Below, piece by piece: positions 1 to 51,621 of a stretch of 51,621 nt of DNA. Within the stretch, counting starts at the first letter, position 1, and the number at the start of each line of letters is the position of its first letter. The notes beneath the pieces were generated by a model. It saw only the letters and a list, made by a program, of their open reading frames with translations. It was not told the DNA's origin and searched no databases. The DNA lies in assembly GCA_048881705.1 (NCBI GenBank), contig JBHLSH010000017.1, positions 1-51,621 on the forward strand. The letters are read 5' to 3'. Origin of the DNA: Candidatus Heimdallarchaeota archaeon. GTDB taxonomy: Archaea; Asgardarchaeota; Heimdallarchaeia; Hodarchaeales; Hodarchaeaceae. A program made the translations under genes and the position numbers.

Positions 1-120
1 TGCAACCGCTCTCTTGTCCCCTTGAAGTATTTTATTTACCAGAGACTGCATCAATTAACGTTCCTTGCGTCTCAGGAAAAGATTCGAATAAAAAAGGCAG
101 CATGAGTTTATTTATTGTGC

Positions 121-321
121 CTAAAAGATTTTCTCTATAACGGCGATTAAAATCAGGAGGGCACCAGTGGCAACAATCCCAATTATGCCGAAGAAGCCGA
201 CATTAACGATATTATTGGTTGAAAAAGCATCTAAAGACGCCCAGGCTACAAGGGCCCAAATTATCAGAAGGCCACCGATAAGGAAGTATTCCTTCCACGT
301 CAAGTTATCCAAAAAACCCAC
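121..321 (-). CDS. Small two-TM membrane protein, hypothetical
   Basis: ORF track 121..375. Likely GTG start at 321, preceded by the SD-like GGTGG; two hydrophobic stretches (YFLIGGLLIIWALVAWASL; VGFFGIIGIVATGALLILIAVI). Confidence 0.55.
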   Translation of the reverse strand: MGFLDNLTWKEYFLIGGLLIIWALVAWASLDAFSTNNIVNVGFFGIIGIVATGALLILIAVIEKIF

Positions 322-521
322 ATGTTCCACCTTTTTTGTCTTACAATTATTTGTTGCCTTATTATGCGATAACAAAAGGCCGCTAATTTAAGGTTTTAAA
401 GATTACCTTTCTAGCTTCGACTAAATGAGAGGTCTGGGTCATTCTAAATTCTAACAGATAGAATGACATCAAACGACCTATCAAGTTTAGCTGTATCTAT
501 AGATGAGATTTCTACACGCGT

Positions 522-1340
522 TCAAAGGTTTATCAAATATTCTAATTCAGTTTTTATTTTGGGAGCATTTCTAGCATCCAAATCCAATGTAATAGGGGTT
601 ACGCTCGTGATTTTTTTCGTTAAAACTGCGAAAACGTCAGTATCCTCTGGAACAGTTATGGTGTCTCCCCATATCCAGTAATAGGGAATCCCTCGAGGAT
701 CTTCCCGTTTTATAGTAAAATCTCTATACTTGGTTAATGCCATCTTGCAAATTTCTACTGGAGTGTCAGGAGTAATGGTGGCAGGAAAGTTTACATTTAA
801 AAATGCGACACCTTCTGGAAGCCCTCCTTCTTCTAACACCTTTTCAATGATGGTGCAAGCCGTCTCGGCCGCCACTTCCAATCCGGGAATCGAAGCATTC
901 TCATTGAAGAATAATTCTTCGCTAACATCAATGGAGAAAGCAATGGCGGGAAGACCTAGAAGGGCACTTTCAAAGGCTACTGCACAAGTTCCAGAGGTTA
1001 AAACGGAATGTACTGAACAATTTTCCCCCGCATTAATACCGCTGACAACTAGGTCAAAGGGAGGAAAATTCTGCTCTTGTCGTGCATATGCACCAAAGAT
1101 AACGGCATCAGCTGGCGTTCCCGTCGTTCGCCAACCCGTGCTTCCGCTACGATACGACAAAGATATCTCTTCCACACGAATGGGGATGTCAAATGTTATT
1201 GCCTTGCCTTCCCCTGATCGTTGTAACCTGGGAGCCACAATGGTCACGTCCCAGTTTCGCTTATCCATCGCTATGGCTAACGCACGAATTCCAGGAGCGT
1301 ATATGCCATCATCGTTTGATAGAAGTATATTTGGGCACAT
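522..1340 (-). CDS. surE: 5'/3'-nucleotidase SurE
   Basis: N-terminal ILLSNDDG, plus GTPAD, SGINAGEN and SGT..A motifs; 272 aa. Confidence 0.95.
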   Translation of the reverse strand: MCPNILLSNDDGIYAPGIRALAIAMDKRNWDVTIVAPRLQRSGEGKAITFDIPIRVEEISLSYRSGSTGWRTTGTPADAVIFGAYARQEQNFPPFDLVVSGINAGENCSVHSVLTSGTCAVAFESALLGLPAIAFSIDVSEELFFNENASIPGLEVAAETACTIIEKVLEEGGLPEGVAFLNVNFPATITPDTPVEICKMALTKYRDFTIKREDPRGIPYYWIWGDTITVPEDTDVFAVLTKKITSVTPITLDLDARNAPKIKTELEYLINL

Positions 1341-1691
1341 GGGCTCTCGTATCGTGATTTTTCCTAGGGTGGTTATCTACCTTTGGTACTGGAGTCTTGT
1401 AGGTTCAAACTTATACCTGGTCACACAAGAACGCTTAGTGGTGGGAATGGGGAAAAAATATGGATAAAACTACCGATCAAGTCAAACTATTCTTTTGTAC
1501 CCGATTTTACCTCTATTTTAACATTTTCGCAGATACAGGATCGAGATCAAGGAAAATTCGAACCACCAATAGAGAAACTTGGGTTTCCTTGGTATTTCAA
1601 AAAGCGAGTTGCAAAGCTGCAGATATAGTAATACATATAAAGCTTGTATTGCATGTCAAACATGATTGTCAAAGCTTAACACCTTAATGGA

Positions 1692-2228
1692 TTGATGACC
1701 ATGTCCTATGAAGATTACGAACCAGATCAGACTGAAGATGGAAGGGTTCTGAAAAATGTTACGATTAGAGGAGTCGACTCGGATGTTTATGAAACCTTCT
1801 CTAATAAAATTAAAATGCTTGATATGACCATAGGCGATGCAATAACAAAAATGATGCGAGATATTGTAGTTAACCTTGATGAAACCTTCACTGACCCTGA
1901 TCTTAAATCCCCTTTGTCTTCCAGAACGCTCATCGGTTTAGAGAAAGTTGCCGTTTCACATCATAAAAAGCTAGAAATAAACGCAAAGGATTTAGTAGAT
2001 GCCAACTCCCAGATTTCCTTTGCACATATTGGTTCGTTAAAAATTGGTCCTGATGTAACAAAAAACCTATTTATGAGATACATTCGCAATATTAGTCATT
2101 GTAAAGAGGTACAACTTCCAGGAATTCTACCCAAGCTTCTCCTATTGTCTAAAATAAGTTTTTGTGGTAATATTGAAATGTATGAGGTAGGTTCAACTGA
2201 ATTACGAGATAATGACAACCTAGATTAA
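1692..2228 (+). CDS. Hypothetical protein: RHH-like N-domain plus short solenoid C-domain (paralog A)
   Basis: NVTIRGVDSDVYETF...IGDAITKMM fits a ribbon-helix-helix pattern; aligns colinearly with the next ORF. Confidence 0.7.
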   Translation: MMTMSYEDYEPDQTEDGRVLKNVTIRGVDSDVYETFSNKIKMLDMTIGDAITKMMRDIVVNLDETFTDPDLKSPLSSRTLIGLEKVAVSHHKKLEINAKDLVDANSQISFAHIGSLKIGPDVTKNLFMRYIRNISHCKEVQLPGILPKLLLLSKISFCGNIEMYEVGSTELRDNDNLD

Positions 2229-2239
2229 CTTGTATTGAG

Positions 2240-2998
2240 ATGGAAACCGTGATTTCTAATTCCAGGGTTTTGAACGCCTCTCAGATACAGTCTGCGCTTG
2301 TTTCTGACATTGAACAATATAGAAAAAAAATGATCTTGGATGAGATGGTCCAAAAGGATATGGAAGTTCTGATTGACAAGCTCCTACTTGAACGGGAAAT
2401 TCTAATGACTGATTTGGCAGATTTAAAGGAAATTCTACCCCAATTCGATCGGAATGCTACTCACGATTTCGGAAACCTGAACCTACTCCTATCTTCAATC
2501 GATGAAAAAACGTACAATGATTTTTTTAATTTATCCAATAAACTCCAGATGGCCCCTGGGAAAGTCCTTTCTTCTCTCATGAAAGATTTTATAGACTCAA
2601 GTCGTGAAGGAGAATTACAGGATTTTTCTACCAGGAACTTGGAAAATTTGATTCAACAAACGAGACCTCGACTTGCAATAAGCAACCAAGAAGAGATTTC
2701 TGTTTCCCGGCAAGATCTAATCGATTTAAAAATGAGAATCGATTTTAAGAACATTAAAACAATGAATTTTGAGTCCGATGTGGATTTAGAAACATTTAAT
2801 GCTTTTGTAGGCAGTATCAGCAATTGTAACCTTGTTAGAATTCCAAATAGTATTCCTATATTGATCATATGGAGTAAGAGCCGGAATTGCTCCTATTATC
2901 AAGTGTATGATTCTGGGTCCGAAGAAAAAAAAGCAGTGAGCTACGCCATGGAAGCGAATGAAGTGGTAGAAGAATGGAAGAAGAATTTAAAGGACTAG
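2240..2998 (+). CDS. Hypothetical protein, paralog B, with an extra N-terminal helical region
   Basis: 11 bp after the previous ORF; two ungapped blocks align with it by eye. Confidence 0.7.
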   Translation: METVISNSRVLNASQIQSALVSDIEQYRKKMILDEMVQKDMEVLIDKLLLEREILMTDLADLKEILPQFDRNATHDFGNLNLLLSSIDEKTYNDFFNLSNKLQMAPGKVLSSLMKDFIDSSREGELQDFSTRNLENLIQQTRPRLAISNQEEISVSRQDLIDLKMRIDFKNIKTMNFESDVDLETFNAFVGSISNCNLVRIPNSIPILIIWSKSRNCSYYQVYDSGSEEKKAVSYAMEANEVVEEWKKNLKD

Positions 2999-3042
2999 GG
3001 AGTGAAGTTAAACATTATAGGGAGAACCTAGAAAACTGATAA

Positions 3043-3318
3043 TTGAGAATTTTGGATCGCAATAGCGCCCTATATCAATTAGCTGTGATGTTCGTTTCCC
3101 TAATAACATTCCTGTTTGTATTGTTCGTTTTACCGAATCTTCCTCCCCACTTTATTATCCCAATTCTTACAGGTATGATAATACTGATGGGAATTAGCTT
3201 TGTGATTCGTTATCGGAGGATGAAAGGACAAATTCCTCAAAAAGAGGATTTGGATCACTCCTCTTCTACAAAACGCTATATAGAGCAGATTGATGCTCTC
3301 ATGAGTGATAAAAAGTAA
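3043..3318 (+). CDS. Small two-TM membrane protein, hypothetical
   Basis: Two hydrophobic helices followed by a basic YRRMK and a short soluble tail; same strand as the upstream pair. Confidence 0.6.
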   Translation: MRILDRNSALYQLAVMFVSLITFLFVLFVLPNLPPHFIIPILTGMIILMGISFVIRYRRMKGQIPQKEDLDHSSSTKRYIEQIDALMSDKK

Positions 3319-3341
3319 TTAATTGTTTATAAATCGAACAA

Positions 3342-6152
3342 TCACTCCGTAACCCTACATAGCTTGATTTCAAATGGGTCAAAATCAATGTTTATCGAGG
3401 TTCCTTCTGACTCATACCTTGATCTAACTTTTCCATAAATGCTGAGAACTTCTAAATGATGTAAATTTGACGCAATCGTAACCTTGGCATTTGTAGATTC
3501 GCCACTTAGGTTGTAGATCGTCACATATAAGGCCTCTTGTCGAACACGAAGTGAACTGATTCGAATATTAGGATGATCAATTTCAATTAAAGGTTGAGTT
3601 AATTTCTCTCCTCCGAGGGGTGTATTAAGCTTTTTAGACTTTGTAGGGAGGGAAAACATTTCAGCATGGTCTGCACTTTTTGAAATCGGCTCACTCTTGG
3701 AATGAAAAAATAAACTATATTCAAAATGAAACTCTGTACCAAGTTCCTGAGCTCCTGGAGTTGGAATATACGGCCCAGCATGGTTTGGACGTTCAGGAAA
3801 ATCAGAACGAGATAGCCATCCAATTGAACGGATCAATGTGAGCGCAAGTCTGGTTCCCGCCTCAAGTTCGACTTCTGGCAATCCTTTGTTTATCAACGTT
3901 AATGCAGCCTCAGAATCATCATCTTCAACCCGGATGAACCTTTTTTGTGGTTGTATACCTGAGGGTTGCTCCATAAACTGTTCTAGTTTTTCAGGATCGC
4001 TTCTACGCTTTATATATCCGAAATGAGTGCTTGTTATGGTTCTGTTTGTTTTGAAAGGCAGATCAAAGCAAACACGTAATCGATGATCCTTGGAAATGTT
4101 CCTTATGGTCGTTTTGATGTCAATACGAGGGATATCTCTATATATCCTGAGGTGTGTGATGACTGGTAGACGGACTTTGCCAGTCCTTGAATCCCGAGAG
4201 TCATTTACTTCCATATAGATTTCTAGATCAAGATTCTGTCTGAGTTCCACCATAAGAGGCCCAGATACAAGGAGTGTTCGTTTGGCATTCATTGGCCGAG
4301 CATATTCAGGTGCCAGACGACCAAAGGTATATTCATCACCGCGATCTCCCCAATCTTCAAACACATGCAGATTCTCATAAATGGCATTAGTGGCGTGATC
4401 TAGAACATCAAATGTTCCTCTTTTTTGGAATTTTAGGGTAAAAAACGAATTGCTGATCTTATCTTTTCCCGCAAAAAGTTCTACATTTTGGCTTTGTGGG
4501 AGAACCAAAGAAGGATAGATTTCTGTAAACCCCCATGCCTTAAGTGGTAGAGTTACTAAATAAGATGTCTGGCGTTCCTTGGATACCAGAATATGAAAAA
4601 AATCGTATTCTTTTGAATCCAGAAGTTTTTGGGCATGTGTCTTCAATTTTTTTGGATCTAAATCACCAATTGGCGAATTACCGACTATAATACGAATTTC
4701 ACAGACCTGTGGGTCTTCTCCTTTATAATACCTTATATCATTAACATAATAATTCAGTATCTTTCTACCGGGCAACATCTGGAGTAGGGCTCGGAAGCGC
4801 CAGACCCCCACAGACATTTCCCAAACTATATCTGATTGCTGGCGAACTTCCTGAGTTGAAAATACTTCTCCCTTATCAGTTTCAACTGCAGTCAACAGTT
4901 CTTCGCCTGTTGTAGAGACGTAAACGGGAACAGGGATATAGTCACAGTTCGAAGGATTAAAGATTAGCCAACTAGCTTGAACTTCTGTAGAATAGGATTG
5001 TTTCTCCACAGCATCCATGGCCTCTTCAACGATAGTTTTGGCAAGCGATTCAGCCCAATAAAACCTGGTCCTCATTTCTTCATGGATTTGATCCACGGAA
5101 CATCCGCAAATCGAATCGTGAGGCTGATTCCTTAGGTGCCACTTCCATGCTTCTTTGAGAAATCCCGCTGGATATTCTCTCTTAAAATAATACCACAGGT
5201 ACGCGCTTAAGGGCTCTGCATAATGAACTAAATGGTCTTCAATCCGCTGGTTCCAAATTTTAATCCAAATTCTGGTGGAATAGGTATCCTGAAGTAGATT
5301 CGCTCTTGCAGAGGAACGAAATTCTCCTGTATACTGAGGAACTTCATACCCAGAGCTAGTGATTTGGCGCTGGAGCTCTGCCATAAAATGATCCAAAGTA
5401 GCGACCTTTAACTCGTAACCTGGTATGGCCTGATCTTGGATTGCTTTCACAATATATGCTCTAGGAAATTGGTGGTCAGTTCCATGTTGGAGGAGATACA
5501 CAGGAAGCGGAGAAAATGGTTCAAGCTGATTCACGTTATCAATGATTTCTTTTTCTAGAAAATGAGCATCTTCTGATAATCCCGCCGCATTACCATAACC
5601 AAATGGTAAATAGACTGCCAAAATGGATTTTTTCGCGGATAGGTCGCTTTTCCAATAGAAGGGTACAGTGGTTATTTCAGGCGGAACCCCACGCCAAACT
5701 ATCGCAGAATCGAAATCGGTTAAATCTCCAATAATTTGAGGGATTGTTTTAGAATGCCCAAACATGTCAGGTAGATACGCAATGGACATCAAAGGAATGT
5801 CCAAAGAGGAAGCTAAATCGAAACTATACTCTAGGTTACGTATTAAACTCTCTTCTCCCGCCAACCAAATATCTGGCAACACGTACCAGGGCCCAACTTG
5901 AATTCTAGATGTTTTAATATGCGAAACTAATCGTTCCTGATTTCCAGGCCGTATATCAAAATAATCCTCAAGGATAATTGTTTGACCGTCTAGAGTAAAA
6001 CAGTATGATTCTGAATCTAGGATATCTAACAGGGTATCAATAAGATTAACCAGCTTGAATCGGAACTCTTGAAAAGGTAGGTACCATTCTCGATCCCAAT
6101 GCGTATGAGGTACAATAAATACTTGCTTCACATCTGAGGATCTATCGGACAC
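3342..6152 (-). CDS. GH38 alpha-mannosidase (MngB-like)
   Basis: HTHWDREWY zinc motif, LDGQ, VGPWYV, YLPDMFGH nucleophile, HDSICGCS, GDEY; 936 aa. Confidence 0.93.
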   Translation of the reverse strand: MSDRSSDVKQVFIVPHTHWDREWYLPFQEFRFKLVNLIDTLLDILDSESYCFTLDGQTIILEDYFDIRPGNQERLVSHIKTSRIQVGPWYVLPDIWLAGEESLIRNLEYSFDLASSLDIPLMSIAYLPDMFGHSKTIPQIIGDLTDFDSAIVWRGVPPEITTVPFYWKSDLSAKKSILAVYLPFGYGNAAGLSEDAHFLEKEIIDNVNQLEPFSPLPVYLLQHGTDHQFPRAYIVKAIQDQAIPGYELKVATLDHFMAELQRQITSSGYEVPQYTGEFRSSARANLLQDTYSTRIWIKIWNQRIEDHLVHYAEPLSAYLWYYFKREYPAGFLKEAWKWHLRNQPHDSICGCSVDQIHEEMRTRFYWAESLAKTIVEEAMDAVEKQSYSTEVQASWLIFNPSNCDYIPVPVYVSTTGEELLTAVETDKGEVFSTQEVRQQSDIVWEMSVGVWRFRALLQMLPGRKILNYYVNDIRYYKGEDPQVCEIRIIVGNSPIGDLDPKKLKTHAQKLLDSKEYDFFHILVSKERQTSYLVTLPLKAWGFTEIYPSLVLPQSQNVELFAGKDKISNSFFTLKFQKRGTFDVLDHATNAIYENLHVFEDWGDRGDEYTFGRLAPEYARPMNAKRTLLVSGPLMVELRQNLDLEIYMEVNDSRDSRTGKVRLPVITHLRIYRDIPRIDIKTTIRNISKDHRLRVCFDLPFKTNRTITSTHFGYIKRRSDPEKLEQFMEQPSGIQPQKRFIRVEDDDSEAALTLINKGLPEVELEAGTRLALTLIRSIGWLSRSDFPERPNHAGPYIPTPGAQELGTEFHFEYSLFFHSKSEPISKSADHAEMFSLPTKSKKLNTPLGGEKLTQPLIEIDHPNIRISSLRVRQEALYVTIYNLSGESTNAKVTIASNLHHLEVLSIYGKVRSRYESEGTSINIDFDPFEIKLCRVTE

Positions 6153-6436
6153 GGGGAAACGACTCCTTGATGTTCTTTGGGATCTATTCGTTAAACCCTT
6201 TTATCGGATTCTCGTTTAAATTATCAAATTGCCTCTTAGAAAGGTATGAGTAGCCTTTTTTCCGTGATTCTTTAATGGGAACTGCTTCCTTCGGACTTAC
6301 ATATAAAAGCCTTATTTGTGCGAATATGACCGATTTTCCTTACATGTCCGCTGGCAAGCCGTTTTACTCCGATGGTTTCCCTCTATATTTTGGCCCTTAT
6401 AATTTATGCCTAAATAACTGTATAAGTCAGACCCGA

Positions 6437-7357
6437 TCACTCATTTTTTGCCATGAATTCAATTAGAGTCCTTTTTTTTGGAAATGATACAGATTTCGCT
6501 CTATCGGCGGCTTCTTCCACAAAAGATCTGTTTAAATCACAACCGATGAATTTTCTTTGGGTTTCAAGGCAAACATCCATCATCGTTCCAGATCCTAAAA
6601 AAGGATCGAACACAGTATCGCCCGGCTCAGTCGTTGCCAATAATAACCTTTTGACAATTTTACTTGGAAATGTGGCTGTATGGCCCCTTTTAGGTTCGGG
6701 AGCAAATATCCATACTTGATCATCCATTCGTAATCGGCCCGATTTTCCAGGAACCATCATTGGCTCTGGATCAAACTTATATTTTCCCTTCTTAGTAAAG
6801 TGGAGAATGTATTCAGAACTTTGCCTAACGCGATCCTTTACATTTTCGGGCATCGGATTTGGTTTTTCCCAAATTATTAATTCACGCCAGATATACCGTT
6901 GCATTACCAGATCAACCGCAATTCTGAACGGGATACCACATAAAGACTTATTACGGATGATCTTATGTCGTGCTGTAACCGAACTGGTATTTCCTTGTTT
7001 TCTTGAATCAAGTCCATCCCGTCGAAATTCGGGAAATAAATTGTTCTCCCAATAATTATGATGCGATCTAGAGATTCCGCTGCCCATGTAACTATCTTGC
7101 ATAATGAAGAAAAGGGATCCATCCTCACGGAGTTTGTCAAGTATTGCTGAATAAATGTCTACATTACGCTGAATATATTTTTCTAGACTTTCACTCCCGA
7201 ATTCACGCTGGTCGGAAGAAAACGATCTCTTGCCCCAATAAGTGGGACTCGTGATACAACACTGAACAAGATTCTCCGGTATTAAATCCATACATTCGAA
7301 GGCATCTCCCGAATATAATTTTATGTGGTCGCTATCATAAAACAGTTCCGGGGCCAT
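6437..7357 (-). CDS. Beta-class N4-C/N6-A DNA methyltransferase, orphan
   Basis: TSPTY (motif IV variant) precedes IIWEKPNPMP, H.ATFP and DPFLGSGT (motif I), which is beta order. Probable ATG at 7357; ORF track starts at 7450. Confidence 0.9.
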   Translation of the reverse strand: MAPELFYDSDHIKLYSGDAFECMDLIPENLVQCCITSPTYWGKRSFSSDQREFGSESLEKYIQRNVDIYSAILDKLREDGSLFFIMQDSYMGSGISRSHHNYWENNLFPEFRRDGLDSRKQGNTSSVTARHKIIRNKSLCGIPFRIAVDLVMQRYIWRELIIWEKPNPMPENVKDRVRQSSEYILHFTKKGKYKFDPEPMMVPGKSGRLRMDDQVWIFAPEPKRGHTATFPSKIVKRLLLATTEPGDTVFDPFLGSGTMMDVCLETQRKFIGCDLNRSFVEEAADRAKSVSFPKKRTLIEFMAKNE

Positions 7358-7483
7358 ATTGAAACAGAAAAGCTGTTGATTGAAAAGGATTGTCCTTGGG
7401 AATGGTAGACAGTTTGGTGATGCAGACGACTGGGGCGAAAATATGCGCATATGCGGTTAGCGTAATGGATGTGACTGGAGAGA

Positions 7484-8557
7484 CTAAACGACCCTTACAA
7501 TCCAACCGTACGGATCATCAATTAAACCATATTGTATTCCTATAACCTTATCATGCAGTTGTTCTGAGACCGGGCCTACTTGCATATCGTTTACAATAAA
7601 ATCCTTACCAGAATAATGAAGACAGCCCACTGGGGCTATCGAAGCTGCGGTACCACTACCAAAAACCTCAGTAAGTCTTCCATTTAACGTGCCCTCTGTA
7701 ATAGTCTTGATAGATAGCGCTTCCTCTTGTACTGTATAACCCAAATCTCGAGCAAGTTGGATTGTACTTTCTCTGGTAACCCCAGGCAATACAGTGCCAG
7801 AAGATAAAGGAGCTGTATAGATTACATCTTCGTATACAAAAAATATGTTCATAGCTCCCACTTCTTCCACGTATTCCTTGTGAATAGCATCCAACCAAAG
7901 GACTTGGCTGTATCCTTTACGAGTTGCTTCTTCCCCAACCAAAAGACTAGCGGCATAATTTCCTCCTGTTTTTGCGGTTCCGGTACCTCCTGGAGCGGCT
8001 CTGATATAATGTTCAGAAACAAATATTTTAATAGGTGTGAATCCCTCTGGAAAATAGGCTCCGGAAGGGGAGAGTATGATGTAGAAAGTATATTCATTTG
8101 AAGGTCTTACGCCAAGTCCCCGTTCCGTTCCTATCATGGTAGGACGTATGTACAGGGATGAACCGATTTTTTTGGGGGCCCAATCTTTTTCTAGTCTGAT
8201 CAGTTCCTTTAATCCTTCGAGATAGGTATCCGGCTCGACCTCGGGCATCATCATCCTCCGAGCAGAATTATTAAAGCGTTTGACATTCTTCTCGGGTCTG
8301 AAAAGGTTAATGTGGCCATCAGGAGTTCTATAAGCTTTCTGGCCTTCGAAAATTGTCTGACCATAATGTAGACATATGGCAGAAGGATCAAGATTGATTG
8401 GACCATACTTACGAATCTCAGGGGCAGTCCATCTTTCATTTTCATATCTCATGTAAAACATCCGGTCTGTAAACACACGACCGAAACCTAACTGGTCTTC
8501 CGAATCAAATTTCACTTTCAATTCTGATTCGGGAATGGAAGAAATAGTAATAGTCAC
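7484..8557 (-). CDS. ilvE: Branched-chain amino acid aminotransferase
   Basis: LHYGQTIFEGQKAY, LFRP, LYIRP, AKTGGNYAAS (PLP lysine), EEVGAMN, LPGVTR, GTAA. Confidence 0.95.
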   Translation of the reverse strand: MTITISSIPESELKVKFDSEDQLGFGRVFTDRMFYMRYENERWTAPEIRKYGPINLDPSAICLHYGQTIFEGQKAYRTPDGHINLFRPEKNVKRFNNSARRMMMPEVEPDTYLEGLKELIRLEKDWAPKKIGSSLYIRPTMIGTERGLGVRPSNEYTFYIILSPSGAYFPEGFTPIKIFVSEHYIRAAPGGTGTAKTGGNYAASLLVGEEATRKGYSQVLWLDAIHKEYVEEVGAMNIFFVYEDVIYTAPLSSGTVLPGVTRESTIQLARDLGYTVQEEALSIKTITEGTLNGRLTEVFGSGTAASIAPVGCLHYSGKDFIVNDMQVGPVSEQLHDKVIGIQYGLIDDPYGWIVRVV

Positions 8558-8771
8558 ATTTTGTCCCTTCTAGAGTGTTGAAATGGAGAATGGGGAACCG
8601 AAAACTAGATTCGTGCCGAAAACTCGAATGATTTGATCGAATTAAGGAGCAAATCATCAGGAGTTCTTTATTGTTCCTAATATAAAAATCTTAGATTGAT
8701 AATCCAATAGAATTCTTCAATTATCTGAAGTTCTAGACGTGTTAAACAGAAATCCTAGGAGGATTCCCAGT

Positions 8772-9866
8772 TTATTCTTTATCATAAAAGGTGATTGATT
8801 TTCTTGATAGTTTTGCGTTTGTTAGGATATCAGTTTGATCAATAAAATGGTCAACAGACCCTAGTGGATACTCTAGACTGGCAAGAGGCTCCTTGATCGT
8901 TGTCTTAATTTCATTGCATACTTTTTCTGCGTTTATTACGATTTGATCCCTATTATGATACGAAACTGGTTTAATGCTTAATTTCGGAACTATTTTCAAT
9001 TCCATCATTTTTTTTATCAAGATCAAATATGCCCGGCATAGCAAATTTTCCCTTTGTCTCCAGGAGTCTTCTTTCGTTATGCTTAAAAGCACGGAATATA
9101 AATCTCGAGCTATCGAGAGTCTAGAAAACCCTGTTCCAAACCATTTAGGATAAGGTGTATATTTCTTTGATAAAATATATCCGATCCGCATTATATACCG
9201 AACTAGTCTTCCTGCTTCAAGCATGGAGCCTAATTCATCCCCACACATAGCTGATCTCCCCACAAATGCGATTTCCTGTCCAATATGTTCCCAATCTGCT
9301 AAGAGCTTAAATCGCCATACATTTTCCGGAAAATAAGCCATCCTTGCACGTACTGGCTCCAGTTTTCCTAGTGTATTGTGAAAAACCTTTCCAGACGTAA
9401 ATTCCAAGAGCCGCTGTTCTGATAGCGTAAGCCATTCGTATTGGGAAATTTTCATTTTACTAACTCCCAAAAATTCTCTCAGATACGATCGTACTGTAAA
9501 TAATTCCACTCTGTGATTAATAGGCCTGGTACTTTCTTGTACCAAAAACTGATTCATCGAATCATTAGGATCAGGTTCTGACCAGTTGGTGGAATACCCC
9601 GAAAACGTATAAGGAAGCTTTTGCCCCAAGAGGTCCTTAATTGCGGGGCCATCTTTTAAAAGATCTTCTTCTGTTAAAAAAAGAATCGCCCGGGGGCCCC
9701 AGTGATGATCAGTAGAGACTTCGTCGTCATAACCCAAAACTTCCGAGCCAGGACCAAGAAGCGCTGCATCGAACTTCAAGAGAGGAAAATTTGTTTGAAT
9801 AAGTGGAAGTACCACATGGGAAAAGAATCGTTGCGCAAGCAAAAGGCCAGGTATAAATTCACTCAT
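8772..9866 (-). CDS. DUF4037 family protein (nucleotidyltransferase-like)
   Basis: GPGSEVLGYDDEVSTDH.WGPR, T.G.VF, GDELGS and PY.KW motifs. Confidence 0.8.
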   Translation of the reverse strand: MSEFIPGLLLAQRFFSHVVLPLIQTNFPLLKFDAALLGPGSEVLGYDDEVSTDHHWGPRAILFLTEEDLLKDGPAIKDLLGQKLPYTFSGYSTNWSEPDPNDSMNQFLVQESTRPINHRVELFTVRSYLREFLGVSKMKISQYEWLTLSEQRLLEFTSGKVFHNTLGKLEPVRARMAYFPENVWRFKLLADWEHIGQEIAFVGRSAMCGDELGSMLEAGRLVRYIMRIGYILSKKYTPYPKWFGTGFSRLSIARDLYSVLLSITKEDSWRQRENLLCRAYLILIKKMMELKIVPKLSIKPVSYHNRDQIVINAEKVCNEIKTTIKEPLASLEYPLGSVDHFIDQTDILTNAKLSRKSITFYDKE

Positions 9867-9939
9867 TTCATAAGACCTCTAGCAAGATCGTTTTAAAATC
9901 TAGCCAAGAATTCGCTATATCAACTAATAGGGGCATAAA

Positions 9940-10866
9940 ATGGAGCAAAGTGCAGATTTAAATAACAGAAAAGCGCTAATGGATCAGTCATTATTTCTTA
10001 CCTCGCGGAAAACTATCGCAAGTTATCCTGGGGGGAAGAGTGATAGACGCAAACATTCTACGCTCTTTTTATCGGTTCCAGATAGAATTCGCTTTCTTAT
10101 TGAACCCTTTGCAGGCTTGGCCAACTTTTTCCTCGTTTTATGCCCACGAGTTTCAAGAGTATGGCTAAATGATAAAGATCCTGAAATTTTTTCAATATTA
10201 AAGAGTATTCAGGATCCCGATCTATTATCAAAACTGATAGAACAGATCAAATCGATCGAACCTATCGAAAGAGACGAGTATTATGAGTGGAAGTCTTTAT
10301 CTCCAAATACAGTCTTAGATCGGGCAGTAAGACGTCTTATTATTCTCAATTGCTCGCCAAACGGTGCGGGTGGAGGATATAGCAGAGAAAAAGCGCATAG
10401 GAATTGGTACCAGAGTAAACCGCTCGTTTGGGGATTTATTCATAAGATCTTTCAGGAGAAAGAAGTTCGCATTACTAATTGGGACTTTTCTAAGGTTTTA
10501 ATGGCCTTAACTGGTGACTTATACTCCCGTTCCTCCTTTTGTTATCTGGATCCTCCTTATATTGATGTTGCCAAAAGCGGAAATCTCTACGGGAAGTTGT
10601 ACAACATCGTGGACTGGGAACTGTTGAAATTCCATCTGAATCAAATCCAATGTCACTGGGTTCTTTCTAATCGAGATGATCCAAGAATACACAAGCTTTT
10701 CACTGGTTATCACATTCTTCAATATAATACATACAACGATATGAATAACACAATTGAAAGTAATCCGGAAATGCTAGTAAGCAATCGTCCATTTAAGCGC
10801 GCAACAAGTAGAAGGAAGTCTTTGAAAGCGTTTCTTGGTAATTCTGAAAACCACCAAGAGTCCTAG
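9940..10866 (+). CDS. Alpha-class (Dam/D12 family) N6-adenine DNA methyltransferase, orphan
   Basis: YPGGK, IEPFAG, NDKD, YLDPPY, W.LSN and E.LVSN in alpha order. Confidence 0.92.
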   Translation: MEQSADLNNRKALMDQSLFLTSRKTIASYPGGKSDRRKHSTLFLSVPDRIRFLIEPFAGLANFFLVLCPRVSRVWLNDKDPEIFSILKSIQDPDLLSKLIEQIKSIEPIERDEYYEWKSLSPNTVLDRAVRRLIILNCSPNGAGGGYSREKAHRNWYQSKPLVWGFIHKIFQEKEVRITNWDFSKVLMALTGDLYSRSSFCYLDPPYIDVAKSGNLYGKLYNIVDWELLKFHLNQIQCHWVLSNRDDPRIHKLFTGYHILQYNTYNDMNNTIESNPEMLVSNRPFKRATSRRKSLKAFLGNSENHQES

Positions 10867-10996
10867 AACCCTCTGGGTCTTATTGAGGAAATCATATAGT
10901 AAATTATTATGAAAAAGACTGGAACTCATTTTCCCAAAGAGTCTGAGATAATTTTTGGCTTTGACGGATCTTTGATGTTTAATAAAGGCTGGTTAT

Positions 10997-11968
10997 ATGA
11001 AATTCTACAGAACTATATTGGAAGCAATGGGAAGAACACCCCTGATACGATTGAATAAAATCATTCCTAAAGATGGGCCCCTGGTCTTGGTTAAAGCTGA
11101 ATTCTTGAATCCTGGAGGAAGTGTGAAGGATCGAATAGGGATAACTATGCTGGAAGATGCTAAAAACAGAGGTCTAATCCAGAATGGAGGAACCATTGTC
11201 GAACCGACTTCTGGCAATACCGGTGTCGGCCTAGCAATGGTGGGAGTTCTCAAGGGCTATAAAATGGTCTTTACCATGCCTGATAAGATGAGTAAGGAAA
11301 AAGAACAGCTGCTTGGTGCTTTTGGAGGAGAAGTTGTGCGAACACGAACCGACGTGGCTCCCGAAGATCCAGAGAGCTACTACTCGGTAGCGGAAAAGAT
11401 CGTTAAGGAAACTCCCAATGCTTACTCACCGAACCAGTATTATAATCCTATGAACATCCACGCCCACTATAAAACAACTGGACCCGAAATTTGGGACGAT
11501 TGCCCAGAAATTACACACTTTGTATGTGGAATGGGTACAGGAGGGACCATAACGGGAGTTGGACGGTTTTTAAAGGAAAAAAATCCCAAGATAAAGGTCA
11601 TTGGGGTCGATCCAGAGGGGTCGATTTACTATGATCAATTTTATGGCATAGAAGGTGAAGGTGCGAGAGTTTACAAGACTGAGGGCATTGGAGAAGACTT
11701 TATACCAGAAACCATTGATCTCAATATAATTGATGAAGTTGTCCGTGTTGGAGACAAGGATGCCTATACGACAGCAAGGGATTTGGCCCGAAAAGAAGCC
11801 ATGTTGGTTGGTAGTTCCTCAGGATCCGCGGCATTTGCAGCAATCCAGGTCGCTCGCAGTCTAGATAATAACGCGGTTATTGTTGTTCTTTTCCCTGATA
11901 CTGGGAGGAATTACCTTAGTAAACTATTCGATGATGATTGGATGCGCCAGAATGGACTTCTGGAATAA
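10997..11968 (+). CDS. cbs: Cystathionine beta-synthase / cysteine synthase family, PLP-dependent, no Bateman domain
   Basis: KAEFLNPGGSVKDRIG, EPTSGNTG, NQYYNP, GMGTGGT, EGIG, and the CBS-type C-terminal YLSKLFDDDWM. Confidence 0.85.
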   Translation: MKFYRTILEAMGRTPLIRLNKIIPKDGPLVLVKAEFLNPGGSVKDRIGITMLEDAKNRGLIQNGGTIVEPTSGNTGVGLAMVGVLKGYKMVFTMPDKMSKEKEQLLGAFGGEVVRTRTDVAPEDPESYYSVAEKIVKETPNAYSPNQYYNPMNIHAHYKTTGPEIWDDCPEITHFVCGMGTGGTITGVGRFLKEKNPKIKVIGVDPEGSIYYDQFYGIEGEGARVYKTEGIGEDFIPETIDLNIIDEVVRVGDKDAYTTARDLARKEAMLVGSSSGSAAFAAIQVARSLDNNAVIVVLFPDTGRNYLSKLFDDDWMRQNGLLE

Positions 11969-12052
11969 GAAAGAACTCGGATTAGTAAATCAATTTAAAT
12001 TACAGTTTATTTGACGAAAGTAAATCAATAATCATGATTTGGAGGCACAAAA

Positions 12053-13312
12053 ATGACTGAGAAGGAATTCGCAACGAGAGCAGTACACGCAGGTTACATA
12101 CCTGATCCAACGACCGGGGCTATAACGCCGCCAATCTACCAAACGTCTACATATGTACTTCCTAAATTGGGAGTCAACTTGGGTTATGACTATTCACGGA
12201 CATCTAATCCGACTCGGACGGTTTTGGAGAGCCTACTAGCAGATTTAGAAGGTTCTTCTTTTGGTGTGGCTTTTTCTACTGGCATGGCCGCGGTGGATGC
12301 CGTGATTAGAGCTCGATTAAAATCTGGTGACCATGTCGTTGTTTTTGATGATGCTTATGGCGGGGTCTATCGTTTATTTGAACAAAATTACAAGAAATTC
12401 AATCTGGATTTCACATATGTGGATATGAGAAATGCAGAGAATGTGGAAGAAGCAATTCGGGCAAATACCCGATTAATATGGCTGGAAACACCCACTAATC
12501 CGTTATTAAAGATAGCAGATGTAGAAGCTATTTCTAAGATTGCTGCGGAGGAAAATAAGGCTAGAGAAGCCCATGAAAAAATCTTAACAGCAATTGACAA
12601 CACTTTCATGACCCCGTATTTTCTAAAACCTTTCAAATACGGAGCTGACATTAGTCTCCATTCCACCACCAAGTTTCTTTCAGGACACAACCTATTGGTA
12701 GGAGGTTTCATCGCGGTACGTGACGATCCCTCGCGGTGGTATTATGAAGAACAGGCTGTGGTCGACGCTTCTGGGAGTTCAGTTTCTGGAAAAACAGAAT
12801 TGGTAAATACTGTTTATCAAGATCTAAAGTTTATACAGAATGCCGTCGGCGCAGTTCCAGGGCCATTCGATTGTTGGTTAACAATAATGGGGGTTAAAAC
12901 CCTCCATCTTCGTATGGCCCAACACGATTTTAATGCCCAAAAAATCGTTCAATATCTCCTAGATCATCCCAAAGTGTCCCAAGTCAATTATCCTGGTATC
13001 TCCTCACACCAAAATCATAAGATCGCGAAATCACAAATGTCGGGATTCGGAGGTATGCTCTCATTTGAACTAAAAGGAGGACTAGACGCGGGTACGAAGC
13101 TTATGAATGGAGTAAAACTCTGGGCATTGGCTGAATCCTTGGGCGCTGTTGAGTCAATGATCACTCATCCTGCAACAATGACTCATGCGTCGGTACCTCC
13201 TGAGGTTCGTCATTCCCGGGGGATCTCAGATGGACTCGTAAGATTAAGCGTTGGAATTGAATCAGTAAATGACTTGATTGCTGATTTAGATCAAGCATTA
13301 TCCCAAATCTGA
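12053..13312 (+). CDS. Cystathionine gamma-lyase/synthase family
   Basis: PPIYQTSTY, YSRTSNPT, ETPTNP, DNTF.TP, HSTTKFLSGH (PLP lysine), AESLG.VES, RLSVGIE; GGAGG SD upstream. Confidence 0.92.
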   Translation: MTEKEFATRAVHAGYIPDPTTGAITPPIYQTSTYVLPKLGVNLGYDYSRTSNPTRTVLESLLADLEGSSFGVAFSTGMAAVDAVIRARLKSGDHVVVFDDAYGGVYRLFEQNYKKFNLDFTYVDMRNAENVEEAIRANTRLIWLETPTNPLLKIADVEAISKIAAEENKAREAHEKILTAIDNTFMTPYFLKPFKYGADISLHSTTKFLSGHNLLVGGFIAVRDDPSRWYYEEQAVVDASGSSVSGKTELVNTVYQDLKFIQNAVGAVPGPFDCWLTIMGVKTLHLRMAQHDFNAQKIVQYLLDHPKVSQVNYPGISSHQNHKIAKSQMSGFGGMLSFELKGGLDAGTKLMNGVKLWALAESLGAVESMITHPATMTHASVPPEVRHSRGISDGLVRLSVGIESVNDLIADLDQALSQI

Positions 13313-13335
13313 GTCCTAGTGTAAAAGGGAAAGGA

Positions 13336-14025
13336 TTAGGACTTACATAGGCTCCTTAGAAAATCGTTAAACAGCTTTGGTTCATGTAGTTCTGGTGTAT
13401 GGGTTGGGAGTATATTTCGATTCTCTCTAGCTGTAAATTTTTTGGCCAAAGATGATTTTCCAATAGTGTACAACCTTAAGTGTGGAACTTCGTCTATAAA
13501 TACGGAATGACCCGAAAAAGGGATCACTGGATCCATAACATCCCAGAGAATGTTAAGAGGTTTATTCCACCCGCGAATCAACAATCTGTTCTTATCCCCT
13601 CCTGAAGGCGCAATCAAGCCTAACCCTGAAACTGCACTTGGTAATCGTTGAATCAGTTCTAGAGCGATTCGACCTCCGTATGATCTTCCAATCAGGATTA
13701 GCTCCTTTATACCAAACCGTTCTATCACAGCCTGTATGGAATGGGCTGATGTGTCTAGATGATGCTGATGGGAGACCTTGGTACGAGAAATTGAAAGCTT
13801 CGATTTGCCATGGCCCAATCGATCCATCAGAATCGGGTTACAGTAGTCCAAAATACGCGTTAGAAGTGGGTCCCAAAAGCCCGTATCTTGGGTTTTCCTA
13901 CTTGCCCCATGTAGGAAAAAGGCATAGGATTTATCGCGAGCGGGCCTATTAGGTACTTTAAGATGGAGTTTTCCAAGTGAATGGTTCAAAAATAGTGAAA
14001 TTAAGGGCATATTATGAGCAACCAA
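13336..14025 (-). CDS. Alpha/beta hydrolase
   Basis: FFLHG, D..GHGKS, GRSYGG nucleophile elbow, D.VIP acid residue, late His (THTPE). Confidence 0.8.
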   Translation of the reverse strand: MVAHNMPLISLFLNHSLGKLHLKVPNRPARDKSYAFFLHGASRKTQDTGFWDPLLTRILDYCNPILMDRLGHGKSKLSISRTKVSHQHHLDTSAHSIQAVIERFGIKELILIGRSYGGRIALELIQRLPSAVSGLGLIAPSGGDKNRLLIRGWNKPLNILWDVMDPVIPFSGHSVFIDEVPHLRLYTIGKSSLAKKFTARENRNILPTHTPELHEPKLFNDFLRSLCKS

Positions 14026-14233
14026 GGAATTTCCTATGTTAATATTTTCTTTTTGGATTAGTTTTGCATGGAATGAAATGAGATTGATTGTTTTTTTTTC
14101 GACCGCAAGATCACATTTCCACTATCTATGCCTTTAAAAAGGGCAGATCCGCAGTCAAATCGCCATTAATAAGATCTTTATTCTTCAATTAGACTTCTGG
14201 TTACGATTTTAACGACGAAATAACTCTGAAACT

Positions 14234-15049
14234 TTGATAGGTGAAGAATCATTGAGTATTGTGGAAACAACAGGGTTAACCAAACGATTCAATAATATAA
14301 CTGCTCTAAATGATGTTTCGGTAAGGATCCAAAAGGGGGAGGTCTTTGGTTTGCTGGGTCCGAATGGTGCAGGGAAAACAACCCTTATTCGGATATTAAT
14401 TGGACTTTTGAAGCCAACCAGCGGGCAGGCACGGATTTTCGGTCTTGATGTAGAAAAAGATGTCATGGCTATTCGAAAACGCGCTAGCCTGCTCCCTCAG
14501 GAAGCAGAAGTTTATGAGAACCTGACTGCAAAGGAAAATATTCTCTATTACGGGAGGATTTACGGGAACATGCCAGATAGAGAGGTTAGCCAAAGAACCA
14601 AGGAGCTAATATCCTTAATTGGATTGGAAAGCCGACAGAATGATGTCACCAAAAAATTCTCTGGAGGGATGAAACGAAAGGTCCTCGTTGCTCGTTCAAT
14701 GGTCATGGATCCTGATTTATTATTTCTTGATGAACCAACGACGGGGATTGATATTCTTGGGGCTCGCACGGTAAGAAATCTAATTAAACGACTCTCTAAG
14801 GAATTGCATAAGACCATAATTCTTACTACACACGATTTAAGCGAAGTTGATGAGCTTTGTGATCGAGTTGGAATTATGGATAAAGGTAAGCTAAAAGCCG
14901 TGGGGCGGCCCGATGAACTCGAGACCCAGTTTCAAAAAGTTGGATTGGAAGATGTATTTATAGGGCTAACAACAGGTGAGGGGATATTGGAGGAAGACAA
15001 AGCAGTACAAAAGAAGAAGAGTGGACTGCGACGAATTCTTGGAAGGTGA
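14234..15049 (+). CDS. ABC transporter ATP-binding subunit
   Basis: GPNGAGKT, FSGGMKRK, LFLDEPT, TTHD. Confidence 0.95.
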   Translation: MIGEESLSIVETTGLTKRFNNITALNDVSVRIQKGEVFGLLGPNGAGKTTLIRILIGLLKPTSGQARIFGLDVEKDVMAIRKRASLLPQEAEVYENLTAKENILYYGRIYGNMPDREVSQRTKELISLIGLESRQNDVTKKFSGGMKRKVLVARSMVMDPDLLFLDEPTTGIDILGARTVRNLIKRLSKELHKTIILTTHDLSEVDELCDRVGIMDKGKLKAVGRPDELETQFQKVGLEDVFIGLTTGEGILEEDKAVQKKKSGLRRILGR

Positions 15050-16374
15050 TAACAAGGATGAATCCTCTTAAACAAATCTATTCATTAACTAAGCAGGAAT
15101 TACGAATTGCAAGCAGAACCCGGTATATTGTTCTTACCTTCATACTGATGCCCTTAGCAATGTGGGGTCTTCAAGGGGGAGTCCAGATACTTATCGGATT
15201 CTCACTTACGGATTCTCAGGAGGGAGAAACCATCTTTGCTGTAAACTTTGACGAAGGAAATGGGTCTCATTTTCTTGGGAATGAATTCATTAGCGCTCTG
15301 GTCAATGAAACACAGCGTAACGGATCCCTACTATTCGGTGCCGCCATCGATGTTTCATCCTATACGAGCATTACACACACATATTCAGAGCTAAGAGGTT
15401 TACTAAACGATTCTACAAAAGCAAAGGCTATGACGCCCATGATTATTATCCCCTCGGGATTCACGCAAGCTTACGCCAGTTTTCCTGGCCCCGTTCCAAC
15501 GATTGAAATGTACTCCTTTCCCGGGGGTATTTTGGGTTCTTCGTTACTAAATGCCGCAGTTATATCTGTTGCTTCCTCTGAGCCATTTACCATCGTCAAT
15601 GTCGAAAAAGTAGTTCAGGTCAAGCAAACCACAATCGTATTCGAGGGGGAGGAATCCGCTGCTTCTGGATTTGGAACCGGTTTTATAGGGTTGTTTTCAG
15701 TGATTATTGCAGTGATGGCCCCTGCGCCATTTGTAGCAACATCATTTGCAGGCGAACGCGAAAAGAAGACCTTAGAATCCTTACTTGCGTTGCCAATCGC
15801 TCGATTCAACATTTTAGTAGGTAAGCTGGTAGCAGGCATGGTTCTAGTGGGTATTTTTTCGCTAATGAATATAATCGGATTGGCCATGTTTGCGTTCTTG
15901 CTGGGTTCGCAATCCACAGGAGATCAGATCGGCGATAGCTATTCCTCTGTTTTTTCAATAGAACTTGGATTAAATCTCTTTATATTGGTGGCGTTAACCA
16001 TGTTTCTTTCAGCATTTGTATCAATTGGCATTGGGATATCCGTAGCGAGCCTTACGAAAGATGTCCGATCTTCCGAGTCGCTTTATAATCTCATAATGCT
16101 ACTCCCGAGCCTCGTTGTTGGAATGACTGGTTTATTCGGAGCGTTGCCGGAAGAATCGTTTGGTGGTGCAGGTATATTCCTTTACATTATTCCATGGACT
16201 CATGCAATGGCGATTCTGTCGAAGGGTCTTTATCCCCAAACATATGGCTCGCGTGCTTTGACAGGTAGCATTGCGACAGATCTTCTATTTCATCTGGGGT
16301 ATTTGGTAATTGTTATAGTGATCTGCCTCTTCATCGCCTCAAAAGTGTTCGATCGCGAAGGGATCCTTTCCTGA
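15046..16374 (+). CDS. ABC-2 type permease (NatB-like)
   Basis: 4-bp overlap with the ATPase; N-terminal TM, large extracellular loop, AGEREKKTLESLLALP, several C-terminal TMs. Confidence 0.88.
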   Translation: MITRMNPLKQIYSLTKQELRIASRTRYIVLTFILMPLAMWGLQGGVQILIGFSLTDSQEGETIFAVNFDEGNGSHFLGNEFISALVNETQRNGSLLFGAAIDVSSYTSITHTYSELRGLLNDSTKAKAMTPMIIIPSGFTQAYASFPGPVPTIEMYSFPGGILGSSLLNAAVISVASSEPFTIVNVEKVVQVKQTTIVFEGEESAASGFGTGFIGLFSVIIAVMAPAPFVATSFAGEREKKTLESLLALPIARFNILVGKLVAGMVLVGIFSLMNIIGLAMFAFLLGSQSTGDQIGDSYSSVFSIELGLNLFILVALTMFLSAFVSIGIGISVASLTKDVRSSESLYNLIMLLPSLVVGMTGLFGALPEESFGGAGIFLYIIPWTHAMAILSKGLYPQTYGSRALTGSIATDLLFHLGYLVIVIVICLFIASKVFDREGILS

Positions 16375-16383
16375 TCCCTGGCC

Positions 16384-16396
16384 TCTTTTCTTTTTT
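16384..16396 (+). terminator. Oligo-T archaeal terminator candidate
   Basis: TCTTTTCTTTTTT about 10 nt after the permease stop. Confidence 0.5.
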
Positions 16397-16694
16397 ACCC
16401 GAAAAATCAAGAATTTGGTTAGAAGCGCAAGTTTGGTATTTTTCTCCTTGTTCCAGCCGAGAAGCCATTTAGGTTACACAGTCTGGATTACAGCTGTTTA
16501 AAGCAATTCTCTCTGGTCTGCAGAAATGTTTGGTGATAAGATAGAAATACCTGCCGCATTTAATCCAGGTTACATGTTTCGTTCGTTGTTTCTTCACAAA
16601 AGCTATCAATCTGAATGAATTCAAAGTTTTTGACTTATTCTAGTGAACCTTATCGCTCAATAATGTTCTTAATAGAACCGCATGAACTTGCTAT

Positions 16695-17636
16695 TTGAAT
16701 AGAAGTTTTCGAGGCGAAATTCTGATTAGATACATTTTATTAACAAAGAAGGGGCTTTATGCTCCTAACAACGATGGTACATACTCCGTCACATGGAGTG
16801 GCAAGTCTTTCATCCATGGAGATGTGAATGGAAGGCAGATCGCTCTTATTGTTGAAGGAAACGAAGTTTGGGTGGGTGATTTCGAAAGAGGCTGGGAACC
16901 GATTCTTACATGTAACACAAAGCTACGGTGCATTAAATGGCTCAGTAAGAACCGATTACTAGTTGGAACTGCTGGCGCCAGATTGGCATGGATTGAAAAT
17001 GAAAAATTGAACTTTATTTCCAGTTTTGATGACATTAAAGAGAGGTCGACCTGGAATACCCCTTGGGGAGGTCCGCCCGATACTAGGTCAATTGTAACTT
17101 CTGGAAATGCCAATATTTATGCTAACATTCACGTAGGTTGGATTGCCAGGTCGTTTGATTCAGGTCAGACATGGCAGAACCTTCAGAATGGGTTAGAAAA
17201 AGATGTTCATCAGGTGGCGACTCATCCAATCCGCGAAGAGGTTGTTTTCGCTGCCACTGCTTGGGGTTTTCATGTTAGCTTTGATTATGGAGAATCTTTT
17301 GTCAGAAAATGGAAGGAGATGCCAATAAACTACCAGCGAGCAACAATTTGTTACCCAAACGATGATTTTTACGTTGTATCGGTTGCACGTGGATCGTATG
17401 GACGGAATGCACAATTATATTGGACCGACACCTCTGGTGATACGTGGCAACTGGCCGCGGGACTTCCAAGAGACATAGAGAAGAACATCGATACATTTCA
17501 ATTGTGTCGAATCGGATCCACGAGAGGTTTGGTCGTAATTGAGAACAATCAACTTTACGGAACGGAAGATCAAGGAAAATCTTGGAAAAGGATCACGATG
17601 ATTCCTCCACGTATTAATCAGGTTCTAGCCCTATAA
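16695..17636 (+). CDS. Asp-box (BNR) beta-propeller protein
   Basis: Four Asp-box motifs (SFDSGQTW, SFDYGESF, DTSGDTW, TEDQGKSW); no clear signal peptide. Confidence 0.75.
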   Translation: MNRSFRGEILIRYILLTKKGLYAPNNDGTYSVTWSGKSFIHGDVNGRQIALIVEGNEVWVGDFERGWEPILTCNTKLRCIKWLSKNRLLVGTAGARLAWIENEKLNFISSFDDIKERSTWNTPWGGPPDTRSIVTSGNANIYANIHVGWIARSFDSGQTWQNLQNGLEKDVHQVATHPIREEVVFAATAWGFHVSFDYGESFVRKWKEMPINYQRATICYPNDDFYVVSVARGSYGRNAQLYWTDTSGDTWQLAAGLPRDIEKNIDTFQLCRIGSTRGLVVIENNQLYGTEDQGKSWKRITMIPPRINQVLAL

Positions 17637-17662
17637 GAGTAGAATGTCAGGGAAGATACACT

Positions 17663-19483
17663 TTGCCCCAGAAGGAAACCAAGAATAAAAGCCTGGGTCA
17701 ATATTTTACACCTCGTTATGTAGCCGAGTTCATGACAAATCTTATTTCGCGTTTATCCCCAAGGTCAATTATTGAACCAGCGGCAGGAACAGGGATTTTT
17801 CTTCAATTAATTTCTAAACGTTTTACAGAAGCTGAAATTACGGGGATAGAAATCGACTCTACCTTACCAAACAAGTCGGATTGTCCCATTATTTACCAGG
17901 ATTTTTTTGACTATCCTTTGATCCACAAGTTTTCCATTGTTATAGGGAATCCACCCTATGTAAGATGGAAACATCAGTCACGAGATAAGAGAAAAAGGCT
18001 GTTAGAAAGATCATTCTGGGGTAAACGGATGAATGGTCTTACAGACTTGCTTCAACCCTTTATCTTTAAATCTGTGGATCATTTGGAAGAAAATGGTGAA
18101 TTAATCTTTATAACACCGAAATTCTGGCAGCAAACAATTCATTCATCTCCTTTACGCGAGTATTTATTGTCTCAGGGGCAACTTGAACTGGTGGTTGATT
18201 TCAACGAAAAAACAGTATTTCCGCGTGCTTCTCTTAATCTAATCATATTCAAGTTCGTCAAAAATGCAGAGAATAAATTCATTAAACATGTTCAATTTAA
18301 GAAAAAAGGGCGTTTGACTCCAATGGAGCTTGATCGTGTGAACAGACTCCTGCTTCAACTTAATACGATTTCATTGGAAGAAACACTTGAAGATGAAGAG
18401 ATGAAAGCATGTTGGGTTGCGGCACCAGATGATCCCATCAAATGGACATTTTATCCCTTGGATATCAAGAGACTCGTCGCCCAGATAAACGAGTCATGCA
18501 CATATTCCCCTTTAGTCCAATGTAAGCAAGGGGAGAGGAGTATAAAATTCCCACTGACTCAACTGTATACCAAGGACGATATTATTCGGTTTTCTTTGAA
18601 CGAAAATGATTTAATGGATACCCAATTTAATAATAGAACTTATCTCTCCCAACGGGCAATAAAACGGCTTGATTCTTTCGTTTCAAACTCAACTAGTTCC
18701 GTTCTTGAATATTTACCTAAACGCCCTGTTAGATTGGGGGATATTGCGGAGATAGGGAATGGAATGGTATCGGGACTAGATAAGGCCTTTCTTAGGGATC
18801 GTAATACTCATTTACTACCTCAGGAGAAGAATTATATAATAAAAGTCATAAAAGCCAGATCTCTAAACCGTTTCCTGGTAGGTAGGCCAACGGATTATAT
18901 TTTTATTGAACCACATTCGTTTTCGGATGAACTGGAATTGCAGCGCCACCTTCCTAATATCTTCCAAATGCTAATTCCTTTCAAGGCTCAGCTCGAAAAT
19001 CGATGGACCCCCTATCCTCTACCGTGGTGGACATGGGCATTCCCTCGGAATAAAAATCTAATCGAAGGGAACTTAAAGAAAATCTTTGTGCCCTGCAAGG
19101 AACGAATCGACAAAAGAGGATTCATCCGTTTTGCTTACGATGACCGCGGTTACTATGCAGCTCAAGATACCACTGTAATCATAAAGCATGAATGGGTAAA
19201 GGAATCGGACGAATACATACTGGCTTACCTTAGCTCCAGCCGGATTTTTCAGTACCTGGAAAACGAGGGATTAAGACGAGGAGGCGTGCTGGAATTTTCA
19301 GAGAAACCGTTATCGGAGATTCCGATCAGGTTGATCAATTGGGAAAAACCAGCAGAGGTCAAAGTTCACGACAAAATTACGAATTTGGTCACGAAAATCC
19401 GTATGACACCCTCCTCAAGTGCCATGAATGAAGAAAACACTGAAATTGACGAACTTTTTGATCAACTCTTCGATCAAAGGTAG
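17663..19483 (+). CDS. Gamma-class N6-adenine DNA methyltransferase (TaqI/Eco57I-like)
   Basis: LGQYFTP, IIEPAAGTGIF, VIGNPPY, and a TaqI_C-like TRD ending GGVLEFSEKPLSEIPI. Confidence 0.92.
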   Translation: MPQKETKNKSLGQYFTPRYVAEFMTNLISRLSPRSIIEPAAGTGIFLQLISKRFTEAEITGIEIDSTLPNKSDCPIIYQDFFDYPLIHKFSIVIGNPPYVRWKHQSRDKRKRLLERSFWGKRMNGLTDLLQPFIFKSVDHLEENGELIFITPKFWQQTIHSSPLREYLLSQGQLELVVDFNEKTVFPRASLNLIIFKFVKNAENKFIKHVQFKKKGRLTPMELDRVNRLLLQLNTISLEETLEDEEMKACWVAAPDDPIKWTFYPLDIKRLVAQINESCTYSPLVQCKQGERSIKFPLTQLYTKDDIIRFSLNENDLMDTQFNNRTYLSQRAIKRLDSFVSNSTSSVLEYLPKRPVRLGDIAEIGNGMVSGLDKAFLRDRNTHLLPQEKNYIIKVIKARSLNRFLVGRPTDYIFIEPHSFSDELELQRHLPNIFQMLIPFKAQLENRWTPYPLPWWTWAFPRNKNLIEGNLKKIFVPCKERIDKRGFIRFAYDDRGYYAAQDTTVIIKHEWVKESDEYILAYLSSSRIFQYLENEGLRRGGVLEFSEKPLSEIPIRLINWEKPAEVKVHDKITNLVTKIRMTPSSSAMNEENTEIDELFDQLFDQR

Positions 19484-19510
19484 AGGCTAAAAGAATAGGA
19501 TGTAAGATTC

Positions 19511-22069
19511 ATGGAGCTCTCTCAGAAGACGTTAAATGAATCCAATCTTTTGAGCGATTTTGGTTCAAAGAGCACATTGGCAAAAAACACTGTTCTAAGG
19601 TTCCATGAGTTCCTTATTAAAACAGATCAAGGAAGTTTGAAATCAAGGGCTGAAGAGGGTAATCAAGTCCTTTTGCGGGCATATCAACTTGATAGCGATA
19701 TCCAATCAGAACTGGCAAGACATTACACAATATCTGAAGAAAATGTGAACTTTGTATTATTCGGAATTCAAACGTATTTCAGCCTATTGGTTAAATTAAT
19801 TGCTGCTGAAGTTGTTCACCACCACATTAACGATCAGAATCAGAGTTCCTACATGAAATTGCTTATGAAAGTCTATTCGGAAGATCCTCTTAAGCTTAAA
19901 AATTATATAGAGGAAATAGAAAATGGAAAATTCTTCCAACGCGTCATTCGAGTAAAGAATCTTTGTGAAGGAAGTAACTTCTCATGGTATCTGGCAGAAT
20001 GGACTGGAGAATTGGCCGAAGTAGTTTTTTCCATAGCTTCCAGAATTGCGGAATACAATCTGAATTTGGATTACACATCAACATGGATAAAAGATTGTTT
20101 CAAACCAATTTATCTAGAACTTATACCCAAATCAGTTCGTAGTAAATTGGGAGAGTTTTATACTCCTCGTTGGCTTGTTCAGTTCCTTTTGGATAAGATA
20201 GGATATAATTTGGAGGCTTTTCAAGATTTTGTATCCAGTGAGGCTGATCCTATTAAACCCATCCAGCTTCGAGTAATCGATCCTTCATGCGGTTCTGGAA
20301 GCTTTCTCCTTGAGGTATTAGCTAGAATTAGGTTTTATGCTAAGAAACATGGTCTAGAAAATCAATTGAGGTCAGCAATATTAGAAAACATAGTAGGTGT
20401 AGATCTCAATCCACTTGCGGTACTAGCAGCAAGAACAAACTATTTGCTCTCTATATTGGACTTGATTCCCGCTGAAAATGAAATAGAGGTGCCAATTTAC
20501 TTAACAGATGCAGTATCGTTTGAAAGATCAGAGATTTTGGCATCGTTGGGAGAATTCGATTACCTAATAGGTAATCCGCCTTGGCTTTTATGGGAAAATT
20601 TGCCCGAAGAATATCGAAAGAGAATAAAACCGCTTTGGGATAAATATGGTCTTTTTACATTAAAAGGATACGATACTCAGCACGGAGGAGGTAAGAAAGA
20701 TTTTTCTGTACTATTCACTTACACTTGCTTGGATAGGTATTTGAAACAGTCAGGAATGTTGAGCTTCATTCTAACTCGATCTGTTTTCAAGACCATTGGA
20801 GCCGGAGAGGGATTCCGTAAATTTAGTTTAAAAAAAAGGGCATTTCGCGTAATTGAGGTTCACGATTTTTCAGAAATACGACCTTTTGAAGAGACGCATA
20901 GTAAGACCACATTATTGTTGCTCGAGGGTGATAAAGAAACATCATACCCTGTGGATTACGTGATCTGGAAGAGAAAGACCAAATTCAATAAAAAATCCTC
21001 TTGGTCAAACGTAAGCCGTGCAATATACCCAATACGTTTGGTGGCTATTCCTTCAATTTCAACGAATTTACTGTCACCTTGGATTACAGTTCCAATTGAA
21101 ATTCTTCAAATAATCAAGAAAATTTACGGGCGGAGCGATTACTCCTCAAAAGAGGGAATAAACAGCGGAGGATTAAATGGTGTTTTCTGGGTTGAACCCC
21201 TCAAGGTTTTAAAAACCACCGTTAGTTCAATACCGATCAGAAATGATTTGGCAAGCCTAAATATTAACCAAGAAACGTCCAGAGTTTTGGCGATCCATAA
21301 CGTAACCAAAGGAATGAAGAAGAAAGTCCCGAAAGTGTTCACCCAAGTTGAAGACTTTTTTGTGTATCCATTACTGAAATCCAGAAATGTGGAGAAATGG
21401 CGAATAAATAAGTACAATTATGCATTACAAATGCAGGATCCTATTAAACGAAAAGGATATGGTGAGGATTGGGTTAGGACTAATTTTCCCCTTACCTACG
21501 CATATCTAACGACATTTAAGGCAGAACTCCAATCCCGGAAGTCTAAGGTAGTCAGACAATTGATAGAACGGGGCCCTTTTTACTCAATGTACGCTGTTGG
21601 AGAATACACATACTCTAGGTTCAAAGTAGTTTGGAGCCAGATGGGAAAAAAACTAAAGGCTTGCGTTATATCTCGAATTCATGATATGTACCTAGGAAAT
21701 AAATTAGTTCTCCCGGAACATGTCCTAGCATTTATTCCAGTCGAAGACGAATTCGAAGCGCATTATATTTGCGCTATACTCAATTCTACGGTTGCCAATT
21801 TGCTACTAGGCGCAATTGCTCGAGGTACAAAAAGCTTTGGGACTCCTCGTTTGGTTGATAAAACTATGAGAATATTCAAATTTAATCCTTCCAGTCAATT
21901 GCAGATGAAACTAGCTCGTCTTTCATTAGAAGCTCATCGTCTGGCTCAAATAGGCTCAGAGGAATTGGTAGATATTGAAAAACAAATTGATCTAGGGATT
22001 GCAGACCTATACGGGATTGAATTAGAGGAGTATTTGGTCATCCAAAGAAGTCTGGAACTTTTAACATAA
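19511..22069 (+). CDS. Gamma-class DNA methyltransferase, Type IIG-like, with no evident nuclease domain
   Basis: QTYFSLLVKLIAAE, LGEFYTP, VIDPSCGSGSF, IGNPPW, C-terminal TRD and IADLYGI tail. Confidence 0.88.
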   Translation: MELSQKTLNESNLLSDFGSKSTLAKNTVLRFHEFLIKTDQGSLKSRAEEGNQVLLRAYQLDSDIQSELARHYTISEENVNFVLFGIQTYFSLLVKLIAAEVVHHHINDQNQSSYMKLLMKVYSEDPLKLKNYIEEIENGKFFQRVIRVKNLCEGSNFSWYLAEWTGELAEVVFSIASRIAEYNLNLDYTSTWIKDCFKPIYLELIPKSVRSKLGEFYTPRWLVQFLLDKIGYNLEAFQDFVSSEADPIKPIQLRVIDPSCGSGSFLLEVLARIRFYAKKHGLENQLRSAILENIVGVDLNPLAVLAARTNYLLSILDLIPAENEIEVPIYLTDAVSFERSEILASLGEFDYLIGNPPWLLWENLPEEYRKRIKPLWDKYGLFTLKGYDTQHGGGKKDFSVLFTYTCLDRYLKQSGMLSFILTRSVFKTIGAGEGFRKFSLKKRAFRVIEVHDFSEIRPFEETHSKTTLLLLEGDKETSYPVDYVIWKRKTKFNKKSSWSNVSRAIYPIRLVAIPSISTNLLSPWITVPIEILQIIKKIYGRSDYSSKEGINSGGLNGVFWVEPLKVLKTTVSSIPIRNDLASLNINQETSRVLAIHNVTKGMKKKVPKVFTQVEDFFVYPLLKSRNVEKWRINKYNYALQMQDPIKRKGYGEDWVRTNFPLTYAYLTTFKAELQSRKSKVVRQLIERGPFYSMYAVGEYTYSRFKVVWSQMGKKLKACVISRIHDMYLGNKLVLPEHVLAFIPVEDEFEAHYICAILNSTVANLLLGAIARGTKSFGTPRLVDKTMRIFKFNPSSQLQMKLARLSLEAHRLAQIGSEELVDIEKQIDLGIADLYGIELEEYLVIQRSLELLT

Positions 22070-22219
22070 TCATAGTTTTGCTAGGTCCGCGATTTTCCCG
22101 TTAATTCTCGTGTAATCATATTTTGTCCCCTTCATCAAGAATTCGCAGGTTATCGATTCAAACCTAACTGTTTAAAGGGTACCTATAGTGAAACTGAAAA
22201 TTATCCACCCAATGGGATC

Positions 22220-23617
22220 ATGATGCTTACCTTCAAAGAGAAATCCAGTTACGGGATCGGTCGCCTTGGATCATCCATTACTATTAATATGGCCGATCTC
22301 TTTACTGGATATGTTTATTTCGCCTTTTTTGGCCTCGAAGAAGACCCTTTCCTCGCTTTCTTCGGTGTTGCAATCGGTAAAATTGTAATTGCATTCACTA
22401 GCTATGGTGCGGGATACCTATCAGATAGAACCTACAGTCGAAGCTGGGGTCGGCGTCGCCCTTTCATTCTCATCGGAGCCCCGTTATTGGCGATATCGTT
22501 TTTCCTATTATATTCCCCTCATCTTTTTCTTCCCCCTGGGAGCGATCCTATGGTAATCTTTGGATACCTCCTTACCTTTAATACGCTATATCAAGGATTA
22601 TATGGATTTCTATTAACCCCCTTCCAAGCATGGATGCCAGAGATTACTACCGAGAAAGAGCGCCTTGAAGTATCGGGTTACCAGAATACGGTCAATCTAA
22701 TTGCATTTGTTATAGGAGCTGGTTCTTCTTTTCTTCTACCAGCATTGTTAGGTGGATCCTCGGAAAGCATTAACTTAACGGCACCTAACGGTATACTTCC
22801 ATTCTTATCCAATGGACTCGTAATTACTACACTTATTGGAGTTTTTGCGTTTGCGGTTGTAGTCTTTTTCATACCCTCTCTGATCAACATTCGGGCTAAG
22901 GAAGTTTTTATACCTCAACCGTCTATTCGAGAGGAATTGAATGTGATTTTTGGCAACAGAAATTATCTATGGTGGACCATCTCCAGGGGACTCCTCTCAG
23001 TGGGATTGAGTATAATAATGGGGATAATATTGTCCTGGATCGATAAAGCTCTCCGCTTTGGCACGTTGGAATATATAATATTTGGACTGACGTTGTTATT
23101 AACCATTTTTGCAGGTTTTTATTGGTGGGGAAAATACGGAAACAGGGAAGGCAAAACCAGAAGTTTCATCTATTCAACCGTCTGGATGATTATTTTTGCG
23201 CCCTTTGCGTCCCTTGTTGGTCAAATTCAATTTGTATCTGAAATTATTCCTATTTATGTACAAGCCTTGGTATTTGTTGTTTTCGCTGGGGTGGGAGTAG
23301 CTGGATTCTACCTTCTACCTTATGCAATAGTGGCTGATATTGTGGAAGAAGATGAAAGAAGGACGGGGGAATCTCGCGGCGGTATGTACTATGGATTTGA
23401 GTCAATACCACTCAATTTCTTTCAATTTATAGGATACTTGATTGTAGGTGTTTTATTGCAAAGTTTGCCACTTTTTACCGATTGGCAAGGTCATCAATAC
23501 TCATTAGGATTTTTATTATGGGGACCAGTTGCAGCTGTATTCATTTTATGTTCCGTCCTCATCTTTTGGCAAAAAGTCAATGCAGATCCCCTTAGAGGTG
23601 TCGCTCCTTCTGCATAG
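22220..23617 (+). CDS. MFS transporter, GPH/MFS_2 family
   Basis: GYLSDRT.S..GRRRPF, ADIVEEDE.RTGE.RGGMYYG; about 12 TMs. Confidence 0.9.
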   Translation: MMLTFKEKSSYGIGRLGSSITINMADLFTGYVYFAFFGLEEDPFLAFFGVAIGKIVIAFTSYGAGYLSDRTYSRSWGRRRPFILIGAPLLAISFFLLYSPHLFLPPGSDPMVIFGYLLTFNTLYQGLYGFLLTPFQAWMPEITTEKERLEVSGYQNTVNLIAFVIGAGSSFLLPALLGGSSESINLTAPNGILPFLSNGLVITTLIGVFAFAVVVFFIPSLINIRAKEVFIPQPSIREELNVIFGNRNYLWWTISRGLLSVGLSIIMGIILSWIDKALRFGTLEYIIFGLTLLLTIFAGFYWWGKYGNREGKTRSFIYSTVWMIIFAPFASLVGQIQFVSEIIPIYVQALVFVVFAGVGVAGFYLLPYAIVADIVEEDERRTGESRGGMYYGFESIPLNFFQFIGYLIVGVLLQSLPLFTDWQGHQYSLGFLLWGPVAAVFILCSVLIFWQKVNADPLRGVAPSA

Positions 23618-23677
23618 AATGACCCCTTCAAACGATTGCCTTGATCGGTCATAGAATCAATTTAAGATACCCCTTTC

Positions 23678-24976
23678 TTGGACATTAACCGATTCTGCAG
23701 AATCCAGGATGTGGTTAGAATTCCATTCACAGGCGTAAAAAAGCTCAGAAGCTCTGATTTCAAGAATTTCGCGGAAATTGTGATCAGAGCATATCCAGGT
23801 ATGTTACCAGAAAGATTTTCCCAAGAAGATAAGGCATCTTGGATAGACCGGATGCAGACGGTCCAAGAGGAGAATATGAAGATCAATTACTGGGGATATT
23901 TCAAAAATGACGCCTTGATTGGGGGTATGATCCTTTATGATTACAAAATGTCTCTTTTTAATATTTCAATCGACGTTGGTGGAGTTGGCTTGGTGTGTGT
24001 TGATCTATTAAGGAAAAAAGAACATACAGCAAAGCGATTAATTGAATTCTTCCATCAATACTATTTGGATCGTGGTTTTGTATTAACCTGTCTCTGGCCG
24101 TTCCGCTCGGACTTCTATGAAAAGATGGGTTATGCTATCGGAAAGAAAATGAATCAGTATAGGTTTCGACCCACTCAAATCCGATTGTCGTCCCAAGAAC
24201 CGGTATCTTATCTCGAAAACAAGGATATCCCCGAATTATGCGGATTTTTCAATGCAATTGCGTCTAATACCCATGGAATGATCCACCGAGAAGAAGCCCA
24301 ATTCAATAAGCTGTTTAGAGATAAGCTCGTTGTTGGTTATCAGCGAAATGGGAGGATTGAGGGATATATCAATTTTTCATTTAAGAAACTAAACCCAGAT
24401 AATTTTGTTCAGAATGCAATCGAAATAATGGAATTTATCTATTCTACCCCGCAAGCATTGCGTGCTTTACTTACATTTCTAAGGAAACAAGATGATCAGA
24501 TCGATCAGATCGTTTTCAACACCCCTGAGGATTCATTTCATCTTGTTCTAACTGATTCCAGATTGGAAAATCCTTCGATGTTCTTAACAGCTCAGGCCTC
24601 CAATTTACAGGGAGTAGGAGTCATGTACCGCATTCTTAATCTCAAAAAGTTCTTTGAAAGGCTCAAGGATCGAAACTTCGGTGGAGAAACCATTCGCGTA
24701 AGGATTTCGATTTCTGACACATTTCTTCCAGAGAACTCAGATCCCTTTGTCTTATCCTTTAAAGATGGACATGTATCCATTCTCTCTGAAAACGAAAATT
24801 TCGATGTGGAACTTATTACAGATGTGGCCATGTTAACGTCTATGGTGCTTGGAGTAACTTCATTCAAGACATTGCATTCCTATGGCTTTATCCATGCCTC
24901 AAATTCACAATACATAGAGGAAATGGATCGTGTTTTTAGAACAGAAAAGCAACCCATTACTATTGAGCAATTTTGA
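23678..24976 (+). CDS. Eis-like GNAT acetyltransferase
   Basis: VGGVGLVCVDLL.KKE..AK.L, L.PF...FYEKMGY; tandem GNAT domains plus an SCP2-like C-terminus; 432 aa. Confidence 0.85.
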   Translation: MDINRFCRIQDVVRIPFTGVKKLRSSDFKNFAEIVIRAYPGMLPERFSQEDKASWIDRMQTVQEENMKINYWGYFKNDALIGGMILYDYKMSLFNISIDVGGVGLVCVDLLRKKEHTAKRLIEFFHQYYLDRGFVLTCLWPFRSDFYEKMGYAIGKKMNQYRFRPTQIRLSSQEPVSYLENKDIPELCGFFNAIASNTHGMIHREEAQFNKLFRDKLVVGYQRNGRIEGYINFSFKKLNPDNFVQNAIEIMEFIYSTPQALRALLTFLRKQDDQIDQIVFNTPEDSFHLVLTDSRLENPSMFLTAQASNLQGVGVMYRILNLKKFFERLKDRNFGGETIRVRISISDTFLPENSDPFVLSFKDGHVSILSENENFDVELITDVAMLTSMVLGVTSFKTLHSYGFIHASNSQYIEEMDRVFRTEKQPITIEQF

Positions 24977-25105
24977 TCCGTTTTGGAATCTTTTAGTCAT
25001 TTAGCCTAGTTTCCAATTTTCCAGAATCCCCAAACACTCTCCTATTGGCATGCAACCAAAACTTTAAAACCACCCACTATTATTTCCGCTGGGTTTTAGC
25101 GCACG

Positions 25106-25624
25106 ATGACTAATCGCCACAAACTGCTTGTAAGGGATCTAGTTGAATGCATGAACGAACGAGATTTTGAGCGGGGAAAACTGTTACTTCATCCAGATGT
25201 CACCTTCGGTGTGTTTATGACATCTACTGGGAACTTTCATGATGTAAAAGGAATAAATGATGTAATCGCGGTCTTGGAAGCTAATTTTGGAGGATCCAAT
25301 GATATTATCTTTGCAACTAGCAAGATAGTCTGCGAGGGGAATGCAGCGTGCCTGTGGGGACTTTTGAAAGGTTCAACTTTCTTGAACGTTGCACTTGGCC
25401 CATTTGAGGTCAAAGCATCGGCACTGATTGAATTTGAGGAGGAGAAGATGATCCGATTTACATGGATACCTGACACATTCGCTGTGATGCGTTTAATGGG
25501 ACGGGTCTCATTTGTTTCAAATGACCAAGACATAATAAACCAGTACCTCGATAACCTAGTTGAGATGGGGCTAATCCGTGAAACGGACAGAAGGTTGAAA
25601 CGGCCAAAAGAACACGGGGCCTAG
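25106..25624 (+). CDS. SnoaL/NTF2-like fold protein
   Basis: Pattern MNERDF....LLHPDVTF, G...V...L, EGN.A, FEEEKM; C-terminal helix YLDNLVEMGLI. Confidence 0.7.
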   Translation: MTNRHKLLVRDLVECMNERDFERGKLLLHPDVTFGVFMTSTGNFHDVKGINDVIAVLEANFGGSNDIIFATSKIVCEGNAACLWGLLKGSTFLNVALGPFEVKASALIEFEEEKMIRFTWIPDTFAVMRLMGRVSFVSNDQDIINQYLDNLVEMGLIRETDRRLKRPKEHGA

Positions 25625-25787
25625 ATTATGGGTGCTCCATAATGAAGTTAAAAAAGCCAGAAACGAATAGGTTCTCTAACAGACGGTGATCGAAGATCGC
25701 AATTTAACATGAGACTACGATCATTGCATATTCTAGGAAGAATAAAATGCGCAGAAAATAGACAATTTTTGAAAAAAGGTTTGACTT

Positions 25788-26660
25788 ATGGATAAAACCG
25801 ATATTAGATCACTCATTGCTGTTTTTATTGTGGTAATCATTGCTTTGGTTCTCGCACTCGCGGGAAGTGATGGGGGAACAACAGTTTTTGGCGGAATACC
25901 AATATTTGCTCTTGGAGTGCTTATTACTTTTCTCATTCAATGGATTGCATTTGTTCCTGCATATATTAAGCGAACGGAGAAATTTTTCGATTTAACTGGT
26001 TCGCTCACTTATATTTTTGTTGTGGTTTTTGCTGTACTACTGAGTCCTCCCAATAATCGGGCCATAGTTTTGATGGTTCTTGTTATAATTTGGGCACTTC
26101 GTTTAGGGGCATTTCTCTTTATTCGTGTCTTAAGAGCTGGAGAAGATCGCCGATTTGCGACGCTTAAGCACTCTGCATCACGATTTCTAGTAACTTGGAC
26201 GATTCAAGGACTCTGGGTAAGTTTCACTGTTGCTGCTGCCTTAGCAGCAATCACAACGGCACAAGGAGTAGATTTTGGTGTTTTTGGTATCTTGGGTGTT
26301 CTCATTTGGATCATAGGGTTTGGATTTGAAACTATTGCTGATTTCCAAAAGACCAAATGGAGGTCTATCGCAGAAAATAAGGGAAAATTCATTACAACAG
26401 GATTATGGTCACTTTCCAGACATCCTAATTATTTCGGTGAAATCATTCTCTGGATTGGTATCGCGATAATTGCACTCCCTACCCTTGCTGGCTGGCGTTT
26501 CCTCACTCTAATCTCTCCCGTTTTTGTAACGCTTCTTTTGACTAAAGTGAGTGGGATTCCATTACTAGAAAATTATGCAGAGGCAAAATGGGGCGGGATG
26601 AAAGAATATGAGGAGTATAAAAGAAAGACGCCTGTTTTAATCCCTAAACTTCCTTTTTGA
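25788..26660 (+). CDS. DUF1295 membrane protein (steroid 5-alpha-reductase-like)
   Basis: EKFFDLTGS, WALRLG.FL..R, ED.RF, E.IAD.QK, GLWSLSRHPNYFGE, SGIPLLE. Confidence 0.9.
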   Translation: MDKTDIRSLIAVFIVVIIALVLALAGSDGGTTVFGGIPIFALGVLITFLIQWIAFVPAYIKRTEKFFDLTGSLTYIFVVVFAVLLSPPNNRAIVLMVLVIIWALRLGAFLFIRVLRAGEDRRFATLKHSASRFLVTWTIQGLWVSFTVAAALAAITTAQGVDFGVFGILGVLIWIIGFGFETIADFQKTKWRSIAENKGKFITTGLWSLSRHPNYFGEIILWIGIAIIALPTLAGWRFLTLISPVFVTLLLTKVSGIPLLENYAEAKWGGMKEYEEYKRKTPVLIPKLPF

Positions 26661-26697
26661 ACAGTTCCATTGTTTTTCTCCAATAAATAGTGTCAGC

Positions 26698-27432
26698 TTG
26701 GTATTCATGGAACCGGAGGAAACGCTGTTGGAACCGTATATGATCGAAAAAAAACTCGGTGTTTGGAGACGATTGGTTCACTACTTCTTACTTCATCTAG
26801 CTCGGATGATTTTTTGGCTTATTCCTTTCAAAGTATATGGAAAGGAGAATCTACCTGATGAGGGCATACCCACACTACTTGTCTCTAACCATATATCTCA
26901 TATGGATTCGATTTATACAGCAGTAGCAGCCTTTCCTGTGAAACGAGCCATTCGGTTCACTGGTGCTGCCGATTTCATGCGAAAAATTATGTTTCGGTGG
27001 ACAAAATACGAACTAGCCTTCCCTGTTGGACGGGGATCCAAAGAGAGAGCTCGGTTTATTCGCAAAACTCTCACATTATTAAAAAATAATGAAACCGTGG
27101 GCATTTATCCTGAAGGGAGGAGATCAAGAACGGGCAAATTTCAAATGGATCGCGTTAAGGTAGGGGCTGGCTGGATAGCTAAGTTGGCTGGTCAGAAAAC
27201 CAAAGTTGTCCCTATATATGTTTATGGTACAAATAGGATCATCCCTGTGGGAAAATTTTTCCGTTTGAACCTCCATACTCCTGTACGGATTTATTTCGGC
27301 CCTCCACTTGATCTGACTCCCTATTATACATTGCCCAATGCCCTTGAAACCTCGCGATTGATAACTCAGGAAGTTATCAAAGGAATTCTCGCTGAACAGC
27401 GGAAATGCTTTCTAGATCTAAACTTGCCCTGA
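26698..27432 (+). CDS. plsC: Lysophospholipid acyltransferase, PlsC family
   Basis: NHISHMD (HX4D), FPVGRG, IYPEGRRSRTG, VVPIYVYG, FG.P. Confidence 0.85.
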   Translation: MVFMEPEETLLEPYMIEKKLGVWRRLVHYFLLHLARMIFWLIPFKVYGKENLPDEGIPTLLVSNHISHMDSIYTAVAAFPVKRAIRFTGAADFMRKIMFRWTKYELAFPVGRGSKERARFIRKTLTLLKNNETVGIYPEGRRSRTGKFQMDRVKVGAGWIAKLAGQKTKVVPIYVYGTNRIIPVGKFFRLNLHTPVRIYFGPPLDLTPYYTLPNALETSRLITQEVIKGILAEQRKCFLDLNLP

Positions 27433-27462
27433 GAAAAAATAGAGGAAAAGGGGAATGAGGCG

Positions 27463-28299
27463 CTAAGCGAAGATTAGCCCCATAAAAACAAGCCAAGCTA
27501 GCGCAGATTTTGCAACCAAGCTCAAGAGCTGATAACCTCGTTCTCCATAGAGATAATCTTTCCAAGGCCCTATGCGTTTGTACTGAAGAAACATGTTAAG
27601 GGCGAAACTATTGAAGAAGATGAAATACATTACAACAGCCACATAGATAAATGTAGGAATGGCTTGATCTACACCTAGATCGAAACTGAGGAATGTTCCG
27701 AGAATGACAATCCAGGGCATGATCCCTGCGATCCAGCCAAGCCAATAGGGAAGCCAGCTCGTTTGTGCTGTGTATTGATTGTATTTTTCCATCAACAATC
27801 CAAACATGTTCATTAGGAAATTCAATACAAATATTAATGCAATAACCCAGAAATCCAGAATACCAAATGCTAAGGAAATGAAGATGATCATGACTGAAGA
27901 ACTAAAAGCATATTCCCACCAACGGACTGGATTCATTTTGTTTTTTAGATTCTCGACATAAGAATTGTTTAATGGATAAGCAATCAGAAAATGGGCAACT
28001 GCGGACATAAAAAGGAAGCTCGCTAATAATATCCCAGCTACGTTCTCGAACGCAAAAAAAACTTCAGGTTCAGGTCCAAAAATCGGTTTTGTTCCCGTCA
28101 ATTCTTTAATCACTAGTTTTGATATATAAATGTCCACACTGAAGTTTTTAATTTCATCTATGATCAAACTAAGGCCGAAAACTAGAACACTTTGTATTAA
28201 ATGCAATATAGCCATCGCAATGTTAAATTTCTTCAGGTAAGACATACTTATGGACGATGTTTCTCCACTTGTAAATGTAAACTCACTCATTCTTCTCAA
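27463..28299 (-). CDS. heR: Heliorhodopsin
   Basis: TM1 HLIQ, TM2 SAVAH, TM3 NPVRWWEYAFSSSVM (Glu counterion), TM7 YQLLSLVAKSALAW (retinal lysine); alternative ATG at 28290. Confidence 0.95.
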   Translation of the reverse strand: MRRMSEFTFTSGETSSISMSYLKKFNIAMAILHLIQSVLVFGLSLIIDEIKNFSVDIYISKLVIKELTGTKPIFGPEPEVFFAFENVAGILLASFLFMSAVAHFLIAYPLNNSYVENLKNKMNPVRWWEYAFSSSVMIIFISLAFGILDFWVIALIFVLNFLMNMFGLLMEKYNQYTAQTSWLPYWLGWIAGIMPWIVILGTFLSFDLGVDQAIPTFIYVAVVMYFIFFNSFALNMFLQYKRIGPWKDYLYGERGYQLLSLVAKSALAWLVFMGLIFA

Positions 28300-28369
28300 A
28301 CCTTTTCTTAGAGATAATTAAAGGGGATTTACCTCTTCTATTAATACCTCTAGCATTTCCAAAGGAATC

Positions 28370-29476
28370 TCAGCTCAACTGCGCAACGATGAAGTTAAAT
28401 ACATCACTCATATAATTCGCTAAGATTCCAAAATAGTAAGCGGTGTCTTCAAAGAACTCTCTCATAAATTTCTTTTCATCTGGATCTGCATGTATTTGTT
28501 CGAGCTCTGGGATAAACCTACTATTCATAATTAGCTTGATCTGATTGATCTTATGGCGTGAGAGTTGTATTCGAGTACTCATAAATGATTGAAGAGAGGA
28601 ACTAGGAGTGTAATACTTCTTGCGATCATTCGGTTTTTTCACAATGGTAACGAATTTCTGCCTAGCCAGCAGAGTCAAAGCTTCTGAAATGGCAGCACGG
28701 CGAGATCCCGTCACGTGCCGTATTTCTTCTTGGGTGATAGGATCCTTATCCATGAACAGCATGAAAAACGTATATGCAAGGTCTTTATTTGTTCCAGTAC
28801 CGCTTCCTTGTCCGAGCTTCAACATTTCCTCCATGAAATCGCGTTTAATCTGATCTAGGTTATCATTTTCGGGAATTGGGGCCTTTTCATATTGAAGTTG
28901 CCTCGTAATATCTAGTGTCAGATCTGATTCAGATATAAATTCCTTTAAACTTGGGGGATTTTCAGGGTTTTCAAAATACGCCTCCAGGCAAGCCTCATAG
29001 GGATTCATCACGACCCGAATGTAATAATTATACTTGTAGAAAAAGGCCATGAAATCTTTTGTATGAATTACTTTTTCATTTTGAGGTGTTAAGGCCTTGC
29101 ATCTTTTCAATAAAGCAGGTACAAAATCAAGGTTGAATGCAATTGCTTTTAATGCCCCCCCAAACATTCTTTTGATATAATCTGGGAATTTAAGAGGTAA
29201 ATAGTAATAATTTCTACTATCCCCCCGTTTCCTGGTTTTAAGCACGGGTATGCCACGCGGATCATTTATTAAGAGCGAGAGAGTTTCAGAAATCGTAGAT
29301 CTGCTCAGTCCCGTAAGATCCATTAATTCCTTCTGAGTAATCTTTTTTCGCTCCATCAAGAGCGCGTAGATTATTAAGATAATATTTGGATCGTGCCAAT
29401 CGAGGAGTTGCACCATAAACTGTAAATAGTCTATTTTCAGCTGAAATAACGATTTGCTGTTCTCAGTTTTCTCCAT
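28370..29476 (-). CDS. Tandem GbsR/MarR-like winged-helix regulator
   Basis: Two repeats: ITQKELMDLTGLSRSTISETLSLL...YYY and ITQEEIRHVTGSRRAAISEALTLL...KYY. Confidence 0.85.
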   Translation of the reverse strand: MEKTENSKSLFQLKIDYLQFMVQLLDWHDPNIILIIYALLMERKKITQKELMDLTGLSRSTISETLSLLINDPRGIPVLKTRKRGDSRNYYYLPLKFPDYIKRMFGGALKAIAFNLDFVPALLKRCKALTPQNEKVIHTKDFMAFFYKYNYYIRVVMNPYEACLEAYFENPENPPSLKEFISESDLTLDITRQLQYEKAPIPENDNLDQIKRDFMEEMLKLGQGSGTGTNKDLAYTFFMLFMDKDPITQEEIRHVTGSRRAAISEALTLLARQKFVTIVKKPNDRKKYYTPSSSLQSFMSTRIQLSRHKINQIKLIMNSRFIPELEQIHADPDEKKFMREFFEDTAYYFGILANYMSDVFNFIVAQLS

Positions 29477-29805
29477 AAAATATCACGTAGTCGTGGATTG
29501 ATGAAATTAGGGCGATTCAATGTTTTCTTGAGGAATATAAGAAATTAGTTTTTCCGGTAAAATTCCGAAAATTGTTGTAAGACCTCTATCAACCATAATA
29601 TTACAGGTACTTTCCAATGAATTCCTTTAAAGCGAGACTAGGTTCCTATTCTAGAATATAAAAGAATTAAGGAAATCATATCCTAATTGGACAAAGTTAA
29701 ATATGCTGTTTATTTTCGACGGAGCCTGCATGTTTACATAGGAAATGCATGCCCAGGATTTCAAAAGACTAGTGCCCAGTAGTTGATTGAAATAGGTGTA
29801 AGGAT

Positions 29806-30384
29806 TTGTCAAATAAGGAAAGTAATAATTTTGTAGTTCGATTGACAAAGTACCCCGTAATCATTAGACTTATAATAATTATATTTCTTCTGATCAATCT
29901 TCCCCTCGCAAGTCTCTTTTGGATTGTACTTTCGGGCTATAAACATTTAAAGAAACGGTATTCTAGCTTCAGCTGGCCGACTGCGGAGGGAACGATCAAA
30001 ATCTCTTATATAGATCAATATCGGGATGACGGGGTCCTAATGTACAAACCGACGATAAATTACTCCTATTTTGTAATGGACTCGGAGTATCATTCAAACA
30101 AAGTCTCATTAAGTCTTATTACTGCCGCTAACTGGAGAAGGTTTGCTACCAAAAAGATTGCCCGATACCCAGTCGGAAAGATAGTAAAAGTTTACTATGA
30201 TCCTACTGATCCCTCTCAGGCGGTTCTTGAACCAGGATTTAAATGGTATACTCCAATCTGGATTATAGGAGGAATTCTTTTTCTTGCTATTCCTATTGCG
30301 TTTGTTGCACAATCATTCGTCTGGTTCTTCATTTGGATATTCATCCGTGCATGGCTCCCGTGGCTAGTCTACTCAATAATCTAA
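29806..30384 (+). CDS. DUF3592 family membrane protein
   Basis: WPTAEGTI, P.INYSY.V....Y, G..VKVYYDP.DP.QAVLEPG flanked by TMs. Confidence 0.8.
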   Translation: MSNKESNNFVVRLTKYPVIIRLIIIIFLLINLPLASLFWIVLSGYKHLKKRYSSFSWPTAEGTIKISYIDQYRDDGVLMYKPTINYSYFVMDSEYHSNKVSLSLITAANWRRFATKKIARYPVGKIVKVYYDPTDPSQAVLEPGFKWYTPIWIIGGILFLAIPIAFVAQSFVWFFIWIFIRAWLPWLVYSII

Positions 30385-30669
30385 TTAATCGTTTCTCTTT
30401 TTGCCATGTCTACTTCAGGATAAGTTATTAAGATAATACCCCTTCATCAATCCATTATTCACCTGAGACGACGTGAAATATACGATAGTAGTATTAAACG
30501 GTTGATTCAGTATAGAGTAGGAAAAAATGACTTTTAATCTTCCTGAAAAACCAGGAAACATTTTTCCGAATTTTCGCTTGCGTACGCCGCTGCCGAAATG
30601 TATATATACTGTCCGCAAATTGCGAAATTGACGCAATTAAGATATTAAAAAAGGTTACAAGCAACAATT

Positions 30670-31647
30670 ATGCAAAATACAATTAGCAAGGAGAATGAAC
30701 AACAAATGAGTAAATCGGAAAATGAGACCATTTTGGAAGTTTCCAACTTAACCAAAGTCTACGGTCGTGAGATAAATCTGGGAAGCCGTAGGTTGGCTGG
30801 CCAAAAGGTTTTAGGTGCCCGAGCTGTTAGTTTCACTGTGAAAAAAGGGGAAATCTTCGGATTTCTAGGACCGAATGGTGCCGGGAAGACCACCACGATG
30901 CGAGCAATTTTGGATTACTTAAAAATCCAAAAAGGGGGTACGGTTACCATTTTCGGTCTTGATCATCACCAAGATAGACTGGCAATTCGAAAACACATCG
31001 GATATGTTCCCGGGGATATGGCCTTATTTGAGAATTTTACCGGAGAGGAACTTTTGCAATATTTCAGCAAATTTCGGCCGATAGATCCAGATTTTCTCAA
31101 AGAATTGCGAGCCAACTTCCGAGTGAAACTGAACAAAAAAATCAAATCATTATCGACCGGTAATCGCCAACAGGCTGGCCTATTGGCAGCGATAGCATCC
31201 AAACCTGACCTCTTGATCCTCGACGAGCCAACAAGCGGCCTGGATCCATTGATGACGGCGAATTTTCACAACGTACTCAGGAAACTTCGAGAAGAAGGTT
31301 TTACTATCTTTTTGAGTTCTCATGACCTTGCAGAGGTTCAGGCAGTATGCGATCGAATCGGGATCATCAAGGAGGGGAAAATAATTCTGGTTGAGGCAGT
31401 GGAAGATCTCAGAACCAAATTCCTGCAGAAAGTGACAGTGAAATTCAATGGGGCCTCCATTCCAACTGAAGAAGAGATGATGCGATTAAACACCGTTATT
31501 TCAGTTGAAAAGAAGAAGGATACATTTATCTTGCAAATCAAGGAGGATGTAAACGAACTGATCAAATTCTTTGCCAACTACGATGTAAAACGCTTTACTT
31601 GCGAGGATGCTTCATTGGAAGAGATTTTCCTCCAATATTATGAATAG
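30670..31647 (+). CDS. ABC transporter ATP-binding subunit
   Basis: GPNGAGKT, LSTGNRQQ, LDEPTSGLDP, SSHD, C-terminal SLEEIFL. The true start may be a downstream Met. Confidence 0.95.
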   Translation: MQNTISKENEQQMSKSENETILEVSNLTKVYGREINLGSRRLAGQKVLGARAVSFTVKKGEIFGFLGPNGAGKTTTMRAILDYLKIQKGGTVTIFGLDHHQDRLAIRKHIGYVPGDMALFENFTGEELLQYFSKFRPIDPDFLKELRANFRVKLNKKIKSLSTGNRQQAGLLAAIASKPDLLILDEPTSGLDPLMTANFHNVLRKLREEGFTIFLSSHDLAEVQAVCDRIGIIKEGKIILVEAVEDLRTKFLQKVTVKFNGASIPTEEEMMRLNTVISVEKKKDTFILQIKEDVNELIKFFANYDVKRFTCEDASLEEIFLQYYE

Positions 31648-31657
31648 GTGATCAAAA

Positions 31658-32527
31658 ATGGTGTACGTATATTTGAAGAATCTACGAAAATCTTGGATTA
31701 CGGGGATGGTCCCCCCACTCATTGTCACAGGATTTGTTGGGGTAATTGCCTTTGGATTTCCCTCCATGATCGATATTATCCTTGACCGGATAAGCACCTT
31801 GAATCAACCAATCATGAAGGCAATAATTGGCGATCTAGGTCTGGAACAGCTTGGGTTCACATGGCAGGCAACGTTGTTTATGTATGCTGGGGGGACTTTG
31901 AACTTGGTTGTCCTATTCGTGGCCATTCTCGTACCTGCCAGATTGTTATCTGCCGAAGTTGACAAAAAAACGCTCGACATTATGCTAAGCTATCCCATTC
32001 CGAGATGGAGGTATCTGTTGGAAAAATACGGCGTATTTCTGACGTACAGTCTCCTGATTCCTCTTTCAATCATCGGCATGATGTTCGGATCTACCGTGGT
32101 TATGAGTACGATCTTTCCCGATGGATTCTCTTTCACCAATCCAAATACCCAGGTGACAGATACGCAACTATATGAAATTGACCCGAATCTAGTCATCAAC
32201 TACGCCATTGGAACCTTCTTAGTCCTTTTTGCCTTGGGATCGATATCGTTACTGGTATCGACGATATTTTTGGAGTCAAACAGAAGCCTTAGTGTAGCTG
32301 GACTAGTCATTGGAGGGCAATATTTCTTAGATAGTATAGGTGGACTATTGGATCCCAACGGAAGCATCGGAATTCGATTCTTTTCCCTTTTCCACTACTT
32401 TAAAGTGGATGCACTTCTAGAAAGTGGATCTCTTCCGATGACAGACCTGGTTGTTGTCATCGGAGTCGGCATCGCTGGACTGGCAAGTGCGCTTCTGGTA
32501 TTCCAAAAGAGAGAATTCGCAATATAG
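31658..32527 (+). CDS. ABC-2 type permease
   Basis: EVDKKTLDIMLSYPIPRW...LEK; six TMs; GGTGA SD; 10 bp after the ATPase. Confidence 0.88.
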   Translation: MVYVYLKNLRKSWITGMVPPLIVTGFVGVIAFGFPSMIDIILDRISTLNQPIMKAIIGDLGLEQLGFTWQATLFMYAGGTLNLVVLFVAILVPARLLSAEVDKKTLDIMLSYPIPRWRYLLEKYGVFLTYSLLIPLSIIGMMFGSTVVMSTIFPDGFSFTNPNTQVTDTQLYEIDPNLVINYAIGTFLVLFALGSISLLVSTIFLESNRSLSVAGLVIGGQYFLDSIGGLLDPNGSIGIRFFSLFHYFKVDALLESGSLPMTDLVVVIGVGIAGLASALLVFQKREFAI

Positions 32528-32547
32528 GGATAAGTCTCAACCATCCC

Positions 32548-32564
32548 TTCTTCTTTTTTTCTTT
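32548..32564 (+). terminator. Oligo-T terminator candidate
   Basis: TTCTTCTTTTTTTCTTT after the permease stop, between convergent genes. Confidence 0.5.
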
Positions 32565-32621
32565 AGAATTTTGCTCTGAGTCAATTTATATAGCCTTCAC
32601 TACATTACGTTTCAAGTATCT

Positions 32622-33362
32622 TCAGTAAAACCCCTCAATGAACGAACGCACGTTCTTCCCAAGAACATCGTGATTATAGCCTCCCTCGAGAACTGCAAAT
32701 CTGTATTTTGCATGCTCTTTGAGCTTTTTTCCCATTTTATAATAATCATCTGTTGTTAACAAGCCTCCCCAGTCATCAATGTGCCGATCAAAGCCAGCAG
32801 ATACCCCTAGCAGATCGAAATCAGACAATTCAGTTAAAAAAGCCCCAATATTACCGATAAATTCCTCTCGAGTATGGCCTCGTACCCAATAATACTGAAC
32901 TTGGGAACTCTGGTTAAAGGTGTTATCTGTACCGTCTCCAAAGTGGTAATCGAAATCTATCACCACTCCGTGATCGATCTTGTTTGTAGCCAGCATTTTC
33001 CGAATGGCTATGGCCACATTATTGAAATAACAAAACCCCCAATATCCTTCCGGGCTTGCGTGGTGACCAGGGGGACGTATGACAGCAAACATGGGTCTGG
33101 AAGCAAGTGCGGAATCTGCGGCCTTTATGGCTCCACCAACACTCAGAAGTGCAACCGGAAAAACCTTGGGGTTTCTTTTAACTCTTTGAAGATGAACGGG
33201 GGTGTGGACAAGCAAAATATCTTCCTCAGATGCAGGGTCTGGCGATAGTAGCTCGAAATCTTCCATTTCTGCTATTATTGCCTCCATCCGGCCAGGTTCG
33301 GAAGCGGGATCTCCCGAATAGTCCTTACAGAACCTTTCCGAAAAAATGATCTGTTTCTGCAT
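32622..33362 (-). CDS. Histone deacetylase family (AcuC/AphA-like) deacetylase
   Basis: E.PGR, RPPGHHA, GFCYFNN, DFDYHFGDGT, SAGFD, LEGGYN. Confidence 0.92.
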   Translation of the reverse strand: MQKQIIFSERFCKDYSGDPASEPGRMEAIIAEMEDFELLSPDPASEEDILLVHTPVHLQRVKRNPKVFPVALLSVGGAIKAADSALASRPMFAVIRPPGHHASPEGYWGFCYFNNVAIAIRKMLATNKIDHGVVIDFDYHFGDGTDNTFNQSSQVQYYWVRGHTREEFIGNIGAFLTELSDFDLLGVSAGFDRHIDDWGGLLTTDDYYKMGKKLKEHAKYRFAVLEGGYNHDVLGKNVRSFIEGFY

Positions 33363-33508
33363 AATAAATCCGCATTCTCTTTGCTTAATTATTATCTATC
33401 ACTATCCCCGTAACGGCACATAAATCGACACCTGTTTAATATTATAATAATCGAAGGAAAAGTGCCTTCTATTAATCTAGATTCTAAGAGCACAGATCCT
33501 CGTCAAGT

Positions 33509-34057
33509 TTGGAGATTGTCTTGGTGTCATATCCTAATCAAATGGCTGCTCATTTCATAGGAGTGGGGGGCGTTGTTATGCATGATGGCAATGTATTGCT
33601 TGTAAAGTTAACTTACGGGCCAGCCCAAGGGAAATGGTTGATTCCAGGGGGGATGGTTGATCCTGGAGAAACCCTCGGCGAAGCGGTTAAACGCGAGATT
33701 GAAGAAGAAACAGGAATGGATGTCGAACCGGTCGGAATCTTAAGCGTAAGGAGCATGGTACGGACGGGGGATGGATTGACCGATTTATACTGCATCTTTC
33801 TTTGTGAGCTCGTTGATACTCTCGACCGTCCTCCGCACGCAAACGATGGAGTAGAAATAACGGAAGTGGCTTGGTTTCCATTAGACCGTTTAGAAAGTGA
33901 TGATTTGGTGACAGGATACACCAAAAAGATTGTTAAGGCCGCACAAGGCCAATACTTCCTGGTTCCGGGTCGGCAAAGGACCAAAGATGAGTTACGAGCG
34001 GGAAATTTGGAAAAGTACGAGGATTATTGGTTACAAGATCAGATTCGGAAGATCTAA
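33509..34057 (+). CDS. NUDIX hydrolase (NUDT6-like N-terminal strand)
   Basis: Nudix box GGMVDPGETLGEAVKREIEEETG; HFIGVGGVV. Confidence 0.9.
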   Translation: MEIVLVSYPNQMAAHFIGVGGVVMHDGNVLLVKLTYGPAQGKWLIPGGMVDPGETLGEAVKREIEEETGMDVEPVGILSVRSMVRTGDGLTDLYCIFLCELVDTLDRPPHANDGVEITEVAWFPLDRLESDDLVTGYTKKIVKAAQGQYFLVPGRQRTKDELRAGNLEKYEDYWLQDQIRKI

Positions 34058-34071
34058 CAAGAGAAAGGGGC

Positions 34072-35040
34072 CTAACTCCCCATCCTTATGGGTTCTTCTA
34101 CCGAAAGAGTCACTAGTATGATCGAACAAATGAGAGCAAAGCCTCCGACGAGGTACCATGGCGTAATGGGTTCTGATAAAACGATCAAACCGAGAAGGAT
34201 GGCACTGATCGGTTCCCCGAGAAGAAGGATTGATTGCCGAGAGGCTTCGACATTAAATGTGTTACTCAACATGATCAATCCATAGGGAAGAATAGACCCG
34301 AAGAAAGCGAGCCCTAGGCCGAGAACAAGAAAATCTATTGTTAATAAAGTGTCAATGGAAAATGTGCTCAATTCTGGCGGTAAGGGAAGAAAGGAGAGTA
34401 AAATAAGGAGAGGGAGGCTTGTTAAAAAACCCCATACAAGAACCCATGATATCGAGAGAGCAGGAGGTATATTTCGACGTGATTCGCTCGAATAAGCACC
34501 CACAAGAAGGTATAGCGCGTACATCGATCCATTGAAGACCGCCAATAAATCGCCTCCAATTGAGGAAAGAAACGAGTCCCACTCCCAAGGACGGGTTAAA
34601 ACTATAATTCCTATGAATGCCAACCCAAGAGCAAGGAGTTTTGATCTCGTCATCCTTTCTTTCAATAGCAAGGCTCCAAACAACAGGGTAACAAATGGAT
34701 GGACTTGTACAAGGAGAGCAGCCTCCCCGATTGGCGTTTGTAAGGCAATGGCACTAAGATAGGCCACAATACTAAGGGTGAATAGAAAACCTTGGATAAT
34801 ATAGGGAACTTGACGTTGTAGACTGGCAAGAACCATGTCATGATTGCGAACCAGAAAAAACAGAAGGAACCCCCCGCCCCAAATTCCTCCAATAAATAAT
34901 CGTATGAAGGTCTGTTCTACACTGGAGGCTCCTATGTCCCGTAATAGAGCTGAGAATATCGGAATCGACCCAAACATAAACCCAGCTAACACAGCCACGA
35001 AATATCCAGATAACCTGTTCTGTGAAACCATGTAGATCAC
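34072..35040 (-). CDS. EamA/DMT family transporter
   Basis: About 10 TMs in two repeats; LLKERM, LLGEP..A..LG..VL.EP. Confidence 0.88.
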   Translation of the reverse strand: MIYMVSQNRLSGYFVAVLAGFMFGSIPIFSALLRDIGASSVEQTFIRLFIGGIWGGGFLLFFLVRNHDMVLASLQRQVPYIIQGFLFTLSIVAYLSAIALQTPIGEAALLVQVHPFVTLLFGALLLKERMTRSKLLALGLAFIGIIVLTRPWEWDSFLSSIGGDLLAVFNGSMYALYLLVGAYSSESRRNIPPALSISWVLVWGFLTSLPLLILLSFLPLPPELSTFSIDTLLTIDFLVLGLGLAFFGSILPYGLIMLSNTFNVEASRQSILLLGEPISAILLGLIVLSEPITPWYLVGGFALICSIILVTLSVEEPIRMGS

Positions 35041-35055
35041 TGCAATCTATTGTGG

Positions 35056-35538
35056 TTATTCGGTTGTACTTGGAGGTCGCAAAACATGTATCATTTCGTT
35101 ATTCATGGCGGAATAGCCCATTTTTTCATAGACTGGGCGAGCTACTTCTGTAGAATGTAAAGATGTCAAATCAACCTGTTGTTTTTTGAGAAAGTCATGA
35201 ATTTTTTCAAGTAACTTCATAGCGAGCCCTTGGTTTCGCCACTCCTTGCGAGTATACATGTTCATAACATATGCTTCTCTTCCAGTAAGATTCTGTGGAG
35301 AAGGAGGTTTTTGGAGGAAGACCAAACCACTGGATGCAATAATCAGTTTACCTGAAACTGCAACCCAAGAAAGAAATTCTCCCGATGGAATATTCGTGCG
35401 AAAGAATGATTCCAATGATTCCCTGAGTAACTGCTCATTCTTTCTGGATGGAACTACGTTCATTTCGTAAAACAGTAGAACACGAAGCTCTACGAGCTCT
35501 GAAATATCTTCAACGCCTGCTCGCCTAATATCTATCAT
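35056..35538 (-). CDS. GNAT N-acetyltransferase
   Basis: YVMNMYTRKEWRNQGLA, LHST...RPVYEKMGY. Confidence 0.9.
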   Translation of the reverse strand: MIDIRRAGVEDISELVELRVLLFYEMNVVPSRKNEQLLRESLESFFRTNIPSGEFLSWVAVSGKLIIASSGLVFLQKPPSPQNLTGREAYVMNMYTRKEWRNQGLAMKLLEKIHDFLKKQQVDLTSLHSTEVARPVYEKMGYSAMNNEMIHVLRPPSTTE

Positions 35539-35621
35539 AGCTGATCTCTTCTCTGGCGTTCCAACAGCAATTTAGATTACGAAATGTCGGAAATACCAGG
35601 TAAATTCGGATAAAACCTTCT

Positions 35622-37169
35622 TTGGAAATAGGTAAAAAAACTTCAGAATTGCTATCTAACTTACATCTTTTTAATTTCTTATCAGAACTAATTCATAGCA
35701 AAGTGTCGAATCGAAAGAGTGTAATCCAAGAACGAAGTTACCAAAGCCAGATTCTACTGCGACTTTGGGAAAATTATAACCATGATCCCAAACGTCATAC
35801 CATCGCTGAGGTAGATACGGGATTGGGGAAACGTGTCCTGACCTATCTTTTATTAAAGGAAACCCTTCCATCTCAACGTGCTCTCCTGCTACTTCATTCA
35901 ACAACCAGCTTCTCCGAGACGATCCATTACTTTATTGAAGAATATGGAGGTTTTGCTGAAGATGAATTTCATTACATATCTTCTCGAACGCCTGGCTGGT
36001 TACGAAAAAAGATTATAATGAATCGCAAGTCACGGATAATTGCTGCAACTCCACAGACATTTGCAAATGCGTTTGAAAAGATTCCAGATAAAGAAAAACC
36101 AAGTTTTGAAATAATTATCATCAACGAGATAGACAAAATAGTGCGACGTCAGGGAGATTCAAGGCTTTTAATATTTCCTTATAATTCGTTATTACCCCAC
36201 TTTATCAGTAACGGGAGTTGGATATTAGGTATGACAGGAACGATTAGGGACACTCATGTTCTTTATGATCCAGTAAAGGAACAACTTGAAATTCACCATG
36301 AAGCAATTACATTAGATAAACGTATTCCTGATCTATATATCCTACGAATGGAAACTATTCTAGAAGAAACAGATATGGAGGAATACATTCAATACACGGA
36401 TATAGAAATGTATCCCATTCAACCTGATTCTAACCTAAAAGATATTTTAAATCTGATTAATGATGCCATAAAGGGATTACGTGAAGATGCTATTGAAGAA
36501 ACGTTAGAAGAACGACCAGGTTTGCTTGATAGCATCCCCGAAAGACAATTTGCTCGAGTGGCATCCATGCTTGAAGCGAGGGACAGCAAAAAGCTAATGG
36601 GCCTTCTTCTAACTCGGAAGTATTGCACGGCCATGCAACCAGCGAAGTATCGAAAATTCTTGTTCCGTTTGAAACAATTTGGTATTACGAAAAGCCAAAT
36701 AGAGGCACTTCCCCGAATGAGCCAGAAGGTTTTATCGGTTTTAGAATTAATTAAAAAACGACCCAAAAATTCAAAAACGGTGATTCTATGCTCTTATCTA
36801 GATACCGCCCACCTTCTCCAAGAAGAAATCGGGAGAATAGGGATTACTCCGTTTCTTGTTACTGGTGAAACTCCCCGAAAAGAAGCAGTACTTAATGAGT
36901 TTAAGGGGGATTCTAGTAACGCTGTACTGGTTATGACCAGTGTTGGTGAGAGAGATATCGATCTTCCGCAAGCTGATCTCTTAATCGTGTATGATGTTGT
37001 CAATACGGTGAAAACCATGTATCAACGTATGAAACGAACTCGTGGCGGTCGGGTGTTGTGCCTTTACTATCAAGATACCTTTGAAGAACGTAAAGTAGCA
37101 AGGTTACTTAACGAAATCAATCAAAGATATCCATGGTCTTCCAAAATTGACCTTCAAAGCAGACAATAG
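35622..37169 (+). CDS. SF2 helicase-like protein (Hef/FANCM-related) with degenerate motifs
   Basis: ERSYQ, DTGLGKR, ATPQT, NEID, GMTGT, TSVGERDIDLP, QRMKRTRG in SF2 order; no nuclease domain. Confidence 0.75.
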   Translation: MEIGKKTSELLSNLHLFNFLSELIHSKVSNRKSVIQERSYQSQILLRLWENYNHDPKRHTIAEVDTGLGKRVLTYLLLKETLPSQRALLLLHSTTSFSETIHYFIEEYGGFAEDEFHYISSRTPGWLRKKIIMNRKSRIIAATPQTFANAFEKIPDKEKPSFEIIIINEIDKIVRRQGDSRLLIFPYNSLLPHFISNGSWILGMTGTIRDTHVLYDPVKEQLEIHHEAITLDKRIPDLYILRMETILEETDMEEYIQYTDIEMYPIQPDSNLKDILNLINDAIKGLREDAIEETLEERPGLLDSIPERQFARVASMLEARDSKKLMGLLLTRKYCTAMQPAKYRKFLFRLKQFGITKSQIEALPRMSQKVLSVLELIKKRPKNSKTVILCSYLDTAHLLQEEIGRIGITPFLVTGETPRKEAVLNEFKGDSSNAVLVMTSVGERDIDLPQADLLIVYDVVNTVKTMYQRMKRTRGGRVLCLYYQDTFEERKVARLLNEINQRYPWSSKIDLQSRQ

Positions 37170-37225
37170 ATCAGCAAAGATAAGTTATCCTACAGGAGCC
37201 TCAGACACTAATCAAAAGCCTGAAG

Positions 37226-37927
37226 TTAATTAATAAAAAGAGGCAGAACAGCATCGAGTATCAGAAGTGAAATACAAAGTCCAAATACGGCGGTCCAAAT
37301 TCTAGGTTCCCAATCCAATACTTTTGCTCCGTCAAGAACACCTATAGGGAGTAAATTAAACAGGGCAAGGAAGATGTTCAAGCCGACTCCCATACTACCG
37401 ATAATAATAATCATTATCGCTACCTCAGGGGTCGATTCAATCAAAAACCAACCCAATCCCTGCATTAGCATAAAAAAACCAGCTAAAATGATATTTGAGA
37501 TGGGTCCAGCCAATGATACTCGTCCTCTTAGGCCCGTCGAGGCAGTGGCTTCCCCCCACCAAAATACCGCTCCTGTTGCTAGTATAGGAAAACGTATTAT
37601 TATGGAAATAAGAGTCATCATAAGCGCTTCTTTTGCCAACCTATAATACGCTCTGGCGCCGTACCGAATGGCAGTGAATTTATGAGCAAGCTCGTGCGTG
37701 AAAAAACTAAATCCAAATACAAAAAAGAATAGAATAAGCTCATCTGAGATTCTTCCTTCTATTAAGATTGAATCGGCATAATAAATATAGACGATTACGG
37801 CACAGCTGATAATCCATCCAATCCCGAGTTCAGATATCTCGCCTAGAGAGAGGTGAAGTCGATCTAAGATCGATTTTCGGGCATAATTGGCATCTAGCTC
37901 TTCTTGCCAGTCAGGTTTTTTCTCCAT
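37226..37927 (-). CDS. M50 (site-2) membrane zinc metalloprotease
   Basis: HELAH, AGPISN, NLLPIGVLDG. Probable ATG at 37927 (ORF track 38044 overlaps the upstream gene). Confidence 0.88.
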   Translation of the reverse strand: MEKKPDWQEELDANYARKSILDRLHLSLGEISELGIGWIISCAVIVYIYYADSILIEGRISDELILFFFVFGFSFFTHELAHKFTAIRYGARAYYRLAKEALMMTLISIIIRFPILATGAVFWWGEATASTGLRGRVSLAGPISNIILAGFFMLMQGLGWFLIESTPEVAIMIIIIGSMGVGLNIFLALFNLLPIGVLDGAKVLDWEPRIWTAVFGLCISLLILDAVLPLFIN

Positions 37928-37931
37928 TCCT

Positions 37932-38354
37932 TTATTCCTCATTAATACAGATATGGTCGCCTTTAAGATAATGTTTTCCACATAGATACTGCCCACACAG
38001 ATTACAACGGAAGGGTTTATGTACCTGGTTCCCACAACTTCCACAGTATGCTATCTCAGGTATCTCCTCTAGACTTGGATTTGGCCTATTATAGGTCTTT
38101 ACGACTCGAAATTCCGTTAGGTCTGGTTTGGTTTCGTATTCGGCTTGAAATCCTCTAATTCTCTCGGATGCAAACAAAAGATAGCTATAAAAAATCCCAA
38201 CTCCGATTATTGATACTCCTAGAAGAACGTAGAATTCGCCTCTACCAAACTGCGGCAAGAAAAAGGGCCCCAGTATGAATGAGCCGATACCTACAGATAT
38301 TAAGAACCCCAGTCCAGCTAAGAATTTCGTGTGTAGATACATTCGACTACTCAC
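37932..38354 (-). CDS. Two-TM membrane protein with C-terminal AN1-type zinc finger
   Basis: C-x2-C-x9-C-x2-C-x4-C-x2-H-x5-H-x-C matches the AN1 consensus exactly; two N-terminal TMs. Confidence 0.85.
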   Translation of the reverse strand: MSSRMYLHTKFLAGLGFLISVGIGSFILGPFFLPQFGRGEFYVLLGVSIIGVGIFYSYLLFASERIRGFQAEYETKPDLTEFRVVKTYNRPNPSLEEIPEIAYCGSCGNQVHKPFRCNLCGQYLCGKHYLKGDHICINEE

Positions 38355-39018
38355 CCAAATTTATGGGAGGCAGAAGATCCAATAGTTCCGAGAGGGAATC
38401 AACCACCAATACATTTGGAATCACCCTTTCAAAGTCCTCCGCGCGAAACATCCCTTTTCGAGCAATAAAATAGATGTCGTTGGATAAACTTCGCTTCGCA
38501 TCATTTAAACTATCCCCCACAAAGATCAGCTGATCAGGTTTTAGATTATATTGGTTCATGATATATTCAAAATGATCTTTACCTTTTTCAAAACCTGGCC
38601 TCCACCCGAGAATATCGTGTATGAAATGGGACAACCCTTTTAGATCCAAATAGTCCCTAATAATCTCCTCATAGGTACCGCTTGAAATTCCTACACAGTA
38701 GCCACGCGTGTTTAGTTCTTCCAGGACAAAAGGGGTCTCTTGGAAAGGATGCTGCTCGTAAATTCTATCGATTTTCATTTTTTCGAATTTCTCGACAATT
38801 TTTGAGTTTCCACTAGACGAGTTCGGAGAAATTATCTCCATCTGTTGAACAAAGGGAAGTCCGGTTGTTTTCCGATAATGAAAAGCGGCCTGTTCTGCTG
38901 ACATGCCAAGATATTGTGTTAACAGCTGAACAGCGTTATTTTCTAGGAATGGCATCGAATCAATGCAAGTACCATCGAAATCCAGTAAAATATATCTAAA
39001 TGAATTGAAATAGGTCAA
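38347..39018 (-). CDS. HAD-superfamily hydrolase
   Basis: LDFDGTCIDS (motif I), ISSG (II), K (III), VGDSLND (IV). Confidence 0.92.
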   Translation of the reverse strand: MTYFNSFRYILLDFDGTCIDSMPFLENNAVQLLTQYLGMSAEQAAFHYRKTTGLPFVQQMEIISPNSSSGNSKIVEKFEKMKIDRIYEQHPFQETPFVLEELNTRGYCVGISSGTYEEIIRDYLDLKGLSHFIHDILGWRPGFEKGKDHFEYIMNQYNLKPDQLIFVGDSLNDAKRSLSNDIYFIARKGMFRAEDFERVIPNVLVVDSLSELLDLLPPINLGE

Positions 39019-39169
39019 AGAACATTCCCAAGTCTTTGGGTCTTTCCTGATTTAAACAGGATAAATCAATGGGCGTGATTTGTTAATGGTTTTTATGTCC
39101 ATTTATCTAATCATGGCTTGCATTCGTTTGGTGTTTCAGTCATCATTACTCAGGATTCCAGGGGGCAGA

Positions 39170-40714
39170 CTAGTAGGAAGTTCTAAGTCGTAATTTTCTA
39201 AAAGCTATTATTGCAATTATTGACAGTGAAATCATCAGTAACGTCCAAGCTGAGGTCGTCGCGGTGTAGGTTGTAGATGTCCTGGGATCTACAAGAGGAA
39301 AATGATCGATTCCATCTCCGGGACCATCAATCTCGCAGGGAGTATTCCAAATAAATCCATCATTTTTGGCTGAGGGATAGCCATTAAGGTAATAAGAACC
39401 CCAAAAATTACCTATTGTACCGTTATCCCACAGGTTTTCATTGGAACTTTCATCTTCAAATGCTTGCCCGTTAATATTTCCATAAATCTCATTTTGATAA
39501 ATTAAATTGACCCTGCTGTCAAATGTTAACTGGATTCCGTAATCTTGGTTATTAGTGACAATATTACCAGAAAGAGTATTATTGCATGAAGAATGTGCAC
39601 TAAATCCAGATTTAAAGTTGCGGTTGACAATATTCCGTGTTAAAAGGTTGTTATTGGACCAATATAGAAGCCAGATTCCAGAATCGTTGTTGTAGTTCAC
39701 GGTATTCTGAAATAGAATATTCCACTCGCTCCAAAACAGGAGTACTCCAAATTCATTATAATCAACCTTACTTTGGGAAATAGAGTTATTATCGGAATAG
39801 GATAAGCGAATTCCATGATCTTGACTAAAACCAACTGAATTTCGCGTAAGAGTGTTATTGTGACTTGAAATCAAGTAGATTCCATTATTCTCATTATGAT
39901 TTGCGACATTCTTGTCAAGTGAATTGTAACTCGAAGATCTCAAATGGATTCCGTGATCCTCATTCCAACTTGCTGTATTTCCCGTAAGAATGTTGTAATT
40001 GCTTGATTTGTACAAATATATGCCATAATCCTTGTGGTAACTTGCATTGTTATAAGAGATCAGGTTTTTGTTACTTGAGGAAGCCAGGTGGATTCCGTAG
40101 TAATGATTACCGCTTGCATTATTCCACGAAATGCTGTTATTGCTGGAAGAAAATAGATAAATCCCATGATGATTATTATAAACTACAGAATTACGTTTAA
40201 GAGTATTGTTGTTTGAAGAAATCAGATGGATTCCATTTTGATTGTTGATAAGAGAATTATTTACCACATTCACATTTGTGGAATTGTATAAGAAAATCCC
40301 AGAATTGTTTAAGGATAATCGATCTCCTCCTCCATTACCTTTAATAGTGCATTTTTTAATAATAAGATACGCATTCGTTGATCGTACCTCTATACCGTTC
40401 GAATTCACGGGACTAATGAAGAAATTCTGGATAATATAAGGTGAAGAAAGACTCCCGTTTCCCATTAATCCTTCTATTTTTGTAAAAGAGGCCAGATCTT
40501 CATTCCCGTCAATTAGAATCGGATCATGATCCATGATACTCTTAGGATACTTAATCCCCTTTTTAAATCCAAAATCCGATTTTATTATCTCATCTGAAGT
40601 TTGGAAAACAGAAAAGAGAGTTATTACCATTAGTAGCAGAATAACGAGGTTTTCATTATTTTTGTAAAAATTCACAACCCAGAGATCTCGTTTTTCAGTT
40701 TTTAACTTTTCCAA
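39170..40714 (-). CDS. NosD/CASH right-handed beta-helix surface protein with C-terminal membrane anchor
   Basis: About 12 GIxL..S.NN repeats of 22-24 aa, GN.W, D.FPL, Thr-rich linker, TM plus basic tail; HDPILIDGN N-terminal motif. Start is uncertain. Confidence 0.85.
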   Translation of the reverse strand: MEKLKTEKRDLWVVNFYKNNENLVILLLMVITLFSVFQTSDEIIKSDFGFKKGIKYPKSIMDHDPILIDGNEDLASFTKIEGLMGNGSLSSPYIIQNFFISPVNSNGIEVRSTNAYLIIKKCTIKGNGGGDRLSLNNSGIFLYNSTNVNVVNNSLINNQNGIHLISSNNNTLKRNSVVYNNHHGIYLFSSSNNSISWNNASGNHYYGIHLASSSNKNLISYNNASYHKDYGIYLYKSSNYNILTGNTASWNEDHGIHLRSSSYNSLDKNVANHNENNGIYLISSHNNTLTRNSVGFSQDHGIRLSYSDNNSISQSKVDYNEFGVLLFWSEWNILFQNTVNYNNDSGIWLLYWSNNNLLTRNIVNRNFKSGFSAHSSCNNTLSGNIVTNNQDYGIQLTFDSRVNLIYQNEIYGNINGQAFEDESSNENLWDNGTIGNFWGSYYLNGYPSAKNDGFIWNTPCEIDGPGDGIDHFPLVDPRTSTTYTATTSAWTLLMISLSIIAIIAFRKLRLRTSY

Positions 40715-40779
40715 CCTGGTAAAGGGCTGCCTAGTTCCTCAGAACTGGTTTAAATGCTGTGATTTGACCAAATTTGACG

Positions 40780-40804
40780 AAAAAAAAAGGAAAAAGGGGA
40801 GGGG
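40780..40804 (-). terminator. Pyrimidine/oligo-T terminator candidate for the S8 protease gene
   Basis: Minus strand CCCCTCCCCTTTTTCCTTTTTTTTT just after the stop. Confidence 0.55.
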
Positions 40805-40810
40805 ATTCAA

Positions 40811-42139
40811 CTATGCCGCAGCAATCGCAGCATCTGCTTGTACTAATCCAGATCCCGTCGCGTCGGCACCCCAAGCTTGAGGCCCAACCAAGAAGACATT
40901 AGCAAATCCTGGGGGAATTGGAAGTGCTGTTCCTTTCAAAATACTTTCGATATCCCCTTGAAATAGCGTCGGATTCCTTTCTAGCATCATTGCCGCAACC
41001 GCGGAAACGTGCGGAGTCGCCATACTGGTACCACCCAAATAATAGAAGTTGCCCGGGTTCCATCCGGCCAAATCCCCTATTCCAGAAGACCACCATGGAA
41101 TATGGCTATATCCGGGAAATCCAGGAAAAGGACCCCGAACCCAGCTTCCAGGCGCCAAGACGTCTAACTCTTGACCAGGTAGCTCCCGACTGCTGAAATC
41201 GGTCACATAGACTTCATCGGTAGGTGTTGGTTCGGAAATATCTACCCAAGGTAATAAATCACTTTGTAACCACCACATTCGGTAGAAAGGATCCCCACTA
41301 GGCAATAACCACTCTTTTGTCCAACCTGAGGCTCCTACCGAGATCACTGGTGCATAGGCACCTGGAAAACTCATTCCATCAGTACCTTCATTCCCAGCCG
41401 CCGCCACTACTATGACTCCCAGTGATATTGCTCTGTCAATGGCTGCTTTTTCTTCTGGTTCAAGCGAGGATCCACCTAAACTCATGGATATAACATATTT
41501 ATTTCCAGGATTTGATTCTGCAAGGTCTGAAATGTAATCAATACCTGCTGCAACCATATTAGTTGTACCAAAATTCACGGTTTCAGCGGTATGAAAATCA
41601 CCGAATTCATCAGTATACGCAGGTAGTTGATAATCGGCTAGAACCTTAACTGGAATTACTGTTACCTCTGGTGCTATTCCTCTAACCATGAATGCGGGTA
41701 AAGGATAGCCACTGGCTGCATCGAAGTTTGCTCTGTAGAAATATCCGAGAATGGTACTTGTTACATGTGTACCATGTGTAGAGGAAACACTTCCAATGAA
41801 ATTTGTTGTGTGCATATTTCCTGTTTCCAAGAAATCTTTAATTTTGGGATCCCAATGAAGCTCTTCATAGAATCCAATTCCAAGATCCGTGGCAATCCTG
41901 TTTTCTGGAAAATAGTCTCTCCAATTGGGAGCTAATCCAGTATCAAGTACAGCAACATAAACTCCAGCGCCAGTCTCGTCAACGGCTTCTATGTTTATCA
42001 TATCAGAGTCCCACGTGGAATATCCACCTGCTGTACTGGAAACATTTCGGAAAGGATTTCCCCCCGCTACTGGAAAAGCAAATAAAACTAGAAATGCTAC
42101 AAATCCTATAAAGGAAATCCTTCGTTTAACGTTCTTCAT
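40811..42139 (-). CDS. Secreted S8 (subtilisin-like) serine protease
   Basis: Signal peptide; triad VLDTG, HGTHV, GTSMATPHV; AAAGN oxyanion residue. Confidence 0.93.
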   Translation of the reverse strand: MKNVKRRISFIGFVAFLVLFAFPVAGGNPFRNVSSTAGGYSTWDSDMINIEAVDETGAGVYVAVLDTGLAPNWRDYFPENRIATDLGIGFYEELHWDPKIKDFLETGNMHTTNFIGSVSSTHGTHVTSTILGYFYRANFDAASGYPLPAFMVRGIAPEVTVIPVKVLADYQLPAYTDEFGDFHTAETVNFGTTNMVAAGIDYISDLAESNPGNKYVISMSLGGSSLEPEEKAAIDRAISLGVIVVAAAGNEGTDGMSFPGAYAPVISVGASGWTKEWLLPSGDPFYRMWWLQSDLLPWVDISEPTPTDEVYVTDFSSRELPGQELDVLAPGSWVRGPFPGFPGYSHIPWWSSGIGDLAGWNPGNFYYLGGTSMATPHVSAVAAMMLERNPTLFQGDIESILKGTALPIPPGFANVFLVGPQAWGADATGSGLVQADAAIAAA

Positions 42140-42706
42140 TTTTCATTTACTCCTAATTGGGAGTTTAGTAATCTACCAAAGATAGAAAGAGCGCGATTAA
42201 CAGAAAACTGGCAATGAATTAATAAGAGAATCACACACTCCGTTTCCATTCCATTCAGGTAGTCACCAAACTCCAATATCACGGATTGATGTGAATTTTC
42301 TCCGTGACCCATGTATCTATCTGTTAGGGACAGTGGATAAGTAATCCAATCACCTATGATACGAACTGACAGAATTGTACCTCTGCATTTTAACGATTTC
42401 TAGCATTATTCAAATCCTCAAGGCCGTTTCCCTAAATTAATTTCAAGCATCACTGGTTGAACCGTGAGTCAGATTGAAATACGATAAAACCATACCAGTC
42501 CCTTGCGAATACTATTTCATATCAATCATAACAGGGATTATTCTTAGAGATTAACAACAGATTTACTAACCTCCAGAACCGAAGTCGAGATAAATCCCAA
42601 AATTCTTTATCGGATTTCGCATCTATAGTAAAAGGTATCTCTTTAAATCCTTTGAAAAATCTGTATCCTACATTGTTTCATTGATATTTGGTTAGTTGAG
42701 TTCCGA

Positions 42707-44353
42707 ATGCGGTCATTTGACAGAGTCTTGACAGGACTTATTCTCTGGGGATTATTATTTTTGGGACTCTTCTGGCTCGTTCCAGGTGTTTCGACTCAAG
42801 TGGTATTAGATCCTAGTTACACATTAGTCTCACTGGTGACGTTGTTTCTAGGTTTGATAGTTATAGGCACATATTATGCACTTTATCGAAAGGAAAAGAA
42901 TCAGATTTTGATAGAGCTGATTTCACTAAAGGAGAAGGGAATTCAGGTCTTCTTAGACAGATTCGAACTCCTATTATATGGACGTGATGCTGGAGATCTT
43001 CCGAGAATAAGCAATCTCGCTTTTAATTATAATGCCAGAGCTATTGTGCAACCAAGGAACTTAGAAGAATTGTGTGAGATTCTCAAGCTCTGTGTTAAGA
43101 ATAAAATCCCACTAATTCCTCGGGCTGCAGGTACAAGTGGCTATGGTGGAGTTATTCCTATCGAATCGGGAATTATAGTTAACCTTAGGGATTTTAACAA
43201 GATTATTGGGTTGAATAGGGAGGAAAAAACAGTTGTTGTGGAATCGGGTGTTATTTGGTTCAAGTTATTAAAATACTTGGAGGAAGAAGGCCTAACATTA
43301 CCCTGCTACCCTTCTTCAAGCTTATCTTCAACAGTTGGAGGTTGGATATCCCAAGGAGGATACGGGATAGGTAGTAGCAAATACGGGAGTCTTGAAGAAC
43401 ACGTTTTTTCTGTCACGCTTGTTGATATGGGGGGTACTGAACGAACTTTTGAGAACACAGCGGATTTCATCGGGAGCTATGGAACTTTGGGCGTCATTAC
43501 TCGCATCAAGCTCCGTGTAATCTCCAAAACTCAGATGAAACATCTAGCCGTGACGGCAGATCAAGAGAAATCGCTATTCAGAGCTGCTCAACCTTTACAA
43601 GAACTAATTCCCTATTTTTTACGATTTGTGGATCGCAGAAATCTCAGGAAACCAACTTCACGTCCGAATATCATATCGCTGGAATCTTCCCTCCCCCTGA
43701 GCGGGGGAGTTTTGTCAATATCATTTAGGGAGGAGGATTGGGTTCCTGACTTATTCGAGGAGATCATCCGAGAACATGGTCTTACACTACTTTCAGATGA
43801 TTGGGGAGATACACTTTGGAAAGAGAGGTTCTATACATTGCGAATGAAACGAAGAGGCCCCTCTCTAATAATAGCAGAGATTAATATTCCAACAAGGGAG
43901 CTAGAACGCGTATTACAAACGTTAAACTTTAAATTTGATGAATATAACTATACAAAGGAGTTTATTACAAATAAAGGGGGCATTACCACCATACTTGTCT
44001 GGTTTCCCGATGATATTCGAAAAGATTCTCGATTTGGAATAAGATCAATTTCATTTCTTTTTCGGTCACTTCGCCCCTACCTTATCCTTAGGATCGCCCG
44101 ACAATATGGTGGGTTTGGTTACAGTACAGGTCTATGGTATTCTCCCTATTCAAAGAGTATTCTAGGGCCTAAATTGGAGAGGTTTAGAATATTAAAAAAA
44201 CAGCATGACCCCTACAAGTTGTTGAATCCAGGAAAAATATGGGCTCCATATTTTCCGAGATTTTTTCCCATAATTCCCTATTCCATTCTAATTCGTATTT
44301 TCATTCCGATTTTCGACATCATTCTCCGGATATTCCCCCGTAAATACAGATAA
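42707..44353 (+). CDS. FAD-binding oxidoreductase (PCMH/GlcD-like) with N-terminal TMs
   Basis: P....E, IPRAAGTSGYGG, VESGV.W, PSSSLSSTVGGW, GSYGTLGVIT, DP..LLNPGK. Confidence 0.85.
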   Translation: MRSFDRVLTGLILWGLLFLGLFWLVPGVSTQVVLDPSYTLVSLVTLFLGLIVIGTYYALYRKEKNQILIELISLKEKGIQVFLDRFELLLYGRDAGDLPRISNLAFNYNARAIVQPRNLEELCEILKLCVKNKIPLIPRAAGTSGYGGVIPIESGIIVNLRDFNKIIGLNREEKTVVVESGVIWFKLLKYLEEEGLTLPCYPSSSLSSTVGGWISQGGYGIGSSKYGSLEEHVFSVTLVDMGGTERTFENTADFIGSYGTLGVITRIKLRVISKTQMKHLAVTADQEKSLFRAAQPLQELIPYFLRFVDRRNLRKPTSRPNIISLESSLPLSGGVLSISFREEDWVPDLFEEIIREHGLTLLSDDWGDTLWKERFYTLRMKRRGPSLIIAEINIPTRELERVLQTLNFKFDEYNYTKEFITNKGGITTILVWFPDDIRKDSRFGIRSISFLFRSLRPYLILRIARQYGGFGYSTGLWYSPYSKSILGPKLERFRILKKQHDPYKLLNPGKIWAPYFPRFFPIIPYSILIRIFIPIFDIILRIFPRKYR

Positions 44354-44386
44354 AGGCGCATCAAGGGCCAAAAAACCAGTAAAAGT

Positions 44387-45181
44387 TCACTTTCCTTCTG
44401 TTTGAGGAAGGTCATCTAAACAATTCATCTGAACGAATTCATCTATTTTTGCGAACGCTTCTTCAGCTTCTTCGGTATAAAAAAACCAACGTGCTCCTTT
44501 TTCGTGGGTATAACGTTCCTTTAGCGGTGCATTGACTAGTTTATCAAAAATAAAATCTGACGAAGTATAATCGTCTTTATGATGAATAATTAAGGTGGGT
44601 TGAGATATGAGAGACAGACGCTGGTTTGTAAATCCGATGATCCGGTAAAGTTCGATTAACGCCTCAGTCGGTCGCTTTGTATAGAAAAATTGCCCATCCT
44701 CGTCCAAAGAATCTAAAGAACCAAGGTCAGAGACTGTTTGGAAATCTTTTTTGAAATATTTAATGAATGGCAGTATTGTTTTTACCATGGCCGAGGGGGC
44801 GTGATGACTTGGCGTAATCAGAATCAAACCATGAATATTTTCACGTTCTGGGGATGCAGCGAGCATTACTGCTAGAATAGAGCCAAGGCCAACTCCTATA
44901 ATTATGCAGCGGTCGTAATTTTCTCGTAAATAGACAAATCCCGCTCTTGCATCGGCATACCAATCAAGCCATGTGGTATGCCGTAAATCCTCTGGGTGAG
45001 AACCGTGTCCCGGAAGAAGCGGTGCAATACCAGAGTACCCTTTATTGCGTAAATAAGCTCCAAGTGGCCTGACCTCAGATGGACTCGTCGTAAAAGAATG
45101 TATGAGTAGACATCCTATGGACTGATTCTTACCATAACCCTTGAACTCAAATGGTAACGCTACTGGGTCAATCTCGTGCAT
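44387..45181 (-). CDS. Carboxylesterase-like (YvaK/Est30) alpha/beta protein, catalytic residues apparently missing
   Basis: LIHSFTTSP.EVRPLG.YL...GY, P.LPGHG..P, W..W; the elbow reads GVGLG instead of GxSxG. Confidence 0.75.
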   Translation of the reverse strand: MHEIDPVALPFEFKGYGKNQSIGCLLIHSFTTSPSEVRPLGAYLRNKGYSGIAPLLPGHGSHPEDLRHTTWLDWYADARAGFVYLRENYDRCIIIGVGLGSILAVMLAASPERENIHGLILITPSHHAPSAMVKTILPFIKYFKKDFQTVSDLGSLDSLDEDGQFFYTKRPTEALIELYRIIGFTNQRLSLISQPTLIIHHKDDYTSSDFIFDKLVNAPLKERYTHEKGARWFFYTEEAEEAFAKIDEFVQMNCLDDLPQTEGK

Positions 45182-45256
45182 GAACTCCGCTCGTTAGCTT
45201 TCTAAGAGACTTTTTTAATAAGGTTTATTGAACTTCATAGACTGAAGATAGTCAAG

Positions 45257-45263
45257 TATATAA
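45257..45263 (+). promoter_or_regulatory. TATA box candidate for the KaiC-like gene
   Basis: TATATAA begins 26 nt before the ATG, compatible with a leaderless or near-leaderless mRNA. Confidence 0.45.
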
Positions 45264-45282
45264 CTTAAGAATTCACCATCAT

Positions 45283-46068
45283 ATGGGAAAGATCATGTCT
45301 TCAGGTCACCAATTTCAAACAGGTCTTCGTAGCTTGGATATTTTTTTAGGGGGCGAGGAAAATCCTGGTCTACCGGACAAAAGCGTAATTCTTGTTCTAG
45401 GACAACCTGGTACCAAATTCGTAGAATTTACGACTCAAATCCTCTATCGAATTCTTCAGCGAGGGTCAACTGAAAAGGTCATCTACCTTAGCTACGAAAA
45501 GAAACCTGAAGATATAGTTGAAGAGATGCAGGTTTACAATTTTAGCCTTGAGAATTACATCAAGGACGGTAGCTGGCAATTTATGGACGCTTTCACGGCC
45601 AGAATTGCGGCTGAAAGTGCTGTTATAGGATTACATAATCTTCCGGGCGCCAATTTTGGTAAGGAGTACGCCCAAGACTCGTTGAGATATTTTAGCAGGC
45701 AATTTGTTCCAGAAGTTCTCAAATATGATAGTATTTGTACTTGTATTCACTCTATGTCTTCATTGATCAGAAGTAACTCCATAGAATCAGTGAGCATTGC
45801 CATTGAGACTCTGAAGCATATAGTAAGGGGACGATCTGGGGTTCATTTCGTGCTAATGGTCAAGAATATGCATGAACCTCCCATTGAGGTATTATCTTCC
45901 CATCTTGCAGATTTCGTATTCGAGGTCTCTTTCGGCCGAGTAGGGGGCGGTAAAATTCAAATAAATTTTGCAGTAAGAAAATCATGGAAATCCACACTGC
46001 TTCCGATCTCAGTTCCTATGACAATCGACCGTCGAGGAATTCGTCTCGAAACGGTAGTACGTGTATGA
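45283..46068 (+). CDS. KaiC/RAD55-like RecA-fold protein with degenerate Walker motifs
   Basis: TGL..LD..LGG, V.LV.GQPGT, YLSYEK.PE, DAF, SS+ADFVF, R...V.K pattern; GKT is absent. Confidence 0.8.
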   Translation: MGKIMSSGHQFQTGLRSLDIFLGGEENPGLPDKSVILVLGQPGTKFVEFTTQILYRILQRGSTEKVIYLSYEKKPEDIVEEMQVYNFSLENYIKDGSWQFMDAFTARIAAESAVIGLHNLPGANFGKEYAQDSLRYFSRQFVPEVLKYDSICTCIHSMSSLIRSNSIESVSIAIETLKHIVRGRSGVHFVLMVKNMHEPPIEVLSSHLADFVFEVSFGRVGGGKIQINFAVRKSWKSTLLPISVPMTIDRRGIRLETVVRV

Positions 46069-46186
46069 TCTAAATTCTCTTGAAATATTAGATAATCTGA
46101 TAGTAGGGAGAGAATACACGGTACAATGAAGTCACGATGTTTACTTTTGGCGTAGTTCTTTTTTTCTCCCGTTGGTCAAATTACTC

Positions 46187-47116
46187 TTACTTGAATATAA
46201 CACTTTCTGCGGGAACACCAGCATATCTACGGTAAGATGATATAGAATAAACGAAATTTATTATATCCCGACGTAGGGGGGACAATCTATCGATAGTTAC
46301 ACCAGGTTTACCCCCAGACAAATCAAGGAGGGCATAGTTATAGCGGGCCGCTGGACCTGGATTAACATAAATGCACTTTCTGGTTTTTTTAACCAAGGGA
46401 ATTTCGTGATAATGTCCAAAAACGGCGATATCCGGTTTAAAAAGGTTTATCAGCTCGGTAACCGTTGAGGATCCGCCTTGGTCAACTTTTGCCCCCTCTT
46501 GGACTTTGAAGGCAGGAGGTTCATGAGTGATCAGAATGCGAGTATTTTTTGCGTCTAAGGAATCGGAATCCCTTCTGCTGCTGAGTAGTGGATTTATTCT
46601 GTCCTTATACTCAATGGGGTGATATTCACGATCACAGAGAGGCGTAGTAGATCGTGAACTATCTAATTCAGAACCACCTACTCCAATGAATTCAATATCA
46701 TTTAGAACAAGCTTTGCGCAGTCTAAGAAATACGTTTCGGCCTCGGAATGTTGCAGGATTGTTTCTCTTACCTCGATACAATCAACATTTCCAGGGATAT
46801 ATACTATTGGAATCTTCAGAGTTCCCAAAAGCCTTAGAATTCTGTTGATAGATTGCTTTTGTTTTGAAAGAAATTTAGATCTCCCTTTTCCTTTGTATAC
46901 CCATTTAGTATATTCAGTTTTAGATAAAACCTTTGATGGGTGTTTTATCATGAATTCCAACATCAATGAGATTGGGGTGGTAATGGGCATATCACCAGCA
47001 ATCAGTACCAGATTAATATTTAATCCTTGAGTCTTTATATGCTTAACAACAGTGGAAAGGGCAGTTAAATTTCCATGAATGTCTGAGAGGAGTAATATTC
47101 TCATATTAACACCCAC
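46187..47116 (-). CDS. Calcineurin-like metallophosphoesterase
   Basis: SDIHGN, AGD, PGNVD, THEPP, GHYHE, VNPGP. Confidence 0.9.
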   Translation of the reverse strand: MGVNMRILLLSDIHGNLTALSTVVKHIKTQGLNINLVLIAGDMPITTPISLMLEFMIKHPSKVLSKTEYTKWVYKGKGRSKFLSKQKQSINRILRLLGTLKIPIVYIPGNVDCIEVRETILQHSEAETYFLDCAKLVLNDIEFIGVGGSELDSSRSTTPLCDREYHPIEYKDRINPLLSSRRDSDSLDAKNTRILITHEPPAFKVQEGAKVDQGGSSTVTELINLFKPDIAVFGHYHEIPLVKKTRKCIYVNPGPAARYNYALLDLSGGKPGVTIDRLSPLRRDIINFVYSISSYRRYAGVPAESVIFK

Positions 47117-47163
47117 TCATAAGATTGATCTAGTTGTTTTCATGATTTTGGAATAGTTCATCT

Positions 47164-47718
47164 TTATCTAATTTGGTAATGTTGCTCTTTGCGTTCCACA
47201 ATCTTTCTTCCGATTTCTTGAAACGGTTCCAAATTATTCTCCAAATAAAGGGCACTTGCCTCAATTAGAGGGGCTATATTTCCACTATGTTTCAATAGAG
47301 TTTCTGACATTTTCATTCCTTCTGAGGTAGTTACTGGATCTGGTATTGTGTTTCGTAAATCTATTTTATTTGCAACCAGGACGCATGGAATAGAACCGGT
47401 CTTCTCAATCACTTCATTCATCCACCTCGGAACATTCTCGAAGGTTTCTCGCCGTGAGCAATCGTATACAAGTACAGCCCCGTCAGCCCTGGCATAAAAT
47501 TGCTTTCTAATAGTGCTAAAGGCCTGTTGCCCTGACAGGTCCCAGATCTGCATGATCAGATTGTGACTGTTTACCTTGAGATCTTTCTTGCCAATGTCTA
47601 CACCAACGGTGGCTCTGTATCCAGTAAGGACCGTACCCCCCAAAAATAGCTGAACAAAGGTAGTTTTTCCGACAGCATAATCTCCGCACATTACGATTTT
47701 GGTTCCAATGGTTACCAT
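47164..47718 (-). CDS. Rab-like small GTPase
   Basis: GDYAVGKT, ATVGVD, WDLSGQ, NKID, EASA; no C-terminal Cys. Confidence 0.93.
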   Translation of the reverse strand: MVTIGTKIVMCGDYAVGKTTFVQLFLGGTVLTGYRATVGVDIGKKDLKVNSHNLIMQIWDLSGQQAFSTIRKQFYARADGAVLVYDCSRRETFENVPRWMNEVIEKTGSIPCVLVANKIDLRNTIPDPVTTSEGMKMSETLLKHSGNIAPLIEASALYLENNLEPFQEIGRKIVERKEQHYQIR

Positions 47719-47754
47719 GGAAAACTACCATTAATTGGATGATTTACTGTATAT

Positions 47755-48036
47755 TTAACGATAATCATGGCCGGTTTGTAATAAGCGACCATCTATTTCG
47801 TCTTCTTCCACCACTAGATCGAAACCAGCGCCGATCCGTAGACCATTCTTGAGCTGGTATCCGGACTTACAAATATTTTCAGCTTGACGGCGTGCTGTAC
47901 GGCGTAAAACCAAACCAGTCCCTTCAGAGTATTCGAGTTTTGCAGATTGAGTTACTTCATCAAGGTGGAGAATCGCATCGCCAGATCGTTCTCTAACCTC
48001 CGTAAACTCTCCATCTTTAAATATGAGTCTAAGCAT
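47755..48036 (-). CDS. Small hypothetical protein, possibly a gelsolin-like single domain
   Basis: ATG at 48036 with a GGAG SD; SGDAILHLD...RRTARRQAENI pattern. The CDS is well supported; the fold assignment is weak. Confidence 0.5.
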   Translation of the reverse strand: MLRLIFKDGEFTEVRERSGDAILHLDEVTQSAKLEYSEGTGLVLRRTARRQAENICKSGYQLKNGLRIGAGFDLVVEEDEIDGRLLQTGHDYR

Positions 48037-48358
48037 GAATATTATCTCCTGAAAATAAGACAAAGCTTTGAGAACGATTGCATCTGTTTCATTCTCAAAC
48101 CAGATAACATGAAGATCTAGACTTTCGACTCTATAAATACATTTGTTAAAGACGCCTGACTCATAACGGCAAAATAATCCTTATCTTGGAGTTTGGTTAC
48201 CCATTCGGAAATCATAATCGTAATCTGGGCTAGACGTCATATCCGTTCTCCAAATAATTCTTCGATGGCCAATTACGAAAATAATAAACGGTAGAATAGG
48301 ACTTGATACAAGGCACCTTGATGAATAGATTTCTATGGACTCAGAGATACAGACTCAG

Positions 48359-49255
48359 TTATTGTTTTGTTTTTTCTAATTCATAAAGTTTAGATAGAAG
48401 ATCTTCATGCTCTGGCGTTATCTTTCTGGGAAAAACATGACGGATTCTAATCATTACATGATCGCCACCAATGGGGTCTATAAAGCTTAACACTGCTCCA
48501 TCAGGGGTGTTGGGTTTAATACTACCAGATAAACTATTTCCTTGTGGTGTTTTTATCGTTATTTCGTTGGTTCCTTTTAAAGCTAGAAATATAGAAATAG
48601 GAATGGTTATGATATCGTCATTGACTTCAATTGTGGTTAGTAAATCTCCAGCTGGCCCACCATATTTCCCTTGATTTCCTTTCCCAGGTATACGAAGTGT
48701 TTGACCATTTTTAACATCCTTAGGTATTGGAATCCTGATACGCTCTTTCTTAGAAGAACCGTCCTGATATTTTCGAGTTAGGCTGATTATGCGGCTTATT
48801 TTGGACTTCGAGGTATCTTTCAATTCTGATAGCCTTATTCTAAGAGGAATCTTTACGTCTGTTCCTCTTTTAGGTACATTACGAGATTCAAACCTTGTAG
48901 AACTTCCAAAAGGCGATCCTTGTCTGGAAAATGATCCAAAAATATCTTCACCTCCAAATCCTCCAAAAAACTGCCTGAAAATCTCCATAGGATCGATTCC
49001 CATACCACCTGTTCCTTGACCGAACGCTGAATGGCCAAAATTATCGTAGTTTCGGCGTTTATCCTTATCCGAAAGGACAGTATACGCCTCGCCAATTTCC
49101 TTAAACTTTTCTTCAGCCTCTTTAGGATCAATGCCAGTTTCTTTAGCGCGATCGGGGTGGAATTTTAGAGCCAGCTTTCTGTAGGCTTTCTTGATTTCTT
49201 TCTCGGAGGCATTTCTTGGTACTCCCAATACATCGTAGTAGTCTTTACGCCGCAA
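48359..49255 (-). CDS. dnaJ: DnaJ-family chaperone, class B-like (no zinc finger)
   Basis: [36 protein letters not shown]-rich region, LRIPGKG..G..GGPAGDL. Confidence 0.88.
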
Positions 49256-49293
49256 GCCAAAACGATCCTAGTCTCTATCTGTTTTCATGATTA

Positions 49294-49324
49294 CCACCAA
49301 AATATATCTTATTCTTTTTGGTGG
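49294..49324. promoter_or_regulatory. Perfect 9-bp inverted repeat upstream of dnaJ
   Basis: CCACCAAAA-N13-TTTTGGTGG with TATAT inside the spacer, 39-69 nt upstream of the dnaJ start. Confidence 0.45.
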
Positions 49325-49451
49325 ATTTAACCCAAAAAGGGATCATACTTCTCGGACTCCCGAACTCCGAACAAGGCACGATATATAGCCTGATTTGAAG
49401 ATCTTCCTTTATTTCCCTTCCTTATCCGGTGTGGAATAGGAATGAACATTC

Positions 49452-49784
49452 CTAGGTCTTGATGGCCCGTTGAATTTCGCTTTCAACTTTTCGCATGTTG
49501 GCTCCAACGATTCTCGATATAAGCTTATTTCCCCTGAGAATGGCGAAAGTGGGAACTCCCCGTACGTTCAACATCTGGCCAACGTTAGGATTGTGATCTA
49601 CATTAATTTTTACAAAATCAGCATCGGTATATTTCTTGCTCAGCTTTTCAAAAATTGGTGCACTAACACGACACGGAGCACACCAATCCGTAAAACAATC
49701 AACAACTAAAGGACGGGGCGCATCAACCTGTATGTTCTGTTTGATTATACTAACAAACTCGTTTTCATCAATGACTTTAACCAT
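49452..49784 (-). CDS. trxA: Thioredoxin
   Basis: DCFTDWCAPC, KINVD, VRGVPTF, VGAN. Confidence 0.93.
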   Translation of the reverse strand: MVKVIDENEFVSIIKQNIQVDAPRPLVVDCFTDWCAPCRVSAPIFEKLSKKYTDADFVKINVDHNPNVGQMLNVRGVPTFAILRGNKLISRIVGANMRKVESEIQRAIKT

Positions 49785-50145
49785 ACGGATTTCACCAGTT
49801 ATCAGAAGTTGGTTCGGCTAAAAGAATGAATTGGGTGATTCCAAGCCAATTAGAGCGATCTTCCGAATTAACATAAACCCTTCTCTACGAAGGTCGCTGC
49901 ACAAAAGAGTTCAACGTTTTTCTTGACTTTTCTTGCCCCGTACGATAAGGATTCCAAGGTTTCCTTGTTTTGAATTTCAAAAGCAATCATCCGAATTCCA
50001 ATATTGCGATAAAGGAAATGTCCTCGTAGATATTGTTTCCACGAAATTCTAGCTATCATTGAAAACACATTAGTTTGTGTCCCTTGAGATGTTCGATTAA
50101 TATTAAACCGCTATTCTTTGTGTTACCAATCAAGAGGACTTCGTA

Positions 50146-50961
50146 ATGGCCCTGTTCTCCTTCATTGATACGGTTCTTCCGTTGATAAACCTTCTTTTCT
50201 TTATTCTCGGAGTGCCATTTGTTCTTTGGCTAAATAACAAAACTCGAAACGACTGGATTTGCCTTTTTCTTGGAATCGCTTACATGATCGTCTATGGAAT
50301 CATCGTTCAACCTGAAATTGATGATTGGATATTTTTCTTCTTTGGACTGAGCATCGGTTATATCACGGATTACTGGGGAGTATCATCAAAGAAGTGGAAA
50401 TACCATCCGTGGGATCCCAAGTTCGGCTACTCATACTACGTAGGATTTTCGTGGGGAATGATTTCGATTTTTACTTATAACATTAGCACGGCTTTACCGG
50501 TATATCCGAGTTTGTTTTGGTTACCTGGGATTCTTTTCATGGTTCCCATGGTCGTTTTGGAATGGAAGTATGGGGAAACGAGACGAACTCAATATTTTTT
50601 ATTTGCCCGAGCATTTTTCACCTTCCTAGCATTTGCCATTTCAAATAATCTTGCTCTCCTATTCATTGGCTGCTTTGTAGGATCTTATATTGAATTTACG
50701 GGCGTTGAATGGATTAAAAACTGGCTATATATTGATTCCATGAGCTATATCTTTATATCATTTGGATATTCCCTAATATTGCTTTTCTCGAAACTCCTAT
50801 TGGATATTTTGAATCAAAACCCTATAGATATTTTGGTTGTGATTTTTTTTCTTTCCGCGATAGCTGCATTTGCGATAGACACTTTCTGGGCCCAAAAGTT
50901 CGTTCCAGTCGATCAGACCAAAGCTAGGCGAGCAGCAGAAGAGTATTATTCACGAAGGTAA
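50146..50961 (+). CDS. Polytopic membrane protein with internal duplication
   Basis: Repeated G-x3-G-x2-[DE]-x2-GV-x-W-x-Y motif; 8-9 hydrophobic segments; GAGG SD. Confidence 0.7.
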   Translation: MALFSFIDTVLPLINLLFFILGVPFVLWLNNKTRNDWICLFLGIAYMIVYGIIVQPEIDDWIFFFFGLSIGYITDYWGVSSKKWKYHPWDPKFGYSYYVGFSWGMISIFTYNISTALPVYPSLFWLPGILFMVPMVVLEWKYGETRRTQYFLFARAFFTFLAFAISNNLALLFIGCFVGSYIEFTGVEWIKNWLYIDSMSYIFISFGYSLILLFSKLLLDILNQNPIDILVVIFFLSAIAAFAIDTFWAQKFVPVDQTKARRAAEEYYSRR

Positions 50962-50966
50962 CATAT

Positions 50967-51305
50967 CTATGGAATAGGCAAACCGCCGCCGATTGGAGGG
51001 AAAAATGAGATCTCACAGGAGTGAGTGATTGTGGTGAATATTCCCTTAAGGGCATGGATATTTCGACCATCCATTAAAACAATAAAATCTGGTTTTAACG
51101 AGTTTCCTTCTAAAAAAATTGTATCAGCTCCTTGGCCCATTTTCGTGTTAAACAAAGGAAATATCTGTATAATCGGAGCCGGTTCCGGAATTTGGAGATC
51201 AATATTTTCAGGAAAAATGTCCTGCAATGAGGCAAAGAAAGTAAGTGTGACGCGGATGATAATTACGGTCCTCCTGGAATATAAAAGCCTATATATGAGA
51301 CCCAA
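50967..51305 (-). CDS. MoaD/SAMP/Urm1-like ubiquitin-fold protein with a residual C-terminal extension
   Basis: VTLTFFASL, IVLMDGRNI..L.G..T, ISFFPPIGGG followed by LPIP-stop. Start uncertain. Confidence 0.85.
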   Translation of the reverse strand: MGLIYRLLYSRRTVIIIRVTLTFFASLQDIFPENIDLQIPEPAPIIQIFPLFNTKMGQGADTIFLEGNSLKPDFIVLMDGRNIHALKGIFTTITHSCEISFFPPIGGGLPIP

Positions 51306-51621
51306 TAATCTCCTTTAGTCGTTTAGTAGCCTCGAGCGGATCGGCAGATCGGGTTATTGCTCCTCCTACTATCAGGACATCTGCTCCCGCATCTATAGCT
51401 TCTGGGATGGTCTCGGCTTTAAGTCCTCCAGCAACCGCAATTGGGATTGAAACGGATTCTTTTAGTTTTTTTAATGTTGGAAAAGGGATTTTATCGAAAT
51501 CAGATCTTAATTGCTGATCTATTCCAATATGCAAACCGACAATGTCCACTCCAATCTTTTCAAGTTGAATTGCCCGCTCTATCGGATTTTTTACTCCAAT
51601 TAAATCTGCAAAAATCTTAAC
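51289..51621 (-). CDS. hps: 3-hexulose-6-phosphate synthase family, 5'-truncated by the window edge
   Basis: Open frame to the window edge: ADLIGV...RA..LE..GVDIVGLHIGIDQQ, IAVAGGL, GADVLIVGGAIT. Confidence 0.85.
   Translation of the reverse strand, partial: VKIFADLIGVKNPIERAIQLEKIGVDIVGLHIGIDQQLRSDFDKIPFPTLKKLKESVSIPIAVAGGLKAETIPEAIDAGADVLIVGGAITRSADPLEATKRLKEIIGSHI

Follow-up and report, generated by a model that had tools for sequence, protein, structure and literature searches.

In eukaryotes, DNA methylation can be tethered to PCNA, which recruits DNMT1 and Tetrahymena AMT6 (PMC11761967), and such coupling is seen as part of eukaryotic epigenetic inheritance. The 5mC maintenance methylase DNMT1 is tethered to PCNA so that methylation tracks replication (cited in PMC11761967). 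It is a large enzyme acting on C5 of cytosine, in which numerous regulatory domains accompany an N-terminal PIP box. The Tetrahymena AMT6 complex, which maintains 6mA, is recruited through a PIP box located in a flexible loop within the protein; this eukaryotic complex consists of several proteins, AMT6 being its MT-A70-type subunit, and both binding and phenotype have been measured (PMC11761967). Among the archaea, the reviewed PIP-box clients of PCNA include Fen1, the RFC large subunit, PolB, the Y-family polymerase, UDG and NreA (PMC4929162, PMC3504372). DNA methyltransferases are not among the clients listed in the 2016 review; the one methylase it mentions is a putative adenine methyltransferase recovered from Pyrococcus abyssi together with NucS on purification. 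No published report of PCNA-docking methylases in archaea was found in a full-text literature search.

The window analyzed here, a stretch of 51,621 nucleotides from the genome of an Asgard archaeon (Candidatus Heimdallarchaeota), encodes DNA methyltransferases of three unrelated classes (beta, alpha/D12 and gamma). In disordered tails or in a loop they share a PIP-like peptide that is conserved and matches the PIP boxes of the host's own PCNA clients. This had been proposed in a sequence-only reading, and the peptides KRTLIEFM, RKSLKAFL and IKRLDSFV are all found where that reading placed them. We consider it likely that the beta tail, the D12 tail and the internal loop of the gamma enzyme are PCNA-interacting peptides of a type local to this host, basic-x-x-L-x-x-[F/Y]-[F/L/M/I/V]. 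Archaeal C-terminal PIP-box clients likewise end a flexible, often basic tail with L-x-x-[F/Y]-hydrophobic; the difference is that the carriers here are DNA methyltransferases and lack Q at position 1. The proposed idea is the same as for DNMT1, but the enzymes are small prokaryotic-type N6A/N4C methylases with a non-homologous docking region, an analogy and not an ancestry. Searches of Pfam, NCBIfam and the PDB matched only prokaryotic-type methylase families and revealed no homology to eukaryotic maintenance methylases.

The beta-class enzyme and its tail are encoded on the minus strand:

6437..7450, minus strand: beta-class (N6/N4) DNA methyltransferase, solitary, 337 aa (PF01555, 4.8e-41, residues 62-315)
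6440..6496, minus strand: basic, low-confidence C-terminal tail of the beta methylase, KSVSFPKKRTLIEFMAKNE (residues 319-337)
6452..6475, minus strand: PIP-like motif KRTLIEFM (residues 326-333 of 337, followed by AKNE and the stop)

The PF01555 score is 141.6 bits against a curated cut-off of 26.7, and the protein is a full-length match to the PADLOC model MTase_II PDLC03387 (3e-66). The SAM-binding FxGxG motif reads FLGSGT in the translation, while motif IV, invariant across 94 homologues, is TSPTYW, an S-P-T-Y variant of the (D/S)PP(Y/F) type that would suit either N4-C or N6-A as the target base. The catalytic domain is homologous (E 1e-14 to 1e-12) to those of the bacterial Type II or orphan methylases M.MboIIA (1g60), CcrM (6pbd), DpnA (5hfj) and an N4-cytosine enzyme (8s9m). 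Residues 1-30 have a pLDDT of 44-54 in the AlphaFold2 model, and the real start is probably Met32 (7357). The gene lies between those of a GH38 mannosidase and a class IV aminotransferase. As the earlier reading had it, the motif sits in a tail beyond the catalytic domain: the Pfam match ends at residue 315, and the pLDDT of the model is 96 up to residue 320 and 60-64 thereafter, with coil at 321-328 and a short helix (329-336) over the motif. This tail is an add-on, since 25/120 homologues have fewer than 8 residues at its position. The nearest homologues retain [LI]xx[FY]-hydrophobic while the flanks vary, as in KGTLIEYMSKSQ (sister genome), KTKLTEYISKIP, RSKITDYLSNGT, KQTLLQYIK and KQSILQYVK, and the motif occurs in 18/74 homologue tails, compared with 2.2 +/- 1.3 in shuffles.

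The second enzyme lies on the opposite strand, and the beta and D12 genes form a pair that is syntenic in the sister genome:

9940..10866, plus strand: alpha-class (D12, Dam-like) N6-adenine DNA methyltransferase, solitary, 308 aa (PF02086, 3.6e-10)
10786..10863, plus strand: C-terminal tail of the D12 methylase, RPFKRATSRRKSLKAFLGNSENHQES (residues 283-308)
10813..10836, plus strand: PIP-like motif RKSLKAFL (residues 292-299 of 308, after ...NPEMLVSN and before GNSENHQES and the stop)

The earlier description of this protein as alpha and Dam-like stands as far as the D12 class is concerned (PF02086 score of 40.4 bits against a cut-off of 22, DPPY present). Membership in the Dam family was rejected, the score of 46 bits falling short of the 114.85 that NCBI's TIGR00571 requires, so that GATC specificity should not be assumed. 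The catalytic domain is homologous to the adenine methylase 7m6b (E 6.5e-16); the alignment of the tail to this structure is meaningless, as it runs into the His-tag of the construct, and in the bacterial methylase structures, whose termini were viewed without detail, a PCNA-type motif was not noted. All named homologues are Asgard. The Pfam match ends at residue 262, well before the motif, which lies 9 residues from the end and not at the extreme C-terminus. Most family members end 4-7 residues past NPELLISN, and the tail is therefore a lineage-specific extension. The sister genome retains the motif as RKLLEAFL, and a 69% identical homologue has it as GKSLEEFLP. Most members of the family are tailless; 6/7 tails of at least 14 residues carry the motif, a count matched by 0/5000 shuffles, and on the family tree it needs 4 changes in 100% of bootstrap trees. 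The D12 gene is flanked by genes for a DUF4037 protein and a PLP enzyme. The D12 enzyme is present in 10/21 genomes of the genus (E<=1e-20) and, like the beta enzyme with 2/21, does not belong to the conserved core of the lineage.

The third enzyme carries its peptide internally and adjoins a further methylase-like gene:

17663..19483, plus strand: gamma-class N6-adenine methyltransferase with a TaqI-like target-recognition domain, 606 aa (PF07669, PF02384, PF12950)
18647..18721, plus strand: variable surface loop of the gamma methylase (residues 329-353)
18659..18682, plus strand: internal PIP-like motif IKRLDSFV (residues 333-340, inside the loop)
19511..22069, plus strand: 852-aa Eco57I/Type IIG-like restriction-methylase homologue (PF07669, PF02384, PF12950)

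The gamma protein matches PADLOC MTase_II PDLC03248 at 7e-122 and contains NPPY. Its AlphaFold2 model has a mean pLDDT of 91.6; residues 331-356 are coil, with block values of 70 and then 53, falling below 50 at 343-347. The position of this peptide parallels that of the AMT6 PIP box, although the enzymes here are known by sequence and model. The earlier reading had correctly put this copy in an apparent insertion but called it weaker, whereas none of the other peptides is conserved as widely: L-[TDS]-x-[FY]-[FLI] occurs in the approximately 23-residue insert of 53/114 homologues, compared with 5.9 +/- 2.3 in shuffles, including homologues named Thor, Hod, Heimdall, Promethearchaeota and Hermod (five Asgard groups). 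The protein encoded directly downstream matches PADLOC REase_MTase_IIG PDLC03630 at 5.8e-204 over residues 346-851, and no nuclease domain was identified in its N-terminal part. The two genes probably form an Eco57I-like pair, with the gamma enzyme as its separate methylase.

Short hydrophobic patterns without function could arise by chance in low-complexity tails, a concern raised with the original proposal. The loose pattern is indeed common: [LIMV]xx[FYW]-hydrophobic occurs in the last 20 residues of 19% of genes, and 4.5% of all C-termini carry the loose motif class within 4 residues of the end, among them unrelated enzymes such as the PFOR beta subunit and a class I (Trp/Tyr-type) tRNA synthetase. 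The pattern as first proposed was found in the last 20 residues of 25/3119 genes, with 8.9 expected from proteome density. The comparison of methylase tails with all C-termini, one of the checks suggested at the outset, bore the proposal out, as [LIM]xx[FYW]-hydrophobic ends within 4 residues of the C-terminus in 8/9 small beta-class methylases and in 140/3119 proteins overall (Fisher p 1.2e-10) and is present in 8/13 full-length PF01555 proteins of the genome (p 1.4e-8), these p-values being post hoc because the small-methylase group was picked after the first examples were known. The small paralogues are at most 37% identical to one another and are set among housekeeping genes. In five other genomes of the genus the motif recurs in 15/27 small beta methylases. 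The suggested alignment of orthologs was equally favorable, with L and F/Y persisting in all three families while the flanks diverge, and in three independent shuffle tests the observed counts were reached by 0 of 2000-5000 shuffles. Together with the repeated gain on the D12 tree, these results make chance highly improbable: the motif is real, lies outside the folded domains, is enriched in methylases and is conserved against its diverging flanks.

A selected peptide need not bind PCNA, and it could instead serve another hub protein, DNA binding by a basic tail, self-association or auto-inhibition, or a stability signal. K/R-rich tails alone could provide non-specific DNA affinity, and the short helix predicted over the beta motif could pack elsewhere. 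However, it is the L and F/Y positions that are under selection and not the basic residues, and a common external docking site fits three unrelated folds, with tails as well as a loop, better than a fold-specific role. In addition, the pattern x-x-x-L-x-x-[F/Y]-hydrophobic is found at the ends of eight classical PCNA clients of this genome, namely Fen1 (RQSLDQFF, terminal), RFC-large (EKSLTDFF, terminal), two PolB (QVNLMEFFT and, in PolB-2, RQKLDQFL, both terminal), PolY (QTSLERFFN, terminal), UDG (KKGLDRFFL, terminal), SRAP (KTTLSEFF, terminal) and Nre (QKRLTDFF...). Against the consensus Q-x-x-[LIM]-x-x-[FYW]-[FYW], the methylase motifs fit at positions 4 (L) and 7 (F) and depart at position 1 (K/R/I, not Q) and position 8 (M/L/V, not aromatic). 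Several clients also have K, R or E in place of Q, and Fen1, PolB-2, SRAP and UDG, all without Q, share the methylase departures, so that the methylase motifs deviate from the strict consensus but agree with the local one. The reservation about position 1 voiced in the sequence-only reading thereby loses much of its force, although the departures at positions 1 and 8, like the distance of the D12 motif from the terminus, still count against docking.

PCNA binding was also approached by modeling, as had been proposed. The model of PCNA (residues 1-258) with the D12 tail (268-308) scored 0.48, against 0.00 for the best of 3 controls, a score in the weak range, since the pass mark is reached by 58/80 solved complexes and 2/110 mismatched pairs but passes at <=0.60 comprise just 7 of the 80 solved complexes and both passing mismatches. 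Contact agreement among three runs was at least 59%, and the partner was ill-defined (pLDDT of 46 or more). As PIP-PCNA complexes have already been solved, the pass may mirror known structures and not binding. The model thus lends weak support to binding of the D12 tail to PCNA. With binding predicted at this strength, a role of the peptide other than PCNA docking is conceivable but unlikely, and docking to PCNA is the reading we prefer.

What such docking would be for is a separate matter. The methylases could belong to, or have arisen from, mobile restriction-modification or viral modules, the PCNA tail speeding methylation so that host or element DNA is shielded from a cognate nuclease and not serving epigenetic maintenance; docking may still hold in that case. 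The beta enzyme occurs in 2/21 genomes of its genus and 2/83 of its class (E<=1e-20), yet homologues in other phyla, one named Flavobacteriaceae and one named Aenigmarchaeota among them, share 55-80% identity with it. Type II methylase models are the best match for all three enzymes, the Type IIG-like gene follows the gamma methylase, and the methylase load of the genome is unusual (32 PF01555 and 24 PF02384 matches). Against this origin, the neighbors of the beta gene, the D12 gene and seven other tailed beta methylases of the genome include no nuclease, integrase or viral gene (two neighboring ORFs are without a family match), GC content is flat over the region, the beta/D12 pair is kept in synteny, and the large multi-domain beta-class proteins of the genome (652-863 aa) are tailless. 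We regard a mobile origin with a protective role as somewhat unlikely, while giving it real weight. The orphan status first assigned to the beta and D12 methylases holds, neither having an adjacent restriction endonuclease gene; the gamma enzyme, with its Type IIG-like neighbor, is not solitary in this sense. A cognate nuclease for the beta and D12 enzymes may lie at a distance. Maintenance as opposed to restriction defence, also part of the first proposal, is favored by the solitary beta and D12 genes and disfavored by their patchy distribution and by the neighbor of the gamma gene; it is unproven.

Under the preferred reading of PCNA docking, the PIP-like peptide would be carried on a flexible basic linker and fold to a short helix, its L and F/Y-hydrophobic side chains entering the hydrophobic pocket beneath the interdomain connector loop of PCNA, a docking mode expected also for Fen1, RFC-large, PolB, PolY and UDG of the same organism. 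PCNA rings remaining on fresh DNA would keep the methylase at sites that replication has just left hemi- or unmethylated, and methylation marks would be restored soon behind the fork. We infer both the binding of PCNA by the methylase peptides and the benefit in timing; on this view, several unrelated stand-alone methylases probably methylate new DNA shortly after the replication fork has passed.

If binding is real, clamp-coupled methylation has a longer history and a wider distribution than thought, and it would explain simply how methylase-rich archaeal genomes keep fresh DNA marked or safe from their own restriction enzymes. It might even be a general Asgard, perhaps wider archaeal, strategy, in which PCNA-docking peptides arose repeatedly in tails or loops of alpha, beta and gamma enzymes, whether solitary or linked to restriction, a tentative extension that we place slightly short of an even chance. 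If true, replication-coupled restoration of marks in the archaeal relatives of eukaryotes would predate the DNMT1-type and AMT-type systems.

The three methylases picked out from the sequence of the window are genuine open reading frames, each clearly matching a protein family:

6437-7450, minus strand: beta-class N6/N4 methylase (337 aa; PF01555, 4.8e-41)
9940-10866, plus strand: D12-class adenine methylase (308 aa; PF02086, 3.6e-10; DPPY)
17663-19483, plus strand: gamma-class methylase with a TaqI-like recognition domain (606 aa; family match; NPPY)

The peptides that the sequence-only reading had singled out as possible docking sites for PCNA, the sliding clamp, were recovered in exact agreement with it: KRTLIEFM (6452-6475), RKSLKAFL (10813-10836) and IKRLDSFV (18659-18682). 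The first two lie past the catalytic domains of the beta and D12 enzymes, respectively, and both enzymes are orphans as proposed, being solitary among metabolic genes in a region of flat GC content. Comparative evidence gives good support to the view that the tails and the gamma loop are PCNA-docking peptides, which on their sequences is the probable reading.

The genome G000 (archaeal, 3.96 Mb in 155 contigs, the window being contig C17; 3119 genes called across the whole genome) harbors one PCNA gene. A search of other genomes with this PCNA gave one match, to the PCNA of a Thorarchaeota MAG (95% identity), which makes the organism an Asgard archaeon. The gene in G000 is:

L001 (contig C24), 964-1830, minus strand: the single PCNA gene (288 aa; long acidic extension at the C-terminus)

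Local clients of the clamp were found by listing genome-wide the genes that end in L-x-x-[F/W]-hydrophobic, followed by Pfam searches. The classical clients end in the same pattern as the methylase tails.

C-terminal ends of clamp clients of the genome, assigned by Pfam
Fen1: RQSLDQFF
RFC large subunit: EKSLTDFF
Family-B polymerases (two): QVNLMEFFT and RQKLDQFL
Y-family polymerase: QTSLERFFN
Uracil-DNA glycosylase (UDG): KKGLDRFFL
SRAP protein: KTTLSEFF
Nre (motif): QKRLTDFF...

Position 1 is R, K or E instead of Q in about half of these clients, and the strict Q-type PIP box (the PCNA-docking peptide Q-x-x-[LIM]-x-x-[FYW]-[FYW]) was dropped as a yardstick, Q being absent from position 1 in Fen1, PolB-2, SRAP, UDG and RFC-large of this same genome. 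The caveat that the candidate peptides begin with K, R or I therefore falls, as this is no argument against the methylase tails, which appear to fit the local PIP consensus, preceding basic residues included. In RFC-large and in the methylases alike the PIP-like motif follows a basic run, and the acidic PCNA tail (∼32 residues, D/E with W/Y) is kept in kind across the genus, so that an electrostatic contribution is possible.

Near-perfect PIP boxes also end L003 (contig C8, 116 aa; RSTLDEFF), L010 (C39, 121 aa; QRQLDEFFD) and L009 (C36, DUF72; QYGLSEFFG), which are candidate new PCNA partners, L003 and L010 being small and without a Pfam family. In addition, the adjoining L018 and L019 (C7:15704-17497) encode a radical-SAM/HhH protein ending in RITEFL and a DUF4130 protein ending in KSLDIFFS, both PIP-like, suggesting a pair that acts in DNA repair or modification while coupled to the clamp.

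Unexpectedly, three further PF01555 methylases turned up in the list of genes ending in the PIP-like pattern. A census recovered 13 full-length PF01555 proteins, 9 of which do not exceed 380 aa, and in 8/9 of these small ones [LIM]xx[FYW]-hydrophobic falls within 4 residues of the C-terminus (RLKLTEFL, EGLTRYLDR, KRTLIEFMAKNE, KGLDPFMK, KSLTSYF, RDLQHFLNKQE, TPLDHFL and NLDSFLKNG). The background for the same motif and position is 140/3119 genes (Fisher p 1.2e-10, or 1.4e-8 for the 8/13 among all full-length proteins), in a post hoc test whose group was set by Pfam match and length, the motif not being used. The proposed comparison of methylase tails with all C-termini came out in favor of the motif. 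Pairwise identity among the nine is at most 37%, indicating that the tails were not copied by recent duplication. Their neighbors are housekeeping genes, except for two ORFs without family match, and no recognizable nuclease was found among the neighbor genes checked. Large multi-domain PF01555 proteins (652-863 aa) are without such a tail. The motif recurs at the end of 15/27 small beta methylases from five further genomes of the genus.

For an archaeon of 4 Mb the genome is very rich in methylases (32 PF01555 matches, 13 of them full length, 24 PF02384, 3 PF02086 and 1 PF00145), several matches having in-frame stops or being split. Three beta-class methylases of 416-431 aa from other genomes of the genus (L083, L086, L091) have a different conserved end, [NK][PS]FEIL[TK][LI]x.

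Distribution of the beta enzyme in the class is patchy, with one true orthologue in a sister genome (90% identity), where both tailed genes occur in the same arrangement and PCNA is 96% identical. With a single orthologue in the class, conservation of the tail was assessed in a wider set of metagenomic homologues, plentiful at 55-81% identity. The closest of these (tails KGTLIEYMSKSQ, KTKLTEYISKIP, RSKITDYLSNGT, KQTLLQYIK and KQSILQYVK) retain [LI]-x-x-[FY]-hydrophobic while the surrounding residues all differ. The motif occurs in 18/74 homologues with tails of 8-40 residues, compared to 2.2 +/- 1.3 in composition-preserving shuffles (n=3000, maximum 8), bearing out the expectation that L and F persist as the flanks change. 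The tail is an appendage, given that 25 homologues are nearly tail-less, and the AlphaFold2 model agrees (core pLDDT 96 to residue 320, then coil at 321-328 and, across the motif, a short helix at pLDDT 60-64).

Elsewhere in the beta family, a PIP-like tail is found in one homologue named Bathyarchaeota. The distant homologues P0094-P0116, one of them named Flavobacteriaceae, are without a PIP-like motif and share the C-terminus S-x-[LIAV]-x-[ILV]-[SLP]-A (e.g. SSLPISA, KTSELFA, SRLSLLA), conceivably a bacterial motif for clamp binding or for something else. Any contrast between archaeal and bacterial tails would be anecdotal. Motif IV of the beta enzyme is an invariant S-P-T-Y, and because its nearest solved relatives include both adenine and N4-cytosine methylases, the target base could be either one. 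Codons 1-31 of the open frame (window 7358-7450, minus strand) are probably untranslated, as homologues and the model (pLDDT 44-54) indicate a start at Met32; a public gene call starts later still (284 aa).

All named members of the D12 enzyme family are Asgard, and most, including those of nine other species of the genus, end 4-7 residues past NPELLISN. Seven family members have tails of at least 14 residues, and the motif is present in six of these tails, a count attained in 0/5000 shuffles. On trees derived from the cores alone, four changes are required to account for these six tails whichever bootstrap tree is used, at least two of the changes being forced by well-supported branches, from which it follows that the motif-bearing tail was gained repeatedly. 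The tail as a structured part of PDB 7m6b was rejected, the phmmer alignment entering the LEHHHHHH tag of the construct at low confidence. The enzyme scores well under the NCBI Dam cut-off, and GATC specificity is thus not to be assumed.

Alignment of 114 gamma homologues places the third motif in a variable insert, in line with the insertion supposed by the sequence-only reading; the insert spans ∼23 residues and separates a beta-hairpin from the recognition domain. The description of this copy as weaker in that reading does not stand, since L-[T/D/S]-x-[F/Y]-[F/L/I] is present in the insert of 53/114 homologues (5.9 +/- 2.3 in shuffles), with members named Thor-, Hod-, Heimdall-, Prometh- and Hermodarchaeota. 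The motif is missing from a Methanobrevibacter homologue, and where present it is often followed by a proline-rich linker. In the model of the enzyme (mean pLDDT 91.6) residues 331-356 are coil, at pLDDT 70 then 53, the appearance expected of a docking peptide exposed within the chain; Tetrahymena AMT6 likewise has its PIP box in an internal loop (PMC11761967). After a 27-base gap follows:

19511-22069, plus strand: Eco57I/Type IIG-like restriction-methylase homologue (852 aa; PADLOC PDLC03630, 5.8e-204, residues 346-851)

Pfam gave no family for its first ∼200 residues, and no nuclease domain could be recognized. The gamma enzyme and this protein probably form an Eco57I-like pair, in which the former would be the separate methylase, and this adjacency means that the PIP-like peptide is not limited to orphan enzymes.

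The suggested modeling with the host clamp was run for the D12 tail (residues 268-308) and PCNA residues 1-258, the acidic tail being cut off, with an alignment of 19 orthologues from genome loci as PCNA input. The outcome was weak support: a score of 0.48, the best of three controls reaching 0.00, with three runs sharing at least 59% of contacts and partner pLDDT of at least 46. The mark is attained by 58/80 solved complexes and 2/110 mismatched pairs, and passing scores of 0.60 or under comprise 7 of the 80 solved complexes and both passing mismatches. As many PIP-PCNA structures have been solved, a pass may reflect likeness and not binding, and the model adds little to the comparative evidence.

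The tails would act in the manner of the PIP boxes at the C-termini of replication and repair proteins in archaea (PMC4929162, PMC3504372), and PCNA-coupled methylation would parallel eukaryotic DNMT1 and AMT6 (PMC11761967); the enzymes themselves are ordinary prokaryotic-type methylases. Full-text literature searches turned up no archaeal methylase described as docking on PCNA: the sole mention in a 2016 review is a putative adenine methylase co-purified with NucS, and methylases go unmentioned in a 2025 paper on Asgard replication machinery. Maintenance methylation, preferred by the sequence-only reading to restriction defense, is one candidate purpose of the tails. Clamp coupling would help with maintenance and restriction alike, since rapid methylation of new DNA matters for both, and the patchy distribution of both tailed genes weighs against a core epigenetic role that is conserved. 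There are precedents for PCNA clients and for PCNA-coupled methylation; their combination in archaea, with docking judged probable here, would be new.
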